Source: Thiohalospira sp. (GTDB taxonomy: Bacteria > Bacteroidota > Bacteroidia > Bacteroidales > UBA12077). From it: a stretch of DNA of 64,000 bases. The translations under genes and the position numbers were made by a program. This document shows, in pieces, positions 1 through 64,000 of the stretch. The DNA is taken from the NCBI GenBank assembly GCA_046538755.1, contig JBKHIH010000005.1, positions 3,061-67,060 on the forward strand, given 5' to 3'. Position 1 is the first letter of the stretch, and every line of letters begins with the position of its first letter. Under the pieces are notes generated by a model. The model ran no database searches. It was not told where the DNA came from and saw nothing but the letters and a program-made list of their open reading frames with translations.

Positions 1-2879
1 AATCGAAAGGTTTAACTGATTTAAGTTTATTCCAAAATCGATTGTTTGATCTCCGGGAAAATAATTACCTGAAATAGTAAAGTTTTTTAAATTATTTTGC
101 TGTGTATATGCATCCAGATTAATGGCTTTTTTTTCTTCTTTCCAGGTAGTAAAAATTTGGGTATAACCTAATAATTCGTTGTTTAATTCTAAATCATCTA
201 CAATTATTTTAGAGTGAAAAAGAGGGTTTTGATATAAGTTTGAAAAGTTTGCATTTCCATTAATTTTACCATCAAAGTATAAATTTTTGTCTTTAGTAAT
301 GATGTTAATATGTGATAAGTTTAAATCAGAAAATCTCATGAATAGTGAGTCCTCAGGACTTTCGGAAATTTTGCCATTTATTTTTAAAAACTGGTTTTTG
401 TGATTAATCGTAAAATTGTTGACTGTAAAAGCTGTACTGTCAATTTTTAATGTTGATTTATGGATGTTCCATACAGAATCACGAACTATTACTTTTGATG
501 GAAGAACAGTAATATTAAAGGATGGCTCTTCGAAAGCTTGTTTTTGTTTAATATGTGTCGAGGCTAAAATTTTACCGTTGTATTCATCATCATTATCATC
601 ATTATTATCATTGTCCCAATCAATTTTTAAATTAATTTCATTATTGCTGGTGATCGAAGTGGTATTAAAATTTTCGAAGTAAATATGTTCGTTTAACAAA
701 ACACTGCTGGTTTTAGTTGAAGCAGTAAAAATACTGTCGTCCGATATGGTTTTTACAGTAAGGTTTTCGAATGTATGATTTTTAAATGAGGCTTTTTTTG
801 ATTTTGCATTTAGAATTAATAGCTGTTTAGAAGCAGAATATTTTAAGTTTAATTGAGCACTGTCACTTATTGTAATCGAAGGAATAAAAAATTGGGTAAT
901 AAGGTTTGTATTTTTTAAATTTAAATTTAATTGAAAACTATTATCTAAATTCAGTTTGGTAGTGTCTGTAGGTTCTGTAATTAAAGCAGGGACATAATTG
1001 AAAAATAAGTTTTTTAAAGATTGATAAATGGTTGATGATTGATAACTCCCCGTTAAATCTCCGTCAATATAATCAGAATTTAAAGTAATTTTATGGGTAT
1101 CATTTAAATGCTCTGATGTAATTTTAAGGGTGTCGAAATTCATGCTTTGATTAAATTTTATCAGCTCAGCTTCGGAAAAGTTTATTTCTCCTTCGGCATG
1201 ATCAATATTTATTCCTTTAAAATTGGCATTTACATTAAATGATAAAAGTGAAGTAGTATCCTTTTTATCAATATTTAATCCGTATAGATTAGCTTTTGGA
1301 ACATCTGCTGTAAAATTAAATACAGGGATATCATCAGAAAAATCAATATTTCCGGCAAAATCCAGTTCAATATTAGGGTCGCTAATACTTAAAATTCCGT
1401 CGTATGTTTTTTCGGTTAAAAAACCGTCAATGTTAATATTTTGATAATTGTAATTATTGATTTTGATATTTTTAATGGTTCCGTCGGTATTGGCTTTAAT
1501 GGTTTTATCGCGTCCGATGATTCCATCAATTTCAGCATTCATCGTAATTTTTCCAACAACTTTGCTGTTTTCAACTAAATCTCCAACTTTAAAATCGGTA
1601 GTTTGCAGTTTTCCATCAAAAGCAAGTGTTCTTGAAGTATCGGGCTTAAGAGAAAGGTCGGTGGAAATACTTCCAAGGCCTGTTATAAATTTACCGTAAG
1701 TAACAAAATCATCAATAAAACCAGTAAAAATTCCCTGATAACTAATGATTCCTAATTTGTTAAAATTATCAGGAATTGAGAATGCACTATTTTTTTTGGT
1801 AAACTTATTAATGATTTCGAAATCTTTGGCCGGTGCAGAAAATTTTTTGAAATTAGCATATATAAAGGTTTCGTTGATGTTTGGCAGCCCGTTGAAATCA
1901 AAATCAGAAATTAGCTCAGTTTGTTTTCCAATCAAAAATTTTACGTCTTTTCCTTTTAAAGAACTGATTTTACCATGTATACGGCCTGAAAGTACAAGGT
2001 TAACATCAATATCTTTTAATTTTGGAGCAAAATATTCAACATCATAGAGGCTTACATTCGATTCACGAAATGCAAAGTCTAAATTAACCAATTGATTAAA
2101 TTCTTTATAATCATCAAAATCATTATGTTTGAATGATATAGAATCAGAATAAATAAACGAATGAGGTGTTCTAATTTTTACGTTTTTAAACAACATATGC
2201 TGATTACCAATACTCATATTGGTTTTTAAACTATATAAGTGAAAACCTGACTGTTCGGTGAATTTTAACTTTTTAATGTAGAAATTGGCAACCTTATTTT
2301 TTACTTTAAGTTTTTTAACTACCAGATCATCTATATAGCAAACGAGGTTGCTAAAATCTATACCATAAGGCTTGCTTAAGTCTTTGTAAGTCCGAAAACG
2401 AAATATGGACTTATGCATTTCTATATTCCTGAAATTAATTTCCCATCTTGGTTTGGTATTCGTGCTGTTACGTTTAATCTCATCTATAATAAATTTCAGG
2501 TTAATTGGTTCGAGAGAATCTGGTTTATTTAAATAAAACCGGGCATTTACGAGGTTAACATTATTAATATCAACAATCTGGTTTTTGCGGTCAATTTTTC
2601 GGAGGTGTGTAATTAACTCATTGGCAAAAAGTAGCGAATCCTGGTTTTGGTCTTCAACGTAAACATTATGAAGTACTACCTTGTTGAAAAACCGGTAATT
2701 TACCGATTCGACTTTAAATTTAGCATTTAAATTTTCAGAAACTGTTTGGGCTATTTGCTGGGTAATGTAAGTTTGTACTGTTTTGTTTTGTAGAACAAAA
2801 TATGCTGTTACCGGTATAACTATAATTACCAGTAAAATAATGATTAATATTTTATATATTTTTTTAATACTTTTGCCCA
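1..2879 (-). CDS. TamB/AsmA-like translocation-and-assembly-module protein, N-terminal ~959 codons (gene continues past window start)
   Basis: Absent from the ORF track because it has no in-window stop. Reverse-strand ATG at 2879-2877 gives MGKSIKKIYKILIIILLVIIVIPVTAYFVLQNKTVQTYITQQIAQTVSENLNAKFKVESVNYRFFNKVVLHNVYVEDQ... This is one N-terminal TM anchor followed by a long Asn/Ile/Lys-rich beta-type region. I read it without stops toward the window edge. The + strand ORFs at 416-2047 are short low-complexity shadows. Confidence 0.7.
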
Positions 2880-2940
2880 TTAAATACTTAACGCAAAAGA
2901 AGTAAAAAAAATTATAAAAAACTTAAAATCCGGATAATAA

Positions 2941-3960
2941 ATGAGCATTACGATATTAGGGATTGAATCATCATGTGACGATACTTCGGCAGCTATAATT
3001 AAAGACGGTTATATCTTATCAAATTTTATTGCTAATCAGGAGGTTCATAAAGCTTATGGGGGTGTTGTACCGGAGTTGGCATCCAGGGCGCATCAACAAA
3101 ATATTATACCTGTAGTTGACCAGGCGCTAAAAACCGCCAGAGTTAAAAAAGAAGATGTTAGTGCTATTGCATTTACGCGCGGCCCCGGATTATTAGGTTC
3201 TTTACTTGTGGGAACATCATTTGCTAAATCGTTTGCTTTAGCAATGGATATTCCTTTGGTCGAAGTTAATCATTTGCAGGCTCATATTTTAGTACATTTT
3301 ATTAAAGAACTTGAAAAAGAAAATAAACAACCACAATTCCCTTTTTTGTGTTTACTGGTTTCTGGCGGGCATACGCAAATTGTTGTAGTTAAAGACTATT
3401 TGGATATGAAAATAATTGGGCAGACTATTGATGATGCTGCAGGCGAAGCTTTTGACAAATGTGCAAAAGTAATAGGGCTGCCTTATCCTGGCGGGCCGGT
3501 TATTGATAAAAAGGCCAAACTAGGGAATAGGGAGGCGTTTACATTTAATAAGCCTAAAATTAAAGGTTTAGAGTACAGTTTTAGCGGGCTTAAAACATCA
3601 TTTTTATATTTTATCAGAGATGAAATGAAAAAGGATCCTGATTTTGTAAAAAATAATATGAATGATCTTTGTGCCAGTATTCAGTATACTATTATAGATA
3701 TTTTGATGGAAAAGCTGGAAATGGCTTCTAAACAAACAGGGATTAAACAAATTGCTGTTGCAGGTGGTGTTTCTGCTAATTCCGGATTAAGAAATGCATT
3801 ATCGGAGAAAGCGAATATTTATGGTTGGGAAACTTATATTCCAGCATTTAAATTTACAACCGATAATGCAGCAATGATAGCTATAACCGGTTATTATAAA
3901 TTTTTAAATAAAGATTTTGCCTCCCAGGAAATTGCACCGTTGGCCAGATTTACGTATTAG
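2941..3960 (+). CDS. tsaD: tRNA N6-adenosine threonylcarbamoyltransferase TsaD (Kae1/Gcp family)
   Basis: 339 aa. N-terminus MSITILGIESSCDDTS, metal-binding H-x3-H (VNHLQAHIL), GGVSANS motif. Full-length family match by eye. Confidence 0.95.
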   Translation: MSITILGIESSCDDTSAAIIKDGYILSNFIANQEVHKAYGGVVPELASRAHQQNIIPVVDQALKTARVKKEDVSAIAFTRGPGLLGSLLVGTSFAKSFALAMDIPLVEVNHLQAHILVHFIKELEKENKQPQFPFLCLLVSGGHTQIVVVKDYLDMKIIGQTIDDAAGEAFDKCAKVIGLPYPGGPVIDKKAKLGNREAFTFNKPKIKGLEYSFSGLKTSFLYFIRDEMKKDPDFVKNNMNDLCASIQYTIIDILMEKLEMASKQTGIKQIAVAGGVSANSGLRNALSEKANIYGWETYIPAFKFTTDNAAMIAITGYYKFLNKDFASQEIAPLARFTY

Positions 3961-3992
3961 ATTTTTTTATTTTTTTAACAAATCTGGAATAA

Positions 3993-4343
3993 TTATTTGT
4001 TCCCTGGTTTATACAATAAAACATTTACGGGATCGATTGTTGCCAAACAACCTTTAGGCATTTCTTTTAATATTGGTTCTATTTGTTGGTAAAAGTTTAT
4101 AATCTTTTCATCTTCGTCAATAATTTCAATAACCATGGGGAGTTTTTCTGTTAATTCCCAGAATTTGGATGAATGAATTACAGAGCTGGCGCCAAATCCT
4201 AATACTCCACGAAGTACAGTAGCTCCGGCCAGATTTTGTTCCTTTGCCATATAAACAATCTTTTCATATAACAAGTCACCGGAAATACGATCAGTACTAC
4301 TCACAAATATCCTTAATAATTTGTTAATCTTATTGTTTTGCAT
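3993..4343 (-). CDS. DUF190 (PII-like, UPF0166) protein, CrcB-associated
   Basis: 116 aa. LRGVLGFG-type core. Its ATG overlaps the crcB stop by 1 nt (TAATG on the minus strand), the usual crcB partner arrangement. Confidence 0.8.
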   Translation of the reverse strand: MQNNKINKLLRIFVSSTDRISGDLLYEKIVYMAKEQNLAGATVLRGVLGFGASSVIHSSKFWELTEKLPMVIEIIDEDEKIINFYQQIEPILKEMPKGCLATIDPVNVLLYKPGNK

Positions 4344-4717
4344 TACAATATTTTTGAAAGATTATAACCTAAATATACAAAAAGAAATGCTAAAAAAACA
4401 CTTAAAGCGGTATAAGCAAATATACCCTGAAAATTAGCATTACGCATCATTAATAAATTTTCACCTGCAAAAGTTGAAAAAGTAGTGAATCCACCACAGA
4501 AACCAACCATTAAAAACATACGCATTTCCAGGCTTAAAAGAATGGAGCGGTCGGCAATGCCTGTTAATAGCCCCAGGAAAAAGCTGCCGGTTATATTAAC
4601 CAGTAAAGTACCTATGGGAAGGGTTGAAAGTGCAGGTATTAAATTTATTTTTGATATGTAATAACGGGCAATACTTCCTAAAAATCCGCCAAAACCAATA
4701 AACAGGGCTATTTTCAT
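4343..4717 (-). CDS. crcB: Fluoride ion channel CrcB/FluC
   Basis: 124 aa, four TM segments. GFGGFLGSIARY and GFCGGFTTFSTF motifs are typical of CrcB. Confidence 0.9.
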   Translation of the reverse strand: MKIALFIGFGGFLGSIARYYISKINLIPALSTLPIGTLLVNITGSFFLGLLTGIADRSILLSLEMRMFLMVGFCGGFTTFSTFAGENLLMMRNANFQGIFAYTALSVFLAFLFVYLGYNLSKIL

Positions 4718-4764
4718 ATTTATTAAATTTTATATAATATTAAAAAAATTGTTTTTGTAAGCCA

Positions 4765-6030
4765 TTAAATATTTTCAATATTTTGATTAATATCATTTTT
4801 TGCCAGATATGAAAAAGATGTTAGCATTAAAAACAAAGCTACCATAGCTAGTGCAATTCCAACATTAAATTTATCGGCAATAAAGCCTAACAAAGGAGCT
4901 ATGATTGCTGCAAATAAACTTTTAGCCTGAGAATTTGCCGACAAGGCTGTGGCTAAAATCTCGTTACTGTATAATTCGCTAACATAAGCAACACCAATAG
5001 GATTGCGCATATTTTCAATTATGTATATGCAAATATAAAAAACGATTGAAAGAAAATAGAAATTAAAATGGTATAATACACCGCTGAGCAAAGCCAGTGA
5101 AAAGCCAACATAAAGGCTTATATTCAGTGCTTTTGGCATTGATTTAAGCTTTTCGGTAAAACGGCCGGATTTTTTTGAGGCAATTGAAGTAAAAATATAA
5201 ACAATAAAATAAACGATGCCGATAATTATTGCTGTACGTTGTTTTTCCTGTAATGCTAAAAAAAATGGAAGCGAAAGTGTAAAAGTTTGAACAACAGGTT
5301 GTAAGTAATCTTTTATAGCCTTATGAAAACCGCTATGCACCGATAAATTAGCAATAGCTTGTAATATGTGTATCTTTTTAAAAGAGTAAATAAAATCTTT
5401 AGTTATCGAAATAAATTTTTTTTGGATATCCTTTATTTTTAGTTTACTGGTTTGCCCGTTAAGCGATTTTGGATAGGAGGCAATTAATAATAAATCCAGA
5501 AAATAGGGTATTGTAGAATAAATAAAAATAGACTGGTAATTTCCCGAATAGAACACAATAGAAGCAGCTAACAGCGAAGAAAGAGCCGATCCCATTTGCG
5601 ACCACGATCTGGTATGGCCATAATAATAAACCCGTTGATTTTTCCATCCTTTTATTTCAAGATATTCAAAAATCATAGCTTTGTGTGTACCTGTCCTGAA
5701 GGCATCGCCTAAAGCATAAAAAAGCATGGCTATAATAAATAATGTGTATTCTTTTGATGAGAAAAAAATGATAAATGAAACGATGTAAAATAAAAAAGAA
5801 AAGGCCATAGTACGCTTTCTACCTAGCGAATCGGCAATTACTCCCGATGGAATTTCAGTAATGTTTACCAGAATTTCACGGATAGCATATAAGGCACCAA
5901 TTTCAAAAAAGCTAAGTCCCTTTTCAAGAAAAAAAAGAATTAAAAATGGCTCGAAAAAGCGCAGGTTTTTAAGAAATCCGTACATGCAAAATTTATAATA
6001 TTGGATATCTTTTGCAAAAGACTGTTTCAC
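4765..6030 (-). CDS. MFS-type transporter
   Basis: 421 aa, about 12 hydrophobic segments. GRKRT loop between TM2 and TM3 is typical of MFS. GTG start (cac at 6028-6030). The internal antisense ORF 5459-5647 is a shadow. Confidence 0.75.
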   Translation of the reverse strand: MKQSFAKDIQYYKFCMYGFLKNLRFFEPFLILFFLEKGLSFFEIGALYAIREILVNITEIPSGVIADSLGRKRTMAFSFLFYIVSFIIFFSSKEYTLFIIAMLFYALGDAFRTGTHKAMIFEYLEIKGWKNQRVYYYGHTRSWSQMGSALSSLLAASIVFYSGNYQSIFIYSTIPYFLDLLLIASYPKSLNGQTSKLKIKDIQKKFISITKDFIYSFKKIHILQAIANLSVHSGFHKAIKDYLQPVVQTFTLSLPFFLALQEKQRTAIIIGIVYFIVYIFTSIASKKSGRFTEKLKSMPKALNISLYVGFSLALLSGVLYHFNFYFLSIVFYICIYIIENMRNPIGVAYVSELYSNEILATALSANSQAKSLFAAIIAPLLGFIADKFNVGIALAMVALFLMLTSFSYLAKNDINQNIENI

Positions 6031-6060
6031 GAGAATATATTTTAGTTAAAAAATTTAACT

Positions 6061-6103
6061 TTTTTATAAAAAAGAAGGTTCAATATTAAAACTTTGAACC
6101 TTC
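6061..6103 (-). terminator. Intrinsic terminator of the 6127-7125 gene
   Basis: Perfect 10-bp inverted repeat GAAGGTTCAA (6074-6083) / TTGAACCTTC (6094-6103). On the minus strand it is followed by a T-run (complement of 6061-6073). Confidence 0.7.
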
Positions 6104-6126
6104 AGAAAAAAAATATTTTTATCAAT

Positions 6127-7125
6127 TTAAACCTTATCTTGAAGTTTACGCGTTGCCAGATATATTAGTCCGATAATGAGTATTAAAAATATAAAGGTAA
6201 AAGCAATTTGCCTTGTTATAATTTTAACAATAGGTTTATTCTTATTAGTTTGATCAGTGATAATTGATATCCCAAAATCGGGTAAACGTGTACCTGCAAC
6301 TTGTTCAATAAATAATAATTCTATCAAAATTTCTTGTTCGCCTATATTAATTTCGGTTGAATAATCTGTTTTATTATTAAAGGTTTTGGTTATTAAACTA
6401 TCTGGAATGTATCTGTTTAAAGCTTCATCTATTAACTGTATCTGATATTCTTCGTTTCCGAACCAGTAATTCACAGATATAATATTTTCATTTTCTGCAG
6501 CTATCTGTTTTAAACGGTTACGGAACATCTCCATAATTTTATCTGCAATAGGCGAATAGCTGCCAATTTCCATTAAGAATTTGGAATCGGGAGTAGGCCT
6601 GTACGAGTAAGATTTTAGCCTTTTAGTAGAAGATTCAAATTGGAATTTTTCTGCATAAAATTCTTGTGATTGAATGATTTTGTCAAATAAATTTATTTTT
6701 TCGCTGCCAAAAGCTGAAAAATCTAAACCCAAATCGGGCAGGTATGTTGTATTTACAACTACATTATTTTCAATAATATAAAGATCATGAAAAACAGAAT
6801 CAAGCCCTAAGATTTTAAGATGTTTATTTAAATCAATATTTTTCAGGTTTTTGGTTTCTGAAATTTCGGCTAACTTATCTAATGATTCTTTTTGTAAATC
6901 GTAAAATGACTGTTCAAAAGTTTTTAATGCAGCTATTTGAAATTCACTTAATCCTTTAATTTCATTTTTGATTTTTTGACGTAAAGTATTTTCACTTTTT
7001 TGTTGAATACGAACTGTGTCTCTTATCGTTATAAAAGCAAGGAATGTATTAAGAATAATAATCACTATAATTACTCTAATAAATAATTTTTTAACGATTG
7101 TTTTTTTGGGATTAAAAATTTTCAT
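6127..7125 (-). CDS. Hypothetical bitopic protein: TM - ~270 aa extracytoplasmic domain - TM, no output domain
   Basis: 332 aa. Hydrophobic helices near residues 15-35 and 300-322, and only ~10 residues after the second TM. No motif I recognise. Confidence 0.6.
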   Translation of the reverse strand: MKIFNPKKTIVKKLFIRVIIVIIILNTFLAFITIRDTVRIQQKSENTLRQKIKNEIKGLSEFQIAALKTFEQSFYDLQKESLDKLAEISETKNLKNIDLNKHLKILGLDSVFHDLYIIENNVVVNTTYLPDLGLDFSAFGSEKINLFDKIIQSQEFYAEKFQFESSTKRLKSYSYRPTPDSKFLMEIGSYSPIADKIMEMFRNRLKQIAAENENIISVNYWFGNEEYQIQLIDEALNRYIPDSLITKTFNNKTDYSTEINIGEQEILIELLFIEQVAGTRLPDFGISIITDQTNKNKPIVKIITRQIAFTFIFLILIIGLIYLATRKLQDKV

Positions 7126-7285
7126 AAATCTAAGGTATAATAAGTTAAATGTTCAAGTTACTAAAAAAGTGAATATTAGCAAATGAAATAATAAAATCTT
7201 TTTGAGAATAATAATAACTTTAAAATGAATATGAATAATTTCCTTAATTTAGCATCCAAATGTTAATTATAAAAAAATTTAGGCT

Positions 7286-8149
7286 ATGATTGATTTAAAA
7301 CAACATCCATTATATAAGCAAATGGAGGTAGATTCGGTATTATCCAATGTTTTTAATATTTACCTTAAAAAATTTGTTAATTTATTTATCTTCAGTTTTA
7401 TTGCTGTTTTTTTTATACAGTTATTGGCCTATAACCTTGGGTTCTTAGATTTATACAAATTTTCCGATCAACCGGAAATTATGCTGAGAGAAATGTCTCG
7501 TTTAATGGGAAAAGTGGGAATTTATACTGTTGGTGCCGTAATTATTTATGGAATTTTAAATGCTTTTTTAGTTAATTATATTTTGAAAAGTGATGTAGAT
7601 CCCAAATTTGCTGTTGGTGATTTATTTATGGAGTCGTTTAAAAAGTATTCCATTCATATGATTTTCTTTTTGATTTTATCTTTTCTTATTGTTTTTTTCG
7701 GAGCTTTGGCTGGAATTCTTGCTTTTATAATTGGATCATTCGTAGCTATTATTTATTTAGGAACCGTTTTGTTCCCGGGAGGTGCTATTGTGGTTGCTGA
7801 AGAGAAAAATGCCATGGAAGCCATCGGAAGAACATTTTCTTTATCTCATAGAGATTTTTGGCCTGCTTTAGGTGCAATGGTATTATTTGTTTTAATTATG
7901 ATTTTTATTTCTATTGTTACTGCGGCTATAATGTCTGTTCCTTTTGTAATTATGTTTTTTGATAATTGGAAAGAAACTGGTAATATTATTGAAGCTTTTA
8001 GTTTACATAAATATGATATTGGAATGTGGACTGTGGTACTTAATTCAATAGTCTCAGCAGTTATATATCCACTTTATGCTATATTTTCTGTTGTTCTTTA
8101 TTTTAAATTAAAATTTACCGAAGATCAAAAAGCTGCTGTTGCTCAATAA
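7286..8149 (+). CDS. Hypothetical polytopic membrane protein
   Basis: 287 aa with about 6 long hydrophobic segments. No catalytic motif recognised. Confidence 0.6.
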   Translation: MIDLKQHPLYKQMEVDSVLSNVFNIYLKKFVNLFIFSFIAVFFIQLLAYNLGFLDLYKFSDQPEIMLREMSRLMGKVGIYTVGAVIIYGILNAFLVNYILKSDVDPKFAVGDLFMESFKKYSIHMIFFLILSFLIVFFGALAGILAFIIGSFVAIIYLGTVLFPGGAIVVAEEKNAMEAIGRTFSLSHRDFWPALGAMVLFVLIMIFISIVTAAIMSVPFVIMFFDNWKETGNIIEAFSLHKYDIGMWTVVLNSIVSAVIYPLYAIFSVVLYFKLKFTEDQKAAVAQ

Positions 8150-8252
8150 TTTTTTACTCTGTTATAAGGTGTTGAAAAAAATATAATGATTGGGATTTCC
8201 GCTAATATCAAAGGATATTTAATTAATACCATTTTAATTTTTCTAAAAAATT

Positions 8253-8280
8253 GGCTCGCTGTAAAAAGCAGCCTTTTTTT
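8253..8280 (+). terminator. Candidate intrinsic terminator ~100 nt after the 7286-8149 gene
   Basis: GGCT(C)GC (8253-8259) pairs with GCAGCC (8268-8273), leaving an 8-nt loop. Followed by T7 (8274-8280). Confidence 0.55.
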
Positions 8281-8417
8281 GTAGGCTTTAAATAAAATGT
8301 AACCTTACGCAACCTTTTTGTTTTTCTTTACATCTTAACAAAGTGGCATGAAAAAATAAGCAATACCCTAACCTAAATATCGATACTGTAAATTTTGCAG
8401 TATTTTTCAAAGACTGG

Positions 8418-8443
8418 AGCGGTGCGTAAGCGCCGCTTTTTTT
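8418..8443 (+). terminator. Strong intrinsic terminator with no coding gene immediately upstream
   Basis: 8-bp stem AGCGGTGC / GCGCCGCT (one G-U pair) closing a GTAA (GNRA) tetraloop. Followed by T7 (8437-8443). Confidence 0.7.
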
Positions 8444-8493
8444 ATTCGAACAATCAATAATTATTTTTTGTTACATGGTAAAAAGTGTAAATT

Positions 8494-8501
8494 TATTTTT
8501 G
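8494..8501 (+). promoter_or_regulatory. Bacteroidota -7 box (TAnnTTTG) for yaaA
   Basis: TATTTTTG lies 18 nt upstream of the ATG at 8519. Confidence 0.4.
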
Positions 8502-8518
8502 TTTCATTAATTTTTAAA

Positions 8519-9286
8519 ATGATGATTATTATAATTTCTCCTGCAAAAACACTCGATTATAAAAATAAGGTACAGACTAACAAATATTCTCAACCCAAAT
8601 TTTTAAAAGAATCGCAAGAATTAGTTAATGAGTTTAAAAAGTTCTCACACAAAGAATTAAGTCAACTTATGGATATAAATCCTGATCTTGCTCAATTAAA
8701 TTATGAAAGATATTTCCAATGGGGGTTGCCTTTTAATCTGTCGAATGCAAAACAAGCTTTACTTGCTTTTAAAGGACAGGTTTTTGTTGGATTAGATGCT
8801 AAATCACTATCAGAAAATGATTTGTTATTTGCTCAGGATCATTTAAGAATTTTATCGGGTTTATATGGTGTGTTGCGTCCACTTGACTTAATGCAGCCTT
8901 ATAGATTAGAAATGGGTACTTCATTAAAAAATTCTAAAGGAGAAAATTTATATAAATTCTGGGATTCAAAAATTACCGATTTTCTCAATCATGAACTTTC
9001 ACATCAGAAAAACCAGGTTTTGGTAAATTTGGCTTCAAATGAATATTTTAAAGCAGTTGTGCCCAAAAAGATTAAGGGTAAAATCATTACGCCTGTTTTT
9101 AAAGAAGCTAAGGGCAATAATTTTAAAGTAATTGCAGTATATTCTAAAACTGCCCGAGGATTAATGAGCCGTTTTATTATTAAAAACAGGATTGAAGATC
9201 CGGAACAATTGAAAGCTTTTGATAGCGAAGGTTATTTATTTAATGAAGAATTATCTACATCCAACGAGTGGGTTTTTACCCGTTAA
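8519..9286 (+). CDS. yaaA: Peroxide stress protein YaaA (DUF328/UPF0246)
   Basis: MMIIIISPAKTLDY... is the family N-terminus. The track ORF begins at an upstream TTG (8468), but ATG 8519/8522 fits the family start and sits just after a -7 box. Confidence 0.85.
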   Translation: MMIIIISPAKTLDYKNKVQTNKYSQPKFLKESQELVNEFKKFSHKELSQLMDINPDLAQLNYERYFQWGLPFNLSNAKQALLAFKGQVFVGLDAKSLSENDLLFAQDHLRILSGLYGVLRPLDLMQPYRLEMGTSLKNSKGENLYKFWDSKITDFLNHELSHQKNQVLVNLASNEYFKAVVPKKIKGKIITPVFKEAKGNNFKVIAVYSKTARGLMSRFIIKNRIEDPEQLKAFDSEGYLFNEELSTSNEWVFTR

Positions 9287-9451
9287 TTGTAGAGGTATTC
9301 TTTTAAACTGCCCTGCAGGCTTATAAATTTGTATTACTTTAGCTTTCGGTTACTCTACAGGGCTCAATTCTTTAATATTTATAAGCCATAACTGGTTTGT
9401 TATAACTTTAGATCTTAACAAAAATTAAATTCCATAATAAAATTTCTTTTA

Positions 9452-9459
9452 TACCTTTG
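9452..9459 (+). promoter_or_regulatory. Bacteroidota -7 box (TAnnTTTG) for the DUF5063/exonuclease/rlmI cluster
   Basis: TACCTTTG lies 24 nt upstream of ATG 9483. Confidence 0.4.
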
Positions 9460-9482
9460 TGCAGAAAAAATATGCATAAGTT

Positions 9483-10124
9483 ATGGAAGAGAGGTTTGAT
9501 AGCAGTATTGTTTATTCAGAAAAAGTTACAGAATTTGTTGCTGTTGACGGAGAATTTTGCACATTTGTAGAAAACACATATCGATTTAGCAAGCTTGATT
9601 TTTTGAATAAAGCACACAAAATATTGCCTTTACTTTACCTAAAAGTTTCTTTGCTGCCTAAATTTGATTCTGTATTTGATGAAGAAAATGAAAAATTTGT
9701 TTCCGAAGAGGAGTGGGATTTTATCCATTCAACTATAAAAAAGAAATTAGGATATCACGATGAATACCGCGAAGTTTTTGATCCGTTAACCCACGAACAG
9801 GTAGAACAAAGCACCGCTTCTATTGCCGATAATTTAGCCGACATTTATCAGGATATCAAAAATTTTATTTCATTATATAATATCGGTACCGAAGAAATGA
9901 TGAACGACGCATTGTGGGAATGCCAGATTAATTTTGAAGAATTTTGGGGGCAAAAACTCGTGAATGCTTTAAAAGCAATACATACGGTTTATTATAGTGG
10001 TGATGACCTTGAAGATAAGGAGGATGAAGAAGAAGTCCAGGAATCAGATGATGAGTTAAATACTGATGACTGGATTTTTACTAAACGACAAAAAGATTTT
10101 AATAACGAAGATTACGATGTTTAA
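9483..10124 (+). CDS. DUF5063 domain protein with acidic C-terminal tail
   Basis: 213 aa. The IADNLADIYQDIKNF...MNDALWEC...FWGQKLVNALKAIH core matches my memory of DUF5063. Tail is DDLEDKEDEEEVQESDDELNTDD. Confidence 0.7.
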   Translation: MEERFDSSIVYSEKVTEFVAVDGEFCTFVENTYRFSKLDFLNKAHKILPLLYLKVSLLPKFDSVFDEENEKFVSEEEWDFIHSTIKKKLGYHDEYREVFDPLTHEQVEQSTASIADNLADIYQDIKNFISLYNIGTEEMMNDALWECQINFEEFWGQKLVNALKAIHTVYYSGDDLEDKEDEEEVQESDDELNTDDWIFTKRQKDFNNEDYDV

Positions 10125-10692
10125 TCAACACATTACAAATAAAGAAATTAACGACTTGCCGCTATATCAATTCGATGGCGGAATTTTTATTATTGATACT
10201 TTCGAAAAGCTGGATTATTATTTGCCATTAATAAAAGAATTAAAAATTTTAGGTTTCGATACTGAAACAAAACCTTCGTTTAAAAAAGGAGTAATAAACC
10301 AGGTATCGTTACTGCAATTAACATCTTCGTATGAAGCTTTTTTAATACGTATTAATAAAATCGGGTTACCCGAAGAAATTGTTGAAATATTAAATAATAA
10401 GGATGTAAAAAAAATAGGGCTTGCAATTAAGGATGATATTAAAATTTTGCGCGAAATTCAGGACTTTGAACCTTCGAGCTTTATTGATTTACAGGACTTT
10501 GTAAAGTATTTTAATATTGAAAGCCAGAGTTTAAGAAAAATTGCTGCTATTGTATTAAATAAACGAATATCGAAAACCCAGCAAGTTTCAAACTGGGAAA
10601 AAGAAGAACTTACCGAAAGTCAATTGCTTTATGCTGCAACCGATGCATGGGCTTGTTTGCAAATTTATAAAACGTTAAACCAGGTAATTTAA
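10117..10692 (+). CDS. 3'-5' exonuclease domain protein (RNase D / WRN-exo, DEDD family)
   Basis: MFNQHITNKEINDL...ILGFDTETKP (ExoI DxE)...YAATDAWACLQIY (ExoIII Y-x3-D). The track start at 10066 lies inside the upstream gene. ATG 10117 overlaps the upstream stop by 8 nt. Confidence 0.85.
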   Translation: MFNQHITNKEINDLPLYQFDGGIFIIDTFEKLDYYLPLIKELKILGFDTETKPSFKKGVINQVSLLQLTSSYEAFLIRINKIGLPEEIVEILNNKDVKKIGLAIKDDIKILREIQDFEPSSFIDLQDFVKYFNIESQSLRKIAAIVLNKRISKTQQVSNWEKEELTESQLLYAATDAWACLQIYKTLNQVI

Positions 10693-10699
10693 CACTTCA

Positions 10700-11884
10700 A
10701 TGGATTATCCAAAAGTTATATTAAAATCAGGAAAAGACCAGTCGGTACGTAGATACCACCCATGGATTTTTTCCGGTGCCATAAAAAAGATTATAGGAAA
10801 TGTTACTGAAGGCGATTTGGTCTTAGTTACCGATAATAAAGATGAGTTTTTAGCCCTTGGGCATTATCAAATAGGCTCTATTGCCGTTAGAATAATATCT
10901 TTTCAAAAAATTGATATCAATCCTGATTTTTGGAAATCAAAAATTGAAAGTGCCTATCTGTTAAGGAAAACTTTAGGATTAGCCGAAAATGAAAATAATA
11001 ATGTATACCGGCTGGTTCATGCCGAAGGCGATGGATTGCCCGGTTTAATTATAGATTTTTATAATGGTACAGCAGTTTTACAAATGCATTCAATTGGTAT
11101 GTATCTTAATAAAGCATTTATTATTGATGCATTAAAGGAAATTTATGGAAAGAAACTTCATGCTATTTATGATAAGAGTGAAACAACAATACCTTATAAA
11201 TCTGATATTAATGCAAAAAATGAATACGTATTCGGGAAATCGGAAAATGAAATAGTTCTTGAATATGGCAATAAATTTAAAGTGAATTGGGAAGAAGGCC
11301 AGAAAACCGGCTTTTTTATCGACCAGCGTGAAAATAGAAAATTAGTTCAAAAATATTCACAAAACCGTTCTGTATTAAATGTTTTTGGATATACTGGCGG
11401 GTTTTCTGTATATGCTATGAAAGGCAATGCCAGCCTGGTACATTCGGTAGACAGCTCTGCCAAAGCTATTGATTTAACCAATAAAAACATTGATTTAAAT
11501 TTTGATGATAAATCTAGACATGAAGCTTTCGCTGTTGATGCTTTCGAATACCTGGAAAATGCTAATCAAAAATACGACTTGATTATTCTTGACCCGCCGG
11601 CATTTGCCAAGCATCATAATGTATTGCACAATGCACTGCAAGGGTATAAAAGACTTAATGCTAAAGCAATAGAAAAAATTAAACACGGAGGAATTCTATT
11701 CACCTTTTCATGCTCGCAAGTAGTTAGTAAAGAAAATTTTAAAAAATCTGTATTTACTGCCGCTGCCAATACAGGAAGAAATGTGAGAATATTACATCAG
11801 CTTTCTCAACCCGCCGACCACCCTGTAAATATTTATCACCCTGAAGGAGAGTATTTAAAAGGATTGGTTGTGTATATCGAATAA
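10700..11884 (+). CDS. rlmI: 23S rRNA m5C methyltransferase RlmI-like (PUA + class I SAM MTase)
   Basis: 394 aa. RYHPWIFSGAI PUA-type N-terminus, NVFGYTGGFSVYA SAM motif I, ILDPPAFAK motif IV. Confidence 0.85.
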   Translation: MDYPKVILKSGKDQSVRRYHPWIFSGAIKKIIGNVTEGDLVLVTDNKDEFLALGHYQIGSIAVRIISFQKIDINPDFWKSKIESAYLLRKTLGLAENENNNVYRLVHAEGDGLPGLIIDFYNGTAVLQMHSIGMYLNKAFIIDALKEIYGKKLHAIYDKSETTIPYKSDINAKNEYVFGKSENEIVLEYGNKFKVNWEEGQKTGFFIDQRENRKLVQKYSQNRSVLNVFGYTGGFSVYAMKGNASLVHSVDSSAKAIDLTNKNIDLNFDDKSRHEAFAVDAFEYLENANQKYDLIILDPPAFAKHHNVLHNALQGYKRLNAKAIEKIKHGGILFTFSCSQVVSKENFKKSVFTAAANTGRNVRILHQLSQPADHPVNIYHPEGEYLKGLVVYIE

Positions 11885-11950
11885 AATTTTTAATTTTAAA
11901 AACCTTGAAACTAACCTTATAAATAAATTTAAATATTAACTACCCCGGTT

Positions 11951-12952
11951 ATGAAAAAACGAATTGTTTTTATTATTTCGATAATGCTGATAGTGAAATT
12001 AAGCGTTGCTCAATATATTTATCCTGTAACAGAATTTAGTGATAATCTTCGCCATTTTGAACTCACAAATATTGATATTAAGGATACTGTATTATTTCTC
12101 CCTCTTGGCGAGTCAGGATTGCAAATTTATAATATTGCTGATTTGTATAATTTTGAATTATTAACAACTTACAAAGAATTTGAACGACGTTCGAGAAAGA
12201 AAGTTTATGGAAGAGCTTATAATGTAAAAATTGTAAATTATAAAGCTTTTTTGTCTTATGGTAAACTGGGATTAAAAATCTTAAATATTTCCGACCCTGC
12301 CATGCCTTTTGTTTTAGGAACCTATTACCGGCATCAGGATGTGTATTCAGTTGAAATATATGAAGATTATGCTTTTCTGGGGTATATTGGCATGGGACTA
12401 GAAATTGTTGATTTTAGTAATATGAACGACATTAAAATGGCTTCGCGAAATAATGTCAAAGATTTTACTGTAAATAATATTCAGGTAATTCCTCCTTATA
12501 CTGTTATTTCAGGAGGAAAAAGTGGCCTTAGAGCTTTTAAATTTAATGATCCCTTTACATCATTCAAACAAGCTGAATTTCCAAAGGATTATTTAACCGA
12601 TGCTAGTGCTAATAAACTTTTAATTCATGAAAAGACAGGATATGTGGCAAATGATTTTAAAGGCTTAACAGTTTTAAATATGGGATTGCCATTATATCCT
12701 TTAAAAGTTTTTGAAATAAAAACTACTGGCAACGCACATGACTTGCTGATCGACCGCAATTATTTGTATGTAGCTGCTGATAAGAGTATTGAAGTATTTG
12801 ATATTACAGAACCCGAAAAACCGGCAAGAATTTTTGAACATTCAGATAAAAGTAAGTCATATCAGTATTTAAAAATGAATGGTGATTATTTATTTGCTCT
12901 TTTCCAGGAAGGAAGAAGGGATTATGGCATTGAGGTTTTTCAGGTAGAATAA
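11951..12952 (+). CDS. Secreted LVIVD-repeat beta-propeller protein
   Basis: 333 aa. Signal peptide (IVKLSVAQ), then repeated A-x-L/V-x-x-G-x-x-G-L-x-I/V-L/D units such as AFLSYGKLGLKILNISDP, AFLGYIGMGLEIVDFSN and LYVAADKSIEVFDITEP. Confidence 0.65.
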   Translation: MKKRIVFIISIMLIVKLSVAQYIYPVTEFSDNLRHFELTNIDIKDTVLFLPLGESGLQIYNIADLYNFELLTTYKEFERRSRKKVYGRAYNVKIVNYKAFLSYGKLGLKILNISDPAMPFVLGTYYRHQDVYSVEIYEDYAFLGYIGMGLEIVDFSNMNDIKMASRNNVKDFTVNNIQVIPPYTVISGGKSGLRAFKFNDPFTSFKQAEFPKDYLTDASANKLLIHEKTGYVANDFKGLTVLNMGLPLYPLKVFEIKTTGNAHDLLIDRNYLYVAADKSIEVFDITEPEKPARIFEHSDKSKSYQYLKMNGDYLFALFQEGRRDYGIEVFQVE

Positions 12953-12957
12953 AAAAC

Positions 12958-14874
12958 TTAATCATCTTTTTTATTCCATGAAAGAAGTTCTCCTGATTCT
13001 TTTGTTATTTTGTCGTTATCTAATAGCCACTGAATAACTTTAATGCTTTTTTCTTTATTAAATTGAAGCGACTTAATTAATTCATCTAGCGAAACAGATT
13101 CCTGATTTATTTTTTCTTTAATTGCTTCTAAAATTAAATCGAATTCGTACTTGCTTAAATCCAGCTCGTTACGTCTGGTACAAACATCGCACTCGCCACA
13201 TCTGTCAGGATTCCCTTCACCAAAATAGGATAATAAAATTTGGCTGCGGCATTTGGTGTTCGATGTAGCATAGTGCAATACTGCATTTATTCGTTCGATA
13301 AACCTTTTCTTCCTGAAATCATAATTTTCTTTCGAAAGATGTAATGATTTATCATCAAGGCGCTCTTCTGTAAAAACAATAAACGGATTGCTTTTTTTAG
13401 GTATGTAATTTAAAATGCCCAAATTTTTTAGTTTATTTAAATACTTATAAACTACATCAATTTCAACATTAGCCCTTTTGGCAAGTGATAATTCATCAAT
13501 ATTAACATAATCGGAAAATAATCCTGTATACGAACGTAAAATTAGCTTAATAAAACCATCGAATTTAGCATTAGCAATTTGAAATTTATATAAATCATCT
13601 CTGCCTACTAAAAAATGTATTTTTGATGAACTAAAAAGTTCGTCGGTAATTTCAATATATCCTTCGCGTTGTAAAAATTTTAATGCACTGTGTATTTTAA
13701 GGATACTGAAATTGTATTTTTTTGCAAAATCACCAATAATAAAATCATAAGATTGGTTTTTTCCACTACCAAAAGCTATTTGGAAAAAATTACCTAGCGC
13801 CTGATAAATGTTTCTTATTTCTTTAAGTTCCGGAAAATTGGTTTCAACTCTTTGTTCGGCTTTAACCTTGTCAGAATTACTGTATAAAAGAACAGCATAA
13901 GCTTTTTTTTCATCTCGTCCGGCTCTTCCGGCTTCCTGGAAATATGCTTCAATGCTGTCAGGCAAATCAATATGAATTACAAAACGAACATCAGGTTTGT
14001 CAATACCCATTCCAAAGGCATTCGTCGATACCATAACCCTCGTTTTACCAACTTTCCAGTTTATTTGTTTGCGGCTGCGGTCTTCATGTTTTAATCCCGC
14101 ATGATAATAATCGGCCGATATTTGAGCCTTTTGAAGCATTAAAGCGATTTCTCTTGTTTTTTTTCTGTTGCGTGCATAGATAATGCCGCTTCCTTTAACT
14201 TTATTAAGGGTTTCTATTAAATAATTTTGTTTATCTTCCAGTTCACGAACCAGGTAAACCAGGTTTTTACGTTCGAAGCTTTTTCTAAAAACATTTTTTT
14301 CTTTAAATTTTAATTTTTCCTGAATGTCGTCAACTACTTTAGGTGTAGCAGTAGCTGTTAAGGCTAAAAAAGGGGTTTCAGGGACTAATTCTCGTATATC
14401 AGCAATTTTTAAATATGATGGCCTGAAATCATATCCCCATTCCGAAATACAGTGCGCTTCGTCAATAGCAATTAAATTTACCTGCATATATTTTACCCGC
14501 ACTTTAAAAAGCTCAGTATTGATTCGCTCCGGCGAGATGTAAAGAAATTTCACATTCCCGTAAATACAATTATCAAGGGCAATATCAATTTCATCTTTCG
14601 ACATTCCCGAATATATTGCTATAGCTTTTATGTCTCTTTTTAGTAAATTTTCAACCTGGTCTTTCATCAAAGCAATAAGCGGAGTAATCACAATACATAT
14701 TCCTTCCTGTGCCATAGATGGTACCTGAAAAGTGATTGATTTTCCTCCACCGGTAGGCATTAAGGCTAATGTATCTTTACCATCCATAACCGAGCGGATT
14801 ATATCTTCCTGTAAAGGCCTGAATTTGGAATAGCCCCAGTATTTTATCAGTATTTGTTCATACTTATTAATCAT
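12958..14874 (-). CDS. recQ: RecQ-family ATP-dependent DNA helicase
   Basis: 638 aa. PTGGGKS Walker A, DEAHCISEWGYDFRPSY, QEAGRAGRD motif VI, Zn-binding cysteines (CRSQ...CGECDVC). Confidence 0.9.
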   Translation of the reverse strand: MINKYEQILIKYWGYSKFRPLQEDIIRSVMDGKDTLALMPTGGGKSITFQVPSMAQEGICIVITPLIALMKDQVENLLKRDIKAIAIYSGMSKDEIDIALDNCIYGNVKFLYISPERINTELFKVRVKYMQVNLIAIDEAHCISEWGYDFRPSYLKIADIRELVPETPFLALTATATPKVVDDIQEKLKFKEKNVFRKSFERKNLVYLVRELEDKQNYLIETLNKVKGSGIIYARNRKKTREIALMLQKAQISADYYHAGLKHEDRSRKQINWKVGKTRVMVSTNAFGMGIDKPDVRFVIHIDLPDSIEAYFQEAGRAGRDEKKAYAVLLYSNSDKVKAEQRVETNFPELKEIRNIYQALGNFFQIAFGSGKNQSYDFIIGDFAKKYNFSILKIHSALKFLQREGYIEITDELFSSSKIHFLVGRDDLYKFQIANAKFDGFIKLILRSYTGLFSDYVNIDELSLAKRANVEIDVVYKYLNKLKNLGILNYIPKKSNPFIVFTEERLDDKSLHLSKENYDFRKKRFIERINAVLHYATSNTKCRSQILLSYFGEGNPDRCGECDVCTRRNELDLSKYEFDLILEAIKEKINQESVSLDELIKSLQFNKEKSIKVIQWLLDNDKITKESGELLSWNKKDD

Positions 14875-14983
14875 GCTCTTAAGATAGATTTTAACGGCAA
14901 ATGAATATCTTAAAAAAAGTTAAAAAAATCAAATGTATGTATATTATCATATTTTAAACTGATATTTTACTAATTTTTTGTAA

Positions 14984-16498
<1,515 letters not shown>

Positions 16499-16518
16499 AT
16501 TTTCTAAAATATTGTCTT

Positions 16519-18444
16519 ATGAGAAAAATACCTGGTTTATTAATCATTTTAATTTTTTGTTTTTTTGCCTTTGCAAAAGCTCAGAAAAATGAAGTTTTAC
16601 TTAGTATTGATGACGAGACAGTTACAAAAGATGAATTTTTAAGGTTTTATCAAAAAAATAAGATCAATCTTACAACAGGCGAAACAATTGCTGTTGATAA
16701 ATATCTCGAACTGTTTATTAATTTTAAGCTAAAAGTGATTGAAGCTAAAAATCAGGGATTAGATACTACCCAGGAATTTATCAATGAATTTGAAGGTTAT
16801 AAAAAACAGTTGGCTAAGCCTTACTTACTTGATCGTGATAAGTTAGATGAATTAGTTGAAGAAGCTTATCATAGAATGCAGTATGAAGTAAAAGCCAGTC
16901 ATATTTTAGTTAGGGTAAAACCAGATGCTTCACCAGAGGATACTGCATATGCTTATAAAAAAGCGGTTAAAATAAGAAACAGAATATTGAGAGGTGAGCC
17001 TTTTCATATTGTTGCCAAAGGTGCTTCCGATGATCCCTCTGTAAAAAATAATGCAGGTGATTTGGGATATTTTACTGTTTTTCAAATGGTTTATCCTTTC
17101 GAAAAAACAGTGTATAATATGAATGTTGGCGAAATTGCAGGCCCCGTTAAAACAAGGTTCGGATATCATATAATTAAGCTAACGGATAAAAAAGAAGCAC
17201 GCGGCCAAATTAAAACTGCACATATTATGCTTGCTTCGCCAGAGAAAAATGATTCTGAAAAGAAAGAATTAATCAATAAACTTTACCATCGACTAAGGCA
17301 AGGAGAGGATTTTGCCAAATTAGCCAGAGAATATTCTGATGACAAAGGATCGGCAAAGAATGGTGGAGAGCTACCCTGGTTTGGTGTTGGGCAAATGGTG
17401 CAAGAATTTGAAAATGCCGCTTTTGATTTAAAATCAAATGGCGATATATCTAAACCTGTAAAAACAAACTATGGATGGCATATTATTAAACGAATTGATA
17501 GAAAAGAACCAAAATCATTTGAAAAAATTAAAGATGATTTAAGAAGACAGGTTATTAACGACGGACGTTACTTAGTTGCCCAGGAATCATTAATTGAAAA
17601 GTTAAAAGACGAATATAATTTTAAAGAAAAAAAAGTAAACTTACCTGTGTTTTTTGATACTACAGAGAATTCTTTTGTTTATAATGATCTTTATTTTGAA
17701 TTGAAAAATAACACAAACGATACCCTTTTTAGTTTTGCAAATAAAAAAGTTTCTGTAAAAGAGTTCGAAAGATTTATACAGCACAAAAAAGGACGGCAAA
17801 ATATTACTCCTTTTCAATACAATAAACTTTATGAAGATTATGTAGATCAGGAAATTCTTCAATATGAGGAATCGCGGCTTGAACAAAAACATCCAGAGTA
17901 TAAGTTTTTATTAAAAGAATATTACGATGGAATGTTATTATTTGAAATCATGGATCAGGAAGTTTGGTCTAAAGCAATTAATGATACTTTAGGATTGAAA
18001 AAATATTATAATAATAACAAAGAAAATTATATGTGGGATGAGCGATGGAAAGGAAGTATTTATTATTGTAAAAATAAAGAAGTATACCAAAAAGTTAAAA
18101 AAGAAATTAACAAGCGTAGATTTGGACGAAGAGTAACTAATAATGATTTATTACAAGAATATAACTTGGAAACCGAAGTTTTAAAAATTGAAACAGGGAT
18201 ATTTAATCAAGGAGAAAATAATATTATTGATGAAATGGTATGGGAAAAATCAACAAACGAAAATGAAAATTTAATGATTTTAATTAAAGGCGAGAAAGTT
18301 AAACCTACGATTAAACCATTTAACGAAGCAAAAGGATTAGTTATTTCAGATTACCAGGAATATTTAGAAGAAAAGTGGGTTGAAAAATTACGTAGTAAGT
18401 ACAATATTCAAGTCAATAATCAGGTTTTATCCTCAATACAATAA
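16519..18444 (+). CDS. Periplasmic peptidyl-prolyl isomerase, PpiD/SurA-like, two parvulin domains
   Basis: 641 aa. Signal peptide, then parvulin cores ASHILV...FGYHIIKL and AHIML...YGWHIIKR. Confidence 0.85.
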   Translation: MRKIPGLLIILIFCFFAFAKAQKNEVLLSIDDETVTKDEFLRFYQKNKINLTTGETIAVDKYLELFINFKLKVIEAKNQGLDTTQEFINEFEGYKKQLAKPYLLDRDKLDELVEEAYHRMQYEVKASHILVRVKPDASPEDTAYAYKKAVKIRNRILRGEPFHIVAKGASDDPSVKNNAGDLGYFTVFQMVYPFEKTVYNMNVGEIAGPVKTRFGYHIIKLTDKKEARGQIKTAHIMLASPEKNDSEKKELINKLYHRLRQGEDFAKLAREYSDDKGSAKNGGELPWFGVGQMVQEFENAAFDLKSNGDISKPVKTNYGWHIIKRIDRKEPKSFEKIKDDLRRQVINDGRYLVAQESLIEKLKDEYNFKEKKVNLPVFFDTTENSFVYNDLYFELKNNTNDTLFSFANKKVSVKEFERFIQHKKGRQNITPFQYNKLYEDYVDQEILQYEESRLEQKHPEYKFLLKEYYDGMLLFEIMDQEVWSKAINDTLGLKKYYNNNKENYMWDERWKGSIYYCKNKEVYQKVKKEINKRRFGRRVTNNDLLQEYNLETEVLKIETGIFNQGENNIIDEMVWEKSTNENENLMILIKGEKVKPTIKPFNEAKGLVISDYQEYLEEKWVEKLRSKYNIQVNNQVLSSIQ

Positions 18445-18455
18445 TCATTAAAAAT

Positions 18456-19331
18456 ATGTTGATGAAAAAGAAATTATTGGGAATAAATATGTTGTTAATT
18501 TTAGCGGCAATGTTGCTATTATTTGTTTTTGGTTGTAATAAATCCGGAGTTGATGAAAACGACAAGCCACTTGCAAGGGTACATAATAAATTTTTGTTTG
18601 AGTCGGATTTAAAAGGATTATTCCCTTCCAATATTTCTCGCGAGGATAGTATTACCTTAGCCAAAAACTATATTAATGATTGGATAAAAAAACAACTGAT
18701 GCTTCAAAAAGCTGAGGAAAACCTTACTGATGAAAGTAAAAATATTGAAAAACAAATTGAAGATTATCGATCATCGTTACTTATATTCAAATACAGGCAA
18801 GAACTGATAAAACAAAAAATTGATACTGTTGTTACTGACCAGGAAATAGAATCTTATTATAAAGAATATTCTGCAAATTTTATTTTAAATCATAATATTG
18901 TAAAAGCACTATATTTAAAAGTATCAAAGGAATCACCTGAAATTGATAAGGTAAGGCAATGGTATAAATCTGATGATACAGAAAGTTTAACTAAGCTTGA
19001 AGATTACTGTTATCAATATGCTACTAAATTTGATAATTTTAACGGCCAATGGCTGCCTTTTAATAATTTGTTAAACGAATTGCCTTTGACTATTGACGAT
19101 GAGGAAAGGTATTTGCGTTATAATAAATATATTGAAACTGATGATTCTTTGTTTTATTATTTTGTAAAAATTAATGATTATGCTCTGAAAAGTACAGTAC
19201 AGCCTATTGAGTATGCTAAACCAAAAATTAAAACGATCATATTAAACAAAAGAAAATTTTCCTTTTTCGAAAAGTTAGAAAATAATATCTACAACAATGC
19301 TTTAAACCGAAACGAATTTATAATCTATTAA
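18456..19331 (+). CDS. Hypothetical lipoprotein within the PPIase chaperone cluster
   Basis: 291 aa. Lipobox LFVFGC at residues ~22-27. No parvulin core. Same strand as, and tightly spaced with, the flanking PPIase genes. Confidence 0.6.
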   Translation: MLMKKKLLGINMLLILAAMLLLFVFGCNKSGVDENDKPLARVHNKFLFESDLKGLFPSNISREDSITLAKNYINDWIKKQLMLQKAEENLTDESKNIEKQIEDYRSSLLIFKYRQELIKQKIDTVVTDQEIESYYKEYSANFILNHNIVKALYLKVSKESPEIDKVRQWYKSDDTESLTKLEDYCYQYATKFDNFNGQWLPFNNLLNELPLTIDDEERYLRYNKYIETDDSLFYYFVKINDYALKSTVQPIEYAKPKIKTIILNKRKFSFFEKLENNIYNNALNRNEFIIY

Positions 19332-19340
19332 AAATATATC

Positions 19341-20702
19341 ATGATGATTTTTATGTTAAAAAGACTTTTAATATTTACAATTTTAATTGTTTCATTTTTA
19401 AATTTAAGTGCCCAAAAGCAATATGTAGCCGATAGGATCATTGCCAATGTGGGCGATAAAATTATATTACAATCTGATATTGAAAATCAGGTAATTCAGT
19501 TAATGGCTCAGGGTTATCAGGGTAAAACTGATATGAAGTGTGAAGTATTTGAAGAATTGCTAATTCAAAAAATGTTATTGATTCAAGCAGAGTTGGATAG
19601 TATTCAGATTGGTGTTAATCAAATTGAATCAGAACTTGATCAGAGATTAAATTACTTTATTCGTCAAATTGGTTCGCAAGAAAAACTTGAAGAGTTTTAT
19701 AAAAAATCAATGATTGAGATTAAAGAAGATTTTCGTCCACTTATACGCGAGCAGATGTTAACCCAAATGATGCAAAGTAACCTTGTTCAAGATATAGTAG
19801 TTTCTCCTAAAGAGGTAGAAAAATTTTATAAAAATATGCCTAAAGACAGTATACCAATGGTAAATACGCAATATCAAATTAATCAAATTGCTGTTTATCC
19901 TCCCGAAAACGAGAAGTCAAGAGCTGAAGCCAGAGAAAAGCTTTTAGATATTCGTCAAAGAATTATTGATGGCGAAAGATTTTCGACACTTGCAGTACTT
20001 TATTCCGAAGATCCCGGTTCGGCACGAAAAGGAGGTGAACTGGGCTTTAGAACCCGTGATGAATTAGACCCTGAATTTGCCAAAGCAGCTTTCAGGCTTA
20101 CCGACGATGGTGGTGTTTCGCGTATTGTTGAATCAGAATATGGTTTTCATATTATTCAATTAATTGCAAAGCAAGGAAGCCAGGTTAATGTAAGACATAT
20201 ATTGATCATACCTAAGGTTGATATAGAACAAAAAGTAGCAGCAAAAAATAAGTTGGATAGTATTACTGATTTAATTAGAAACGATAGTTTAACTTTTACT
20301 CAGGCTGCGTTAAGATTCTCCGAAGATGAACAGTCGAGGCTTAATGACGGATTAATGGTAAACCCAAAAAACTCATCATTAAAATTTAATTTAGATGAAT
20401 TGCCTCGTGGAGAATACAATATTGTTAAAGATTTAAAACCTGGAGAAATTTCAGAGCCTTTCGAAACAGTGGATGATAAAGGGAAACCCGTTTTTAAGGT
20501 AGTAAAAATTGATAAAAAGATTGAGGCTCATAAGGCTAATTTAAAAGATGATTATGAAATGATTGAAGAAATTGCTGAAATGGAAAAAAAGCAAAAGAAA
20601 TTTGAAAATTGGCTTGAAGAGCGAAAGAAAAAAACATACATCCACATTGATGACTCTTTTATAAACTGCAAGTTTTTAGAAGACGGCTGGATTAAACAAT
20701 AA
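19341..20702 (+). CDS. surA: SurA-like peptidyl-prolyl isomerase chaperone
   Basis: 453 aa. Signal peptide, SurA_N-like region (ADRIIANVGDKIILQSDIE), parvulin core YGFHIIQL. The exact Met among MMIFM is uncertain. Confidence 0.8.
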   Translation: MMIFMLKRLLIFTILIVSFLNLSAQKQYVADRIIANVGDKIILQSDIENQVIQLMAQGYQGKTDMKCEVFEELLIQKMLLIQAELDSIQIGVNQIESELDQRLNYFIRQIGSQEKLEEFYKKSMIEIKEDFRPLIREQMLTQMMQSNLVQDIVVSPKEVEKFYKNMPKDSIPMVNTQYQINQIAVYPPENEKSRAEAREKLLDIRQRIIDGERFSTLAVLYSEDPGSARKGGELGFRTRDELDPEFAKAAFRLTDDGGVSRIVESEYGFHIIQLIAKQGSQVNVRHILIIPKVDIEQKVAAKNKLDSITDLIRNDSLTFTQAALRFSEDEQSRLNDGLMVNPKNSSLKFNLDELPRGEYNIVKDLKPGEISEPFETVDDKGKPVFKVVKIDKKIEAHKANLKDDYEMIEEIAEMEKKQKKFENWLEERKKKTYIHIDDSFINCKFLEDGWIKQ

Positions 20703-20710
20703 TAAATTAA

Positions 20711-22231
20711 ATGAGTAAGCGGTTTATTTATTTTGTTTTAATTATTGTTTTTTGTTTGAGTGCCCTAATTCCCTCAAATATTTTTGCTCAGAAAAAAGAG
20801 CAAATAAAAATTATCAATTCAAATACATTTGAGTATAGTAAGAAGGTAGGCGAAGGTGTTAGGCGATTTATTGGCGATGTGGTTTTTGAACACAATAATG
20901 CAACCATGTATTGCGATAGCGCCTACTTGTTTAGCAAACAAAATATCATCCATGCATATAACAATGTCCATATTAACAGAGGAGATACTTTGCACATGTA
21001 TGGCGATTTTATGAAATATAATGGAAATACCAATGTGGGCAATGTTCGTCGAAATGTTATTTTAAAAGATGATGAAGCTACGCTTACTACCGATTCGCTC
21101 GATTTTAATACCCAAACAAATGTGGCTAATTATTTTAATGGTGGTAAAATTGTTAATAATGAAAATACGCTTGAAAGTATAATTGGGTATTATTACTCAA
21201 ACGACGATTTATTTATTTATAAAGATAGTGTGGTTGTTAAAACTCCAGATTATACAGTTTACACCGATACTTTAAAATATAACACAGAAAATGAAATAGC
21301 TTATTTTTTAGGGCCAACCAATATTTATAATGAAGAAAATCATTTATACGCCGAAAATGGTTGGTATAAAACTAAAGAAAAAAAGTTTCAGTTTAATCAA
21401 AATGCCAGGTATCAGAATAAAGAAAAAATATTAATTGGCGATAGCCTCTTTTTCGATGATTCGAGCGGTATTGGTATTGCTATTGATAATATTGAGATGA
21501 TTGATACCACTGAAAATATGATATTAAAAGGGCATTATGCTTATTATGTGCGCGAGCCCGAACGTTTTTTAGTTACCGATAGTGCATTGCTTATTCAAGT
21601 AACAAATAAAACTGATTCACTTTTTTTACATGCAGATACACTGCGTTCTAATTACGATTCATCAGGAACGCACCGAATACTAAGGGCTTATCATAAAGTT
21701 CAATTGTATAGGTTTGATTTCCAGGCTCGATGCGATTCTATGGTGTATACTTTTGAAGATTCGGTAATTACTATGTACCAGGAACCAATTCTTTGGGCAG
21801 AAGGAAGCCAGATGACAGCAGAATTAGTAAAGGTATATACTAAAAACCAGAAAATTGATTACTTTCATCTCATTGGCAGCTCTTTAATAATTTCTGAAGA
21901 AGCAATAGAGAAATATAATCAGATTCGTGGTAAAGAGATGAAAGGATATATAAGAAATAATAACCTTTACAGAGTAGATGTCTTTGGGAATGGGCAGTCT
22001 ATTTATTATACTAAAGACCAGGAAGAAATTGTTGGAGTAAATTTTGCAGAAAGTAGTGACTTAATTATTTATTTGGAAGAAGGCCAGGTAAGCCGTATCA
22101 ATATGGTAACTCAACCAACAGGAACCCTATTCCCCCCGGGAGAGCTTGAAGAAACTAAATTAAAAGGCTTTAACTGGTTTGAAGATTTAAAGCCAATGTC
22201 AAAGTATGATATTTTCTTTTGGAAAAAATAA
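20711..22231 (+). CDS. OstA-like (LptD N-terminal-like) repeat protein
   Basis: 506 aa. Signal peptide, then repeated beta-jellyroll-type segments (GDVVFEHNNATMYCDSAYL, VHINRGDTLHMYGD...), as in OstA_N-family proteins. Confidence 0.6.
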   Translation: MSKRFIYFVLIIVFCLSALIPSNIFAQKKEQIKIINSNTFEYSKKVGEGVRRFIGDVVFEHNNATMYCDSAYLFSKQNIIHAYNNVHINRGDTLHMYGDFMKYNGNTNVGNVRRNVILKDDEATLTTDSLDFNTQTNVANYFNGGKIVNNENTLESIIGYYYSNDDLFIYKDSVVVKTPDYTVYTDTLKYNTENEIAYFLGPTNIYNEENHLYAENGWYKTKEKKFQFNQNARYQNKEKILIGDSLFFDDSSGIGIAIDNIEMIDTTENMILKGHYAYYVREPERFLVTDSALLIQVTNKTDSLFLHADTLRSNYDSSGTHRILRAYHKVQLYRFDFQARCDSMVYTFEDSVITMYQEPILWAEGSQMTAELVKVYTKNQKIDYFHLIGSSLIISEEAIEKYNQIRGKEMKGYIRNNNLYRVDVFGNGQSIYYTKDQEEIVGVNFAESSDLIIYLEEGQVSRINMVTQPTGTLFPPGELEETKLKGFNWFEDLKPMSKYDIFFWKK

Positions 22232-22252
22232 TGGGAACCACAGAGTTCCCAT
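22231..22252. terminator. Shared hairpin between convergent genes
   Basis: ATGGGAAC (22231-22238) / GTTCCCAT (22245-22252). A-run upstream and a short T-run downstream. It overlaps the + gene stop codon. Confidence 0.5.
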
Positions 22253-22258
22253 TTAAAA

Positions 22259-22480
22259 TTAATATTCATCTTCATTAAAAAAGAAATCATCTTTACTTGG
22301 GTAATCTGGCCAAATATCTTCTATACTTTCATAAATTTCGCCTTCATCTTCGATCTCCTGAAGGTTTTCAATAACTTCAAGCGGTGCTCCTGAACGAATG
22401 GCATAATCAATTAGTTCTTCCTTACTCGCAGGCCATGGGGCGTCCTCTAATTTTGACGCTAATTCTAAAGTCCAATACAT
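22259..22480 (-). CDS. DUF2795 domain protein
   Basis: 73 aa. The WPASKEELIDYAIRSGAPLEVIENLQEI core is typical of DUF2795. Confidence 0.8.
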   Translation of the reverse strand: MYWTLELASKLEDAPWPASKEELIDYAIRSGAPLEVIENLQEIEDEGEIYESIEDIWPDYPSKDDFFFNEDEY

Positions 22481-22515
22481 ATATAATTAGTTTTTATTAC
22501 ACCCTTAAAATTTTG

Positions 22516-22523
22516 CAAATATA
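22516..22523 (-). promoter_or_regulatory. Bacteroidota -7 box (TAnnTTTG) for the DUF2795 gene
   Basis: Minus-strand TATATTTG lies 36 nt upstream of the ATG. Confidence 0.35.
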
Positions 22524-22554
22524 AAAATAATATTGAAAAACAAAACTTTTTTAA

Positions 22555-23109
22555 CTAAACTCTCGGTTTCCATGGTATTTCCTTGGCATACAAATCGATA
22601 GTTAATTTTCGTGATAAAACAAATAAATAATCTGATAATCGGTTGAGGTATTGAATAACTTTTTCACTGTTTTTAAATTGGTTTTGAACTTTTATAGCAA
22701 GCCTTTCCGCTCTTCGGCAAACATTTCTGGAGATATGGCAAAAGGAAACGGTAGTATGTCCGCCAGGTAAAATAAATGAACGTAATGGAGGTAGCTCTTT
22801 TTCCATCATATCAATTTCTTTTTCCAACATTTCAATGTCTTGATCGTAAATTTCAGGAATTTTAACATCACAATTTTCACAATCGGTGGCTAAAATTGAT
22901 GCACAAGTCATTAACCTGTCCTGTATCTCGATTAAAATCAATTTTAATTTTTCCTCAATTTTTTGATCTCTAATAAGCCCTATATATGAAATCAGCTCAT
23001 CAACAGTACCGTAAGCTTCAATCCTGTCGTGATATTTTGGAACTCTCGTTCCTCCTATAAGTGATGTTTCTCCCTTATCACCTGTTTTAGTGTATATTTT
23101 CATATCCAT
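22555..23109 (-). CDS. PduO-type ATP:cob(I)alamin adenosyltransferase
   Basis: 184 aa. MKIYTKTGDKGETSL N-terminus and the CRRAER helix motif are typical of the PduO/MMAB family. Confidence 0.9.
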   Translation of the reverse strand: MDMKIYTKTGDKGETSLIGGTRVPKYHDRIEAYGTVDELISYIGLIRDQKIEEKLKLILIEIQDRLMTCASILATDCENCDVKIPEIYDQDIEMLEKEIDMMEKELPPLRSFILPGGHTTVSFCHISRNVCRRAERLAIKVQNQFKNSEKVIQYLNRLSDYLFVLSRKLTIDLYAKEIPWKPRV

Positions 23110-23167
23110 AAGTAAACTATTTTTTTTAAAGAACGAAAAGAACCGGATTTTGTTTATTCTCGACTCA

Positions 23168-23872
23168 CTAATTTGATCTAACAGGATTAGGGTTCTTCTT
23201 GTCCGATTCTATCATCCCGTCTTTTAATCGGATAATTCTGTGTGCATGCCTTGCAATGTCCTCTTCGTGAGTTACAAGAATAATGGTATTTCCCATTTTA
23301 TGAATTTGGTCAAAAAGGCCTAATATATCCATTGATGTTTTGGAGTCTAAATTACCTGTTGGCTCGTCGGCAAGAATTATTGAAGGATTATTTACTAAAG
23401 CTCTTGCCACAGCAACTCTTTGTCTTTGGCCTCCGGACAGTTCATTGGGCTTATGTGTTATTCTATCTTGCAGGCCAACATTTACAAGAGTTTCTTCAGC
23501 TTTAACCAATCTTTCTTCTTTATTAATACCAGCATAAATTAATGGAAGCGTTACGTTCTCTAAAGCAGTATATCTGGGTAAAAGATTAAAAGTTTGAAAA
23601 ACAAATCCAATTTCTTTATTTCTAATTTCTGCTAATTCATCATCATTTAAATGGCTAACATCTTTATTATTTAAAATATATTGGCCTCCGGTTGGAGTGT
23701 CAAGACATCCTAAAATATTCATCAATGTTGATTTTCCCGAACCCGAAGGGCCCATTATGGCAACATATTCGTTACGGTCAATCGAAACTGAAATCGATCG
23801 TAATGCCCTTATGGTTTCAGCACCAACATGATAATGTTTAATAATGTTTTTTATCTCAATAATTTTTTCCAT
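23168..23872 (-). CDS. ABC transporter ATP-binding protein (LolD/MacB-type)
   Basis: 234 aa. Walker [10 protein letters not shown], signature LSGGQRQR, Walker [12 protein letters not shown]. No permease gene adjacent. Confidence 0.9.
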
Positions 23873-23942
23873 GGTAGGAATAATTTTTGTAAAAAAGTGT
23901 TACGAATTTAATCATTCTTATGATAAAACAATTATTTTTTGT

Positions 23943-24818
23943 TTAAAACTTAACCTTATAATGCCCTTTGGTGATTTCTTTCCTAAAAAAAATAATTCCC
24001 ATCCTAAAAAGATCAATACTTACACTTACTTTCTTGTGTTTTTTAATCTTATCCCAGGCTTTTTCCATATCAGCAGACCAATGGATATCGTCAAAAACAA
24101 AAACAGAATTGTTATGGGCTTTTGCCAGGCATATATCAAAATATTTTAAAGTAGCCTGCTGGTTGTGATTCCCATCGAAAAAAACAAAATCCAATGTATT
24201 AATTTTTTTGAGTACTTCAGGTAATACAGTATTAAAATTTCCATTTAAAAAATTAATATTATTGATTTTTAATACTTTAGTTAATTCTTGTGCGATTTGT
24301 ATTTTTACTTTAACCCCTTCTATAGTTATAATAGTTGATTTTGGTGCTCCTTTAGCAATGTACATCGTACTGATACCTAAAGAAGTACCTATTTCAAGAA
24401 TATTTTCTGGATTAAAATATTTTACCAATCGATAAATTAGCCCACCATATTTTTTTGAAACCGAAGAATTTCGAATGTTTTTGCCAATCGTGGTTGATAT
24501 GATTTGTGAATCTCGATTATTTGTTGATTTTAAATTAGTTATAGCCTTTTTATGCGATCCTGCGCCCATTTCATCAAAAATCAGAGGTTCTGTCGAGTGC
24601 ATATATTTTTTATGCAAATGATAAATTTGCTTTAGATCATCATTAACTTTTTTATTATTAAAAACGTTGGTAATTAAATCAAAAATAAAGGGTGAGTGGA
24701 TCCCGTGCCCTTTAGCGTGTTTCGCAAAAATCCAGTATTTAAGAAAATTTAAAGCAAATTTAAATGATGAAAACATAATGTATAAGATTATCAAAAAAAA
24801 TGTATTATTGTGTAGCAA
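23943..24818 (-). CDS. Class I SAM-dependent methyltransferase
   Basis: 291 aa. GKGHGIHSPFIFD N-region and ILEIGTSLGIST SAM motif I. The true start may be the Met at 24776 (MFSSFKFALNFLKYW), which would widen the divergent gap to recG from 21 to 63 bp. Confidence 0.75.
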   Translation of the reverse strand: MLHNNTFFLIILYIMFSSFKFALNFLKYWIFAKHAKGHGIHSPFIFDLITNVFNNKKVNDDLKQIYHLHKKYMHSTEPLIFDEMGAGSHKKAITNLKSTNNRDSQIISTTIGKNIRNSSVSKKYGGLIYRLVKYFNPENILEIGTSLGISTMYIAKGAPKSTIITIEGVKVKIQIAQELTKVLKINNINFLNGNFNTVLPEVLKKINTLDFVFFDGNHNQQATLKYFDICLAKAHNNSVFVFDDIHWSADMEKAWDKIKKHKKVSVSIDLFRMGIIFFRKEITKGHYKVKF

Positions 24819-24839
24819 AAATAAGTTTTTAAAATATCT

Positions 24840-26945
24840 ATGCCTGAATTTTTACAACAAGAGATTAAATTTTTATCCGGAGTTGGCCCCAAAAGAGCAG
24901 AACTCCTTAATAAAGAATTGAGAATTTTTACTTTTGAAGATTTGTTGTATTATTTTCCTTACAAGTATATCGACCGTTCAAAATTTTACCAAATCAGAGA
25001 TTTAAATCCCGAATTGCCACATATACAGCTAAAAGGTAAAATTATTGGATTTGAACAAATCGGAGGTGGCCGGAAAAAACGTTTGGTAGCTTATTTTACT
25101 GATGGAACCGGAACCATTGAGTTAGTTTGGTTTAGAGGATTAAGTTATATCCAAAAAAGCCTGGCATTAAATAAAGAATATATTGTTTTTGGTAAACCAG
25201 GATATTTTGGTGGAAAATATAATATCATTCATCCTGAAATTGAAGATAGCATAAAAAATCAGAATGAAATAAAAGCTAAGCTACAGGCACATTACAGTAC
25301 TACCGAAAAATTAAAAAAGAACTACCTCACTTCAAAAGCCATTGCAAAACTTGTAAACAACCTGCTATTACAGGTAAAAGATAGAATTAACGAAACATTA
25401 CCAGGCTTTTTAATCACAAAATATAAACTTATTTCTTTACAGGATGCACTTTTTAATATTCATTTCCCACAAAATGCTGAAATTTTAAAAAAAGCAATTT
25501 ACCGTTTAAAATTCGAAGAGTTGTTTTACATACAGCTTAATATCTTGCAAAAAAGAAGTATAAGGCTTAATAAATTCAATGGTTTTGTTTTTTCAAAAGT
25601 AGGAGAAAATCTGAATCAGTTTTATGAGAAGAACCTCCCTTTTGAGCTAACCAATGCACAAAAACGGGTGTTGAAAGAAATCCGTAAAGATATAGGGTCG
25701 GGAAAACAAATGAACCGTTTATTACAAGGTGATGTGGGAAGCGGGAAAACACTGGTTGCTTTAATGAGTATGCTTATTGCTCTCGATAACGGATTTCAGG
25801 CTTGTATTATGGCGCCTACAGAGATCTTGGCAAACCAGCATTTTGAAACATTAAAAGAGTTGCTGGATGCATTGCCTGTAAATGTTCAATTGTTGACCGG
25901 TTCGACAAAAACTGCTGCCAGGAATGATATTCATGTGCAATTAATGAGTGGCGAATTGCACATATTAATCGGAACCCATGCTTTAATTGAAGATACGGTT
26001 AAGTTTAAAAATCTTGGCTTAGTGGTAATCGACGAACAACACCGTTTTGGAGTAGTACAACGTGCAAAACTATGGAAAAAGAATCTTCATCCACCACATG
26101 TGTTGGTAATGACAGCAACTCCAATCCCGCGTACTCTATCAATGACTATTTATGGCGATTTGGATGTTTCTGTTATTGATGAATTGCCACCTGGGCGTAA
26201 ATCTATAAAAACGATTCATTTGTATGATTCGAAACGATTACGGTTATTTGGGTTTATGAAACAACAAATAGAACAGGGGCGCCAGATTTATATCGTTTAC
26301 CCGTTAATAAAAGAATCGGAAAAAATGGATTATAAAGACCTTGAAGATGGGTACGAAAGTATTTCAAGGGCTTTTCCACCACCAAAATATGCAGTAAGTA
26401 TTGTTCACGGACAAATGAAAGCTAAAGAAAAGGATTTTGCCATGAATTTATTTATAAAGGGCAAAACACATATCATGGTAGCTACAACAGTAATTGAAGT
26501 GGGAGTAAATATTCCAAATGCCAGTGTTATGGTTATCGAAAGTGCCGAAAGATTTGGTTTGTCGCAATTGCATCAATTGCGTGGAAGAGTTGGACGTGGT
26601 GCTGATCAATCTTACTGTGTTTTAATGACTGGTTATAAATTATCTAACGAAGCACGTAAAAAAATCGATATTATGACTAAAACCAATGATGGTTTTGAGA
26701 TTGCAGAAGCCGATTTAAAATTGCGTGGCCCTGGTGATATCGAAGGAACGCAACAAAGTGGACTTGCTTTCGGCCTGAAAATTGCAAACCTCGGACAAGA
26801 CGGACAATTGATTCAATATGTAAGAAATATTGCTGAAGATATTTTGGAAAATGACCCTCTGTTAGATAAGGATGATAATCAATTATTGAAAAAGCAACTT
26901 AAAAAAATAGCACAGAAAAAAATTGATTTTAGTGTAATAAGTTGA
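24840..26945 (+). CDS. recG: ATP-dependent DNA helicase RecG
   Basis: 701 aa. Wedge domain, GDVGSGKT Walker A, DEQHRFG, QLRGRVGRG. Confidence 0.95.
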   Translation: MPEFLQQEIKFLSGVGPKRAELLNKELRIFTFEDLLYYFPYKYIDRSKFYQIRDLNPELPHIQLKGKIIGFEQIGGGRKKRLVAYFTDGTGTIELVWFRGLSYIQKSLALNKEYIVFGKPGYFGGKYNIIHPEIEDSIKNQNEIKAKLQAHYSTTEKLKKNYLTSKAIAKLVNNLLLQVKDRINETLPGFLITKYKLISLQDALFNIHFPQNAEILKKAIYRLKFEELFYIQLNILQKRSIRLNKFNGFVFSKVGENLNQFYEKNLPFELTNAQKRVLKEIRKDIGSGKQMNRLLQGDVGSGKTLVALMSMLIALDNGFQACIMAPTEILANQHFETLKELLDALPVNVQLLTGSTKTAARNDIHVQLMSGELHILIGTHALIEDTVKFKNLGLVVIDEQHRFGVVQRAKLWKKNLHPPHVLVMTATPIPRTLSMTIYGDLDVSVIDELPPGRKSIKTIHLYDSKRLRLFGFMKQQIEQGRQIYIVYPLIKESEKMDYKDLEDGYESISRAFPPPKYAVSIVHGQMKAKEKDFAMNLFIKGKTHIMVATTVIEVGVNIPNASVMVIESAERFGLSQLHQLRGRVGRGADQSYCVLMTGYKLSNEARKKIDIMTKTNDGFEIAEADLKLRGPGDIEGTQQSGLAFGLKIANLGQDGQLIQYVRNIAEDILENDPLLDKDDNQLLKKQLKKIAQKKIDFSVIS

Positions 26946-27012
26946 ATTAAAAAAAGTTTTAATCAAATAAAGATAGAAAGTCAATAAGCAAACATAATTT
27001 TCAGCTGATAAT

Positions 27013-27840
27013 ATGAAACAAATCAAACGTGGAATTATTTTTTTAACCATTATATTATTTTCAATCCAGGTATTAAAATCTCAGGAATTTACTTGTGAAA
27101 TTCAAAATAAAGCATTTCAAACGGGTGAAAAACTTACTTATGTAATAACCTACAACTGGTTTTTGGTTTGGACCGATGTTGGAGCGGTGCAATTTGAAGT
27201 ATCTGAAAAGACTTTGTTTGATCAGAAGGTGTTCAATTTAAAAGGTACCGGTGTTACATTCTCGTTTTACGATTGGTTTTTTCAGGTGCGCGATGTATAC
27301 CAATCATGGGTAAATCCCGAAAATTTATTACCTGTTTATTATCATCGCGATGTGAACGAAGATGGTTATATCATTGATATTAAATATCAATTTGATTATG
27401 ATAATATGCTTGCATATTCAGAAGTGGAAAAAACTCATACTCCATATTTTCGTGATACGGTTGAAATTCCACCATGTACATACGATGTAATGTCTGTAAT
27501 CTACCAGGCCAGGAATATCGATTTTTCAAAATATGAAATTGATGAAGAAATACCTTTTAAGATATTATTAGATAATGAAATACATGATGTTTATATAAGA
27601 TATAAAGGAAAAGAACAAAGAAAAGTTCGTGGAGTAGGTAAATTTAATTGTTTAAAATTTACAGGGTCGTTAATTGCCGGCGATGTTTTTAAAGGAGGCG
27701 AAGATTTGGTTTTTTGGGTAACCGACGACGAAAATCGTATTCCGGTTTGGGCTGAAAGCCCGATAATTGTTGGCACCATAAAGGCTCGTTTGGTAGAATA
27801 TGAAGGTTTAAAACACCCTCTGAATTCAAAAGTAAAATAA
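27013..27840 (+). CDS. DUF3108 domain protein (secreted)
   Basis: 275 aa. Signal peptide. The FQTGEKLTYVITYNWFLVWTDVGAVQFEV opening is typical of DUF3108. Confidence 0.7.
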   Translation: MKQIKRGIIFLTIILFSIQVLKSQEFTCEIQNKAFQTGEKLTYVITYNWFLVWTDVGAVQFEVSEKTLFDQKVFNLKGTGVTFSFYDWFFQVRDVYQSWVNPENLLPVYYHRDVNEDGYIIDIKYQFDYDNMLAYSEVEKTHTPYFRDTVEIPPCTYDVMSVIYQARNIDFSKYEIDEEIPFKILLDNEIHDVYIRYKGKEQRKVRGVGKFNCLKFTGSLIAGDVFKGGEDLVFWVTDDENRIPVWAESPIIVGTIKARLVEYEGLKHPLNSKVK

Positions 27841-27921
27841 AATCCTTATTTAAAATCAAACTAAATAAGTGTTAACATAGTAAAAACTGACAAAAAGCAA
27901 TTTTTAATTTTTAAATACCAT

Positions 27922-27929
27922 TATTTTTG
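27922..27929 (+). promoter_or_regulatory. Bacteroidota -7 box (TAnnTTTG) for the rseC-like/rnf operon
   Basis: TATTTTTG lies 30 nt upstream of ATG 27959. Confidence 0.4.
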
Positions 27930-27958
27930 TATCCGATTAAAAATTTGAGAATATTCGG

Positions 27959-28381
27959 ATGTCAAATTCAAAATCAATCGAACATAAAGGCCTTATTGAG
28001 TCAATAGACGGAAACCATATAAAAGTCCGTTTTTTAGCTATATCGGGTTGTGCTTCGTGCCATGCCAAAGGTGTTTGCTCAGCCGCCGATATGCAGGAAA
28101 AAGTGGTTGATGTGTTCGATCAAACCAATCAATACCAAATAGGAGAGACTGTAAGTATTGTTTTAAGGCAATCATTGGGGTTTAAAGCTTTGTGGCTGGG
28201 CTATGTTTTTCCTTTTTTACTGGTTTTATTTTTGCTTATATTATTGAGTGTTATAACACAAAACGAAGTTATTTCCGGAATAGGGGCACTTGCTGTTCTT
28301 ATCCCTTATTATACACTTTTATTTTTCAATAAAGATAAAGTGCGCAAACAATTTACATTTACATTAAATAAAATAGATTAA
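27959..28381 (+). CDS. RseC/MucC-family (SoxR-reducing-system) membrane protein, Rnf-associated
   Basis: 140 aa. N-terminal Cys motif SGCASCHAKGVC followed by two TM helices. Sits at the usual position before rnfB. Confidence 0.8.
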   Translation: MSNSKSIEHKGLIESIDGNHIKVRFLAISGCASCHAKGVCSAADMQEKVVDVFDQTNQYQIGETVSIVLRQSLGFKALWLGYVFPFLLVLFLLILLSVITQNEVISGIGALAVLIPYYTLLFFNKDKVRKQFTFTLNKID

Positions 28382-28391
28382 AATCTGAAAC

Positions 28392-29303
28392 ATGAGTACA
28401 ACCATTTTATTTACTATTATTTCACTTAGTGCGATTGGGGCAGGGGCTGCAGTAATCTTGTATTTTGTAGCTCAGAAATTTAAGGTTTATGAGGATCCCC
28501 GTATCGACCAGGTAGAAGAAGCCCTTCCAGCTGCAAACTGTGGTGGTTGTGGTTATCCCGGTTGTCGTGGGTTTGCTGAAGCATTGGTTAAAGCCGATGA
28601 TATTTCAGACCTTTACTGCCCTGTTGGTGGAAACGATACTATGGCCGAAGTTGCCAAAATTTTGGGTAAAGAGGTTGGAGTAAAAGACCCGTTAGTAGCA
28701 GTGGTAAGATGTTCAGGGACACCCGAACACAGACAACGTATTAATCAATTTGATGGAGCTTCTTCTTGTATAATTTCTTCAAGTTTATATGCAGGCGAAA
28801 CAGCATGTCAATATGGTTGCCTTGGATTAGGCGATTGTGTTGATGCTTGCGATTTTGATGCCATTTATATGGATGAAGAAACAGGATTGCCTGTTGTTGT
28901 TGATGATAACTGTACAGCTTGCGGAGCCTGTGTTAAAGCTTGCCCAAATGATATTATCGAGCTAAGAAAGAAAAATAAAAAAGACCGCAAAATCTTTGTC
29001 TCCTGTGTTAACCAGGATAAAGGTGGCATAGCCAGAAAAGCATGTAAAGTAGCTTGTATTGGTTGTGGTAAATGCGTTAAAGTGTGTCCGTTTGATGCAA
29101 TTACCATGGAAAATTTCCTTGCATATATCGATCCGAATAAATGTAAACTTTGCAGGAAATGTGTTCCTGAATGCCCTACTGGTGCAATCCTTGAAATTAA
29201 TTTTCCACCACGGAAAGTTAAAGAAGAAAATAAGGATGCCAATACGGAACAAAAAGAAGTAACAGAAAAAAAAGAAAACAATTCATCAACTCAAAATAAT
29301 TAA
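28392..29303 (+). CDS. rnfB: Rnf electron transport complex subunit B
   Basis: 303 aa. N-terminal TM, CGGCGYPGCRGFAEA motif, several CxxCxxCxxxCP ferredoxin motifs. Antisense ORFs 28865-29281 and 28962-29252 are shadows. Confidence 0.92.
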   Translation: MSTTILFTIISLSAIGAGAAVILYFVAQKFKVYEDPRIDQVEEALPAANCGGCGYPGCRGFAEALVKADDISDLYCPVGGNDTMAEVAKILGKEVGVKDPLVAVVRCSGTPEHRQRINQFDGASSCIISSSLYAGETACQYGCLGLGDCVDACDFDAIYMDEETGLPVVVDDNCTACGACVKACPNDIIELRKKNKKDRKIFVSCVNQDKGGIARKACKVACIGCGKCVKVCPFDAITMENFLAYIDPNKCKLCRKCVPECPTGAILEINFPPRKVKEENKDANTEQKEVTEKKENNSSTQNN

Positions 29304-29308
29304 GGAGG
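29303..29308 (+). promoter_or_regulatory. Shine-Dalgarno-like AGGAGG, 6 nt before the rnfC GTG
   Basis: TAAGGAGGGATAAAGTG. It lies in the 11-nt rnfB-rnfC spacer, and its first A is shared with the rnfB TAA stop codon (29301-29303). Confidence 0.6.
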
Positions 29309-29314
29309 GATAAA

Positions 29315-30646
29315 GTGTTAAAAACATTTGCTAAAGGCGGCGTTCATCCAGCAGAAGGTAAGTATTCTGCCCAAAGTGCAATTGAAAACCTGCCGCTCCC
29401 AAAAACAGTATTTATACCAATTGCCCAGCATATTGGTGCGCCCTCTAAACCTGTTGTCAAAAAAGGCGATAAGGTTAAAGTTGGGGATATCATTGCCGAA
29501 AGTGCAGGATTTGTTTCTGCCAACATTCACTCTTCCGTTTCGGGAACCGTTGCTAAAATCGACGATGTTCTTGATTCTACCGGATATAAAAAACCTTGTG
29601 TTATTATTGATGTAGAAGGTGATGAGTGGAATGAAAATATTGACCGGTCGGATGATTTAAAAAAAGAAATTAGTTTAACTGAAAAAGAGATCATTCAAAA
29701 AATAAACCAATCAGGAATTGTTGGACTTGGAGGAGCAACGTTTCCTTCCCATGTTAAACTTTCTGTTCCTGATGGTAAAAAAATAGATGTACTAATTATT
29801 AACGGTGTAGAATGTGAGCCTTATCTTACATCAGACCATCGCTTAATGCTGGAAAAAGCTGATGAAATGCTTGTTGGCATACAGATATTAATGAAAGCAT
29901 TAAGTGTAAACAGGGCAATAATTGGTATTGAAAATAATAAAACAGATGCGATTGAACACCTTGGTGGATTAGTGAAGAGTTATCCGGGTATTGAGGTGCA
30001 GGCATTAAAAGTTAAATATCCCCAAGGAGGCGAAAAACAATTGATTCAGGCATTAATTAAGCGTGAAGTCCCTTCTGGTGGATTACCTCTTGAAGTTGGT
30101 GCGGTAGTTCATAATGTAGGAACTGCATTTGCAGTTTATGAAGCAGTACAGAAAAATAAACCTCTGTTCGAAAGGGTAGTAACTGTTACTGGTGAATCGG
30201 TAAAAAAACCTTCGAACTTTATGGTTCGTATCGGAACACCGGTAAATAACCTTATCGAAGCTGCAGGCGGTTTACCCGATGATACCGGTAAGATTATTAA
30301 CGGCGGGCCTATGATGGGTAAAGCTTTAAATTCTTTAGATGTACCTGTTGTTAAGGGAACATCGGGAATACTTATTTTACCAGAAAAAATGGCCAAACGT
30401 AAAACCGAATGCAACTGTATCCGTTGTGCCAAATGTGTTTCTGTTTGCCCACAAGGCCTGGAGCCTTATTTATTAAATAAGTTAACACAACTAGAGAAAA
30501 ATGATATACTGGAAAAAAATGGAGTAATGGATTGTATAGAATGCGGTTCGTGTGCTTTTACATGCCCTGCTGGATTACCATTGCTTGATTATATCCGATT
30601 AGGAAAATCCAGAGTAAGTCGAATCATTAGATCAAGAAAACAATAA
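29315..30646 (+). CDS. rnfC: Rnf electron transport complex subunit C
   Basis: 443 aa, GTG start. GLGGATFPSHVK nucleotide-binding region. C-terminal CIRCAKCVSVCP and CIECGSCAFTCP. Confidence 0.93.
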   Translation: MLKTFAKGGVHPAEGKYSAQSAIENLPLPKTVFIPIAQHIGAPSKPVVKKGDKVKVGDIIAESAGFVSANIHSSVSGTVAKIDDVLDSTGYKKPCVIIDVEGDEWNENIDRSDDLKKEISLTEKEIIQKINQSGIVGLGGATFPSHVKLSVPDGKKIDVLIINGVECEPYLTSDHRLMLEKADEMLVGIQILMKALSVNRAIIGIENNKTDAIEHLGGLVKSYPGIEVQALKVKYPQGGEKQLIQALIKREVPSGGLPLEVGAVVHNVGTAFAVYEAVQKNKPLFERVVTVTGESVKKPSNFMVRIGTPVNNLIEAAGGLPDDTGKIINGGPMMGKALNSLDVPVVKGTSGILILPEKMAKRKTECNCIRCAKCVSVCPQGLEPYLLNKLTQLEKNDILEKNGVMDCIECGSCAFTCPAGLPLLDYIRLGKSRVSRIIRSRKQ

Positions 30647-31647
30647 TGAATAAATTAATAACAGTATCACCATCTCCTCATGTGTATGAGGATACAACCG
30701 TAAAACGGCTGATGTTTGATGTGATAATTGCCCTATTGCCAGCTTTAGCTTTTTCGATTTACTTTTTCGGGATGGGCGCAATTTATATAACATTAGTAGC
30801 TGTAGTTTCCTGCGTTGCTTTTGAATGGCTTATTCAAAAGTATATACTCAGGCAAGAACCTTCAATTTCTGATGGTTCTGCTATATTAACAGGATTATTG
30901 CTGGCCTTTAATGTGCCTACAAACCTGCCCATTTGGATTATTATAATTGGTAGCTTGGTTGCTATCGGAATAGGAAAAATGTCGTTTGGAGGATTGGGAA
31001 ATAACCCTTTTAACCCGGCTTTGGTTGGGCGTGTTTTTCTTTTAATTTCGTTTCCTGTGCAAATGACAAGCTGGCCCGTACCCAATGGTTTTAATACAGG
31101 ATATACCGATGCAGTAACAGGTGCTACTCCATTGGGTATTATGAAAGAAGGTATTGATAAAGGAGATGCAGTTTCTGAAATTATGAATCAGATACCAAGC
31201 CATATGGAAATGTTTTATGGACATATGGGAGGGTCCATGGGAGAAATTGCTGCATTAGCATTACTCATTGGTTTTGCATATTTATTAATTCGAAAAGTAA
31301 TTACATGGCATATACCTGTATCAATAATTGCAACCATTGCTTTATTTACAGGAATTTTATGGTTTATCAACCCAGATGCTAATGCCGACCCAATGTTCCA
31401 TTTATTAACCGGAGGTGTTTTATTGGGGGCTATTTATATGGCAACCGATTATGTTACTTCCCCAATGTCGGTTAAAGGAATGTGGATATACGGAATTGGT
31501 ATTGGAGTAATTACGGTATTAATAAGGGTTTTTGGAGCATATCCAGAAGGCGTTTCTTTTGCTATTCTGATTATGAATGCCTTTGTTCCTTTAATTAACG
31601 CTTACATTAAACCTAAACGTTTTGGAGAGGAGGTGAATAATGGCTAA
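30646..31647 (+). CDS. rnfD: Rnf electron transport complex subunit D
   Basis: 333 aa, polytopic. TGATPLG and MATDYVTSP (flavinylation region). The ATG overlaps the rnfC stop by 1 nt. Confidence 0.93.
   Translation: MNKLITVSPSPHVYEDTTVKRLMFDVIIALLPALAFSIYFFGMGAIYITLVAVVSCVAFEWLIQKYILRQEPSISDGSAILTGLLLAFNVPTNLPIWIIIIGSLVAIGIGKMSFGGLGNNPFNPALVGRVFLLISFPVQMTSWPVPNGFNTGYTDAVTGATPLGIMKEGIDKGDAVSEIMNQIPSHMEMFYGHMGGSMGEIAALALLIGFAYLLIRKVITWHIPVSIIATIALFTGILWFINPDANADPMFHLLTGGVLLGAIYMATDYVTSPMSVKGMWIYGIGIGVITVLIRVFGAYPEGVSFAILIMNAFVPLINAYIKPKRFGEEVNNG
31628..31633 (+). promoter_or_regulatory. Shine-Dalgarno-like AGGAGG, 6 nt before the rnfG ATG
   Basis: GAGAGGAGGTGAATAATG, embedded in the 3' end of rnfD. 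Confidence 0.6.
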
Positions 31648-32218
31648 GAAAGAATCTACATTTATTAATATGGTGCTTACATTGTTTATGGTAACATTTG
31701 TAGCATCAGCAGCGCTTGGTTATATTTATGAATTAACAAAAGACCCTATTGCTGCAAGTAAACTGGCAAAACAAAATAATGCCATTAAACAAGTGGTTCC
31801 CGATTTTAATAATGAACCTGGTAAGGAATCATATAAAATGGGTGTTGATGGCGATACGCTGGAATTTTTCCCTGCAAAACAAGATGGAGAATTAGTGGGT
31901 ACTGCTGTTAGCACTTTTACTAATAAAGGATTTAGCGGGAATATTAAAATAATGGTAGGTTTTTTACCTGATGGTACCATCAATAATATTTCGGTGCTTG
32001 AACATAAAGAAACTCCTGGGTTAGGAGATAAAATGCAAAAAGACAAGTCAGATTGGAGTGTTCAGTTTAATGGTAAAAATCCTGCAGACTTTCAATTAAA
32101 AGTTACTAAAGATGGTGGTGATGTAGATGCTATTACTGCTTCTACAATTACATCGAGAGCATTTTGCGATGCTGTAGAACGTGCATATAACGCTTACATG
32201 GAAGGAGGTAAAAAATGA
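31640..32218 (+). CDS. rnfG: Rnf electron transport complex subunit G
   Basis: 192 aa. N-terminal TM and FMN_bind domain with DAITASTITSRA (flavinylated Thr region). Confidence 0.9.
   Translation: MAKKESTFINMVLTLFMVTFVASAALGYIYELTKDPIAASKLAKQNNAIKQVVPDFNNEPGKESYKMGVDGDTLEFFPAKQDGELVGTAVSTFTNKGFSGNIKIMVGFLPDGTINNISVLEHKETPGLGDKMQKDKSDWSVQFNGKNPADFQLKVTKDGGDVDAITASTITSRAFCDAVERAYNAYMEGGKK
32203..32208 (+). promoter_or_regulatory. Shine-Dalgarno-like AGGAGG, 6 nt before the rnfE ATG
   Basis: GGAAGGAGGTAAAAAATG, embedded in the 3' end of rnfG. Confidence 0.6.
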
Positions 32219-32802
32219 ATCAATGGAAAAATTTTAGCAAAGGGTTTTTTAAGGATAATCCCGTTTTTGTATTATTCCTTGGATTATGTCCCACATTAGG
32301 TGTTACTACTACGGCATTTAATGGCTTGGGCATGGGATTGGCTACAACTTTTGTATTGGTTATGTCCAACCTGGTTGTTTCAATCATAAAAAGCCAAATT
32401 CCTGATAAAGTACGTATACCCTCATTCATTGTTATTATAGCTTCGTTTGTTACCATCGTAGAATTGGTGATGCAAGCGTATTTGCCTTCATTGTTTGAAC
32501 AATTAGGCTTATTTATTCCTTTGATTGTTGTAAACTGTTTGGTGCTTGGTCGTTCTGAAGCTTTTGCATCCAAAAATAATGTTATTACATCAATTATAGA
32601 TGGTTCAGGCATGGGTCTTGGATTTGCCATGGCTCTTACAATTTTGGGTGGAGTACGAGAACTGCTGGGAAGTGGTTCTATATTTGGCTATAAATTTATT
32701 GAAGGCGACGGTATGCTTGTTTTTGTTTTAGCACCCGGAGCATTTATAGCATTAGGATATCTTATTGTACTGATCAATAAAATAAATCAAAAAACGGCTT
32801 AA
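32215..32802 (+). CDS. rnfE: Rnf electron transport complex subunit E
   Basis: 195 aa. DNPVFVLFLGLCPTLG motif, 6 TM. ATGA overlap with rnfG. Confidence 0.92.
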   Translation: MNQWKNFSKGFFKDNPVFVLFLGLCPTLGVTTTAFNGLGMGLATTFVLVMSNLVVSIIKSQIPDKVRIPSFIVIIASFVTIVELVMQAYLPSLFEQLGLFIPLIVVNCLVLGRSEAFASKNNVITSIIDGSGMGLGFAMALTILGGVRELLGSGSIFGYKFIEGDGMLVFVLAPGAFIALGYLIVLINKINQKTA

Positions 32803-32812
32803 ATAAATTACT

Positions 32813-33385
32813 ATGGAATATATTATTATCATCATATCTGCAATATTTGTAAACAATATTGTATTAGCACAGTTCCTCGGTATTTGCCCGTTTATTGGTG
32901 TTTCGAGTAAAGTTGAAACATCGGTTGGAATGACAGGGGCAGTAACTTTTGTGATGGTTATTGCAACCATTGTAACCTATTTATTACAGAACTACGTTTT
33001 AGTTCCATTAGGGATTTCTTTTATGCAAACCATTACATTTATTCTGGTAATTGCATCTTTAGTACAATTGGTTGAAATAATGCTTAAAAAAGTGAGCCCT
33101 TCACTTTATCAGGCTCTTGGAATTTTTCTTCCTCTTATTACTACCAACTGTGCTGTTTTAGGGGTGGCCATTCTGGCTGTTCAGAAAGATTATAATTTGC
33201 TCGAAAGTGTTGTATTTGCTATTGCCAATGCAATAGGATTTGGCTTAGCTTTAATAACATTTGCAGGTTTACGTGAGCATATGGATATGGTTAATATCCC
33301 AAAAGGAATGAAAGGTGTACCCATTGCTTTTGTTGTAGCAGGTTTATTAGCATTAGCATTTATGGGATTTGCAGGGATTGTATAA
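32813..33385 (+). CDS. rnfA: Rnf electron transport complex subunit A
   Basis: 190 aa. [16 protein letters not shown] motif, 6 TM. Confidence 0.92.
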
Positions 33386-33405
33386 AAATTTACTATAACT
33401 TTTAA

Positions 33406-33435
33406 AGAGCAACTTACTGGGGTTGCTCTTTTTTA
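33406..33435 (+). terminator. Intrinsic terminator of the rnf operon
   Basis: AGAGCAAC (33406-33413) / GTTGCTCT (33422-33429), 8-nt loop, followed by T6. Confidence 0.8.
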
Positions 33436-33498
33436 TTTTAGATGGTTTTTTAATTCCATGTTTTTTTTTAAATTGCTAGCGTTTATATATACTCTTAT

Positions 33499-35808
33499 AT
33501 GAAGGTTAAAAAAATATTGTTTGTAATACTATTTTCAGTATTATATGCTAACATTACATTTAGCGCTGAAAAAAATAATATTTTAATCCTTAATTCTTAT
33601 CATAAAGGCTTACGTTGGACCGACGAAATTGTTGAGGGCATATGGACAGGGTTAGGCAAATATGCTAATAATACTGAAATTTTTATCGAATATCTTGACT
33701 CAAAAAGATTTTACGATTCGATTTATTACCATCATATATTTGAACTGTATCACAAAAAATATAAACATAAAGAAATTAAAGTAATCATTTCATCAGATGA
33801 TAATGCACTTGAATTTCTTTTAAATTTCAGAGATAGTTTATTTGGTAATGTACCCGTAGTTTTTTCTGGAATAAATCAATCACATAATTATCCCAAAGGT
33901 TATACTGGAGTGTTAGAAAAAATTGATTTTATTGAAAATATACAGTTAATTAAAAAACTGCATCCTGATTACTCAAAAATTTATTTTTTAGTTGATTTTA
34001 CCAAAACTGGTAATATAATTTATGAACGAGCTTTAAATGCATTAAGATCTTTTAAAGGGGAGGTAAGTTGTGAATTTCTTCGCGATTATTCATTCGAACA
34101 GCTTTACCATAAAATTTCCCAACTCGATGAAAAAGCCATTGTTTTTCTTACAACTTTTAATATAGATAATAATGGTGTTTATTGCTCTTTTGACGAAATT
34201 GTAAAGAATGTTTCAAATATTTCTTCGGTTCCGGTTTATGGTGCCTGGACTTTTTATCTTGAAAATGGAGTAGTAGGGGGTAAAATGAATAGTGGGGAAA
34301 TTCAAGGATTAATGGCTGGTAATATGGCTAAAAGAATTCTTGATGGCGAGGATGTAAATAAAATAAATGTAGAAATTGCCAAAACTGATTACTATTTCGA
34401 TTATAATTATATTTCTAAATTTAATATCAATAAATCTCACCTGCCAGAAGAATCAGTAATTATTAATAAACCTTTTGCATTTTTAAAAGAAAATAAGCAA
34501 CAAACCATTTATACTGTAATAATTTTGGTTCTTCTTTTAACAGTGATTTTACTTCTATGGATAAATATATTTATTAAGCGAAATACATTGAGGCAAGAAA
34601 GAAGGTATCTTAAAAAAATTGAAATTAACAATGAAAAGCTTTTATTAGCAAAAGAAAAAGCTGAAGAAGCCAACAGGTTAAAAACAGCCTTTTTGGCAAA
34701 TATGTCGCATGAATTAAGAACACCCATGAATGGTATCATAGGGTTTTCTAAATTATTAAAAGATCATTCAGATTTAGATCAGGAAACACAAAAGAAATAT
34801 CTTAATATTATTAATAAAAGTGGATATATACTTTTAAATCTTATTAATGATATTATTGACCTTTCTAAAATAGAGGCCAATCATCTGAAAATTAATTACC
34901 GGCCATGCCGTGTAAATGAAATTATGGAAGAGCTATTAAGTTTTTTTAATAGTGAAAAAGAAGGTGTTGAAAAAAGCCATATTCAACTGATACTTGAGAA
35001 AGGCAATAAAAATAAAGATTTTACTATTTATTCTGACCCTAACCGGATAAGACAGGTATTATATAATTTATTAAGCAATGCCTTAAAATTTACCTATAAA
35101 GGGAAAATAACTTTTGGCTATAAAATTGATTCCGGCAATATCATTTTTTTTGTAAAAGATACTGGTATTGGTTTAACATTACAGGAGTGTGAAATTATTT
35201 TCGAAAGGTTTAGACAGGTTGACGATAAAACTACCAGAAGATATGGAGGTTCTGGATTAGGGCTCTCTATATCAAAAGGGATTGTAGAAAATATGAATGG
35301 GAAAATTTGGGTAGAATCGGAAAAGGAAAATATTATAGAAAATAAAGAAGGCGGGTCTACTTTTTATTTTTCAGTTCCTTTAAAGATTGTTGAAACCAAT
35401 GATTCTAAACCACTAAATGAAGCAAGAAATTATGTTTGGCCTGGGAAAACAATACTTATTGTTGAAGATGCCCAGATTTCATACGAGTTATTAACTAAAT
35501 TTTTAAAAAATTCGCAAGTGAATTTTATCCATGCCGAGAATGGAGAACAAGCTATTGATTTATGTCGTGATAATCATACCATTGATTTAGTATTAATGGA
35601 TATTCAACTTCCAATGATGGATGGGCTGGAGGCAACAAATATCATAAAACAGGCTAATCCAAATTTGCCAGTAATAGCTCAAACAGCCAATGCTATGGAA
35701 GATGACCGTGAAAAAATTATCAATGCCGGTTGCGATGATTATATAGCTAAGCCTATTAATAAATACGATCTTCTTGAAAAGATTGACAACTTTCTTAAAG
35801 ATAGTTAA
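33499..35808 (+). CDS. Hybrid sensor histidine kinase/response regulator with periplasmic ABC-substrate-binding-like sensor domain
   Basis: 769 aa. Signal/TM, ~300 aa periplasmic domain ([18 protein letters not shown]), TM, H-box [19 protein letters not shown], HATPase ([15 protein letters not shown]), C-terminal REC ([11 protein letters not shown]...AKP). Confidence 0.88.
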
Positions 35809-35940
35809 TTTGCTGAAATGCTGACTTTTGTCATTGTTGCAAAACATTTCTTTTTCGTACAATTTCTGAGAAAAATCACCATTTATGATTTTTGAAAATC
35901 CAATATTTGCCCAAAATTTTAAGGGTTAAATTGGAGTATA

Positions 35941-37107
35941 ATGAATGCAATAAAAAGTATTAAGAAATCAGATTTTCTGAGAAACAGGCGCTACGAAGCT
36001 TTTATTTTTTTAATCCTGTTTTTTGGCTTTTTTGGATATCTGGGCTCAGTAATGGGAATCACAAACCTGCTGAATACTATCATGAACACTGCCTGGGATT
36101 TACTTATGAATACAGTGTTTTTTATCATGGGTATTACTGTTTTATCGGGTGCTTTAGGAAAGTTAATGATTGAATTTGGAGTTGTACGTTTATTGGAAAT
36201 ATTTCTTGCACCCCTAATGCGCCCAATATTTAAATTGCCTGGTGTTGCTTCGCTTGCCGGCCTTATGACTTTCTTTTCCGATAATCCGGCCATAATCAGC
36301 CTTTCTAACGATAAAAACTTTAGCCGTTATTTTAAAAAACACGAACTTATTTCATTAACCAATTTTGGGACTGCCTTTGGAATGGGATTGATCGTATTAA
36401 CTTTTATGTCGAGCTTTGGTTATTTTGGCCCGGCAATGATTGGTTTTTTTGGTGCCATATTTGGAGCTGTTGTTTCTACCCGTTTAATGCAAGCCATGAT
36501 TAAAGGAAAACTAACTGAAGGCCAGTCTACAGAAATACAGAAAGAAGATTCTTCATCCATATCTTTTAAATCTAAAGGTGGTATATTTTTGCGTTTCTTA
36601 AATTCAATCCTTGACGGAGGAAAATCAGGGGTAGATTTAGGTTTACAGATTATCCCGGGTGTTTTAATCATAAGTACTATTGTTATGATTATTACTTTTG
36701 GGCCGGAAGATGCTAGTATTGGCTACCAGGGATTGGCTTACGAAGGGGTGCCGATTTTACCGAAAATTGCCAGTTGGTTTGGATGGTTGTTTGATGGATT
36801 ATTTGGATTTAAAAAGCCTGAATTAGTTGCTTTTCCAATAACATCCCTTGGTGCTGTTGGAGCAGCCCTTTCGTTGGTAAAAGCTTTTATTGGGCAGGGT
36901 ATCATTACCGGAAATGAAATTGCTGTGTTTACCGCAATGGGCATGTGTTGGAGTGGTTATTTAAGTACGCATACAGCAATGCTCGATACATTAAAATACA
37001 GGTTTTTAACATCTAAAGCCCTATTATCACATACCATTGGAGGAATTGTAGCTGGTGCTTTTGCCCATTACTTGTATTTGTTGTTGTCAATTTGGTTTAA
37101 TTTTTAA
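35941..37107 (+). CDS. Polytopic membrane protein, possibly nucleoside-recognition (Gate) domain family
   Basis: 388 aa with ~10 hydrophobic segments. The family assignment is a weak recollection only. Antisense ORFs inside it are shadows. Confidence 0.5.
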   Translation: MNAIKSIKKSDFLRNRRYEAFIFLILFFGFFGYLGSVMGITNLLNTIMNTAWDLLMNTVFFIMGITVLSGALGKLMIEFGVVRLLEIFLAPLMRPIFKLPGVASLAGLMTFFSDNPAIISLSNDKNFSRYFKKHELISLTNFGTAFGMGLIVLTFMSSFGYFGPAMIGFFGAIFGAVVSTRLMQAMIKGKLTEGQSTEIQKEDSSSISFKSKGGIFLRFLNSILDGGKSGVDLGLQIIPGVLIISTIVMIITFGPEDASIGYQGLAYEGVPILPKIASWFGWLFDGLFGFKKPELVAFPITSLGAVGAALSLVKAFIGQGIITGNEIAVFTAMGMCWSGYLSTHTAMLDTLKYRFLTSKALLSHTIGGIVAGAFAHYLYLLLSIWFNF

Positions 37108-37128
37108 TAAGGATTCATTAAAATTTAA

Positions 37129-37158
37129 AGCTCTGCAATTTCTGCAGGGCTTTTTTTT
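37129..37158 (+). terminator. Intrinsic terminator
   Basis: AGCTCTGCA / TGCAGGGCT (one G-U pair), 5-nt loop, followed by T8. Confidence 0.75.
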
Positions 37159-37204
37159 CAATTATTAATTTTCTAATTTTAGCTCTGTTTTAAATGAATG
37201 TTAT

Positions 37205-39334
37205 ATGAATAATAATCACGTACAATCTATTTCCTCTGCATTAGGTATTGCCGAATGGCAAGTAGAAAATACTATTCGTTTGTTTGATGATGGCTCTACT
37301 ATCCCATTTATAAGCCGTTATCGTAAAGAAGTTACAGGCAGTTTAGACGAAGTACAGATTACTGCTATTAAAGATATGTTAACCAGGCTGAAAGAAATTG
37401 ACCAGCGTAGGGAAACAATCTTAAAAACTATTGATGAGCAGGGGAAATTAACCGATGAATTAAAAGTGAGAATTGAAAAGGCGGATTCGTTAACTGAACT
37501 GGAAGATATTTACCTGCCGTATAAGCCTAAAAAGAAAACGAGGGCTAGTGTTGCTAAACAAAAAGGGCTTGAGCCACTTGCTAAGATTATAATGAAGCAG
37601 CAAGAGTTGAGGTTAGAAGCCAGGGCAGAACAGTATTTAAATGATGAAATACCAACCATAGATGATGCTTTGCAGGGTGCCAGGGATATTATTGCCGAAT
37701 GGGTTAACGAAAACGAAAGAGCCAGAAATAGTATTCGTCGATTGTTCCAGCATAAAGCCTTTATCCGTTCAAAAGCAATTAAAGGGAAGGAGTTAGAAGG
37801 AATAAAATATAAAGATTATTTTGAGTGGGAAGAACCATTAAAAAAGTGTCCCTCACACAGGTTATTGGCTATGCGAAGAGGTGAAAACGAAGGATTCTTA
37901 AAGGTATCAATTTCTCCTTACGAAGACGAAGCGTTGGAGATTCTCGAAAAGCAATTTGTTAAAGGGCACTATGATGTTTCCCAACAGGTAGGTATTGCTG
38001 TTAAAGACAGCTACAAAAGATTACTTGAGCCTTCAATAGAAACAGAATTTAAAAATTCATCCAAAGAAAAAGCCGATGAGGCAGCTATCAATGTTTTTGC
38101 TGATAACTTACGTCAGTTATTACTCGCCCCGCCACTAGGCCAGAAAAATGTATTGGCTATCGATCCCGGTTATCGAACTGGTTGCAAAGTTGTTTGCCTC
38201 GATAATCAGGGTAATTTATTGCATAATGAAACTATTTATCCTCATCATCCGCAAAACGAAAAAGGAATGGCGATGAAGAAAATCGATTCAATGGTAGAAA
38301 CCTTTAAAATTGACGCCATCGCCATTGGAAACGGAACCGCAAGCCGCGAAACCGAAGCGCTAATTAAACGAATACGGTTTTCGAATGATGTTCGTGTATT
38401 TGTGGTGAGCGAAGACGGGGCCTCTGTTTATTCTGCTTCTTCGGTTGCCCGAGAAGAGTTTCCCGAGTATGATGTTACCGTCCGTGGAGCAGTTTCAATA
38501 GGGCGTAGATTGATGGATCCGTTGGCAGAACTGGTTAAAATTGATCCAAAATCAATTGGAGTAGGGCAGTACCAGCACGATGTGGATCAAAATAAACTTA
38601 AAAATAAACTAGACCAGGTAGTGGAAAGTTGTGTTAACCTGGTTGGAGTAAATTTAAATACTGCAAGTAAACATCTGTTGAATTATATTTCCGGGCTTGG
38701 CCCGCAATTAGCACAAAATATAGTGATTTACCGAAAAGAAAACGGTGCTTTTAAATCCCGGAAAGAACTGTTAAAAGTGAAACGTATGGGCGAAAAAGCA
38801 TTTCAGCAATCAGCCGGGTTTTTACGAATTAGCGATGCAGAAAACCCATTGGATAATACTGCCGTTCATCCTGAAAGCTATCATATTGTAAAAAAAATGG
38901 CTAAAGACCAGAACTGCGAAGTAGCAGATTTGATAAAGGATGAAAATCTCCGCAAGCAAATTATTTTAAAAGATTATGTTACCGATGATATTGGTTTGCC
39001 CACACTTACTGATATAATGAATGAGCTTGCTAAACCCGGGCGAGACCCGCGAAAAGGTATTAAAGTATTTGAGTTTGCCGAAGGAATCCATACAATGGAA
39101 GATTTGAAAGAGGGAATGGTATTACCCGGTATAGTTACCAATATTACCAATTTTGGTGCTTTTGTTGATGTTGGTGTAAAACAAGATGGATTGGTTCATA
39201 TTTCGCAGTTGGCCAATCGTTTTGTATCAGACCCTAACGAAATTGTAAAATTGCATCAACATGTTAAAGTAAAAGTATTGGAAGTGGATGTTGCAAGAAA
39301 AAGAATTCAGCTTACCATGAAAAATGTAGAATAA
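37205..39334 (+). CDS. tex: Tex-like transcription accessory protein (YqgF/HhH/S1)
   Basis: 709 aa. STIPFISRYRKE N-terminus, LAIDPGYRTGCK YqgF core, C-terminal S1 domain GMVLPGIVTNITNFGAFVDVGVKQDGLVHISQL. Confidence 0.93.
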   Translation: MNNNHVQSISSALGIAEWQVENTIRLFDDGSTIPFISRYRKEVTGSLDEVQITAIKDMLTRLKEIDQRRETILKTIDEQGKLTDELKVRIEKADSLTELEDIYLPYKPKKKTRASVAKQKGLEPLAKIIMKQQELRLEARAEQYLNDEIPTIDDALQGARDIIAEWVNENERARNSIRRLFQHKAFIRSKAIKGKELEGIKYKDYFEWEEPLKKCPSHRLLAMRRGENEGFLKVSISPYEDEALEILEKQFVKGHYDVSQQVGIAVKDSYKRLLEPSIETEFKNSSKEKADEAAINVFADNLRQLLLAPPLGQKNVLAIDPGYRTGCKVVCLDNQGNLLHNETIYPHHPQNEKGMAMKKIDSMVETFKIDAIAIGNGTASRETEALIKRIRFSNDVRVFVVSEDGASVYSASSVAREEFPEYDVTVRGAVSIGRRLMDPLAELVKIDPKSIGVGQYQHDVDQNKLKNKLDQVVESCVNLVGVNLNTASKHLLNYISGLGPQLAQNIVIYRKENGAFKSRKELLKVKRMGEKAFQQSAGFLRISDAENPLDNTAVHPESYHIVKKMAKDQNCEVADLIKDENLRKQIILKDYVTDDIGLPTLTDIMNELAKPGRDPRKGIKVFEFAEGIHTMEDLKEGMVLPGIVTNITNFGAFVDVGVKQDGLVHISQLANRFVSDPNEIVKLHQHVKVKVLEVDVARKRIQLTMKNVE

Positions 39335-39783
39335 TGAAAATAAATTCAGGGTATAAAGTTTTAGTTGTTTGTTTATTTTTAGTGTTTTTGGTTCGTTGCA
39401 ATTCTTCCAAAAAGGAGTCAGCTTCTACGGTTTCTCCACCGGATATGCATACTTCAGAAATTAGCCTCGACTGGCAGGGAACATACAAAGGAGTACTTCC
39501 TTGTGCTGATTGCCCCGGAATTGAAACAGAAATTACGCTTTATAAGGATAAAAGATTCGCTAAAAAGACAAAATACCAGGGAGCAGCTAATCGACAGGTC
39601 TTTGAAGAATCAGGAACTTTTGTTTGGGATAGCACGGGCTCTTTTATTCTGTTGAATTCGATAAAAAATGCTACAACTAAATATAAGGTAGGTGAAAATT
39701 ATTTGCAACAACTCGATTTGAAGGGAAATGTAATTAATGGGGAGTTAAAAGAACATTATATATTAGAGAAGATGTTAGAATAA
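39334..39783 (+). CDS. NlpE/CutF N-terminal-domain lipoprotein
   Basis: 149 aa. Signal + Cys (FLVRC). WQGTYKGVLPCADCPGIETEITL is the NlpE_N CxxC motif. The ATG shares 1 nt with the tex stop. Confidence 0.75.
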   Translation: MKINSGYKVLVVCLFLVFLVRCNSSKKESASTVSPPDMHTSEISLDWQGTYKGVLPCADCPGIETEITLYKDKRFAKKTKYQGAANRQVFEESGTFVWDSTGSFILLNSIKNATTKYKVGENYLQQLDLKGNVINGELKEHYILEKMLE

Positions 39784-39805
39784 AAAAGCCCTGTAAAGCA
39801 GGGCT
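39782..39805 (-). terminator. Intrinsic terminator of the SDR gene (hairpin may also stop + strand transcription)
   Basis: AGCCCTG (39787-39793) / CAGGGCT (39799-39805). On the minus strand it is followed by T6 (complement of 39782-39787). Confidence 0.65.
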
Positions 39806-39831
39806 AAATAATGTCCAGATTTATTTTTTAT

Positions 39832-40593
39832 TTATGCTGTCATTCCTCCATCGATAAGATTAATTGTACCGGTAATAAATTCGCTGTCTTCTCCGGCAAG
39901 GAATAACATTAATTTAGCAACTTCTTCGTTGGTTGCATAGCGGCCAAGCGGAATGGATTGCTCGAAATTCGATTTTGCATTTTCAGCTTCTCCGGGAGCA
40001 AAACCTTCCTCTAAAGAACGCATCATGCGGTTATCTACAGGAGAAGGATTTACTGCGTTAACACGGATTTTGTGAGGAGCTCCTTCCAATGCCGCTGATT
40101 TCATCATTCCATTTATAGCATGTTTGCTGGTTACATAGGGTAACACGTTAGGTGTTCCTGTAATTCCTGCAACAGATGATGTTATAATGATACTTCCTCC
40201 ATTTTTTTTCATATGCGGGAAAACATGGCGAAGCCCATAGTAGGCACCTTTTACATTGATATCAATTACTTTGTGAAATTCATCAAGTGGATATTCATCC
40301 AACGGAATTACCTTACCTTCTACTCCTGCATTGTTTAAGAAAACATCAATTTTTCCGAATTTATTTATGGTTTCATCAACATACTTTTTAACTTGTTGCT
40401 CATCTGAAACATCAGCAACTACATAAGCCGATTTATCTTTACCAATATCATTGATTGATTCCTTAAGTGCATCCTCATTAATATCAACAAGCATCACCTT
40501 AGCTCCTTCGTTTACAAACATTTTTGCTGCTGAAGTACCAATACCTCCAGATCCACCAGTAATTAATATTACTTTATCTTCAAATTTTTTCAT
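39832..40593 (-). CDS. SDR-family oxidoreductase
   Basis: 253 aa. TGGSGGIG cofactor motif, NNAG, catalytic YVTSK. Confidence 0.9.
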   Translation of the reverse strand: MKKFEDKVILITGGSGGIGTSAAKMFVNEGAKVMLVDINEDALKESINDIGKDKSAYVVADVSDEQQVKKYVDETINKFGKIDVFLNNAGVEGKVIPLDEYPLDEFHKVIDINVKGAYYGLRHVFPHMKKNGGSIIITSSVAGITGTPNVLPYVTSKHAINGMMKSAALEGAPHKIRVNAVNPSPVDNRMMRSLEEGFAPGEAENAKSNFEQSIPLGRYATNEEVAKLMLFLAGEDSEFITGTINLIDGGMTA

Positions 40594-40688
40594 AGTATGA
40601 TTGGTTTTACTTTTAATAATCCAACAAGTAACAGCAGAACTTGTTCAATTAATATATATATTTTGATGATATTCTTTAATGATGCCTA

Positions 40689-41384
40689 TTAGCTATTCAT
40701 TGCAAATTCAACCGTTTTTTCAGCATGTATAGTAGTCGTATCAAATACCGGAATTGACACATCATCTTGTTTTATGAGTAGAGGAATTTCTGTACATCCT
40801 AAAATAACACCTTGTGCACCTTTTTTTGCAAGTTGTTCAATAATTTGCTGATATTTTTTGCGTGATTCATTCTTAATCTCACCTAAAACCAATTCATTAT
40901 AAATAATGTTATGTACCGCTTCTAAATCTTTTCCTTCAGGGGTTAAAACATTTATTCCATGTTTTTTTACTAAACGGCCTTTATAAAAATCGTGTTGCAT
41001 GGTAAATTTTGTACCCAGCAAAGCAATGGTTTCCAAATTCATTTCTTTAATCGCTTCTGCGGTTGCATCGGCAATATGTAAAATAGGTATCGAAAGATTT
41101 TGTTGCATCTCATGATACATCTTGTGCATGGTGTTGGTGCAAATGGTAAGCATTTCAGCTCCTCCTTTTTCAATTTTTTGGGCTGCCTCAATCATTATTT
41201 GGGTTAGTTCCTCCCATCTGTCTTCATGTTGTAGTTTTTTTATCAGGTCAAAATCTACCGAATACATTATACATTCGCATGAATGATGTCCTCCTTGTAA
41301 CTCCTTTACTTTTTGGTTTATTATTTTATAATATATCAATGATGATTCCCAACTCATGCCACCAAGTAAGCCTATAGTTTTCAT
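40689..41384 (-). CDS. Aspartate/glutamate racemase family protein
   Basis: 231 aa. GLLGGMSWESS N-terminus and the second catalytic region ILGCTEIPLL. Confidence 0.85.
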   Translation of the reverse strand: MKTIGLLGGMSWESSLIYYKIINQKVKELQGGHHSCECIMYSVDFDLIKKLQHEDRWEELTQIMIEAAQKIEKGGAEMLTICTNTMHKMYHEMQQNLSIPILHIADATAEAIKEMNLETIALLGTKFTMQHDFYKGRLVKKHGINVLTPEGKDLEAVHNIIYNELVLGEIKNESRKKYQQIIEQLAKKGAQGVILGCTEIPLLIKQDDVSIPVFDTTTIHAEKTVEFAMNS

Positions 41385-41433
41385 ATCGTATTGTTAATAA
41401 TTTAGCAAAAGACAATGTAATGGGTTAAATACT

Positions 41434-41449
41434 AATTTCCTACAAAATT
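41434..41449 (+). promoter_or_regulatory. Candidate regulator-binding site upstream of the response-regulator gene
   Basis: AATTTCCTACAAAATT matches 14/16 positions of the repeat AAATTGCTACAAAATT found at 43540. It lies 31 nt before ATG 41480. Confidence 0.35.
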
Positions 41450-41479
41450 TTAACATATTTTTGAACAAAATAAAATGGA

Positions 41480-42157
41480 ATGAAATTATTAATTGTTGAA
41501 GATAACTTTCAGTTGGCTGATGACCTTTCCCGATTCTTAAATGAAAATGGTTTTTTGGCCGAAATTGCCGACACACTCGAATTAGCCAAAGAAAAGGTGG
41601 AATTGTATCATTACGAGCTGGTTATATTAGACATTGGATTACCTGATGGAAGTGGGCTTGATATTATTAAACTACTAAAAAATAGAAAATCAGATTCCGG
41701 AATTTTAATTGTTACCGCCAAAAATGCCATTGAAGATAAAGTAAAAGGATTAGAACTTGGTGCAGATGATTATATAACTAAACCGTTTCATAAAGCTGAA
41801 TTAAATGCACGGGTTCGATCGATCATACGCCGTAAGAAATTTAATGGCAATAATATAATATCTATTAATGATATTGAAATAGATTTAGGATCAATGGAGG
41901 TAAAAGTTAATGGGCTGGAGCTTGACCTTACAAGAAAAGAATATGATTTATTACTATATTTTATTTACAATAAAAACAGGGTATTAACCAAAGAGAGTAT
42001 AGCAGAGCATTTGTGGGGCGACCATATCGACCAGGCTGATAATTTTGATTTTATTTATAATCATATCAAGAATTTGCGTAAGAAGTTGCAAAATGCCGGT
42101 GCAGGGAATCATATACGATCTGTATATGGAATGGGATATAAATTTTATGAACTTTAA
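41480..42157 (+). CDS. OmpR/PhoB-family response regulator
   Basis: 225 aa. REC (ILDIGLPDGSG, TAKN...KP) plus winged-helix Trans_reg_C (LTRKEYDLLLYF...RSVYGMGYKF). Confidence 0.9.
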   Translation: MKLLIVEDNFQLADDLSRFLNENGFLAEIADTLELAKEKVELYHYELVILDIGLPDGSGLDIIKLLKNRKSDSGILIVTAKNAIEDKVKGLELGADDYITKPFHKAELNARVRSIIRRKKFNGNNIISINDIEIDLGSMEVKVNGLELDLTRKEYDLLLYFIYNKNRVLTKESIAEHLWGDHIDQADNFDFIYNHIKNLRKKLQNAGAGNHIRSVYGMGYKFYEL

Positions 42158-42166
42158 TTTAAGGAT

Positions 42167-43438
42167 ATGTTTAAATTCAGATCATTTCGGTTATTAACCA
42201 AAACCAGCTTTTTTTATTTGCTGTTTATCCTGGCAACATTTTTTATCAGTGGCAGATATCTTATTAATAAAGCCGATAGTTATATTAATGAGGAAACCGA
42301 ACATTTTTTTCGCTTCAGAGAAGAACATGTGATCCGATATTTAGATAAAGGAAAAGATCCTGCCAAGTTAAAATATGATAAAATTACGCCGCTCGATTCA
42401 ACAAAGCTCTATGCAGAATACCCAAAGTATGTTGACACATTAATTTATAATGAAGATAAGGATGAAGATCAGTTGTACAGGAAAAAAAGTGTTGTAATTA
42501 AAGCCAACGGAAAAACTTATTTATTACAAATGCTTATAAACATTGATGATTTTACTAAGATGAAATCAGATGTGGCGAGTAGGATTGTTCCGGCGTTTAT
42601 CATTTTGGCATTGGTAATTGTTTTATTTACTACCTTTTTGTCCGGGTTTTTATTTCAGCCATTTTATCGGATACTAAGCCATATTGATCGCTACAAGGTT
42701 GGTAAAGGGATGAATATCCCTAAAGTTAAAACTTCAAGTAGGGAGTTTCAGAAATTGCAATTGCTTTTTCATAAAATGGTAAACCGGATCGAAGATGATT
42801 ACCGTAACCTTAAAGAATATACCGAAAATATGGCGCACGAGATACAAACACCACTTACAATTATCAGGAATAAAACAGAGCGGCTTATTGCAGATGAAGT
42901 GATAATGAAAAAAGATTCCGATACAGTTAAAATTATATACGAAGAAACCAACCATCTTTCAAAATTAGGGAGCGCCCTAAATCTTTTAACAAAAATTGAA
43001 AACGGCGAATATAATAATACTGAGATTATAAAAACAAAAAGTGTAATATTAAAACATATTGATGCCATTGATGAGCTGTTACAATTAAAATCAATGAAAA
43101 TTGAAACCGAATTAACTGATGAACATCAAATTATATTAGATCCGTTTTTATTTGATATTTTACTTAAAAATCTTATCCGGAATGCTATTCGTTACGGATA
43201 TAATAACGGCCCAATAAAAATAAAAACTACAACTGATACATTATCTATAAGTAATTATGGCGAAAAACTCAAAGTTCATAACAATAAGATTTTCGAACGT
43301 TTTTATTCCTCAAATTCTACAGGGCAATCGCTTGGTTTAGGATTATCACTTGTAAAAAGAATTTGTGATTTTAATCAATTGAAAATTGAGTACGATTATT
43401 ATGATAATCAGCATATTTTCTCAATTTCTCCCAAATAA
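42167..43438 (+). CDS. Sensor histidine kinase (cognate to 41480-42157)
   Basis: 423 aa. Two TM flanking a ~110 aa loop, H-box MAHEIQTPLTII, N-box NLIRNAIRY, G-box GLGLSLV. Confidence 0.85.
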   Translation: MFKFRSFRLLTKTSFFYLLFILATFFISGRYLINKADSYINEETEHFFRFREEHVIRYLDKGKDPAKLKYDKITPLDSTKLYAEYPKYVDTLIYNEDKDEDQLYRKKSVVIKANGKTYLLQMLINIDDFTKMKSDVASRIVPAFIILALVIVLFTTFLSGFLFQPFYRILSHIDRYKVGKGMNIPKVKTSSREFQKLQLLFHKMVNRIEDDYRNLKEYTENMAHEIQTPLTIIRNKTERLIADEVIMKKDSDTVKIIYEETNHLSKLGSALNLLTKIENGEYNNTEIIKTKSVILKHIDAIDELLQLKSMKIETELTDEHQIILDPFLFDILLKNLIRNAIRYGYNNGPIKIKTTTDTLSISNYGEKLKVHNNKIFERFYSSNSTGQSLGLGLSLVKRICDFNQLKIEYDYYDNQHIFSISPK

Positions 43439-43539
43439 AAATAATTAGATAAACATTTTGCTTTTCATTTGGTATTATAATTTGATTTAAGAAATTAATA
43501 AATGATGTAATAAATGCAGTTTTAATTTGTCTAAATACA

Positions 43540-43576
43540 AAATTGCTACAAAATTGATATCAAATTGCTACAAATT
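43540..43576 (+). promoter_or_regulatory. Direct-repeat operator candidate (2 x AAATTGCTACAAA, 22-bp register)
   Basis: An exact 13-mer occurs at 43540-43552 and 43562-43574. The palindrome TTGATATCAA (43554-43563) lies between them. A related TTGTTGCAAA sits at 43589-43598. All lie just upstream of or overlapping the promoter of the barrel gene. Confidence 0.45.
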
Positions 43577-43583
43577 CATTTTA

Positions 43584-43591
43584 TAGGTTTG
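43584..43591 (+). promoter_or_regulatory. Bacteroidota -7 box (TAnnTTTG) for the outer-membrane barrel gene
   Basis: TAGGTTTG lies 32 nt upstream of ATG 43623. Confidence 0.4.
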
Positions 43592-43622
43592 TTGCAAATA
43601 AAATTAAAAAGGAAATTTAATT

Positions 43623-46067
43623 ATGATAAAGAAATTATTTTTAGCGTTAGTGATTATAGGAGTATCAATAAATGCTTTTGCCGAGGAAATTAATAGTTCA
43701 GAATTAGTAAAAGGAAATTTAACAGGATATGTATATGATTCGAATGTAAATAAACCGTTGGAGTATGCAACCATTTCTTTAATTAATTTAGAAACAGGGA
43801 GTGTTGTGAATGGAACAATTTCTGATGAATCGGGATATTTTCATTTAAAAAATATTGAACCAGGAAAATATAAAATTGAAATTACATTTATCGGTTATGA
43901 AAAGAAAGTAATTGAAAGCATTGAGATCACCAATAAAACAAGAAAACTGGAGTTAGGCCAGGTGATGATAAGCCCGGCATCCGAATCGCTCGACGAAGTA
44001 GTAGTTACAGCCGACAGGCCTACCATGACTTATAAAATTGATAAAAAGGTAATTAACGTCAGCCAACAACACACTTCGGCTTCAGGTACTGCTGTTGAAA
44101 TTCTTGAAAATGTTCCTTCGGTAACTGTTGATATTGAAGGGAATGTAAGCTTGCGGGGTAGCCAAAGTTTTACTGTATTAATTGATAATAAACCCACTGT
44201 GCTGGACCCAAGTGATGCATTAAGCCAGATTCCGGCCAGCGCTATTGAAAACATAGAAATAATTACAAATCCATCGGCTAAATATGACCCTGACGGTACT
44301 TCTGGAATTGTAAATATCATTACAAAAAAGAATAAAATGCAGGGTGTTAATGGAGTGGTTAATTTAAACGCCGGTAAGTTTGATCGTTATGGAGGTGACT
44401 TTTTATTGAATTATCGAAAAGAAAAATTTAATGTATACGTGGGAGCTGATGTAAATACACGTAATATGTATGGTTCCCGGGAAACTGAAAATCGCACATT
44501 TTCTAACGATACTACATCATTTGTTTTATCTGATGGAGATTTTAGGAGAGGAGGAGAATCTTATAGCCTGCGCGGGGGTATTGATTATAACATTAACGCT
44601 TTTAATACTTTAAGTTTTGAAGCACGATATGGAGACCGTGCCCTTAGGTCTGATAACGAAACTCAATATCATGAATATTTAGAACCTGGAACACTCAGTG
44701 AATATTATACCAGCGAAGAAGAGTCTGGACGAGGGGGGAATTATTTGTCGTTAAATCTAGGCTATACACGAAAGTTTAATAAAAAAGGACATGAACTTTA
44801 TGCATTAGTTAATTATAGTAAAAGAGATTTTAGTTCAGATGATACTAATTTTTTAATCGATGAGAATAATAATATTGTAAGCGGGCAAAAATCTCTCGAA
44901 AAAGGCCCTAACCAGCCGCTTAGGTTTCAGTTGGATTACACTCTACCATTTAGCGAAACCAATAAGTTTGAAGCAGGTTATCAATCACGAATGTCAAAAA
45001 ATACCGAAAAAGCTGAAATGTTTTTGTACGATACCTCTGCTGCTGTGAGAGATTTTGTTTTTCAGGATCAATATTCTAACTCATCAAATTACCGCAGAAG
45101 TATTCATTCGTTATATGCAATTTATTCAGGTGAATTAGGAAATTTCGGCTATCAGGGAGGATTGCGTGGTGAATACACTTATCGTGATATAACCATTGAA
45201 GAAACCAATGAAAATTTTAATATCGACCGTTGGGATATTTTTCCAACTGCCCATATTTCTTACAATTTACCAAAAGAAAACCAGTTAATGGCAAGTTACA
45301 CCCGAAGGATTGACAGGCCAAGAGGATGGTATCTTGAACCTTTTATTACATGGTCTGATGCCTATAATGTTCGCCAGGGAAATCCTGATTTGCAACCCGA
45401 ATATATTGATTCGTATGAATTGAGCTACTTAAATAAATTCGAACGCAACTCATTTTCTTTTGAGGCATATTACAGGGTTACTCATAATAAAATTGAACGT
45501 GTAAGGAGTGTTTACGATGAAAATATATTTTTAAGTACATTCGAAAATGTAGGCAAAGATTATGCATTAGGAATTGAAACCATGCTTGGAGTTGATGTTC
45601 AAAAATGGTGGCATGTTGATTTGATGGGTAATCTCTACGATTACCGTGTGGAAGGACAGTTAGGTGGCCGTGATTTTTCTGAATCAAGTTTTAACTGGAA
45701 TATCCGTTTTAACAATATTTTACGGTTTGGCGATAATTCAAGATTGCAGTTTAATGCAATGTATAATAGCCCTACCATTAGTGCACAAGGCGAACGTAGC
45801 GACTTTTTTATGACAAGCCTTGCATACAAACATGATTTTATGAAAAAAGCTTTTTCAGCTACACTACAGGTGCGTGATGTTTTTGGAACCATGAAACACT
45901 CCAGCACATATAGCGGCGATGACTTTTATTCGTACAGCTATTTTGAACCCAATACACCATTCTTTTCTGTAACATTAACATACAGAATAAATAACTATCG
46001 CCCAGACAGGCGACGTAGAAACGGGGGAGATGATATACAAGACTTTGAAGGTGGTGAAGAATTTTAA
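43623..46067 (+). CDS. Outer-membrane beta-barrel / TonB-dependent-receptor-like protein (CarboxypepD_reg + plug-like + barrel)
   Basis: 814 aa. Signal peptide, CarboxypepD_reg (GYVYDSNVNKPLEYATISL), plug-like ILENVPSVTVDIEGNVSLRG, long alternating beta region, C-terminal aromatic (..GGEEF). Confidence 0.85.
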   Translation: MIKKLFLALVIIGVSINAFAEEINSSELVKGNLTGYVYDSNVNKPLEYATISLINLETGSVVNGTISDESGYFHLKNIEPGKYKIEITFIGYEKKVIESIEITNKTRKLELGQVMISPASESLDEVVVTADRPTMTYKIDKKVINVSQQHTSASGTAVEILENVPSVTVDIEGNVSLRGSQSFTVLIDNKPTVLDPSDALSQIPASAIENIEIITNPSAKYDPDGTSGIVNIITKKNKMQGVNGVVNLNAGKFDRYGGDFLLNYRKEKFNVYVGADVNTRNMYGSRETENRTFSNDTTSFVLSDGDFRRGGESYSLRGGIDYNINAFNTLSFEARYGDRALRSDNETQYHEYLEPGTLSEYYTSEEESGRGGNYLSLNLGYTRKFNKKGHELYALVNYSKRDFSSDDTNFLIDENNNIVSGQKSLEKGPNQPLRFQLDYTLPFSETNKFEAGYQSRMSKNTEKAEMFLYDTSAAVRDFVFQDQYSNSSNYRRSIHSLYAIYSGELGNFGYQGGLRGEYTYRDITIEETNENFNIDRWDIFPTAHISYNLPKENQLMASYTRRIDRPRGWYLEPFITWSDAYNVRQGNPDLQPEYIDSYELSYLNKFERNSFSFEAYYRVTHNKIERVRSVYDENIFLSTFENVGKDYALGIETMLGVDVQKWWHVDLMGNLYDYRVEGQLGGRDFSESSFNWNIRFNNILRFGDNSRLQFNAMYNSPTISAQGERSDFFMTSLAYKHDFMKKAFSATLQVRDVFGTMKHSSTYSGDDFYSYSYFEPNTPFFSVTLTYRINNYRPDRRRRNGGDDIQDFEGGEEF

Positions 46068-46129
46068 TTATAAGTAATCATTTATTTTTTATTTTCAATA
46101 TATAAGGATTAATTAGGTTAGGATGATTT

Positions 46130-46171
46130 AAAAAAGGCGAAACTGATTAATCGGTTTCGCCTTAATTTTTT
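46130..46171. terminator. Bidirectional intrinsic terminator between convergent genes
   Basis: GGCGAAACTGAT / ATCGGTTTCGCC hairpin (46136-46161, one G-U pair). It is flanked by A6 upstream (a T-run for the minus strand) and TTAATTTTTT downstream. Confidence 0.75.
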
Positions 46172-46183
46172 AGTTTAATTTTG

Positions 46184-46396
46184 TCAATCTGCCTTATTCA
46201 TTGGACAGGTGCTAAATCCAAAAAGTGCGTATAATCCGCAAAAATTAATAATTGCTGTTAGCAATAAAATTGCTCCAACAATAAGTAATACAATTCCTAA
46301 AGTTCCGGTAATTACATTGGTAAAATAAAGAATACCAATAATTAGTGCAATAATAATACGAATAACTCTGTCGGCCACTCCAATGTTCTTTTTCAT
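46184..46396 (-). CDS. DUF2892 (YgaP-like) small membrane protein
   Basis: 70 aa. GVADRVIRIIIALIIG...CGLYALFGFSTC is the family pattern. Confidence 0.8.
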   Translation of the reverse strand: MKKNIGVADRVIRIIIALIIGILYFTNVITGTLGIVLLIVGAILLLTAIINFCGLYALFGFSTCPMNKAD

Positions 46397-46939
46397 AGTT
46401 CTGGAATTTGATTTTTAGTTGTTTATTATTTGTGATTATAACAATGAAAAATAGGATTTGTTTAGCCTGTAGAAATAATTAATTAACAAAAAGGTTTTGG
46501 TAAAACTGGTTTGGTTGAAAAGTGGCAGTAAATGGGCCACTGATTCAATAAAATAAGTGGCAGGAGGCAGTAGCAGAACTCCTTCGCTTCGCAATCGCAC
46601 CCTGCCGCTGAAGCTTTAGCGTAAGCGTCTAAAGCTAATAGCGAACGCGGTGAAGCTACGGTGATTAAAAGTGGAAGTAAGCAATATGCAAGTTTCAAGT
46701 ATCAAAAAGGAGATTTACAGTTATTAGTTTAATTTTTAAGTTAGAAAGTTGACAATAAGCAGTTTATCAGTCATAGGCAAGCGGCAGTAGGCAGTTTACA
46801 TGCTGTAGGCAGGCAACAGTTAAAAAGTTTTGAGTTCTGAGTTTAAAGCAGCATTGAGCAGCAGCAGGAGGCTAGAACAGTCAAAGCAAAATGTTATTAC
46901 TTAACAAGTAAACAAATTAAACAATAAACCAAATTCAAT
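46397..46939. other. ORF-free GC-rich, repeat- and hairpin-dense noncoding island (candidate structured RNA or protein-binding array)
   Basis: Hand count gives 60/110 G+C at 46556-46665 and 50/108 at 46773-46880, against roughly one-third in the flanks. It carries multiple short repeat families and strong hairpins (see findings). The only listed ORF (46483-46698, minus) is low-complexity. Confidence 0.5.
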
Positions 46940-48226
46940 TTATCCATTCCAAAACTTAAAAATATCTTCAACCGTTTCTCTCTCCTTAATCAATGAATAA
47001 TCGTTATCTTCTTTACCAATAATTTTAGGAAACAACCGGCTTACATATTTCGACCACATTCCAAAAGTATATCCGCCCGTATCGTGAATAACAAGATAGT
47101 CTCCTTCAACGGCTTCGGGTAATTGTACATCGCGTGCTACAATATCGTTTGCAAAACATAGCGGGCCTGCAATATGATATTTTTTTAAGGTTCCTGATTT
47201 TTTAGGATTCCCTGCTTTATCTAACAGCGAAATCTCATGAAACCACTGCCCCGGATTTAAGCATTCTCTTAAAAGCAAATCGGCTCCTGCATGGATAATA
47301 AGGGTATTATCATTGGGATAATGTTTTACATATTCTACTTTGGTTATGATGTAACCCGCATTAACATGTAAATACCGCCCAAATTCTGTAATAAGTTTTA
47401 TATCTTCAAGCTTATATTTTTTTAGCAGGTTTTGTAACTCCTGTCCATAAATTTTTATGTCAGGGGGATATTGATTATGATGATAAGAAACTGGAAGCCC
47501 GCCGCCAATGTCAAGAAATTCAACTTTTCTGTTTTCGCTTTCTAATTTCTTATTTATTTCTTTAATGATTTGCAGCCCTTTTTCAATACCATTAAGTAGC
47601 AATTGCATCTCACATCCCTGTGAGCCAATATGCATGTGTATTCCTTTAAGCCATTCGTAATAAAAGAAATAATCGATAATTCTATCACTGTAATGCTTAA
47701 TCGGTACACCAAATTTTGAGTATTCACCGGCTAACGAAGTGGATGCTATTTTTCCATGGCCAACCTGAGGATTAATTCTTAATCCAATTAAGCTTTTGGA
47801 TACAATCTCTTGCTTTAATTTAACAATCCTGTCCAATTCCATCAATGAATCGGCATTAATATAGATATGGCTTTTGAGTGCTTGGGTTAATTCTTCGGTT
47901 GTTTTGACCGGAGAATCGAAGATAATCTGATCGCTACCAAATCCTGTTTTTTGTGCAAGGAACAATTCACCTTCAGAAGCTACTTCTGCACCTAAACCTA
48001 AAGACTTAATAGTTTTAAGGATTTTTACCAGCGGATTGGCTTTAACAGCAGATGTATGTAAAGTGCTTTCAGGAAAGGACTCTTTGAGTTCTTTTATTTT
48101 TACTTTTAAAAAATCATTATCATAGAAAATAGTGGTTGTGTCCTTTTCAGGATTGATAAGTCCTTGGTTTATACACTCATTGAATGATTGGGCAATTGAT
48201 TTTAAAGGGATAAAATGATTCATCAT
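46940..48226 (-). CDS. Type III PLP-dependent decarboxylase (Orn/DAP/Arg decarboxylase family 2)
   Basis: 428 aa. PLP-lysine context HTSAVKANP, glycine loop LDIGGGLP, substrate-site IAGPLCFANDIV. Confidence 0.85.
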   Translation of the reverse strand: MMNHFIPLKSIAQSFNECINQGLINPEKDTTTIFYDNDFLKVKIKELKESFPESTLHTSAVKANPLVKILKTIKSLGLGAEVASEGELFLAQKTGFGSDQIIFDSPVKTTEELTQALKSHIYINADSLMELDRIVKLKQEIVSKSLIGLRINPQVGHGKIASTSLAGEYSKFGVPIKHYSDRIIDYFFYYEWLKGIHMHIGSQGCEMQLLLNGIEKGLQIIKEINKKLESENRKVEFLDIGGGLPVSYHHNQYPPDIKIYGQELQNLLKKYKLEDIKLITEFGRYLHVNAGYIITKVEYVKHYPNDNTLIIHAGADLLLRECLNPGQWFHEISLLDKAGNPKKSGTLKKYHIAGPLCFANDIVARDVQLPEAVEGDYLVIHDTGGYTFGMWSKYVSRLFPKIIGKEDNDYSLIKERETVEDIFKFWNG

Positions 48227-48229
48227 TAA

Positions 48230-49762
48230 TTATTGAACTTTTTTAAAATCAAGGTTATGAAAGTGGAAATCGTTATTAGGCAGGTCGATCTTAAATCCAT
48301 TTACCTGGTTAGATAATGTATCCACATCAAAATTAATAATCCCAAAAGGCAAATAAACATCATTAAAGTTTACTTTAAAACTGTTGTTATGCCAGTGCTC
48401 CATTTTGCTATGTAAAAATTTTGACGAAGGTAAAAATGTAATGCTTAACTCATTGTTATCCATTGTTACTTCTGCCTTTCCATACATTATGTCTTCATAA
48501 ATCCCGGTATATTCTTTTAATTCAAAAGATGGTTTGGTGTTTACTTCTCGTTGTGCTATTCGTTCAGCATTTTGTTTTTTAGCTGCATCGTTGAAGTCAC
48601 GTTGTTGTTGTAGATAATAATCCGGCCAGTTATTAATTTCTTTTTCCAGGATAATATCTAAATAAGAAAACAATAGTGCATTGTTACAAAAAAAGTTAAA
48701 ACCATTATTAAGGATTATTATTCCGGTGTTTTTTTCTGGAATGAAAGCCACTTTGCTGCTATATCCGGGCATACTGCCACCATGTTCCAGAATTTTGTAT
48801 CCTGAATAATCGTATGCAACCCAACCGAGTGCATAAGTCATGAAATGAATCCCGAAACTTTTTCTTTCGTCAGAAACCGGTAAAATAGTTTCGGGAGAAG
48901 TTAGTTCTTTAATCATTTCAGGCGAAAGGATTTGTGTATTTTTCCATTTTCCGTCATTTAAAAACATTGTAAGCCAATTGCTCAAATCACGGGGGTTTGA
49001 CCAGATAGAAGCAGCTGGTTTGCCTCCGGCAAAATAATAAGGACTAAAAAGAGAGTCGTTAAAATGTGGAAAAGCCATAGATTCTGTTCCGTCAAAATCA
49101 TCGTTCGATGTTCGGGTCGAATTCATTTCTAATGGAATTAAGAAATTTTGTTTAATAAAATTTTCCCACGATTGTCCGGTAACTTTTTCAATTATTTCTC
49201 CTGCCAAAGTATACATATTGTTTTGATAGCCATATTCCACCCTGAATTGTTTCGTTAAGGGAAGATGTTGTACCCGTTCTAATATCTCTTTGTTTGAGTA
49301 GTCTGTATGATACCAGAGCAAATCGCCATAAAAAGTACCCAAACCACTCCGGTGGGTTAAAATATCTTTAATAGTAAGATTTTTAGAAATACAATCGTCT
49401 TTCAGTTTAAAATCAGGGTAATAATCTATAACCTTATCATCCCAAGATAATAAACCCTCTTGCACCAATTTTCCTATTGCAGCAGCTGTAAAGGCTTTTG
49501 TGCATGAAGCAATATTAAAAATATCGTTTTTTTCCAGAAAGTTTATTTTTTCTGCATTTTTATAACCCAGGGCTTTATCATAAATAATATTTCCATTTTG
49601 TACAATGGCAACACTAAGGCCTGCAGGGTTAAACTGATCAAATACTTTTTGAGTTACACGGTCTATTTTCTGAATCTCATTTTCATCTTTTTGAGTAAAA
49701 AGAATAATAGGAATTGCAATTACAAGAAGAAGCGGGACAATAAATTTTACGATATTTTTCAT
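48230..49762 (-). CDS. Secreted serine hydrolase (class C beta-lactamase / D-aminopeptidase-like family) with extra C-terminal domain
   Basis: S-x-x-K nucleophile ASCTKAF and a later EHGGSMPGY box. The track ORF extends to 49813, but the Met at 49762 (MKNIVKFIVPLLLVIAIPIILF) gives a normal signal peptide. Only 3 nt separate it from the downstream decarboxylase. Confidence 0.8.
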   Translation of the reverse strand: MKNIVKFIVPLLLVIAIPIILFTQKDENEIQKIDRVTQKVFDQFNPAGLSVAIVQNGNIIYDKALGYKNAEKINFLEKNDIFNIASCTKAFTAAAIGKLVQEGLLSWDDKVIDYYPDFKLKDDCISKNLTIKDILTHRSGLGTFYGDLLWYHTDYSNKEILERVQHLPLTKQFRVEYGYQNNMYTLAGEIIEKVTGQSWENFIKQNFLIPLEMNSTRTSNDDFDGTESMAFPHFNDSLFSPYYFAGGKPAASIWSNPRDLSNWLTMFLNDGKWKNTQILSPEMIKELTSPETILPVSDERKSFGIHFMTYALGWVAYDYSGYKILEHGGSMPGYSSKVAFIPEKNTGIIILNNGFNFFCNNALLFSYLDIILEKEINNWPDYYLQQQRDFNDAAKKQNAERIAQREVNTKPSFELKEYTGIYEDIMYGKAEVTMDNNELSITFLPSSKFLHSKMEHWHNNSFKVNFNDVYLPFGIINFDVDTLSNQVNGFKIDLPNNDFHFHNLDFKKVQ

Positions 49763-49903
49763 TTTTGGTAAAATTAGGGTAAGGGTTTCTTTTTTATTGC
49801 TTAAAAATAACAAACAAAAAGGTTATAAGCAATAATCATTTTATTATTCTATGAAATGCTTTTTAAAAAAGTTATTTTATTGGAAAATATAAATAGATTA
49901 TCG

Positions 49904-50410
49904 TTATTTTTTCTTAAAAAATAAATATAAATAAACACTAAAAACAAGGGTTGTGGTTAACTGCATAGCTATAGGAGTAGAAATAAATCCCGATTTTAAA
50001 ATAGCTAATTGAATTAATCCAAATTTAATCCCGTAATAAACCATCTTACTGGCAATTATACTAATAAGTATAGGAAAAAATGTGGTTTTAAATTTGTTAA
50101 CCAAAGCGTAAAAAATAAATACATTTAAACTTAACTCAAATGCTATTAAAATCATTTTTGGAAATACCGGATGTGCTGAAATTAAAAATGAAAACAACGG
50201 TAATGTTAAAGCGATTAAATATGCATTTTTCTTTGTTGTATGCACTAATGCAAGAATTAACATTAAGCGCATGGGTTCGATATAATAAACCGGCAGGCTA
50301 AGTAAATGCGAAATGGCAGGTACGAAATAAATAAATGCAATGGCTGCAATATCAAATAGTATGCTTTGTATATTTTGCCTGTTTAATAACTGAATCGCTT
50401 TTGGTTCCAT
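49904..50410 (-). CDS. Hypothetical polytopic membrane protein (ECF S-component-like size and topology)
   Basis: 168 aa with ~5-6 TM segments. No motif recognised. Divergent from the DUF362 gene. Confidence 0.5.
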   Translation of the reverse strand: MEPKAIQLLNRQNIQSILFDIAAIAFIYFVPAISHLLSLPVYYIEPMRLMLILALVHTTKKNAYLIALTLPLFSFLISAHPVFPKMILIAFELSLNVFIFYALVNKFKTTFFPILISIIASKMVYYGIKFGLIQLAILKSGFISTPIAMQLTTTLVFSVYLYLFFKKK

Positions 50411-50533
50411 TGTCCTGTATTTTTTATTTTTATTTATTGATTTCTGTCAATCAACCAAATTTAAGGATTAATTTTTAAAACTGCTTCATATTTTGTAAAT
50501 TTATGGATTAAGTTTTAATAAAAACCACTGCTT

Positions 50534-51454
50534 ATGAAACGTAGAGATTTCATTATAAAATCAATCAATGCAGGGATTTTTACCGGAGCAGCCTTAAGTT
50601 TTGGAGGTTACGGTAAAATTTTCGCCAATACTGTAAATTCTACTCTTCCCTATGATTTGGTTGCTGTTCGTGATGGTGAGCCGGATTTAATGTTTGATAA
50701 AGCCATGAAAGCGATGGGAGGAATGCAAAATTTTGTTAAAAAAGGCCAAACGGTGGTTGTTAAACCCAATATTGGGTGGGATGTTTCGCCCGAAAGAGCT
50801 GCTAATACAAACCCGTTACTTATAAAACGTATTGTAAATCATTGTATAACTGCCGGAGCTAAAGAAGTGTATGTTTTTGACAATACCTGCGATAAGTGGT
50901 CGGCTTGTTATAAAAACAGTGGCATTGAGAAAGCAGCCAAAGATGCCGGAGCAAAAGTAGTTCCTGCTCATAGCGAAAGTTATTATCAAAGTGTTGATAT
51001 CCCTCAAGGGAAAAATCTTAAAAATGCAAAAGTACACGAGCTTATATTAAGTTCGGATGTTTTTATTAATGTTCCTGTACTGAAAAATCATGGGTCGGCA
51101 CGATTAACTATTGCCATGAAAAATCTAATGGGAATTGTTTGGGACCGCAGATACTGGCACAGAAATAATTTAAACCAGTGTATTGCCGATTTTGCTACTT
51201 ACCGAAAACCCGATTTAAATATTATTGATGCCTATAATGTAATGACCAAAAATGGGCCTCGCGGTGTTTCAACAGCCGATTTGATAAAAATGAAATATTT
51301 GATTGTTTCAAACGATATGGTTGCTGCTGATGCTGCTGCTGCAAAGGTTTTTGGAATGGAACCCGAAGATGCAAAATATATTCCCATTGCAAACGAAATG
51401 GGTGTGGGGCAAATTGATTTAACCAAACTGAATATTAACAGAATAAGAGTATAG
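50534..51454 (+). CDS. TAT-exported DUF362 domain protein
   Basis: 306 aa. Twin-arginine leader MKRRDFIIKSINAGIFTGAALSF. Core segments VVVKPNIGW, VPVLKNHGSARLTIAMKNLMG and ADAAAAKVFG match my memory of DUF362. Confidence 0.75.
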   Translation: MKRRDFIIKSINAGIFTGAALSFGGYGKIFANTVNSTLPYDLVAVRDGEPDLMFDKAMKAMGGMQNFVKKGQTVVVKPNIGWDVSPERAANTNPLLIKRIVNHCITAGAKEVYVFDNTCDKWSACYKNSGIEKAAKDAGAKVVPAHSESYYQSVDIPQGKNLKNAKVHELILSSDVFINVPVLKNHGSARLTIAMKNLMGIVWDRRYWHRNNLNQCIADFATYRKPDLNIIDAYNVMTKNGPRGVSTADLIKMKYLIVSNDMVAADAAAAKVFGMEPEDAKYIPIANEMGVGQIDLTKLNINRIRV

Positions 51455-51457
51455 TAT

Positions 51458-53023
51458 ATGAAACTTGCAACATTAAAAAAATTGAGGGTTGTTTTTTCAA
51501 TCCTCTATTTTTTACTACTATTTATTTTGCTTGTTGATTTTATAACACTAATTCCTGAAAATATATACGATTCATTACTCTTTTTACAATTTATTCCTTC
51601 GTTATTAACTTTTATAACCCTGTTTACAATTGCAGGTATTGGATTTATAGTTATTATAGCATTAAATATCTTTTTTGGCAGAGTATATTGTTCCTTTTTA
51701 TGTCCGTTGGGGATTTTACAGGATATATTTAGTTTTATTTCAAAAAAAGTAAGGCGTTTAAAAAGATATCAGTATGCTTATATAAAGCCATATAGCTGGA
51801 TTAGATACTCTTTTTTAGGCATAGCAATGATTGGATTTTTTTCAGGGTTAACGATTATTATTTCTTTTCTAGATCCTTATAGTATATTTGGGCGTATCTC
51901 ATCTGGGCTTATAAGGCCATTAGTTGTTAAAGGAAATAATCTGCTAGCTTCTGTTTTTCAAAAATTTGATATTTATACTTTTTATGTTGTTGATTTAAAA
52001 CCCCAACACTGGCAGGTAATTATTGTATCTGTTTTTTTCCTTTTATTAATCTTATCTTTTTCTGTTTTTAAAGGGCGATTGTATTGTAACACTGTTTGTC
52101 CTGTTGGCACCTTACTGGGTTTATTCTCAAGGTTTTCTGTATTTAAAATTAGCATTAATAAAGACACTTGCACCAGTTGTAAATTATGCGAAAAAGTGTG
52201 TAAAGCAGGCTGTATAAATATTCCGGAACAAAAGGTTGAATTTGACAGATGTATTAATTGTTATAATTGTCTTACGGTTTGCCCTGTTAATAGTGTTCAG
52301 TATTCAACCAAAAAAAGAATTTCAAAAGCAAATCAATCGAACCCAACAGATGAAACTCATAATAACCGTCGGCAGTTTTTTGCCTTATTAGCATTGATCT
52401 TTGCTGCCGGAAAATCCCGATCTCAGGATATTGAAGTTTATGATACAGCTACTTTTCCGGCTAAAAGAAAAGTTGCTGTTTCTCCACCTGGTTCTATTTC
52501 AATCGAACAATTTAATAATTCGTGTACAGCCTGCCATTTGTGTGTTAGTGCTTGCCCTACACACGTTTTGCAACCGGCTTATACCGATTATGGGTTAATC
52601 GGGTTTATGCAACCTGTACTGGATAATCATGCAGGGTTTTGTAATTTCGATTGTATAAAATGTGGAGAGGTATGCCCTACAGGTGCCATTCAGTTATTGG
52701 ATTTGGCAAATAAACACCTAACACAAATTGGAATTGCACAATTTGTTAAACAGAATTGTATTGTAGAAACCGAAGGGACAGATTGCGGAGCCTGTGCCGA
52801 ACATTGTCCTACAAAAGCTGTTCGAATGGTTCCTTATCATAGCAATCTCGTTATTCCTGAAGTTACCGATGATATTTGTATTGGCTGTGGAGCCTGCGAA
52901 TATGCCTGCCCAACAACTCCTTATAAAGCAATTTATGTAGAAGGCAATGATATTCATCAATGGGCACAAAAACCCGAAGAAGAGAAACAAGAACAGGAAG
53001 TAGATGATGATTTCCCATTCTGA
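51458..53023 (+). CDS. Membrane-bound polyferredoxin, NapH/NosR-like (2 x CX3CP + six CxxCxxCxxxC(P)-type motifs)
   Basis: 521 aa. TM helices carry CSFLCPLG and CNTVCPVG. First dicluster: CTSCKLCEKVC + CINCYNCLTVCP. Then an extra hydrophobic segment RRQFFALLALIFAAG. Then CTACHLCVSACP, CIKCGEVCP, CGACAEHCP, CIGCGACEYACP. It starts 3 nt after the DUF362 gene. Confidence 0.85.
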   Translation: MKLATLKKLRVVFSILYFLLLFILLVDFITLIPENIYDSLLFLQFIPSLLTFITLFTIAGIGFIVIIALNIFFGRVYCSFLCPLGILQDIFSFISKKVRRLKRYQYAYIKPYSWIRYSFLGIAMIGFFSGLTIIISFLDPYSIFGRISSGLIRPLVVKGNNLLASVFQKFDIYTFYVVDLKPQHWQVIIVSVFFLLLILSFSVFKGRLYCNTVCPVGTLLGLFSRFSVFKISINKDTCTSCKLCEKVCKAGCINIPEQKVEFDRCINCYNCLTVCPVNSVQYSTKKRISKANQSNPTDETHNNRRQFFALLALIFAAGKSRSQDIEVYDTATFPAKRKVAVSPPGSISIEQFNNSCTACHLCVSACPTHVLQPAYTDYGLIGFMQPVLDNHAGFCNFDCIKCGEVCPTGAIQLLDLANKHLTQIGIAQFVKQNCIVETEGTDCGACAEHCPTKAVRMVPYHSNLVIPEVTDDICIGCGACEYACPTTPYKAIYVEGNDIHQWAQKPEEEKQEQEVDDDFPF

Positions 53024-53024
53024 T

Positions 53025-56000
53025 TTAGATCATATATTTATTAATAATTGAAAGTATCTTTTCCTGAGCAACGGGTTTGGAAATAAAATCTGTTGCTCCT
53101 GCATCAAAGCTTAAATTTCTGTCTTCGGGCATCGAAAAAGCTGTTTGAACAATAATGGGGACATTGTTTCTTTCTTTACGTATTTTCTTAATAGCTTCTA
53201 TGCCATCCATCTCAGGCATCTTTATATCCATCAATATTAAATCTATATTTTGTTTACCTTGGCAAATATCAATTACTTGTTTTCCGTTTTTTGCCCAAAG
53301 AATTTCACTTTGGGTTTTGCGCATAACCATTTCCAAAAACTTATAATTACTTTCCTCGTCTTCGGCAATTAAAATGGTTTTGTCTTTCCAGTTGTATTTT
53401 TGTTTTGGCTTTTGTTCTGAAATATTTGGTTTTAATTTAGTTGTTACCTCTTTAAATGGTATGCTAAAGAAAAATGTAGACCCTTTATTTAATTCAGAAT
53501 CAACCCAAATTTTACCACCCATCATTTCAACAAGGTTTTTAGATATGGCTAAACCTAATCCGGCACCTCTATATATCTTTTTTTTGTTGTGTTCAATTTT
53601 TGTAAATCTTGAGAAAATTGCATTTTGTTGTTCGTTGGTTAAACCTATTCCTGTATCTTTTACATAAAAGATAAGTTTGTTTTCGTTTTCTAGTTTATCA
53701 GTTAAATATCCAAATTCTACAATTCCTTTTTCGGTAAATTTTATAGCATTGTCAAGTATGTTGTTAAATACTTGTTGAAGTCGATAATAGTCGGCTTTAA
53801 TTTTTAAGGGTGTATTTAGTACTTTTTCATCAATTTTAATTTTGATATTTTTATTATGCTCGTACCTGATTTGAAAATCTTCAAATAAATCCCTCATTAA
53901 ATTATTTACAAAGCACTCTTTCTTTAGTATTTTTAACTGTCCGGCTTCTATTTTAGCAATGTCAATAATATCATCAATTAAGTTTAAGAGCGAATGGCTA
54001 TTTTTAATGATTAGATCTATTAATTCAGTTTTTTGGTTAGTACTGATATCAGAATCGCTTAATAAGTTTGTAAAACCAATAATTGCATTCATCGGAGTAC
54101 GAATTTCATGCGACATATTGGCTAAAAATGCTGATTTAAGTTTGTCGGCCTCTTCGGCTCTGTTTTTTGCTATTTCCAGGTCTTTTGTTCTTTCATTAAC
54201 TAGTTTCTCCAAATGGTTCTGATGTTCTTCGAGTTTTTGATTTATTTTTTCAAGGTTTTCTGCCTGTGTTTGCAGTTCTTCTTTCTGAAGGTTAATTTCA
54301 CGCGTTCTTTCTTCAACTTTTCTTTCAAGGATTTTTTTATCAATTCTAAGTTTTCGCGTTCTAAAACGTACATAAGCAAAAATGATTAAAAGGATAAATA
54401 CTGTTTCAAGTATATAAAACCATGGTTTTTGATAAAATGGAGGAAGGATTTTTATTTTTATTTCAGTAGGTGTTTCATTCCATATTTGATCATTATTACT
54501 GCCTTTTACCTTAAAAATATACGACCCCGGGTCAAGGTTAGTATAAGTTGCAGTTCTTTGATTGGTAGCATCAATCCAATCCTGGTCAAAACCTTCGAGC
54601 ATGTATTGGTAGTGGTTTTTCGTTGGGGTAGTATAATCTAAGGCTGCAAATTCAATGGTAAAAAAGTAATCTTTAGGATTGAGAACAATTTCATTCCCTT
54701 CATGAATAATTTTAGTGAATGGGGTTAAATTGTTTTTCCATTCAGATTCGTTTAAAACTTTAAAATCTGTAATAACCACATTTGGGTGAAAAGGATTATT
54801 CCCTACTTCTAAAGGATTAAAATAACTAAGTGCCGCATTACTTCCAAAGTACAATAAACTGTTGGGTGTTTTTAAACAGGCATTCCTGTTGAAACCACTA
54901 CTTTCAAGCCCATCAGTAAAAGTATAATTGTTTATATTATTATTCCACGGTGAATATTTAGCTAATGATCTCGAAGTGGCAATCCATAAATTACCCATAT
55001 CATCTTCAAGCAAACCCATAATCATATTGCTCTGTATCGCCTGATTTTTAGGGTGCGGAGTAAAATTCATTTTTTCATAATCGAAGTGTAATAATCCATT
55101 CGATTCAGTTCCAACCCATAATTTGTTATTTTTATCTTCGTAAATTGATATTACATGAATTGGCCTTTTAAATTCAGATGAATCGAGTTTGGCAGGATCG
55201 TAGTTTATAAAATCTTCTTGATCTGGCAAAAAACGAAATAACCCGCCTACATACGATCCTACCCAAAAACGCTGTTTACTGTCGATGTAAATAGTGCTAA
55301 TATAATTATCGATAAAAATAAGTGAATCGTTTTTATTTTGTTTAAAAACTTTAAAATAATAATTATCAGGATTTCCTTCTTTTATAAGTTTATTAAGGCC
55401 GTCTGATGTTCCCATCCAAATGTTTCCTTTGTTATCTTCTAGAATGCTGTTTATTTGGTTACTGCTTATACTGTTGGGTTTATTAGAATGTAAATATCGA
55501 GTAATTTGATATTTACCGTTTTTATACTCAATACGGTTTAAGCCTCCCAGATATGTTCCAGCCCAAATAACTCCTTGCCTGTCTACTTTTACTGACCAAA
55601 CCCTGTCAGCACTTATTGTGTTTGAATTATTAGGATTGTGTTTAAAATATTTAAAAGTGTGATTTTGCGGGTTAAATCTGGTAAGTCCACCTCCATCTGT
55701 CCCGATCCATAAGTTGCCTTCGCTGTCACAATCAATAGCCATTATGCTTGTATTTGGTAAAGATTTTTTATTAAATGGGTCGTGTTTGTAATTTTTAAAT
55801 TTTTTAGGCTTTAGGTCTAGCTTATTTATTCCTCCACCACGTGTGCCAATCCAAAGAACTTTCGATTTGTCTTCAAAAATATATTCAATCCGGTTACTGC
55901 TAATACTTTCCGAATAATTTGGATTGTGCGTGAAATGTTCAAATGTTCCTTTTTCCGGGTTAAATAGATTTAATCCACCTTCGTAAGTTCCAACCCAGAA

Positions 56001-56888
56001 TTGCTCGTATGAATCAATAAATAGAAATTCTACTTTATTGTCGTTAATTGATGTTGGGTTATTTGGATCATGCATATAATGAGTAAATTCTTCAGTTTTT
56101 GGATTAAATTTATTTAATCCTCCATTACGGGTAGCAATCCATATGATATCATTTTTATCGGCTAAAATATATTGAATGCTATTAGCGCTTAAACTATTTT
56201 TGTTATTTTTATTGTGATAATAATGTTTGAATTTTCCTGTTTTGCGGTTAAACCGGTTTAATCCATTTCCTGTTCCAATCCAAAGCATACCGTCGCTGGT
56301 TTCGCAAATGCATTTAGCTCTAACATGGCTAAGTGTGGTAGAGTCGTTTGGATTATGTTGATATCTTGTAAAAGTTTCACCGTCTTTATTAAGCTTATTT
56401 AAGCCACCGCTTGATGTCCCTACCCATAAATCTTCGAAACTATCCTTAAAAAAGAAAGTGATTTGGTTGTTGCTTAAACTGTTTGGATCGTTAATTTTAT
56501 TCGAAAGGTTAGAAAATTTATTAGTTTTCGGATCATATTTATCTATTCCTCCCCCAAAAGTACCAAACCAAAAAATTCCTGATGAGTCCTGGTATATTTT
56601 TCCAAAATTCCCGGTTGATAGAGAGTTAGGATTATCTGGTTCGTGGCGGTAAATAGTAAAATTATAACCGTCGTATTTATTTAACCCGTCTTGAGTGCCA
56701 AACCACAAAAAACCTAATTGGTCTTGATAAATAGTATAAACATTATTATGAGACAATCCGTTTTTAACGGTTAGTTTTTCAAATGTATACTCACTGTTTT
56801 GTGAAAAACTATTTTTTGTTATTAAGCTAAGAAATAAGATTATACCATAAAATGTTATTTTTTTTGTTACATTAAAGTTTGGGTTCAT
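53025..56888 (-). CDS. Giant hybrid sensor kinase/response regulator with periplasmic two-component-regulator-propeller + Y_Y_Y domains
   Basis: 1287 aa. Signal/TM, ~14 repeats of the W-I/V-G-T-x-x-G-L-N/x type, Y_Y_Y-like region (YQYMLEGFDQDW), TM, coiled coil, H-box [19 protein letters not shown], HATPase, REC. It ends right after REC with no AraC HTH. Confidence 0.9.
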   Translation of the reverse strand: MNPNFNVTKKITFYGIILFLSLITKNSFSQNSEYTFEKLTVKNGLSHNNVYTIYQDQLGFLWFGTQDGLNKYDGYNFTIYRHEPDNPNSLSTGNFGKIYQDSSGIFWFGTFGGGIDKYDPKTNKFSNLSNKINDPNSLSNNQITFFFKDSFEDLWVGTSSGGLNKLNKDGETFTRYQHNPNDSTTLSHVRAKCICETSDGMLWIGTGNGLNRFNRKTGKFKHYYHNKNNKNSLSANSIQYILADKNDIIWIATRNGGLNKFNPKTEEFTHYMHDPNNPTSINDNKVEFLFIDSYEQFWVGTYEGGLNLFNPEKGTFEHFTHNPNYSESISSNRIEYIFEDKSKVLWIGTRGGGINKLDLKPKKFKNYKHDPFNKKSLPNTSIMAIDCDSEGNLWIGTDGGGLTRFNPQNHTFKYFKHNPNNSNTISADRVWSVKVDRQGVIWAGTYLGGLNRIEYKNGKYQITRYLHSNKPNSISSNQINSILEDNKGNIWMGTSDGLNKLIKEGNPDNYYFKVFKQNKNDSLIFIDNYISTIYIDSKQRFWVGSYVGGLFRFLPDQEDFINYDPAKLDSSEFKRPIHVISIYEDKNNKLWVGTESNGLLHFDYEKMNFTPHPKNQAIQSNMIMGLLEDDMGNLWIATSRSLAKYSPWNNNINNYTFTDGLESSGFNRNACLKTPNSLLYFGSNAALSYFNPLEVGNNPFHPNVVITDFKVLNESEWKNNLTPFTKIIHEGNEIVLNPKDYFFTIEFAALDYTTPTKNHYQYMLEGFDQDWIDATNQRTATYTNLDPGSYIFKVKGSNNDQIWNETPTEIKIKILPPFYQKPWFYILETVFILLIIFAYVRFRTRKLRIDKKILERKVEERTREINLQKEELQTQAENLEKINQKLEEHQNHLEKLVNERTKDLEIAKNRAEEADKLKSAFLANMSHEIRTPMNAIIGFTNLLSDSDISTNQKTELIDLIIKNSHSLLNLIDDIIDIAKIEAGQLKILKKECFVNNLMRDLFEDFQIRYEHNKNIKIKIDEKVLNTPLKIKADYYRLQQVFNNILDNAIKFTEKGIVEFGYLTDKLENENKLIFYVKDTGIGLTNEQQNAIFSRFTKIEHNKKKIYRGAGLGLAISKNLVEMMGGKIWVDSELNKGSTFFFSIPFKEVTTKLKPNISEQKPKQKYNWKDKTILIAEDEESNYKFLEMVMRKTQSEILWAKNGKQVIDICQGKQNIDLILMDIKMPEMDGIEAIKKIRKERNNVPIIVQTAFSMPEDRNLSFDAGATDFISKPVAQEKILSIINKYMI

Positions 56889-56917
56889 GGTTTAGGTTTA
56901 AATGATTTCTTTATAAG

Positions 56918-59900
56918 TTAATCATTAATTAAAAAAGTTGACAATGTGCTTAACAATTTTTTTGCTTTTACAGGTTTTGATAAATAGGCGTTGCATCCGG
57001 CCTCCAGGCTTAATCGTTCATCATTTTCCATGGCAAATGCTGTTTGTGCAATAATAGGTATTTCGGGATATATTTTTTTTATTTCACGGGTAGCTTCCAG
57101 CCCATCCATATTAGGCATTTTAATATCCATTAATATTAAATCGGGTTCGTATTTTTTACACTTTTCTATGGCTTCAATACCATCTTTTGCCCAAATAACA
57201 TCCGATTTGGTCTTATTTAATACCATTTCCAGGTAACGATAATTACTATCCTCGTCTTCGGCTATTAGTATTTTTTTGGTACTCCAGTTGTAGTTGGTAG
57301 ATTTTATTGCTGTTTGTTTTGATGTCATATCATTATTTTTTTCTTGTGTATTTATAAATGGTATTGTAAAGTAAAATTCAGAAAATCCTTTTTTATTATC
57401 AGCGGGATTTTCTTTTTGAGATTTTACAGATATATTTCCACCCAATAGTTCGATTAAACTTTTACTAATGGCTAAACCTAATCCTGCCCCTCTGTAAAGC
57501 TTCTTTTTGTCGTGTTCGGCTTTATTAAAACGTTCGAAAATAACTTTTTGTTGATCCTTATCCATTCCTATACCGGTATCTTTTACGAAAAAACGGATAA
57601 AGGGGTTCTCATTTGTTTTAAATAATTCATATCCAATTTCAATAGTTCCCTTTTCAGTAAATTTAAAAGCATTTTGTAACAAATTAGATAAAACCTGTTG
57701 CATGCGAAATGGGTCTGTAAAAAGGGTTATTCCTTTTAAACTTTTATCAATGTTTAACTTAAATTGAATATAGTTATTTACATCTATAGTTTTCTTTCTT
57801 TCGTTAAAAGTGTTATAAACATCTTGAACAATATTGTATATATGACAATTTTTTTTATTTATATCTACCTGGTTGGCTTCAATTTTAGCTAAGTCAATAA
57901 TATCATCAATTAAATGCAACAAAGTGTCGCTATTTGCATTGATATGAGTTATTAATTCTTTCTTTTGTTCTTCAGATAGATCAGGATCGTTAAGTAAATC
58001 GGTGAAACCTACGATGGCGTTCATGGGAGTTCTTATTTCGTGCGACATATTTGCCAGGAAAGCTGATTTTAACCTGTCACTTTCTTCGGCACGTTCTTTT
58101 GCTTTTTCCAGGTCTGCAGTTCTTTCTTTAACAAGCTCTTGTAGATGATGCCGGTGTTTTTCGAGTTCTTCGTTTTGTACCAGCATCTCTTCATTTTGCG
58201 AAAGAATTTCTTCATTTTTTTGCATAATTTCGCTTTCGGCTTTTTTCAAGGCTGTTATGTCTGTATCAATAGCAACCAGTTTTTCTATACTTCCATTTTC
58301 ATCAATAATAGGTGTTAAAGTAGTTTGTATCCAGACAGGCTCGTTATCTTTAGTTTTAAGGTGGGTTTCATAAATTACACTCGAACGGCATTGGAAACAT
58401 TGTTCAACATAGCTTTTTATTCTTTTGTTGCTACTTGCATTAAAAATATTATTCCCTTTTTCTTTAATAAACTCATCAAATGAATAGCCGTAAATTTTGC
58501 TAAATGCATCATTAAACCATTCTATTGTTCCATCATAACTAAAAATTATGACTGCATTACTTGTTTTACTGGCAACGATCGATAATTTTTTTAACTGGTT
58601 ATTTATTTTTTCAATATTTTCTTTTTGTCTGATAATTTCTTTTGTTCGTTCTTTTACGAGTTTCTCCAGATTATCTTTTTCCTTTTGCAATCGCTGGGTA
58701 TAATATCTTACAATAAATACTATTATAACTATTGTAATGATACCATAGATAATTAAGGCAATAATTGTACTATACCAGGGAGTTAATATATGAAAATGAA
58801 TTTCGGCAATTTCACTTTCTATTTCATAGATATTTCTGGCTTTAACTTTAAAAACATATTTACCGTGAGTTAAATTTGTATATTCTTTCTCAGTTTTTGT
58901 CGACCACTTGGACCATCCTTTTTCGGGCGATTTAAAACCATCCAGGTAATAACTAAATTCGGTTTTTTCAGGATCTTCAAAGTAAAGAGCTGAAAAAATA
59001 AAGTTTATGTTGTTCAATTTATATGGAAACTTAATTTCTGCTATGGAGTCGTTCCCTTCATAAAAAAGTGAATCGTTGGCAGTTATTTTTCTTATAACTG
59101 CTTTGTAAGGCTGGTTGTAATAAATTTTCTTTTTAGGATTGAATTGAATGACTCCTTCTTTGCACGAATACAATATTCTGTTGCTGTCGATAATCGAAAT
59201 ATGTTCTATAAATAATCCTTTAAGCTTTAAAAATGCAGTTCTGTCAATTTTATAAGCCCCGTCTATTTGTTTTATTAAAACGCCCTTTTCATCTCCCTGC
59301 TGATAATAAATATTTCCATTATCATCCTGTACAAATTCATCGATAAATCCTTTGTCAGGCAAAAACGAAAATTCCGGATGTGGCTCGAAATGTTCTGTAT
59401 TATTGTTGTATTGATATATTCCTTTTTCGGTTCCAAAAATAATTTCCGATTCGAGATTTTTATTTTTAATTTTAAAAACGTAGTTATGAGTATTGGATGG
59501 CAACCCATAACTTGTGTCATAATATTCAGTTTTAAAAACAGTATCAAGTTGTGGTGATATTGTGAGTTTAAAAATTCCTTTGTTTGCATGACTTATCCAT
59601 ATTGTATTGCCATTCTCAATTTGAATATATCTTGATGATTCGCTAAAACCTTTTATTTTATGAGCAAGCCGCCATTCATTATTTTTAAATTTTAAAATAT
59701 ATAAACCATTATTAGTTGCTGCAAGTATATATGGTTTGTTTTGTATTTTTTTCAACGACCATACTGTACCAATGTTTGGAGAAATATTTACAGCCTGTTT
59801 CTTATTAATTAAGAATATGCCATCTGAATGGCCTAAAAATAAATTTTGGTCAATTTTTGTTATATACCAGCTTTGCCCCTTCGTATTATCAATTAATTTG

Positions 59901-61021
59901 AATTGATTTGGGTATTCTTCATAAAATAAACCGGAAGAAGTTCCGACATAAATTTTATTGTTAAATTTTTTAGCCATATAGGCTGTTCCTTCTAAACCAT
60001 TTTTTTTATTAAAAAATAAAAATGGCGAATTTTTGATGATATATGATATTCCATTATTTAATCCTGCCCATAAATTACTTTGATTGTCAACAAACAGGCT
60101 TAATACGTCTGAGCTATTTAATCCGGAAGCTTTATCAATTTGTTGAATAATTTCTCCTTTATCATTAAATATTAATATTCCATTTTGCAAGGTTCCAATA
60201 ATAAATTCGTTATCATTTCTTTTTTCACCGCAATAAGGCTGATTTTCTATTAAAAAATGGTTTATATGATCAAAGTTGTCTGGTTTTATAAAACGGTTGG
60301 TTTCAGATTTTGGAGAATAAATATATATTCCGTGATTCCTTGTTACAATTAGAATTTTATTTTCTTTATAGGGTAACATTGCATAAATTCGTTTATTGGC
60401 AAAAATGTTACTTTGTCTAATAAACTCGAGAGAATCACCAATAAGTGTAAACAATCCTTTATTCCATTCGCGGACATAAAATTTATTATCAATGTTAAAT
60501 GAAGTATGAAACCTGTCGGTTGGGAGTATAGTTTTTATAGTATCGTTTTGGTATAAATAAATAGAAGAAGGTGTTCTGAAAATAACTTTTTGGTCAATTA
60601 CACTAATATGCCACACATCTTCAAAACTTTTATACTTATCAGGGATTTTATCGACAAGTGAAACAAAGTGTTTTCTTCCGGCACTATCTGTTTGCAGGTA
60701 TCCAAAGTCGCCAACTGCTCCAACATAAATACGCCCACTGTAATGGTCGAGTGCAAATGAGCGGATCGTTGATTTATTGGGAACTTCGATTAACCGCCAG
60801 GTATTGCCGTCAAATTCTAGCACCCCATTGTTATTTGCAAAATACATTAATCCCTTTGGATCTTGTATAATCGACCAAATTTGATCTTCAGGAGTATTAT
60901 AATTTTCACTGGTATAGTTTTGAATATAAGGCGTACCCGCCATTGCATTATTTTGTGCAAAAATATTGAATGACAGGATACAGAAACACAAGGTTATAAT
61001 CAGAGTGTTTAAAGAGTTCAT
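56918..61021 (-). CDS. Giant hybrid sensor kinase/response regulator (propeller + Y_Y_Y + PAS + HisKA/HATPase + REC)
   Basis: 1367 aa. Same layout as its neighbour plus a PAS-like segment (SNAVIIFSYDGTIEWFNDAFSKIYGYS). H-box [19 protein letters not shown]. Ends after REC with no DNA-binding domain. Confidence 0.9.
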   Translation of the reverse strand: MNSLNTLIITLCFCILSFNIFAQNNAMAGTPYIQNYTSENYNTPEDQIWSIIQDPKGLMYFANNNGVLEFDGNTWRLIEVPNKSTIRSFALDHYSGRIYVGAVGDFGYLQTDSAGRKHFVSLVDKIPDKYKSFEDVWHISVIDQKVIFRTPSSIYLYQNDTIKTILPTDRFHTSFNIDNKFYVREWNKGLFTLIGDSLEFIRQSNIFANKRIYAMLPYKENKILIVTRNHGIYIYSPKSETNRFIKPDNFDHINHFLIENQPYCGEKRNDNEFIIGTLQNGILIFNDKGEIIQQIDKASGLNSSDVLSLFVDNQSNLWAGLNNGISYIIKNSPFLFFNKKNGLEGTAYMAKKFNNKIYVGTSSGLFYEEYPNQFKLIDNTKGQSWYITKIDQNLFLGHSDGIFLINKKQAVNISPNIGTVWSLKKIQNKPYILAATNNGLYILKFKNNEWRLAHKIKGFSESSRYIQIENGNTIWISHANKGIFKLTISPQLDTVFKTEYYDTSYGLPSNTHNYVFKIKNKNLESEIIFGTEKGIYQYNNNTEHFEPHPEFSFLPDKGFIDEFVQDDNGNIYYQQGDEKGVLIKQIDGAYKIDRTAFLKLKGLFIEHISIIDSNRILYSCKEGVIQFNPKKKIYYNQPYKAVIRKITANDSLFYEGNDSIAEIKFPYKLNNINFIFSALYFEDPEKTEFSYYLDGFKSPEKGWSKWSTKTEKEYTNLTHGKYVFKVKARNIYEIESEIAEIHFHILTPWYSTIIALIIYGIITIVIIVFIVRYYTQRLQKEKDNLEKLVKERTKEIIRQKENIEKINNQLKKLSIVASKTSNAVIIFSYDGTIEWFNDAFSKIYGYSFDEFIKEKGNNIFNASSNKRIKSYVEQCFQCRSSVIYETHLKTKDNEPVWIQTTLTPIIDENGSIEKLVAIDTDITALKKAESEIMQKNEEILSQNEEMLVQNEELEKHRHHLQELVKERTADLEKAKERAEESDRLKSAFLANMSHEIRTPMNAIVGFTDLLNDPDLSEEQKKELITHINANSDTLLHLIDDIIDLAKIEANQVDINKKNCHIYNIVQDVYNTFNERKKTIDVNNYIQFKLNIDKSLKGITLFTDPFRMQQVLSNLLQNAFKFTEKGTIEIGYELFKTNENPFIRFFVKDTGIGMDKDQQKVIFERFNKAEHDKKKLYRGAGLGLAISKSLIELLGGNISVKSQKENPADNKKGFSEFYFTIPFINTQEKNNDMTSKQTAIKSTNYNWSTKKILIAEDEDSNYRYLEMVLNKTKSDVIWAKDGIEAIEKCKKYEPDLILMDIKMPNMDGLEATREIKKIYPEIPIIAQTAFAMENDERLSLEAGCNAYLSKPVKAKKLLSTLSTFLIND

Positions 61022-61166
61022 CTTTATTGTTTAGGTTACTGTATCTAAAACATCGATAAAGTATAGAAAAAAAAGCAATTAAACAAATATGATTTTATTA
61101 TTTTTGACGGATAAATATTTTGAGTTTATAAACTAATCAAATATGGATGTGAGAATATTTTCCCCA

Positions 61167-62639
61167 TTAAGTATTAATTTGAAGATTTAATGGTATTTTC
61201 ACAAAAAAAGTAGATCCAGACTGTTCTTCATTTTCATTATTATTAGAAATTACACTTATTTCTCCTTCTAATAACTCAACCAGGCTTTTGCAAATACTTA
61301 ACCCTAAACCAGCACCTCTGTATAACTTTTTTTTAGTGTCAACTGCTTTGGTAAAACGATTAAAAATTTCCTTTTGTTGATTATTAGTTAATCCAATACC
61401 AGTATCTTTAACATAAAAGATTATATAGGAGTTTTTTATATGATATCCAAAATGTATTTCTCCTTTTTCAGTAAATTTAAATGCATTGTCGAGCAAATTA
61501 TATAATATTTTTTTTAAATGGCTTTTATCGGTTTGTATATATAGTTCTTTATCATCAATTACATTGTCTAAAATAAATTTTATATGCTTTTTATTCATAA
61601 TGGTAAGCAGGTCGTCAAATTCTTCGTATAAACTCATAATTATCTGAAGTAAGTCTGTTTTTCTAAGATTCAACTCAATTTGGCTTGCCTCAATTTTCGA
61701 AATCGTAATAATATCCTCAATTAGTTTCATCAAAGCATTTGCATTTTGAGTAACATGATGGACCATCTCTTCTTTTAGTGTATTTCTTATTTCAGGATCA
61801 ATTAGCAAATTAGAAAACCCAATAATGGCATTCATAGGCGTACGAATTTCATGGCTCATATTAGCCAGAAAGGCAGACTTTAAACGATCCGATTCTTCTG
61901 CTTTTTCTTTGGCTTTTATTAGCTCGGCTGTGCGTTCCTGTACTATTTCTTCCAAATGTTTTCGGTGTTTTTCCAGTTCAAGATTAGTTTTTTCCAGTTT
62001 TTTTGATTTGGTTAAGATTTCATCCTGTTGTTCAAGAATTTTATTCAGATAAAAGGTTTTCTTTTGATCAGATTCAATTAATGTTTTATAGGTAACAGAC
62101 CTTACAAACTCAAAAACCGCTGCCATGAGTGATACAGCAGTAAAACTTGTAATAAAACGTAATACAATATTTTTATCATAAACAGGGAAAAAGTCTGGCT
62201 GAATAATAAATAATGCAATTGTACCCGAAAGTAAGAAAGTAATAAATATAAGGCCAGGGAATAAACCTAATATAAATAAACTCAAAATCGGATAGGTATA
62301 ATACCAAACAAAAGCAGTTTTTTCAACACCACCGCTGATAATAAAAAAGAACTCAACTATTGTCATCAGTATAACTAAAAACAGGCCGGCATTATTAAAG
62401 TTTTTTGAAATCCTTAGATAAATAAAATTTATAGCAGTTATTGAAGCAAATCCAAAAAGAATTAACGAATACCAAAGTTTGTAAGTTAAAAGGGTTTGTA
62501 TGCCAAAATAAATCATAAAAGATAAACCTATAATAGAGAAAAGGTTAATAATAATCGCTTTTCTTACAGGTTCTGAAGCATAGCTACCTTTTATGCCGCT
62601 GGTAATAATGTCGTTAGCTATTTTAGTTATTGTTTTCAC
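61167..62639 (-). CDS. Polytopic-membrane sensor histidine kinase (no receiver)
   Basis: 490 aa. ~6-7 N-terminal TM segments, coiled coil, H-box [19 protein letters not shown], HATPase ([14 protein letters not shown]). Confidence 0.85.
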
Positions 62640-62835
62640 AATATAAGACGAAAAGATGGGTTAGGACAATTGATTTTAGACGATAAATTATTTAAAATTA
62701 TTCTTAAAAGCAAAAATGTTAATGATACTTTGACCATTTTATAATTTTTGAAGACAAAATTTATCAAATTATCGCAACAATTTAATCGATATGATTGTTT
62801 GTTTAAAAAAAAGCAAAATAATGTAATCAAAATAT

Positions 62836-62843
62836 TATTTTTG
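62836..62843 (+). promoter_or_regulatory. Bacteroidota -7 box (TAnnTTTG) for the DAK2-DegV gene
   Basis: TATTTTTG lies 19 nt upstream of ATG 62862. Confidence 0.4.
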
Positions 62844-62861
62844 ATAAAGACTTTTTATTAA

Positions 62862-64000
62862 ATGAAATCATCTGAAAAAATATCTATACTTACAGGGAAG
62901 AATTTATATTATATTTTCCTGGCCGGCGCCCATAAAATTATCGAACATCAGAAAGAGTTGAACGATATCAATGTTTTTCCTGTTCCAGATGCCGATACGG
63001 GTTCTAATCTTGCATCGACTATACGTTCTATAATTGAGAAAATAAGGCCTGATAAATCATACAAAGAAACAGCTGATACAATTGCCAATGCAGCTTTAGA
63101 TGGAGCACGAGGTAATTCGGGTGTAATTTTTGCTCAGTTTCTTTACGGCACTAGCAACGAAACCTGCGATTGCCACGAAATGAGTATTGAAAAGTTTGCC
63201 CAATCGGTTAAAAATGCTGTTGATTATATTTACGAAGCAATTGCAGAACCTGTTGAAGGTACAATGCTTACAGTTATCAGAGAATGGGCAGAGCATATAT
63301 ATTCAAGTAAAGAAAAAGTGAAGGATTTTCAGGAATTACTGATTGATTCGTACCATGTAGCTAAGAAATCGTTGACCGAAACAACTCATAAATTAAAAAT
63401 CCTGGCTAAATCAAATGTTGTTGATGCCGGCGCCAAAGGGTTTGTATTATTTCTTGAAGGGATATTAGAGTTAATAAAAACAAAGGATATTCGTAAATTA
63501 ATTACATCTAAAGAATATCCGGTTGAATTAAACTTTGATGATTCGATTTCACATGAAATTTTAACCTATCGATATTGTACAGAGGTACTTATAAAAGCTG
63601 AAAAGATTGATAAAACCAAATTAAGAGATATTATTAAACCTTTTGGTGATTCGCTGGTTATCGCCGGGTCTGAAAAAATGGTGCGAATTCATATTCATAC
63701 CGACCAGCCACAAAACCTTTTTAATACACTAAAAGATTTTGGTGTAATGGCCTATCAGAAAGCTGACGATATGTACCGGCAATATGAGGTTGCTCATAAA
63801 AGAAAACATAAAATAGCACTAGTAACCGACACATCTTGTGATTTATCACCCGAGTTAATTGATCACTACCAGATTCATTTTATTCCTATTAATATTTTTA
63901 TTGGAGAGAACCATTATCTGGATAAGGTTACAATGCATCCCGAGAATTTTTACGATCTTGTGGATCAAAATAAAGAATTTGCCAAAACAGCACAACCCAA
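62862..64000 (+). CDS. DAK2 (DhaL/FakA-N-like) domain fused to a DegV (FakB-like) domain, 3' end beyond window
   Basis: Absent from the ORF track (no in-window stop). ATG 62862 gives MKSSEKISILTGKNLYYIFLAGAHKIIEHQKELNDINVFPVPDADTGSNLAS...GARGNSGVIFAQF (DAK2). Then YRYCTEVLI...GDSLVIAGSEKMVRIHIHTDQP (FakA/YloV middle-domain-like). Then KIALVTDTSCDLSPELIDHYQIHFIPINIFIGENHYLD (DegV N-terminus). Confidence 0.8.
   Translation, partial: MKSSEKISILTGKNLYYIFLAGAHKIIEHQKELNDINVFPVPDADTGSNLASTIRSIIEKIRPDKSYKETADTIANAALDGARGNSGVIFAQFLYGTSNETCDCHEMSIEKFAQSVKNAVDYIYEAIAEPVEGTMLTVIREWAEHIYSSKEKVKDFQELLIDSYHVAKKSLTETTHKLKILAKSNVVDAGAKGFVLFLEGILELIKTKDIRKLITSKEYPVELNFDDSISHEILTYRYCTEVLIKAEKIDKTKLRDIIKPFGDSLVIAGSEKMVRIHIHTDQPQNLFNTLKDFGVMAYQKADDMYRQYEVAHKRKHKIALVTDTSCDLSPELIDHYQIHFIPINIFIGENHYLDKVTMHPENFYDLVDQNKEFAKTAQP

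Follow-up and report, generated by a model that had tools for sequence, protein, structure and literature searches.

The 543-bp gap at 46397-46939 of the window, by which we mean the whole 64-kb stretch (64,000 nucleotides) of an uncultured Bacteroidales contig that was analysed, is in our judgement, held with about even confidence, a hypervariable, fast-evolving non-coding spacer or 3' UTR in which constraint is visible at the two ends only. An earlier note on this DNA had described a GC-rich island packed with short repeat families and hairpins, and had proposed a structured RNA or UTR, an array of protein-binding sites or a decayed piece of foreign DNA; this interpretation is partly supported by our analysis. 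Its coordinates, G+C values, motif positions and hairpins stand, while the significance that it gave to the repeat families does not.

The gap and its composition

The gap separates two genes of the same strand:

46184-46396, minus strand: gene for a YgaP-like/DUF2892 membrane protein of 70 aa; right-hand neighbour, the gap at 46397-46939
46940-48226, minus strand: gene for a PLP decarboxylase of the Orn/DAP/Arg type, the other neighbour of the gap
46556-46665, strand unassigned: GC-rich island, 54.5% G+C, found by G+C scan and, since homologue searches came back empty, private to the lineage

The decarboxylase gene is preceded by a beta-lactamase-family gene, and the sequence of the window is identical to contig 614 of Logan SRR29060565. 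As had been claimed, the gap is the longest non-coding stretch of the window; the sole other ORF-poor region, at 1-2940, is a 974-aa open frame that runs off the left end. The G+C contents quoted earlier are also right: the window averages 32.3%, whereas 46556-46665 has 54.5% and 46773-46880 has 46.3%. The former is the window's richest 110-nt stretch, and 55% is reached nowhere else at that length. Elsewhere between genes of the window G+C is 16-32%, and the local GC peaks of these other intergenic regions are mostly canonical terminators, each a hairpin plus a T-run, leaving the island as the only intergenic GC peak of another kind.

Relatives share only the ends of the gap

The order of decarboxylase and DUF2892 genes is preserved in more than ten contigs of related uncultured Bacteroidales (GTDB MAGs, JGI, ENA and Logan), and the length of the gap between them varies by lineage (82, ~150, 181, 251, 381, 543, 564-572 and 620 nt):

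82 nt: relatives whose decarboxylase is 61% identical
about 150-250 nt: relatives whose decarboxylases are 70-80% identical
381 nt: L050
543 nt: the window
564-572 nt: L002 and L014
620 nt: L003, L009 and L010

The window and L014 agree at 89-95% in the neighbouring genes and between them, yet the central ~300 nt of the gap are unalignable; the only common parts of the two middles are short ACTGCC-rich modules, which stand in a different order. No homologue of the GC island was found in any relative, including genomes whose flanks are 89-95% identical, and the similarity between the island and a GC-rich module of L014 and L018 is not significant. A small conserved ORF (26-33 aa) in that L014/L018 module was considered and set aside on reading the sequences, since L050 and L003 carry it in shortened form and the window does not have it. 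Because relatives align only at the ends of the gap, we regard the island as private to its lineage and as lying in a hot spot of indels and insertions.

Several length changes can be followed in this hot spot. L014 and L002 carry a block of ~220 nt (a 221-nt indel) missing from L018, bounded, in the comparison of L014 with L018, by direct repeats GTGATTAT / GTGATTCT-CTAG. In L017, whose gene is 98% identical to that of L014, the sequence turns unrelated past 'gactgttgcttg'. At one equivalent site, past ...CTCGCA, three lineages carry three unrelated sequences: L003 has an insert of ~190 nt with 21-nt inverted ends, which is MITE-like; L050 has a 41-nt GC-rich palindrome, a clean 13-bp hairpin with TCGCAAA (7 nt) on both sides; and the window has its GC island. 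Several short-read contigs end inside the gap, an observation that could equally reflect strain variation.

Conservation of the gap is limited to ~85 nt past the decarboxylase stop codon and ~150 nt beside the DUF2892 gene, which contain the following features:

46397-46434, minus strand: putative A-rich 5' leader of the DUF2892 gene, conserved in alignments with all relatives
46435-46464, minus strand: promoter-like site, hexamers TAAACA and TATAAT 18 nt apart, the latter in the context TG-n-TATAAT
46484-46499, minus strand: upstream block, reading AAAACCTTTTTGTTAA on the gene strand and matched in inverted form by the TTAAACAA block
46853-46939, minus strand: segment past the stop codon, 93% identical to L002 and common to the long-gap clade

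The promoter-like site scores 10/12 with TG. In an alignment of the DUF2892-proximal end, nine relatives have TTAAACAAAT and TTGTTATA without a single change; TTGTTAA within the upstream block is nearly invariant among relatives, and the AAAACCTTTTTGTTAA block may, from its sequence and position, be an operator or UP-like element. A motif search agrees with the earlier note that the TAnnTTTG promoter box is absent from the gap. The promoter-proximal ~150 nt alone are common to the relatives and the island is absent upstream of their orthologues, so a search for a riboswitch or conserved cis-regulatory leader on this comparison was negative.

At the other end, the post-stop segment contains an 8-9-nt microsatellite at 46903-46935 (TRF period 9/17) whose copy number varies by relative, with four copies in L014; TRF on the gap shows only this microsatellite, and hence no CRISPR or other tandem repeat array. 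We had considered the post-stop segment to be better conserved than synonymous sites, as L014 and L018 share 93.5% of its positions and 75% of third codon positions. This claim is withdrawn because neighbouring loci of L014 and L018 are 92-97% identical, making the decarboxylase gene the outlier.

One strand-specific motif is in excess

All motif positions quoted in the earlier note check out, and its 8-14-nt repeat families are nonetheless at chance level against dinucleotide-preserving shuffles: the repeated 8-mers and 9-mers of the gap are matched by 340 and 605 of 1000 shuffles, respectively, and its best self-alignment scores 24 against 22.5 +/- 2.5 in shuffles. What is statistically notable in the gap is only the GGCAG/GCAG motif, together with a general redundancy of 6-mers that 2 of 1000 shuffles reach. 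On the plus strand GGCAG occurs six times, against 1.0 expected locally and 0.3 by the window-wide rate, a count reached by none of 1000 shuffles; GCAG occurs 12 times against 1.35 expected. The complements of both words occur just once each, making the excess strand-specific. On the strand of the flanking genes the motif reads ACTGCC/CTGCC.

46524, 46559, 46566, 46783, 46790 and 46808 (46524-46812), plus strand: the six GGCAG copies, from word counts and shuffles

All four long-gap lineages show the ACTGCC excess, and none of the short-gap ones does. As the copies are related by descent, this recurrence is weak evidence of selection. That four lineages have kept the excess despite turnover could, however, come from selection instead of ancestry.

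Repeat searches also placed ACTGCCRCTTT-like sites 114 and 110 nt apart in the window and 111, 110 and 115 nt apart in L014, and the families spaced by 110-114 nt are 17-20-mers of 75-88% identity. The repeat search, together with a MAFFT alignment in which the ACTGCC motif block is the best-preserved part of putative ~111-nt units, hinted at tandem 111-114-nt units that would be decayed copies of the promoter unit. Matches by nhmmer had E of at least 0.58, and neither self-alignment of the window nor autocorrelation supports such units, which remain a hint. Pairs of ACTGCCRCTTT 90-118 nt apart gave 15 matches in viral contigs, mutually unrelated in sequence and close to a rough chance estimate of ~12-20 that assumes a collection size. 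A sigma-54 (-24/-12) reading of TGGCAG was rejected by eye, as the spacing and the -12 element misfit and the L002 site is not conserved.

Hairpins precede the DUF2892 promoter on the gene strand

Both hairpins of the earlier note exist, with local folding z-scores of -2.2 to -3.1, as does the TTTT that it placed after the minus-strand hairpin. Folding of the region as a whole is unremarkable (z of -1.2 on the minus and -1.9 on the plus strand). The predicted structures and the tract before them are:

46515-46548, minus strand: hairpin H2, inner AGUGGC/GCCACU and outer UUGAA/UUCAA, then UUUU; -7.6 kcal/mol, z -2.8
46556-46609, minus strand: hairpin H1, a long imperfect stem-loop GGCAGGG...UCCUGCC, then UAUUUUAUU; 9-nt arms, 89% complementary
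46612-46636, strand unassigned: 25-nt hairpin AGCTTTAGCG-TAAG-CG(T)CTAAAGCT; 8/8 complementary, z -2.3 on the plus and -3.1 on the minus strand
46667-46852, minus strand: variable C-rich, G-poor stretch with ACTGCC/CTGC motifs; C:G ~2:1, z +0.24 on the minus strand

The 25-nt hairpin at 46612-46636 is an imperfect palindrome of 8+2 bp with one bulge, within the 20-40 nt by which REP/BIME palindromes are recognised. Over 46752-46900 the gene strand likewise has C:G of ~2:1 with no structure predicted, and the order of the sequence in 46667-46852 is rearranged relative to L002 and L014.

Scanning both strands of 46397-46939 for intrinsic terminators (GC-rich stem of at least 5 bp, loop of 3-8 nt and at least five T in the next 8 nt) called no site. 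H2, whose 6-bp stem closes a 9-nt loop and is followed by just four U, and H1, a 54-nt interrupted stem, both fall outside these limits and are much weaker than the canonical terminators of the window, such as those at 46134-46163 and 8410-8445, which have stems of 9-13 bp and six or more T. The likeness of both hairpins to terminators is loose, and H2 is a weak terminator-like element. Reading the plus strand of the gap by eye revealed no hairpin followed by a T-run.

Database and copy searches

The statement of the earlier note that no RNA family could be named holds: Rfam at gathering thresholds gave no match in the whole window, and Rfam 15 at permissive E gave only matches of E 5-9 for the gap, with 9-12 bits against thresholds of 50-65. 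The gaps of five relatives yielded nothing in Rfam, and ARAGORN predicted no tRNA or tmRNA genes in the window. By blastn the gap had one 40-nt chance match among plasmids and no match among phages. A second copy of any part of it was sought without success in the 64-kb window and the related loci, 371 kb overall, and the same 371 kb yielded no further copy of the L003 and L050 inserts.

That the gap holds no credible ORF, as claimed earlier, is right insofar as no reading frame has homologues or conservation, although minus-strand ORFs of 71 and 54 aa do exist. Translated in six frames, the gap had no Pfam match at E<=1. When the 71-aa ORF was compared by HMMER with all 1.84 billion protein representatives, a single match appeared, a spurious one to a domain-free repetitive protein, made up of short repeated stretches that are largely outside the island. 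The plus strand of the gap is full of stop codons.

A model for the spacer

Because the coherent signals (hairpins, U-rich tracts and C-rich tract) occur on the gene strand only, we read the middle of the gap as a 3' UTR or spacer of the decarboxylase operon, and a transcribed 3' UTR or intercistronic spacer with hairpins is plausible. The middle would probably be transcribed from that operon, either as a long 3' UTR or as an intercistronic spacer. Past the stop codon such a transcript would carry first the C-rich, G-poor, unstructured tract and then two GC-rich hairpins, each with a U-rich run: H1 (46609-46556) with UAUUUUAUU, then H2 (46548-46515) with UUUU, the DUF2892 promoter lying ~50 nt further on. 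In this position, just upstream of the promoter, H1 and H2 might serve as weak terminators, as stabilisers of the 3' end, or as both. We infer the strand, RNA ends and termination of this putative transcript from the sequence.

The ~300-nt middle may have been built and rebuilt through small duplications and reshaped by deletions whose end points are short CTGCC/CTGCTGC-rich direct repeats, with GC-rich palindromes inserted or locally generated at one recurrent site. The ACTGCC excess would then most simply be a legacy of duplicated units and a substrate for further slippage. The extra 300 nt are not needed for termination, because relatives manage with a gap of 82-250 nt, and much of the middle may be tolerated rather than selected.

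Alternative explanations

The island could itself be a small mobile palindrome, akin to REP, MITE or GC-cluster elements, with a preferred target site, like the L050 and L003 inserts, a reading that we consider doubtful. Three unrelated inserts at an equivalent position past ...CTCGCA speak for it, as do the L050 hairpin of 13 bp with its 7-nt direct repeat TCGCAAA, the 21-nt inverted ends of L003, the island's status as the sole non-terminator intergenic GC peak in the window and the several short-read contigs that break within the gap; however, these breaks could as well come from strain variation, the window island has internal hairpins only, with neither terminal inverted repeats nor a flanking duplication, and further copies of the three inserts were looked for in vain in 371 kb, as were counterparts in plasmids and phages. 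As to the related proposal of the earlier note, decayed foreign DNA, no frame retains a coding remnant, and no source sequence turned up among plasmids and phages. Small insertions of unrelated sequence do occur at this site in relatives, which would suit a palindrome that was either inserted or generated in place. Very improbable, in our estimate, is an inverton bracketed by AT-rich inverted repeats at 46404-46431 and 46909-46936. Inverted pairs do occur between the gap ends in the window, L014 and L003, with the promoter just inside the DUF2892-side arm, but their scores are at chance (matched by 81 of 500 shuffles for the window and by 330-343 of 500 for L014 and L003), in keeping with the earlier note, which had seen no long terminal inverted repeats; moreover, all eight full-length assemblies (8/8) have a single orientation and no recombinase gene adjoins the gap. 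We give as little credence to a decayed protein-coding fragment: the 71-aa minus-strand ORF, with a TTG start, does span the island, but it is not conserved in L002, L014 or L003, and stops on the plus strand, the lack of Pfam matches in six frames and a lone spurious HMMER match stand against a pseudogene.

The remaining alternatives assign a function to the middle. A discrete conserved ncRNA, one form of the structured RNA that the earlier note had proposed, is not borne out, given the lack of an Rfam match, the absence of the island in all relatives and weak folding z-scores; because the island shows no conservation outside this genome, which that note had taken as its own yardstick, little is left of this reading. 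A regulatory RNA that evolves fast, whether an independent sRNA or one derived from the 3' UTR, whose ACUGCC/CCUCC motifs titrate a protein or pair with targets, seems unlikely to us. It would account for a motif excess that is strand-specific, significant and shared by the four long-gap lineages but by no short-gap one, for a motif block that is better preserved than the rest of the putative units and for a motif-bearing tract predicted to be unstructured; in AT-rich genomes, besides, ncRNAs are enriched among intergenic regions that are long and GC-rich (PMC6429828, PMC8723152). Against it, the gap has no recognisable promoter for such an RNA and no Rfam match, the sequence is not conserved, the motif copies share descent so that their recurrence is not independent, and no partner protein is known. 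Most Bacteroidota are not known to have CsrA or Hfq. The narrower version, in which the middle would be a lineage-restricted decarboxylase 3' UTR or an sRNA processed from it, with single-stranded ACUGCC/CCUCC arrays and the GC hairpins as its 3' end, we hold to be quite improbable; by analogy it would amount to the logic of CsrB-like or C-rich-seed sRNAs in Bacteroidales that lack the classical partners, something of a long shot. We see similarly little likelihood in an array of ACTGCCRCTTT sites, one every ~110-115 bp, to which a regulator acting on the DUF2892 promoter would bind. The spacings (114 and 110 in the window, 111, 110 and 115 in L014), the single orientation throughout, the position upstream of the conserved DUF2892 promoter and the fact that ACTGCC/GGCAG is the only statistically real motif, present in the long gaps of four related lineages, are what such an array would produce; yet the ~110-nt periodicity is not significant by autocorrelation, the motif is missing from short-gap relatives with the same promoter and an 88-95% identical protein, no candidate binding protein can be named and the motif copies share ancestry. 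The readings as conserved structured ncRNA, riboswitch, inverton or pseudogene are thus not supported, and a hypervariable spacer or 3' UTR remains our preferred explanation.

Significance and comparison with known systems

If the hypervariable spacer is the true explanation, its significance is mainly one of caution: in an AT-rich genome, a long, GC-rich stretch between genes with many short repeats and hairpins can arise by local duplication, deletion and palindrome insertion without being a conserved RNA gene, and comparison with ~90% identical genomes quickly settles whether it is a conserved RNA gene. The locus would also be a small, clean example of an intergenic hot spot of indels and insertions, with three unrelated inserts at one site in sister lineages. 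It would gain in significance only if the inserts belonged to a family of tiny mobile palindromes scattered through Bacteroidales, or if the ACTGCC-rich transcript were a discrete regulatory RNA.

Screens for ncRNAs in GC-rich intergenic regions select long regions that are markedly GC-richer in AT-rich genomes and accept candidates only with conservation and covariation across homologues (PMC6429828, PMC8632094, PMC8723152). The gap falls within the first, selective step, but its GC-rich part is without any homologue found. Like the sponge RNAs CsrB and RsmZ, the gap has copies of a short motif on one strand, fast turnover and variable copy number; unlike in these RNAs, which are discrete transcripts that show their motifs in hairpin loops to a cognate binding protein, the motif is ACUGCC rather than A(N)GGA.

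A genome with REP elements has tens to hundreds of them, nearly identical and each with a conserved GTAG/CTAC beside the palindrome, and as 3' hairpins they may stabilise upstream mRNA or weakly terminate transcription. The gap resembles REP/BIME of enterobacteria and pseudomonads in its imperfect GC-rich palindromes, intergenic or intercistronic and placed past a gene, in lineage-specific presence or absence and in 3' hairpins with a possible mRNA-stabilising or weakly terminating role; it differs in that no further copy of the island was found in the 64-kb window or among 371 kb overall and that a lone GTAG lies ~20 nt off the palindrome. The likeness to MITEs resides in the same-site inserts of relatives, that is, the inverted ends of L003 and the 7-nt flanking duplication of L050, whereas the window island lacks terminal inverted repeats, a target-site duplication and, in the 371 kb searched, other copies. 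Like intrinsic terminators, the gap has gene-strand hairpins with U-rich runs between a gene end and the next promoter, although H2 (6-bp stem, 9-nt loop, four U) and the interrupted H1 both fail the terminator scan. By analogy, the spacer would act in the manner of REP-type hairpins or leaky terminators while being a member of neither family, and the evidence points to a gap whose sequence is real and statistically unusual, yet ordinary in kind: a hypervariable spacer with lineage-specific GC-rich hairpins.

Contig assignment

The proteins encoded at 46184-46396 (DUF2892) and 46940-48226 (the PLP decarboxylase) are identical to NCBI MFP4023294.1 and MFP4023295.1, whose source is a MAG labelled Thiohalospira sp. 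(Gammaproteobacteria). Given that the window contig has 32% G+C, encodes TonB-dependent receptors of the Bacteroidota type that carry CarboxypepD_reg domains, and has close relatives that are all Bacteroidales MAGs, it was probably mis-binned under that label.

A conserved region upstream of DUF2892

Features at the locus:

46435-46499, minus strand: four TTGTTA/TAACAA-type half-sites in alternating orientation, upstream of DUF2892
46134-46163: strong terminator-like hairpin with a 13-bp stem and a plus-strand T-run, located where the TonB-dependent receptor gene and the DUF2892 gene converge
46903-46935 (11288-11335 in L014, a long-gap relative): microsatellite with an 8-9-nt unit, ATTGGTTT / ATTTGTTT, immediately 3' of the decarboxylase stop codon

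The half-sites, ordered TTGTTAA ... TTAAACAA ... TTGTTATA ... TAACAAACAA, are invariant (TTGTTAA nearly so) among the related Bacteroidales contigs compared (L002, L003, L004, L005, L006, L008, L013 and L014), even though decarboxylase identity among these relatives is only 70-87%; the layout resembles that of a promoter with a palindromic operator lying across it, a candidate binding site for a regulator. Because the decarboxylase gene has no downstream terminator as strong as the 46134-46163 hairpin, transcription from its operon may continue into DUF2892. The copy number of the post-stop microsatellite varies among lineages.

Probable rearrangements and insertions in the spacer

Gene order is broken in some relatives: in L011 a long repeat-rich non-coding stretch (3781-4480), including (TAGTAAAA)n, follows the decarboxylase in place of DUF2892, and at 2191-2500 of L040 DUF2892 adjoins unrelated divergent genes. 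The spacer itself differs in further relatives:

L017 2319-2429 and L016 2892-2922: unrelated spacer sequence, running to the contig ends
L003 3394-3586, present also in L009 and L010: insert of ~190 nt with 21-nt imperfect inverted ends
L050 373-428: GC-rich 41-nt palindrome with a perfect stem, CCTGCCAGCCGGTTTACGTGCCGTATGGCATGCAGGCTGGG, with TCGCAAA at each side

The L017 decarboxylase gene is 98% identical to that of L014, yet the spacer beyond 'gactgttgcttg' is unrelated and contains both a box of the TAnnTTTG type and the start of a new ORF (MHKQKTELLNRFFKKEV...); this switch, shared with L016, probably marks a rearrangement or the border of an element inserted there.

The insert in L003, whose inverted ends are CCCGATAACTCCTAAAATCCG / CGGATATTAGGAACTATCGGG, interrupts TTCTCGCA|GAGACAC, a sequence that is unbroken in L018, a relative close to L014. 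No second copy of it was found in 371 kb of window and related DNA; the insert looks MITE-like. The L050 palindrome occupies the same relative site in the spacer as the window's GC island (46556-46665), and the paired TCGCAAA around it resembles a target-site duplication.
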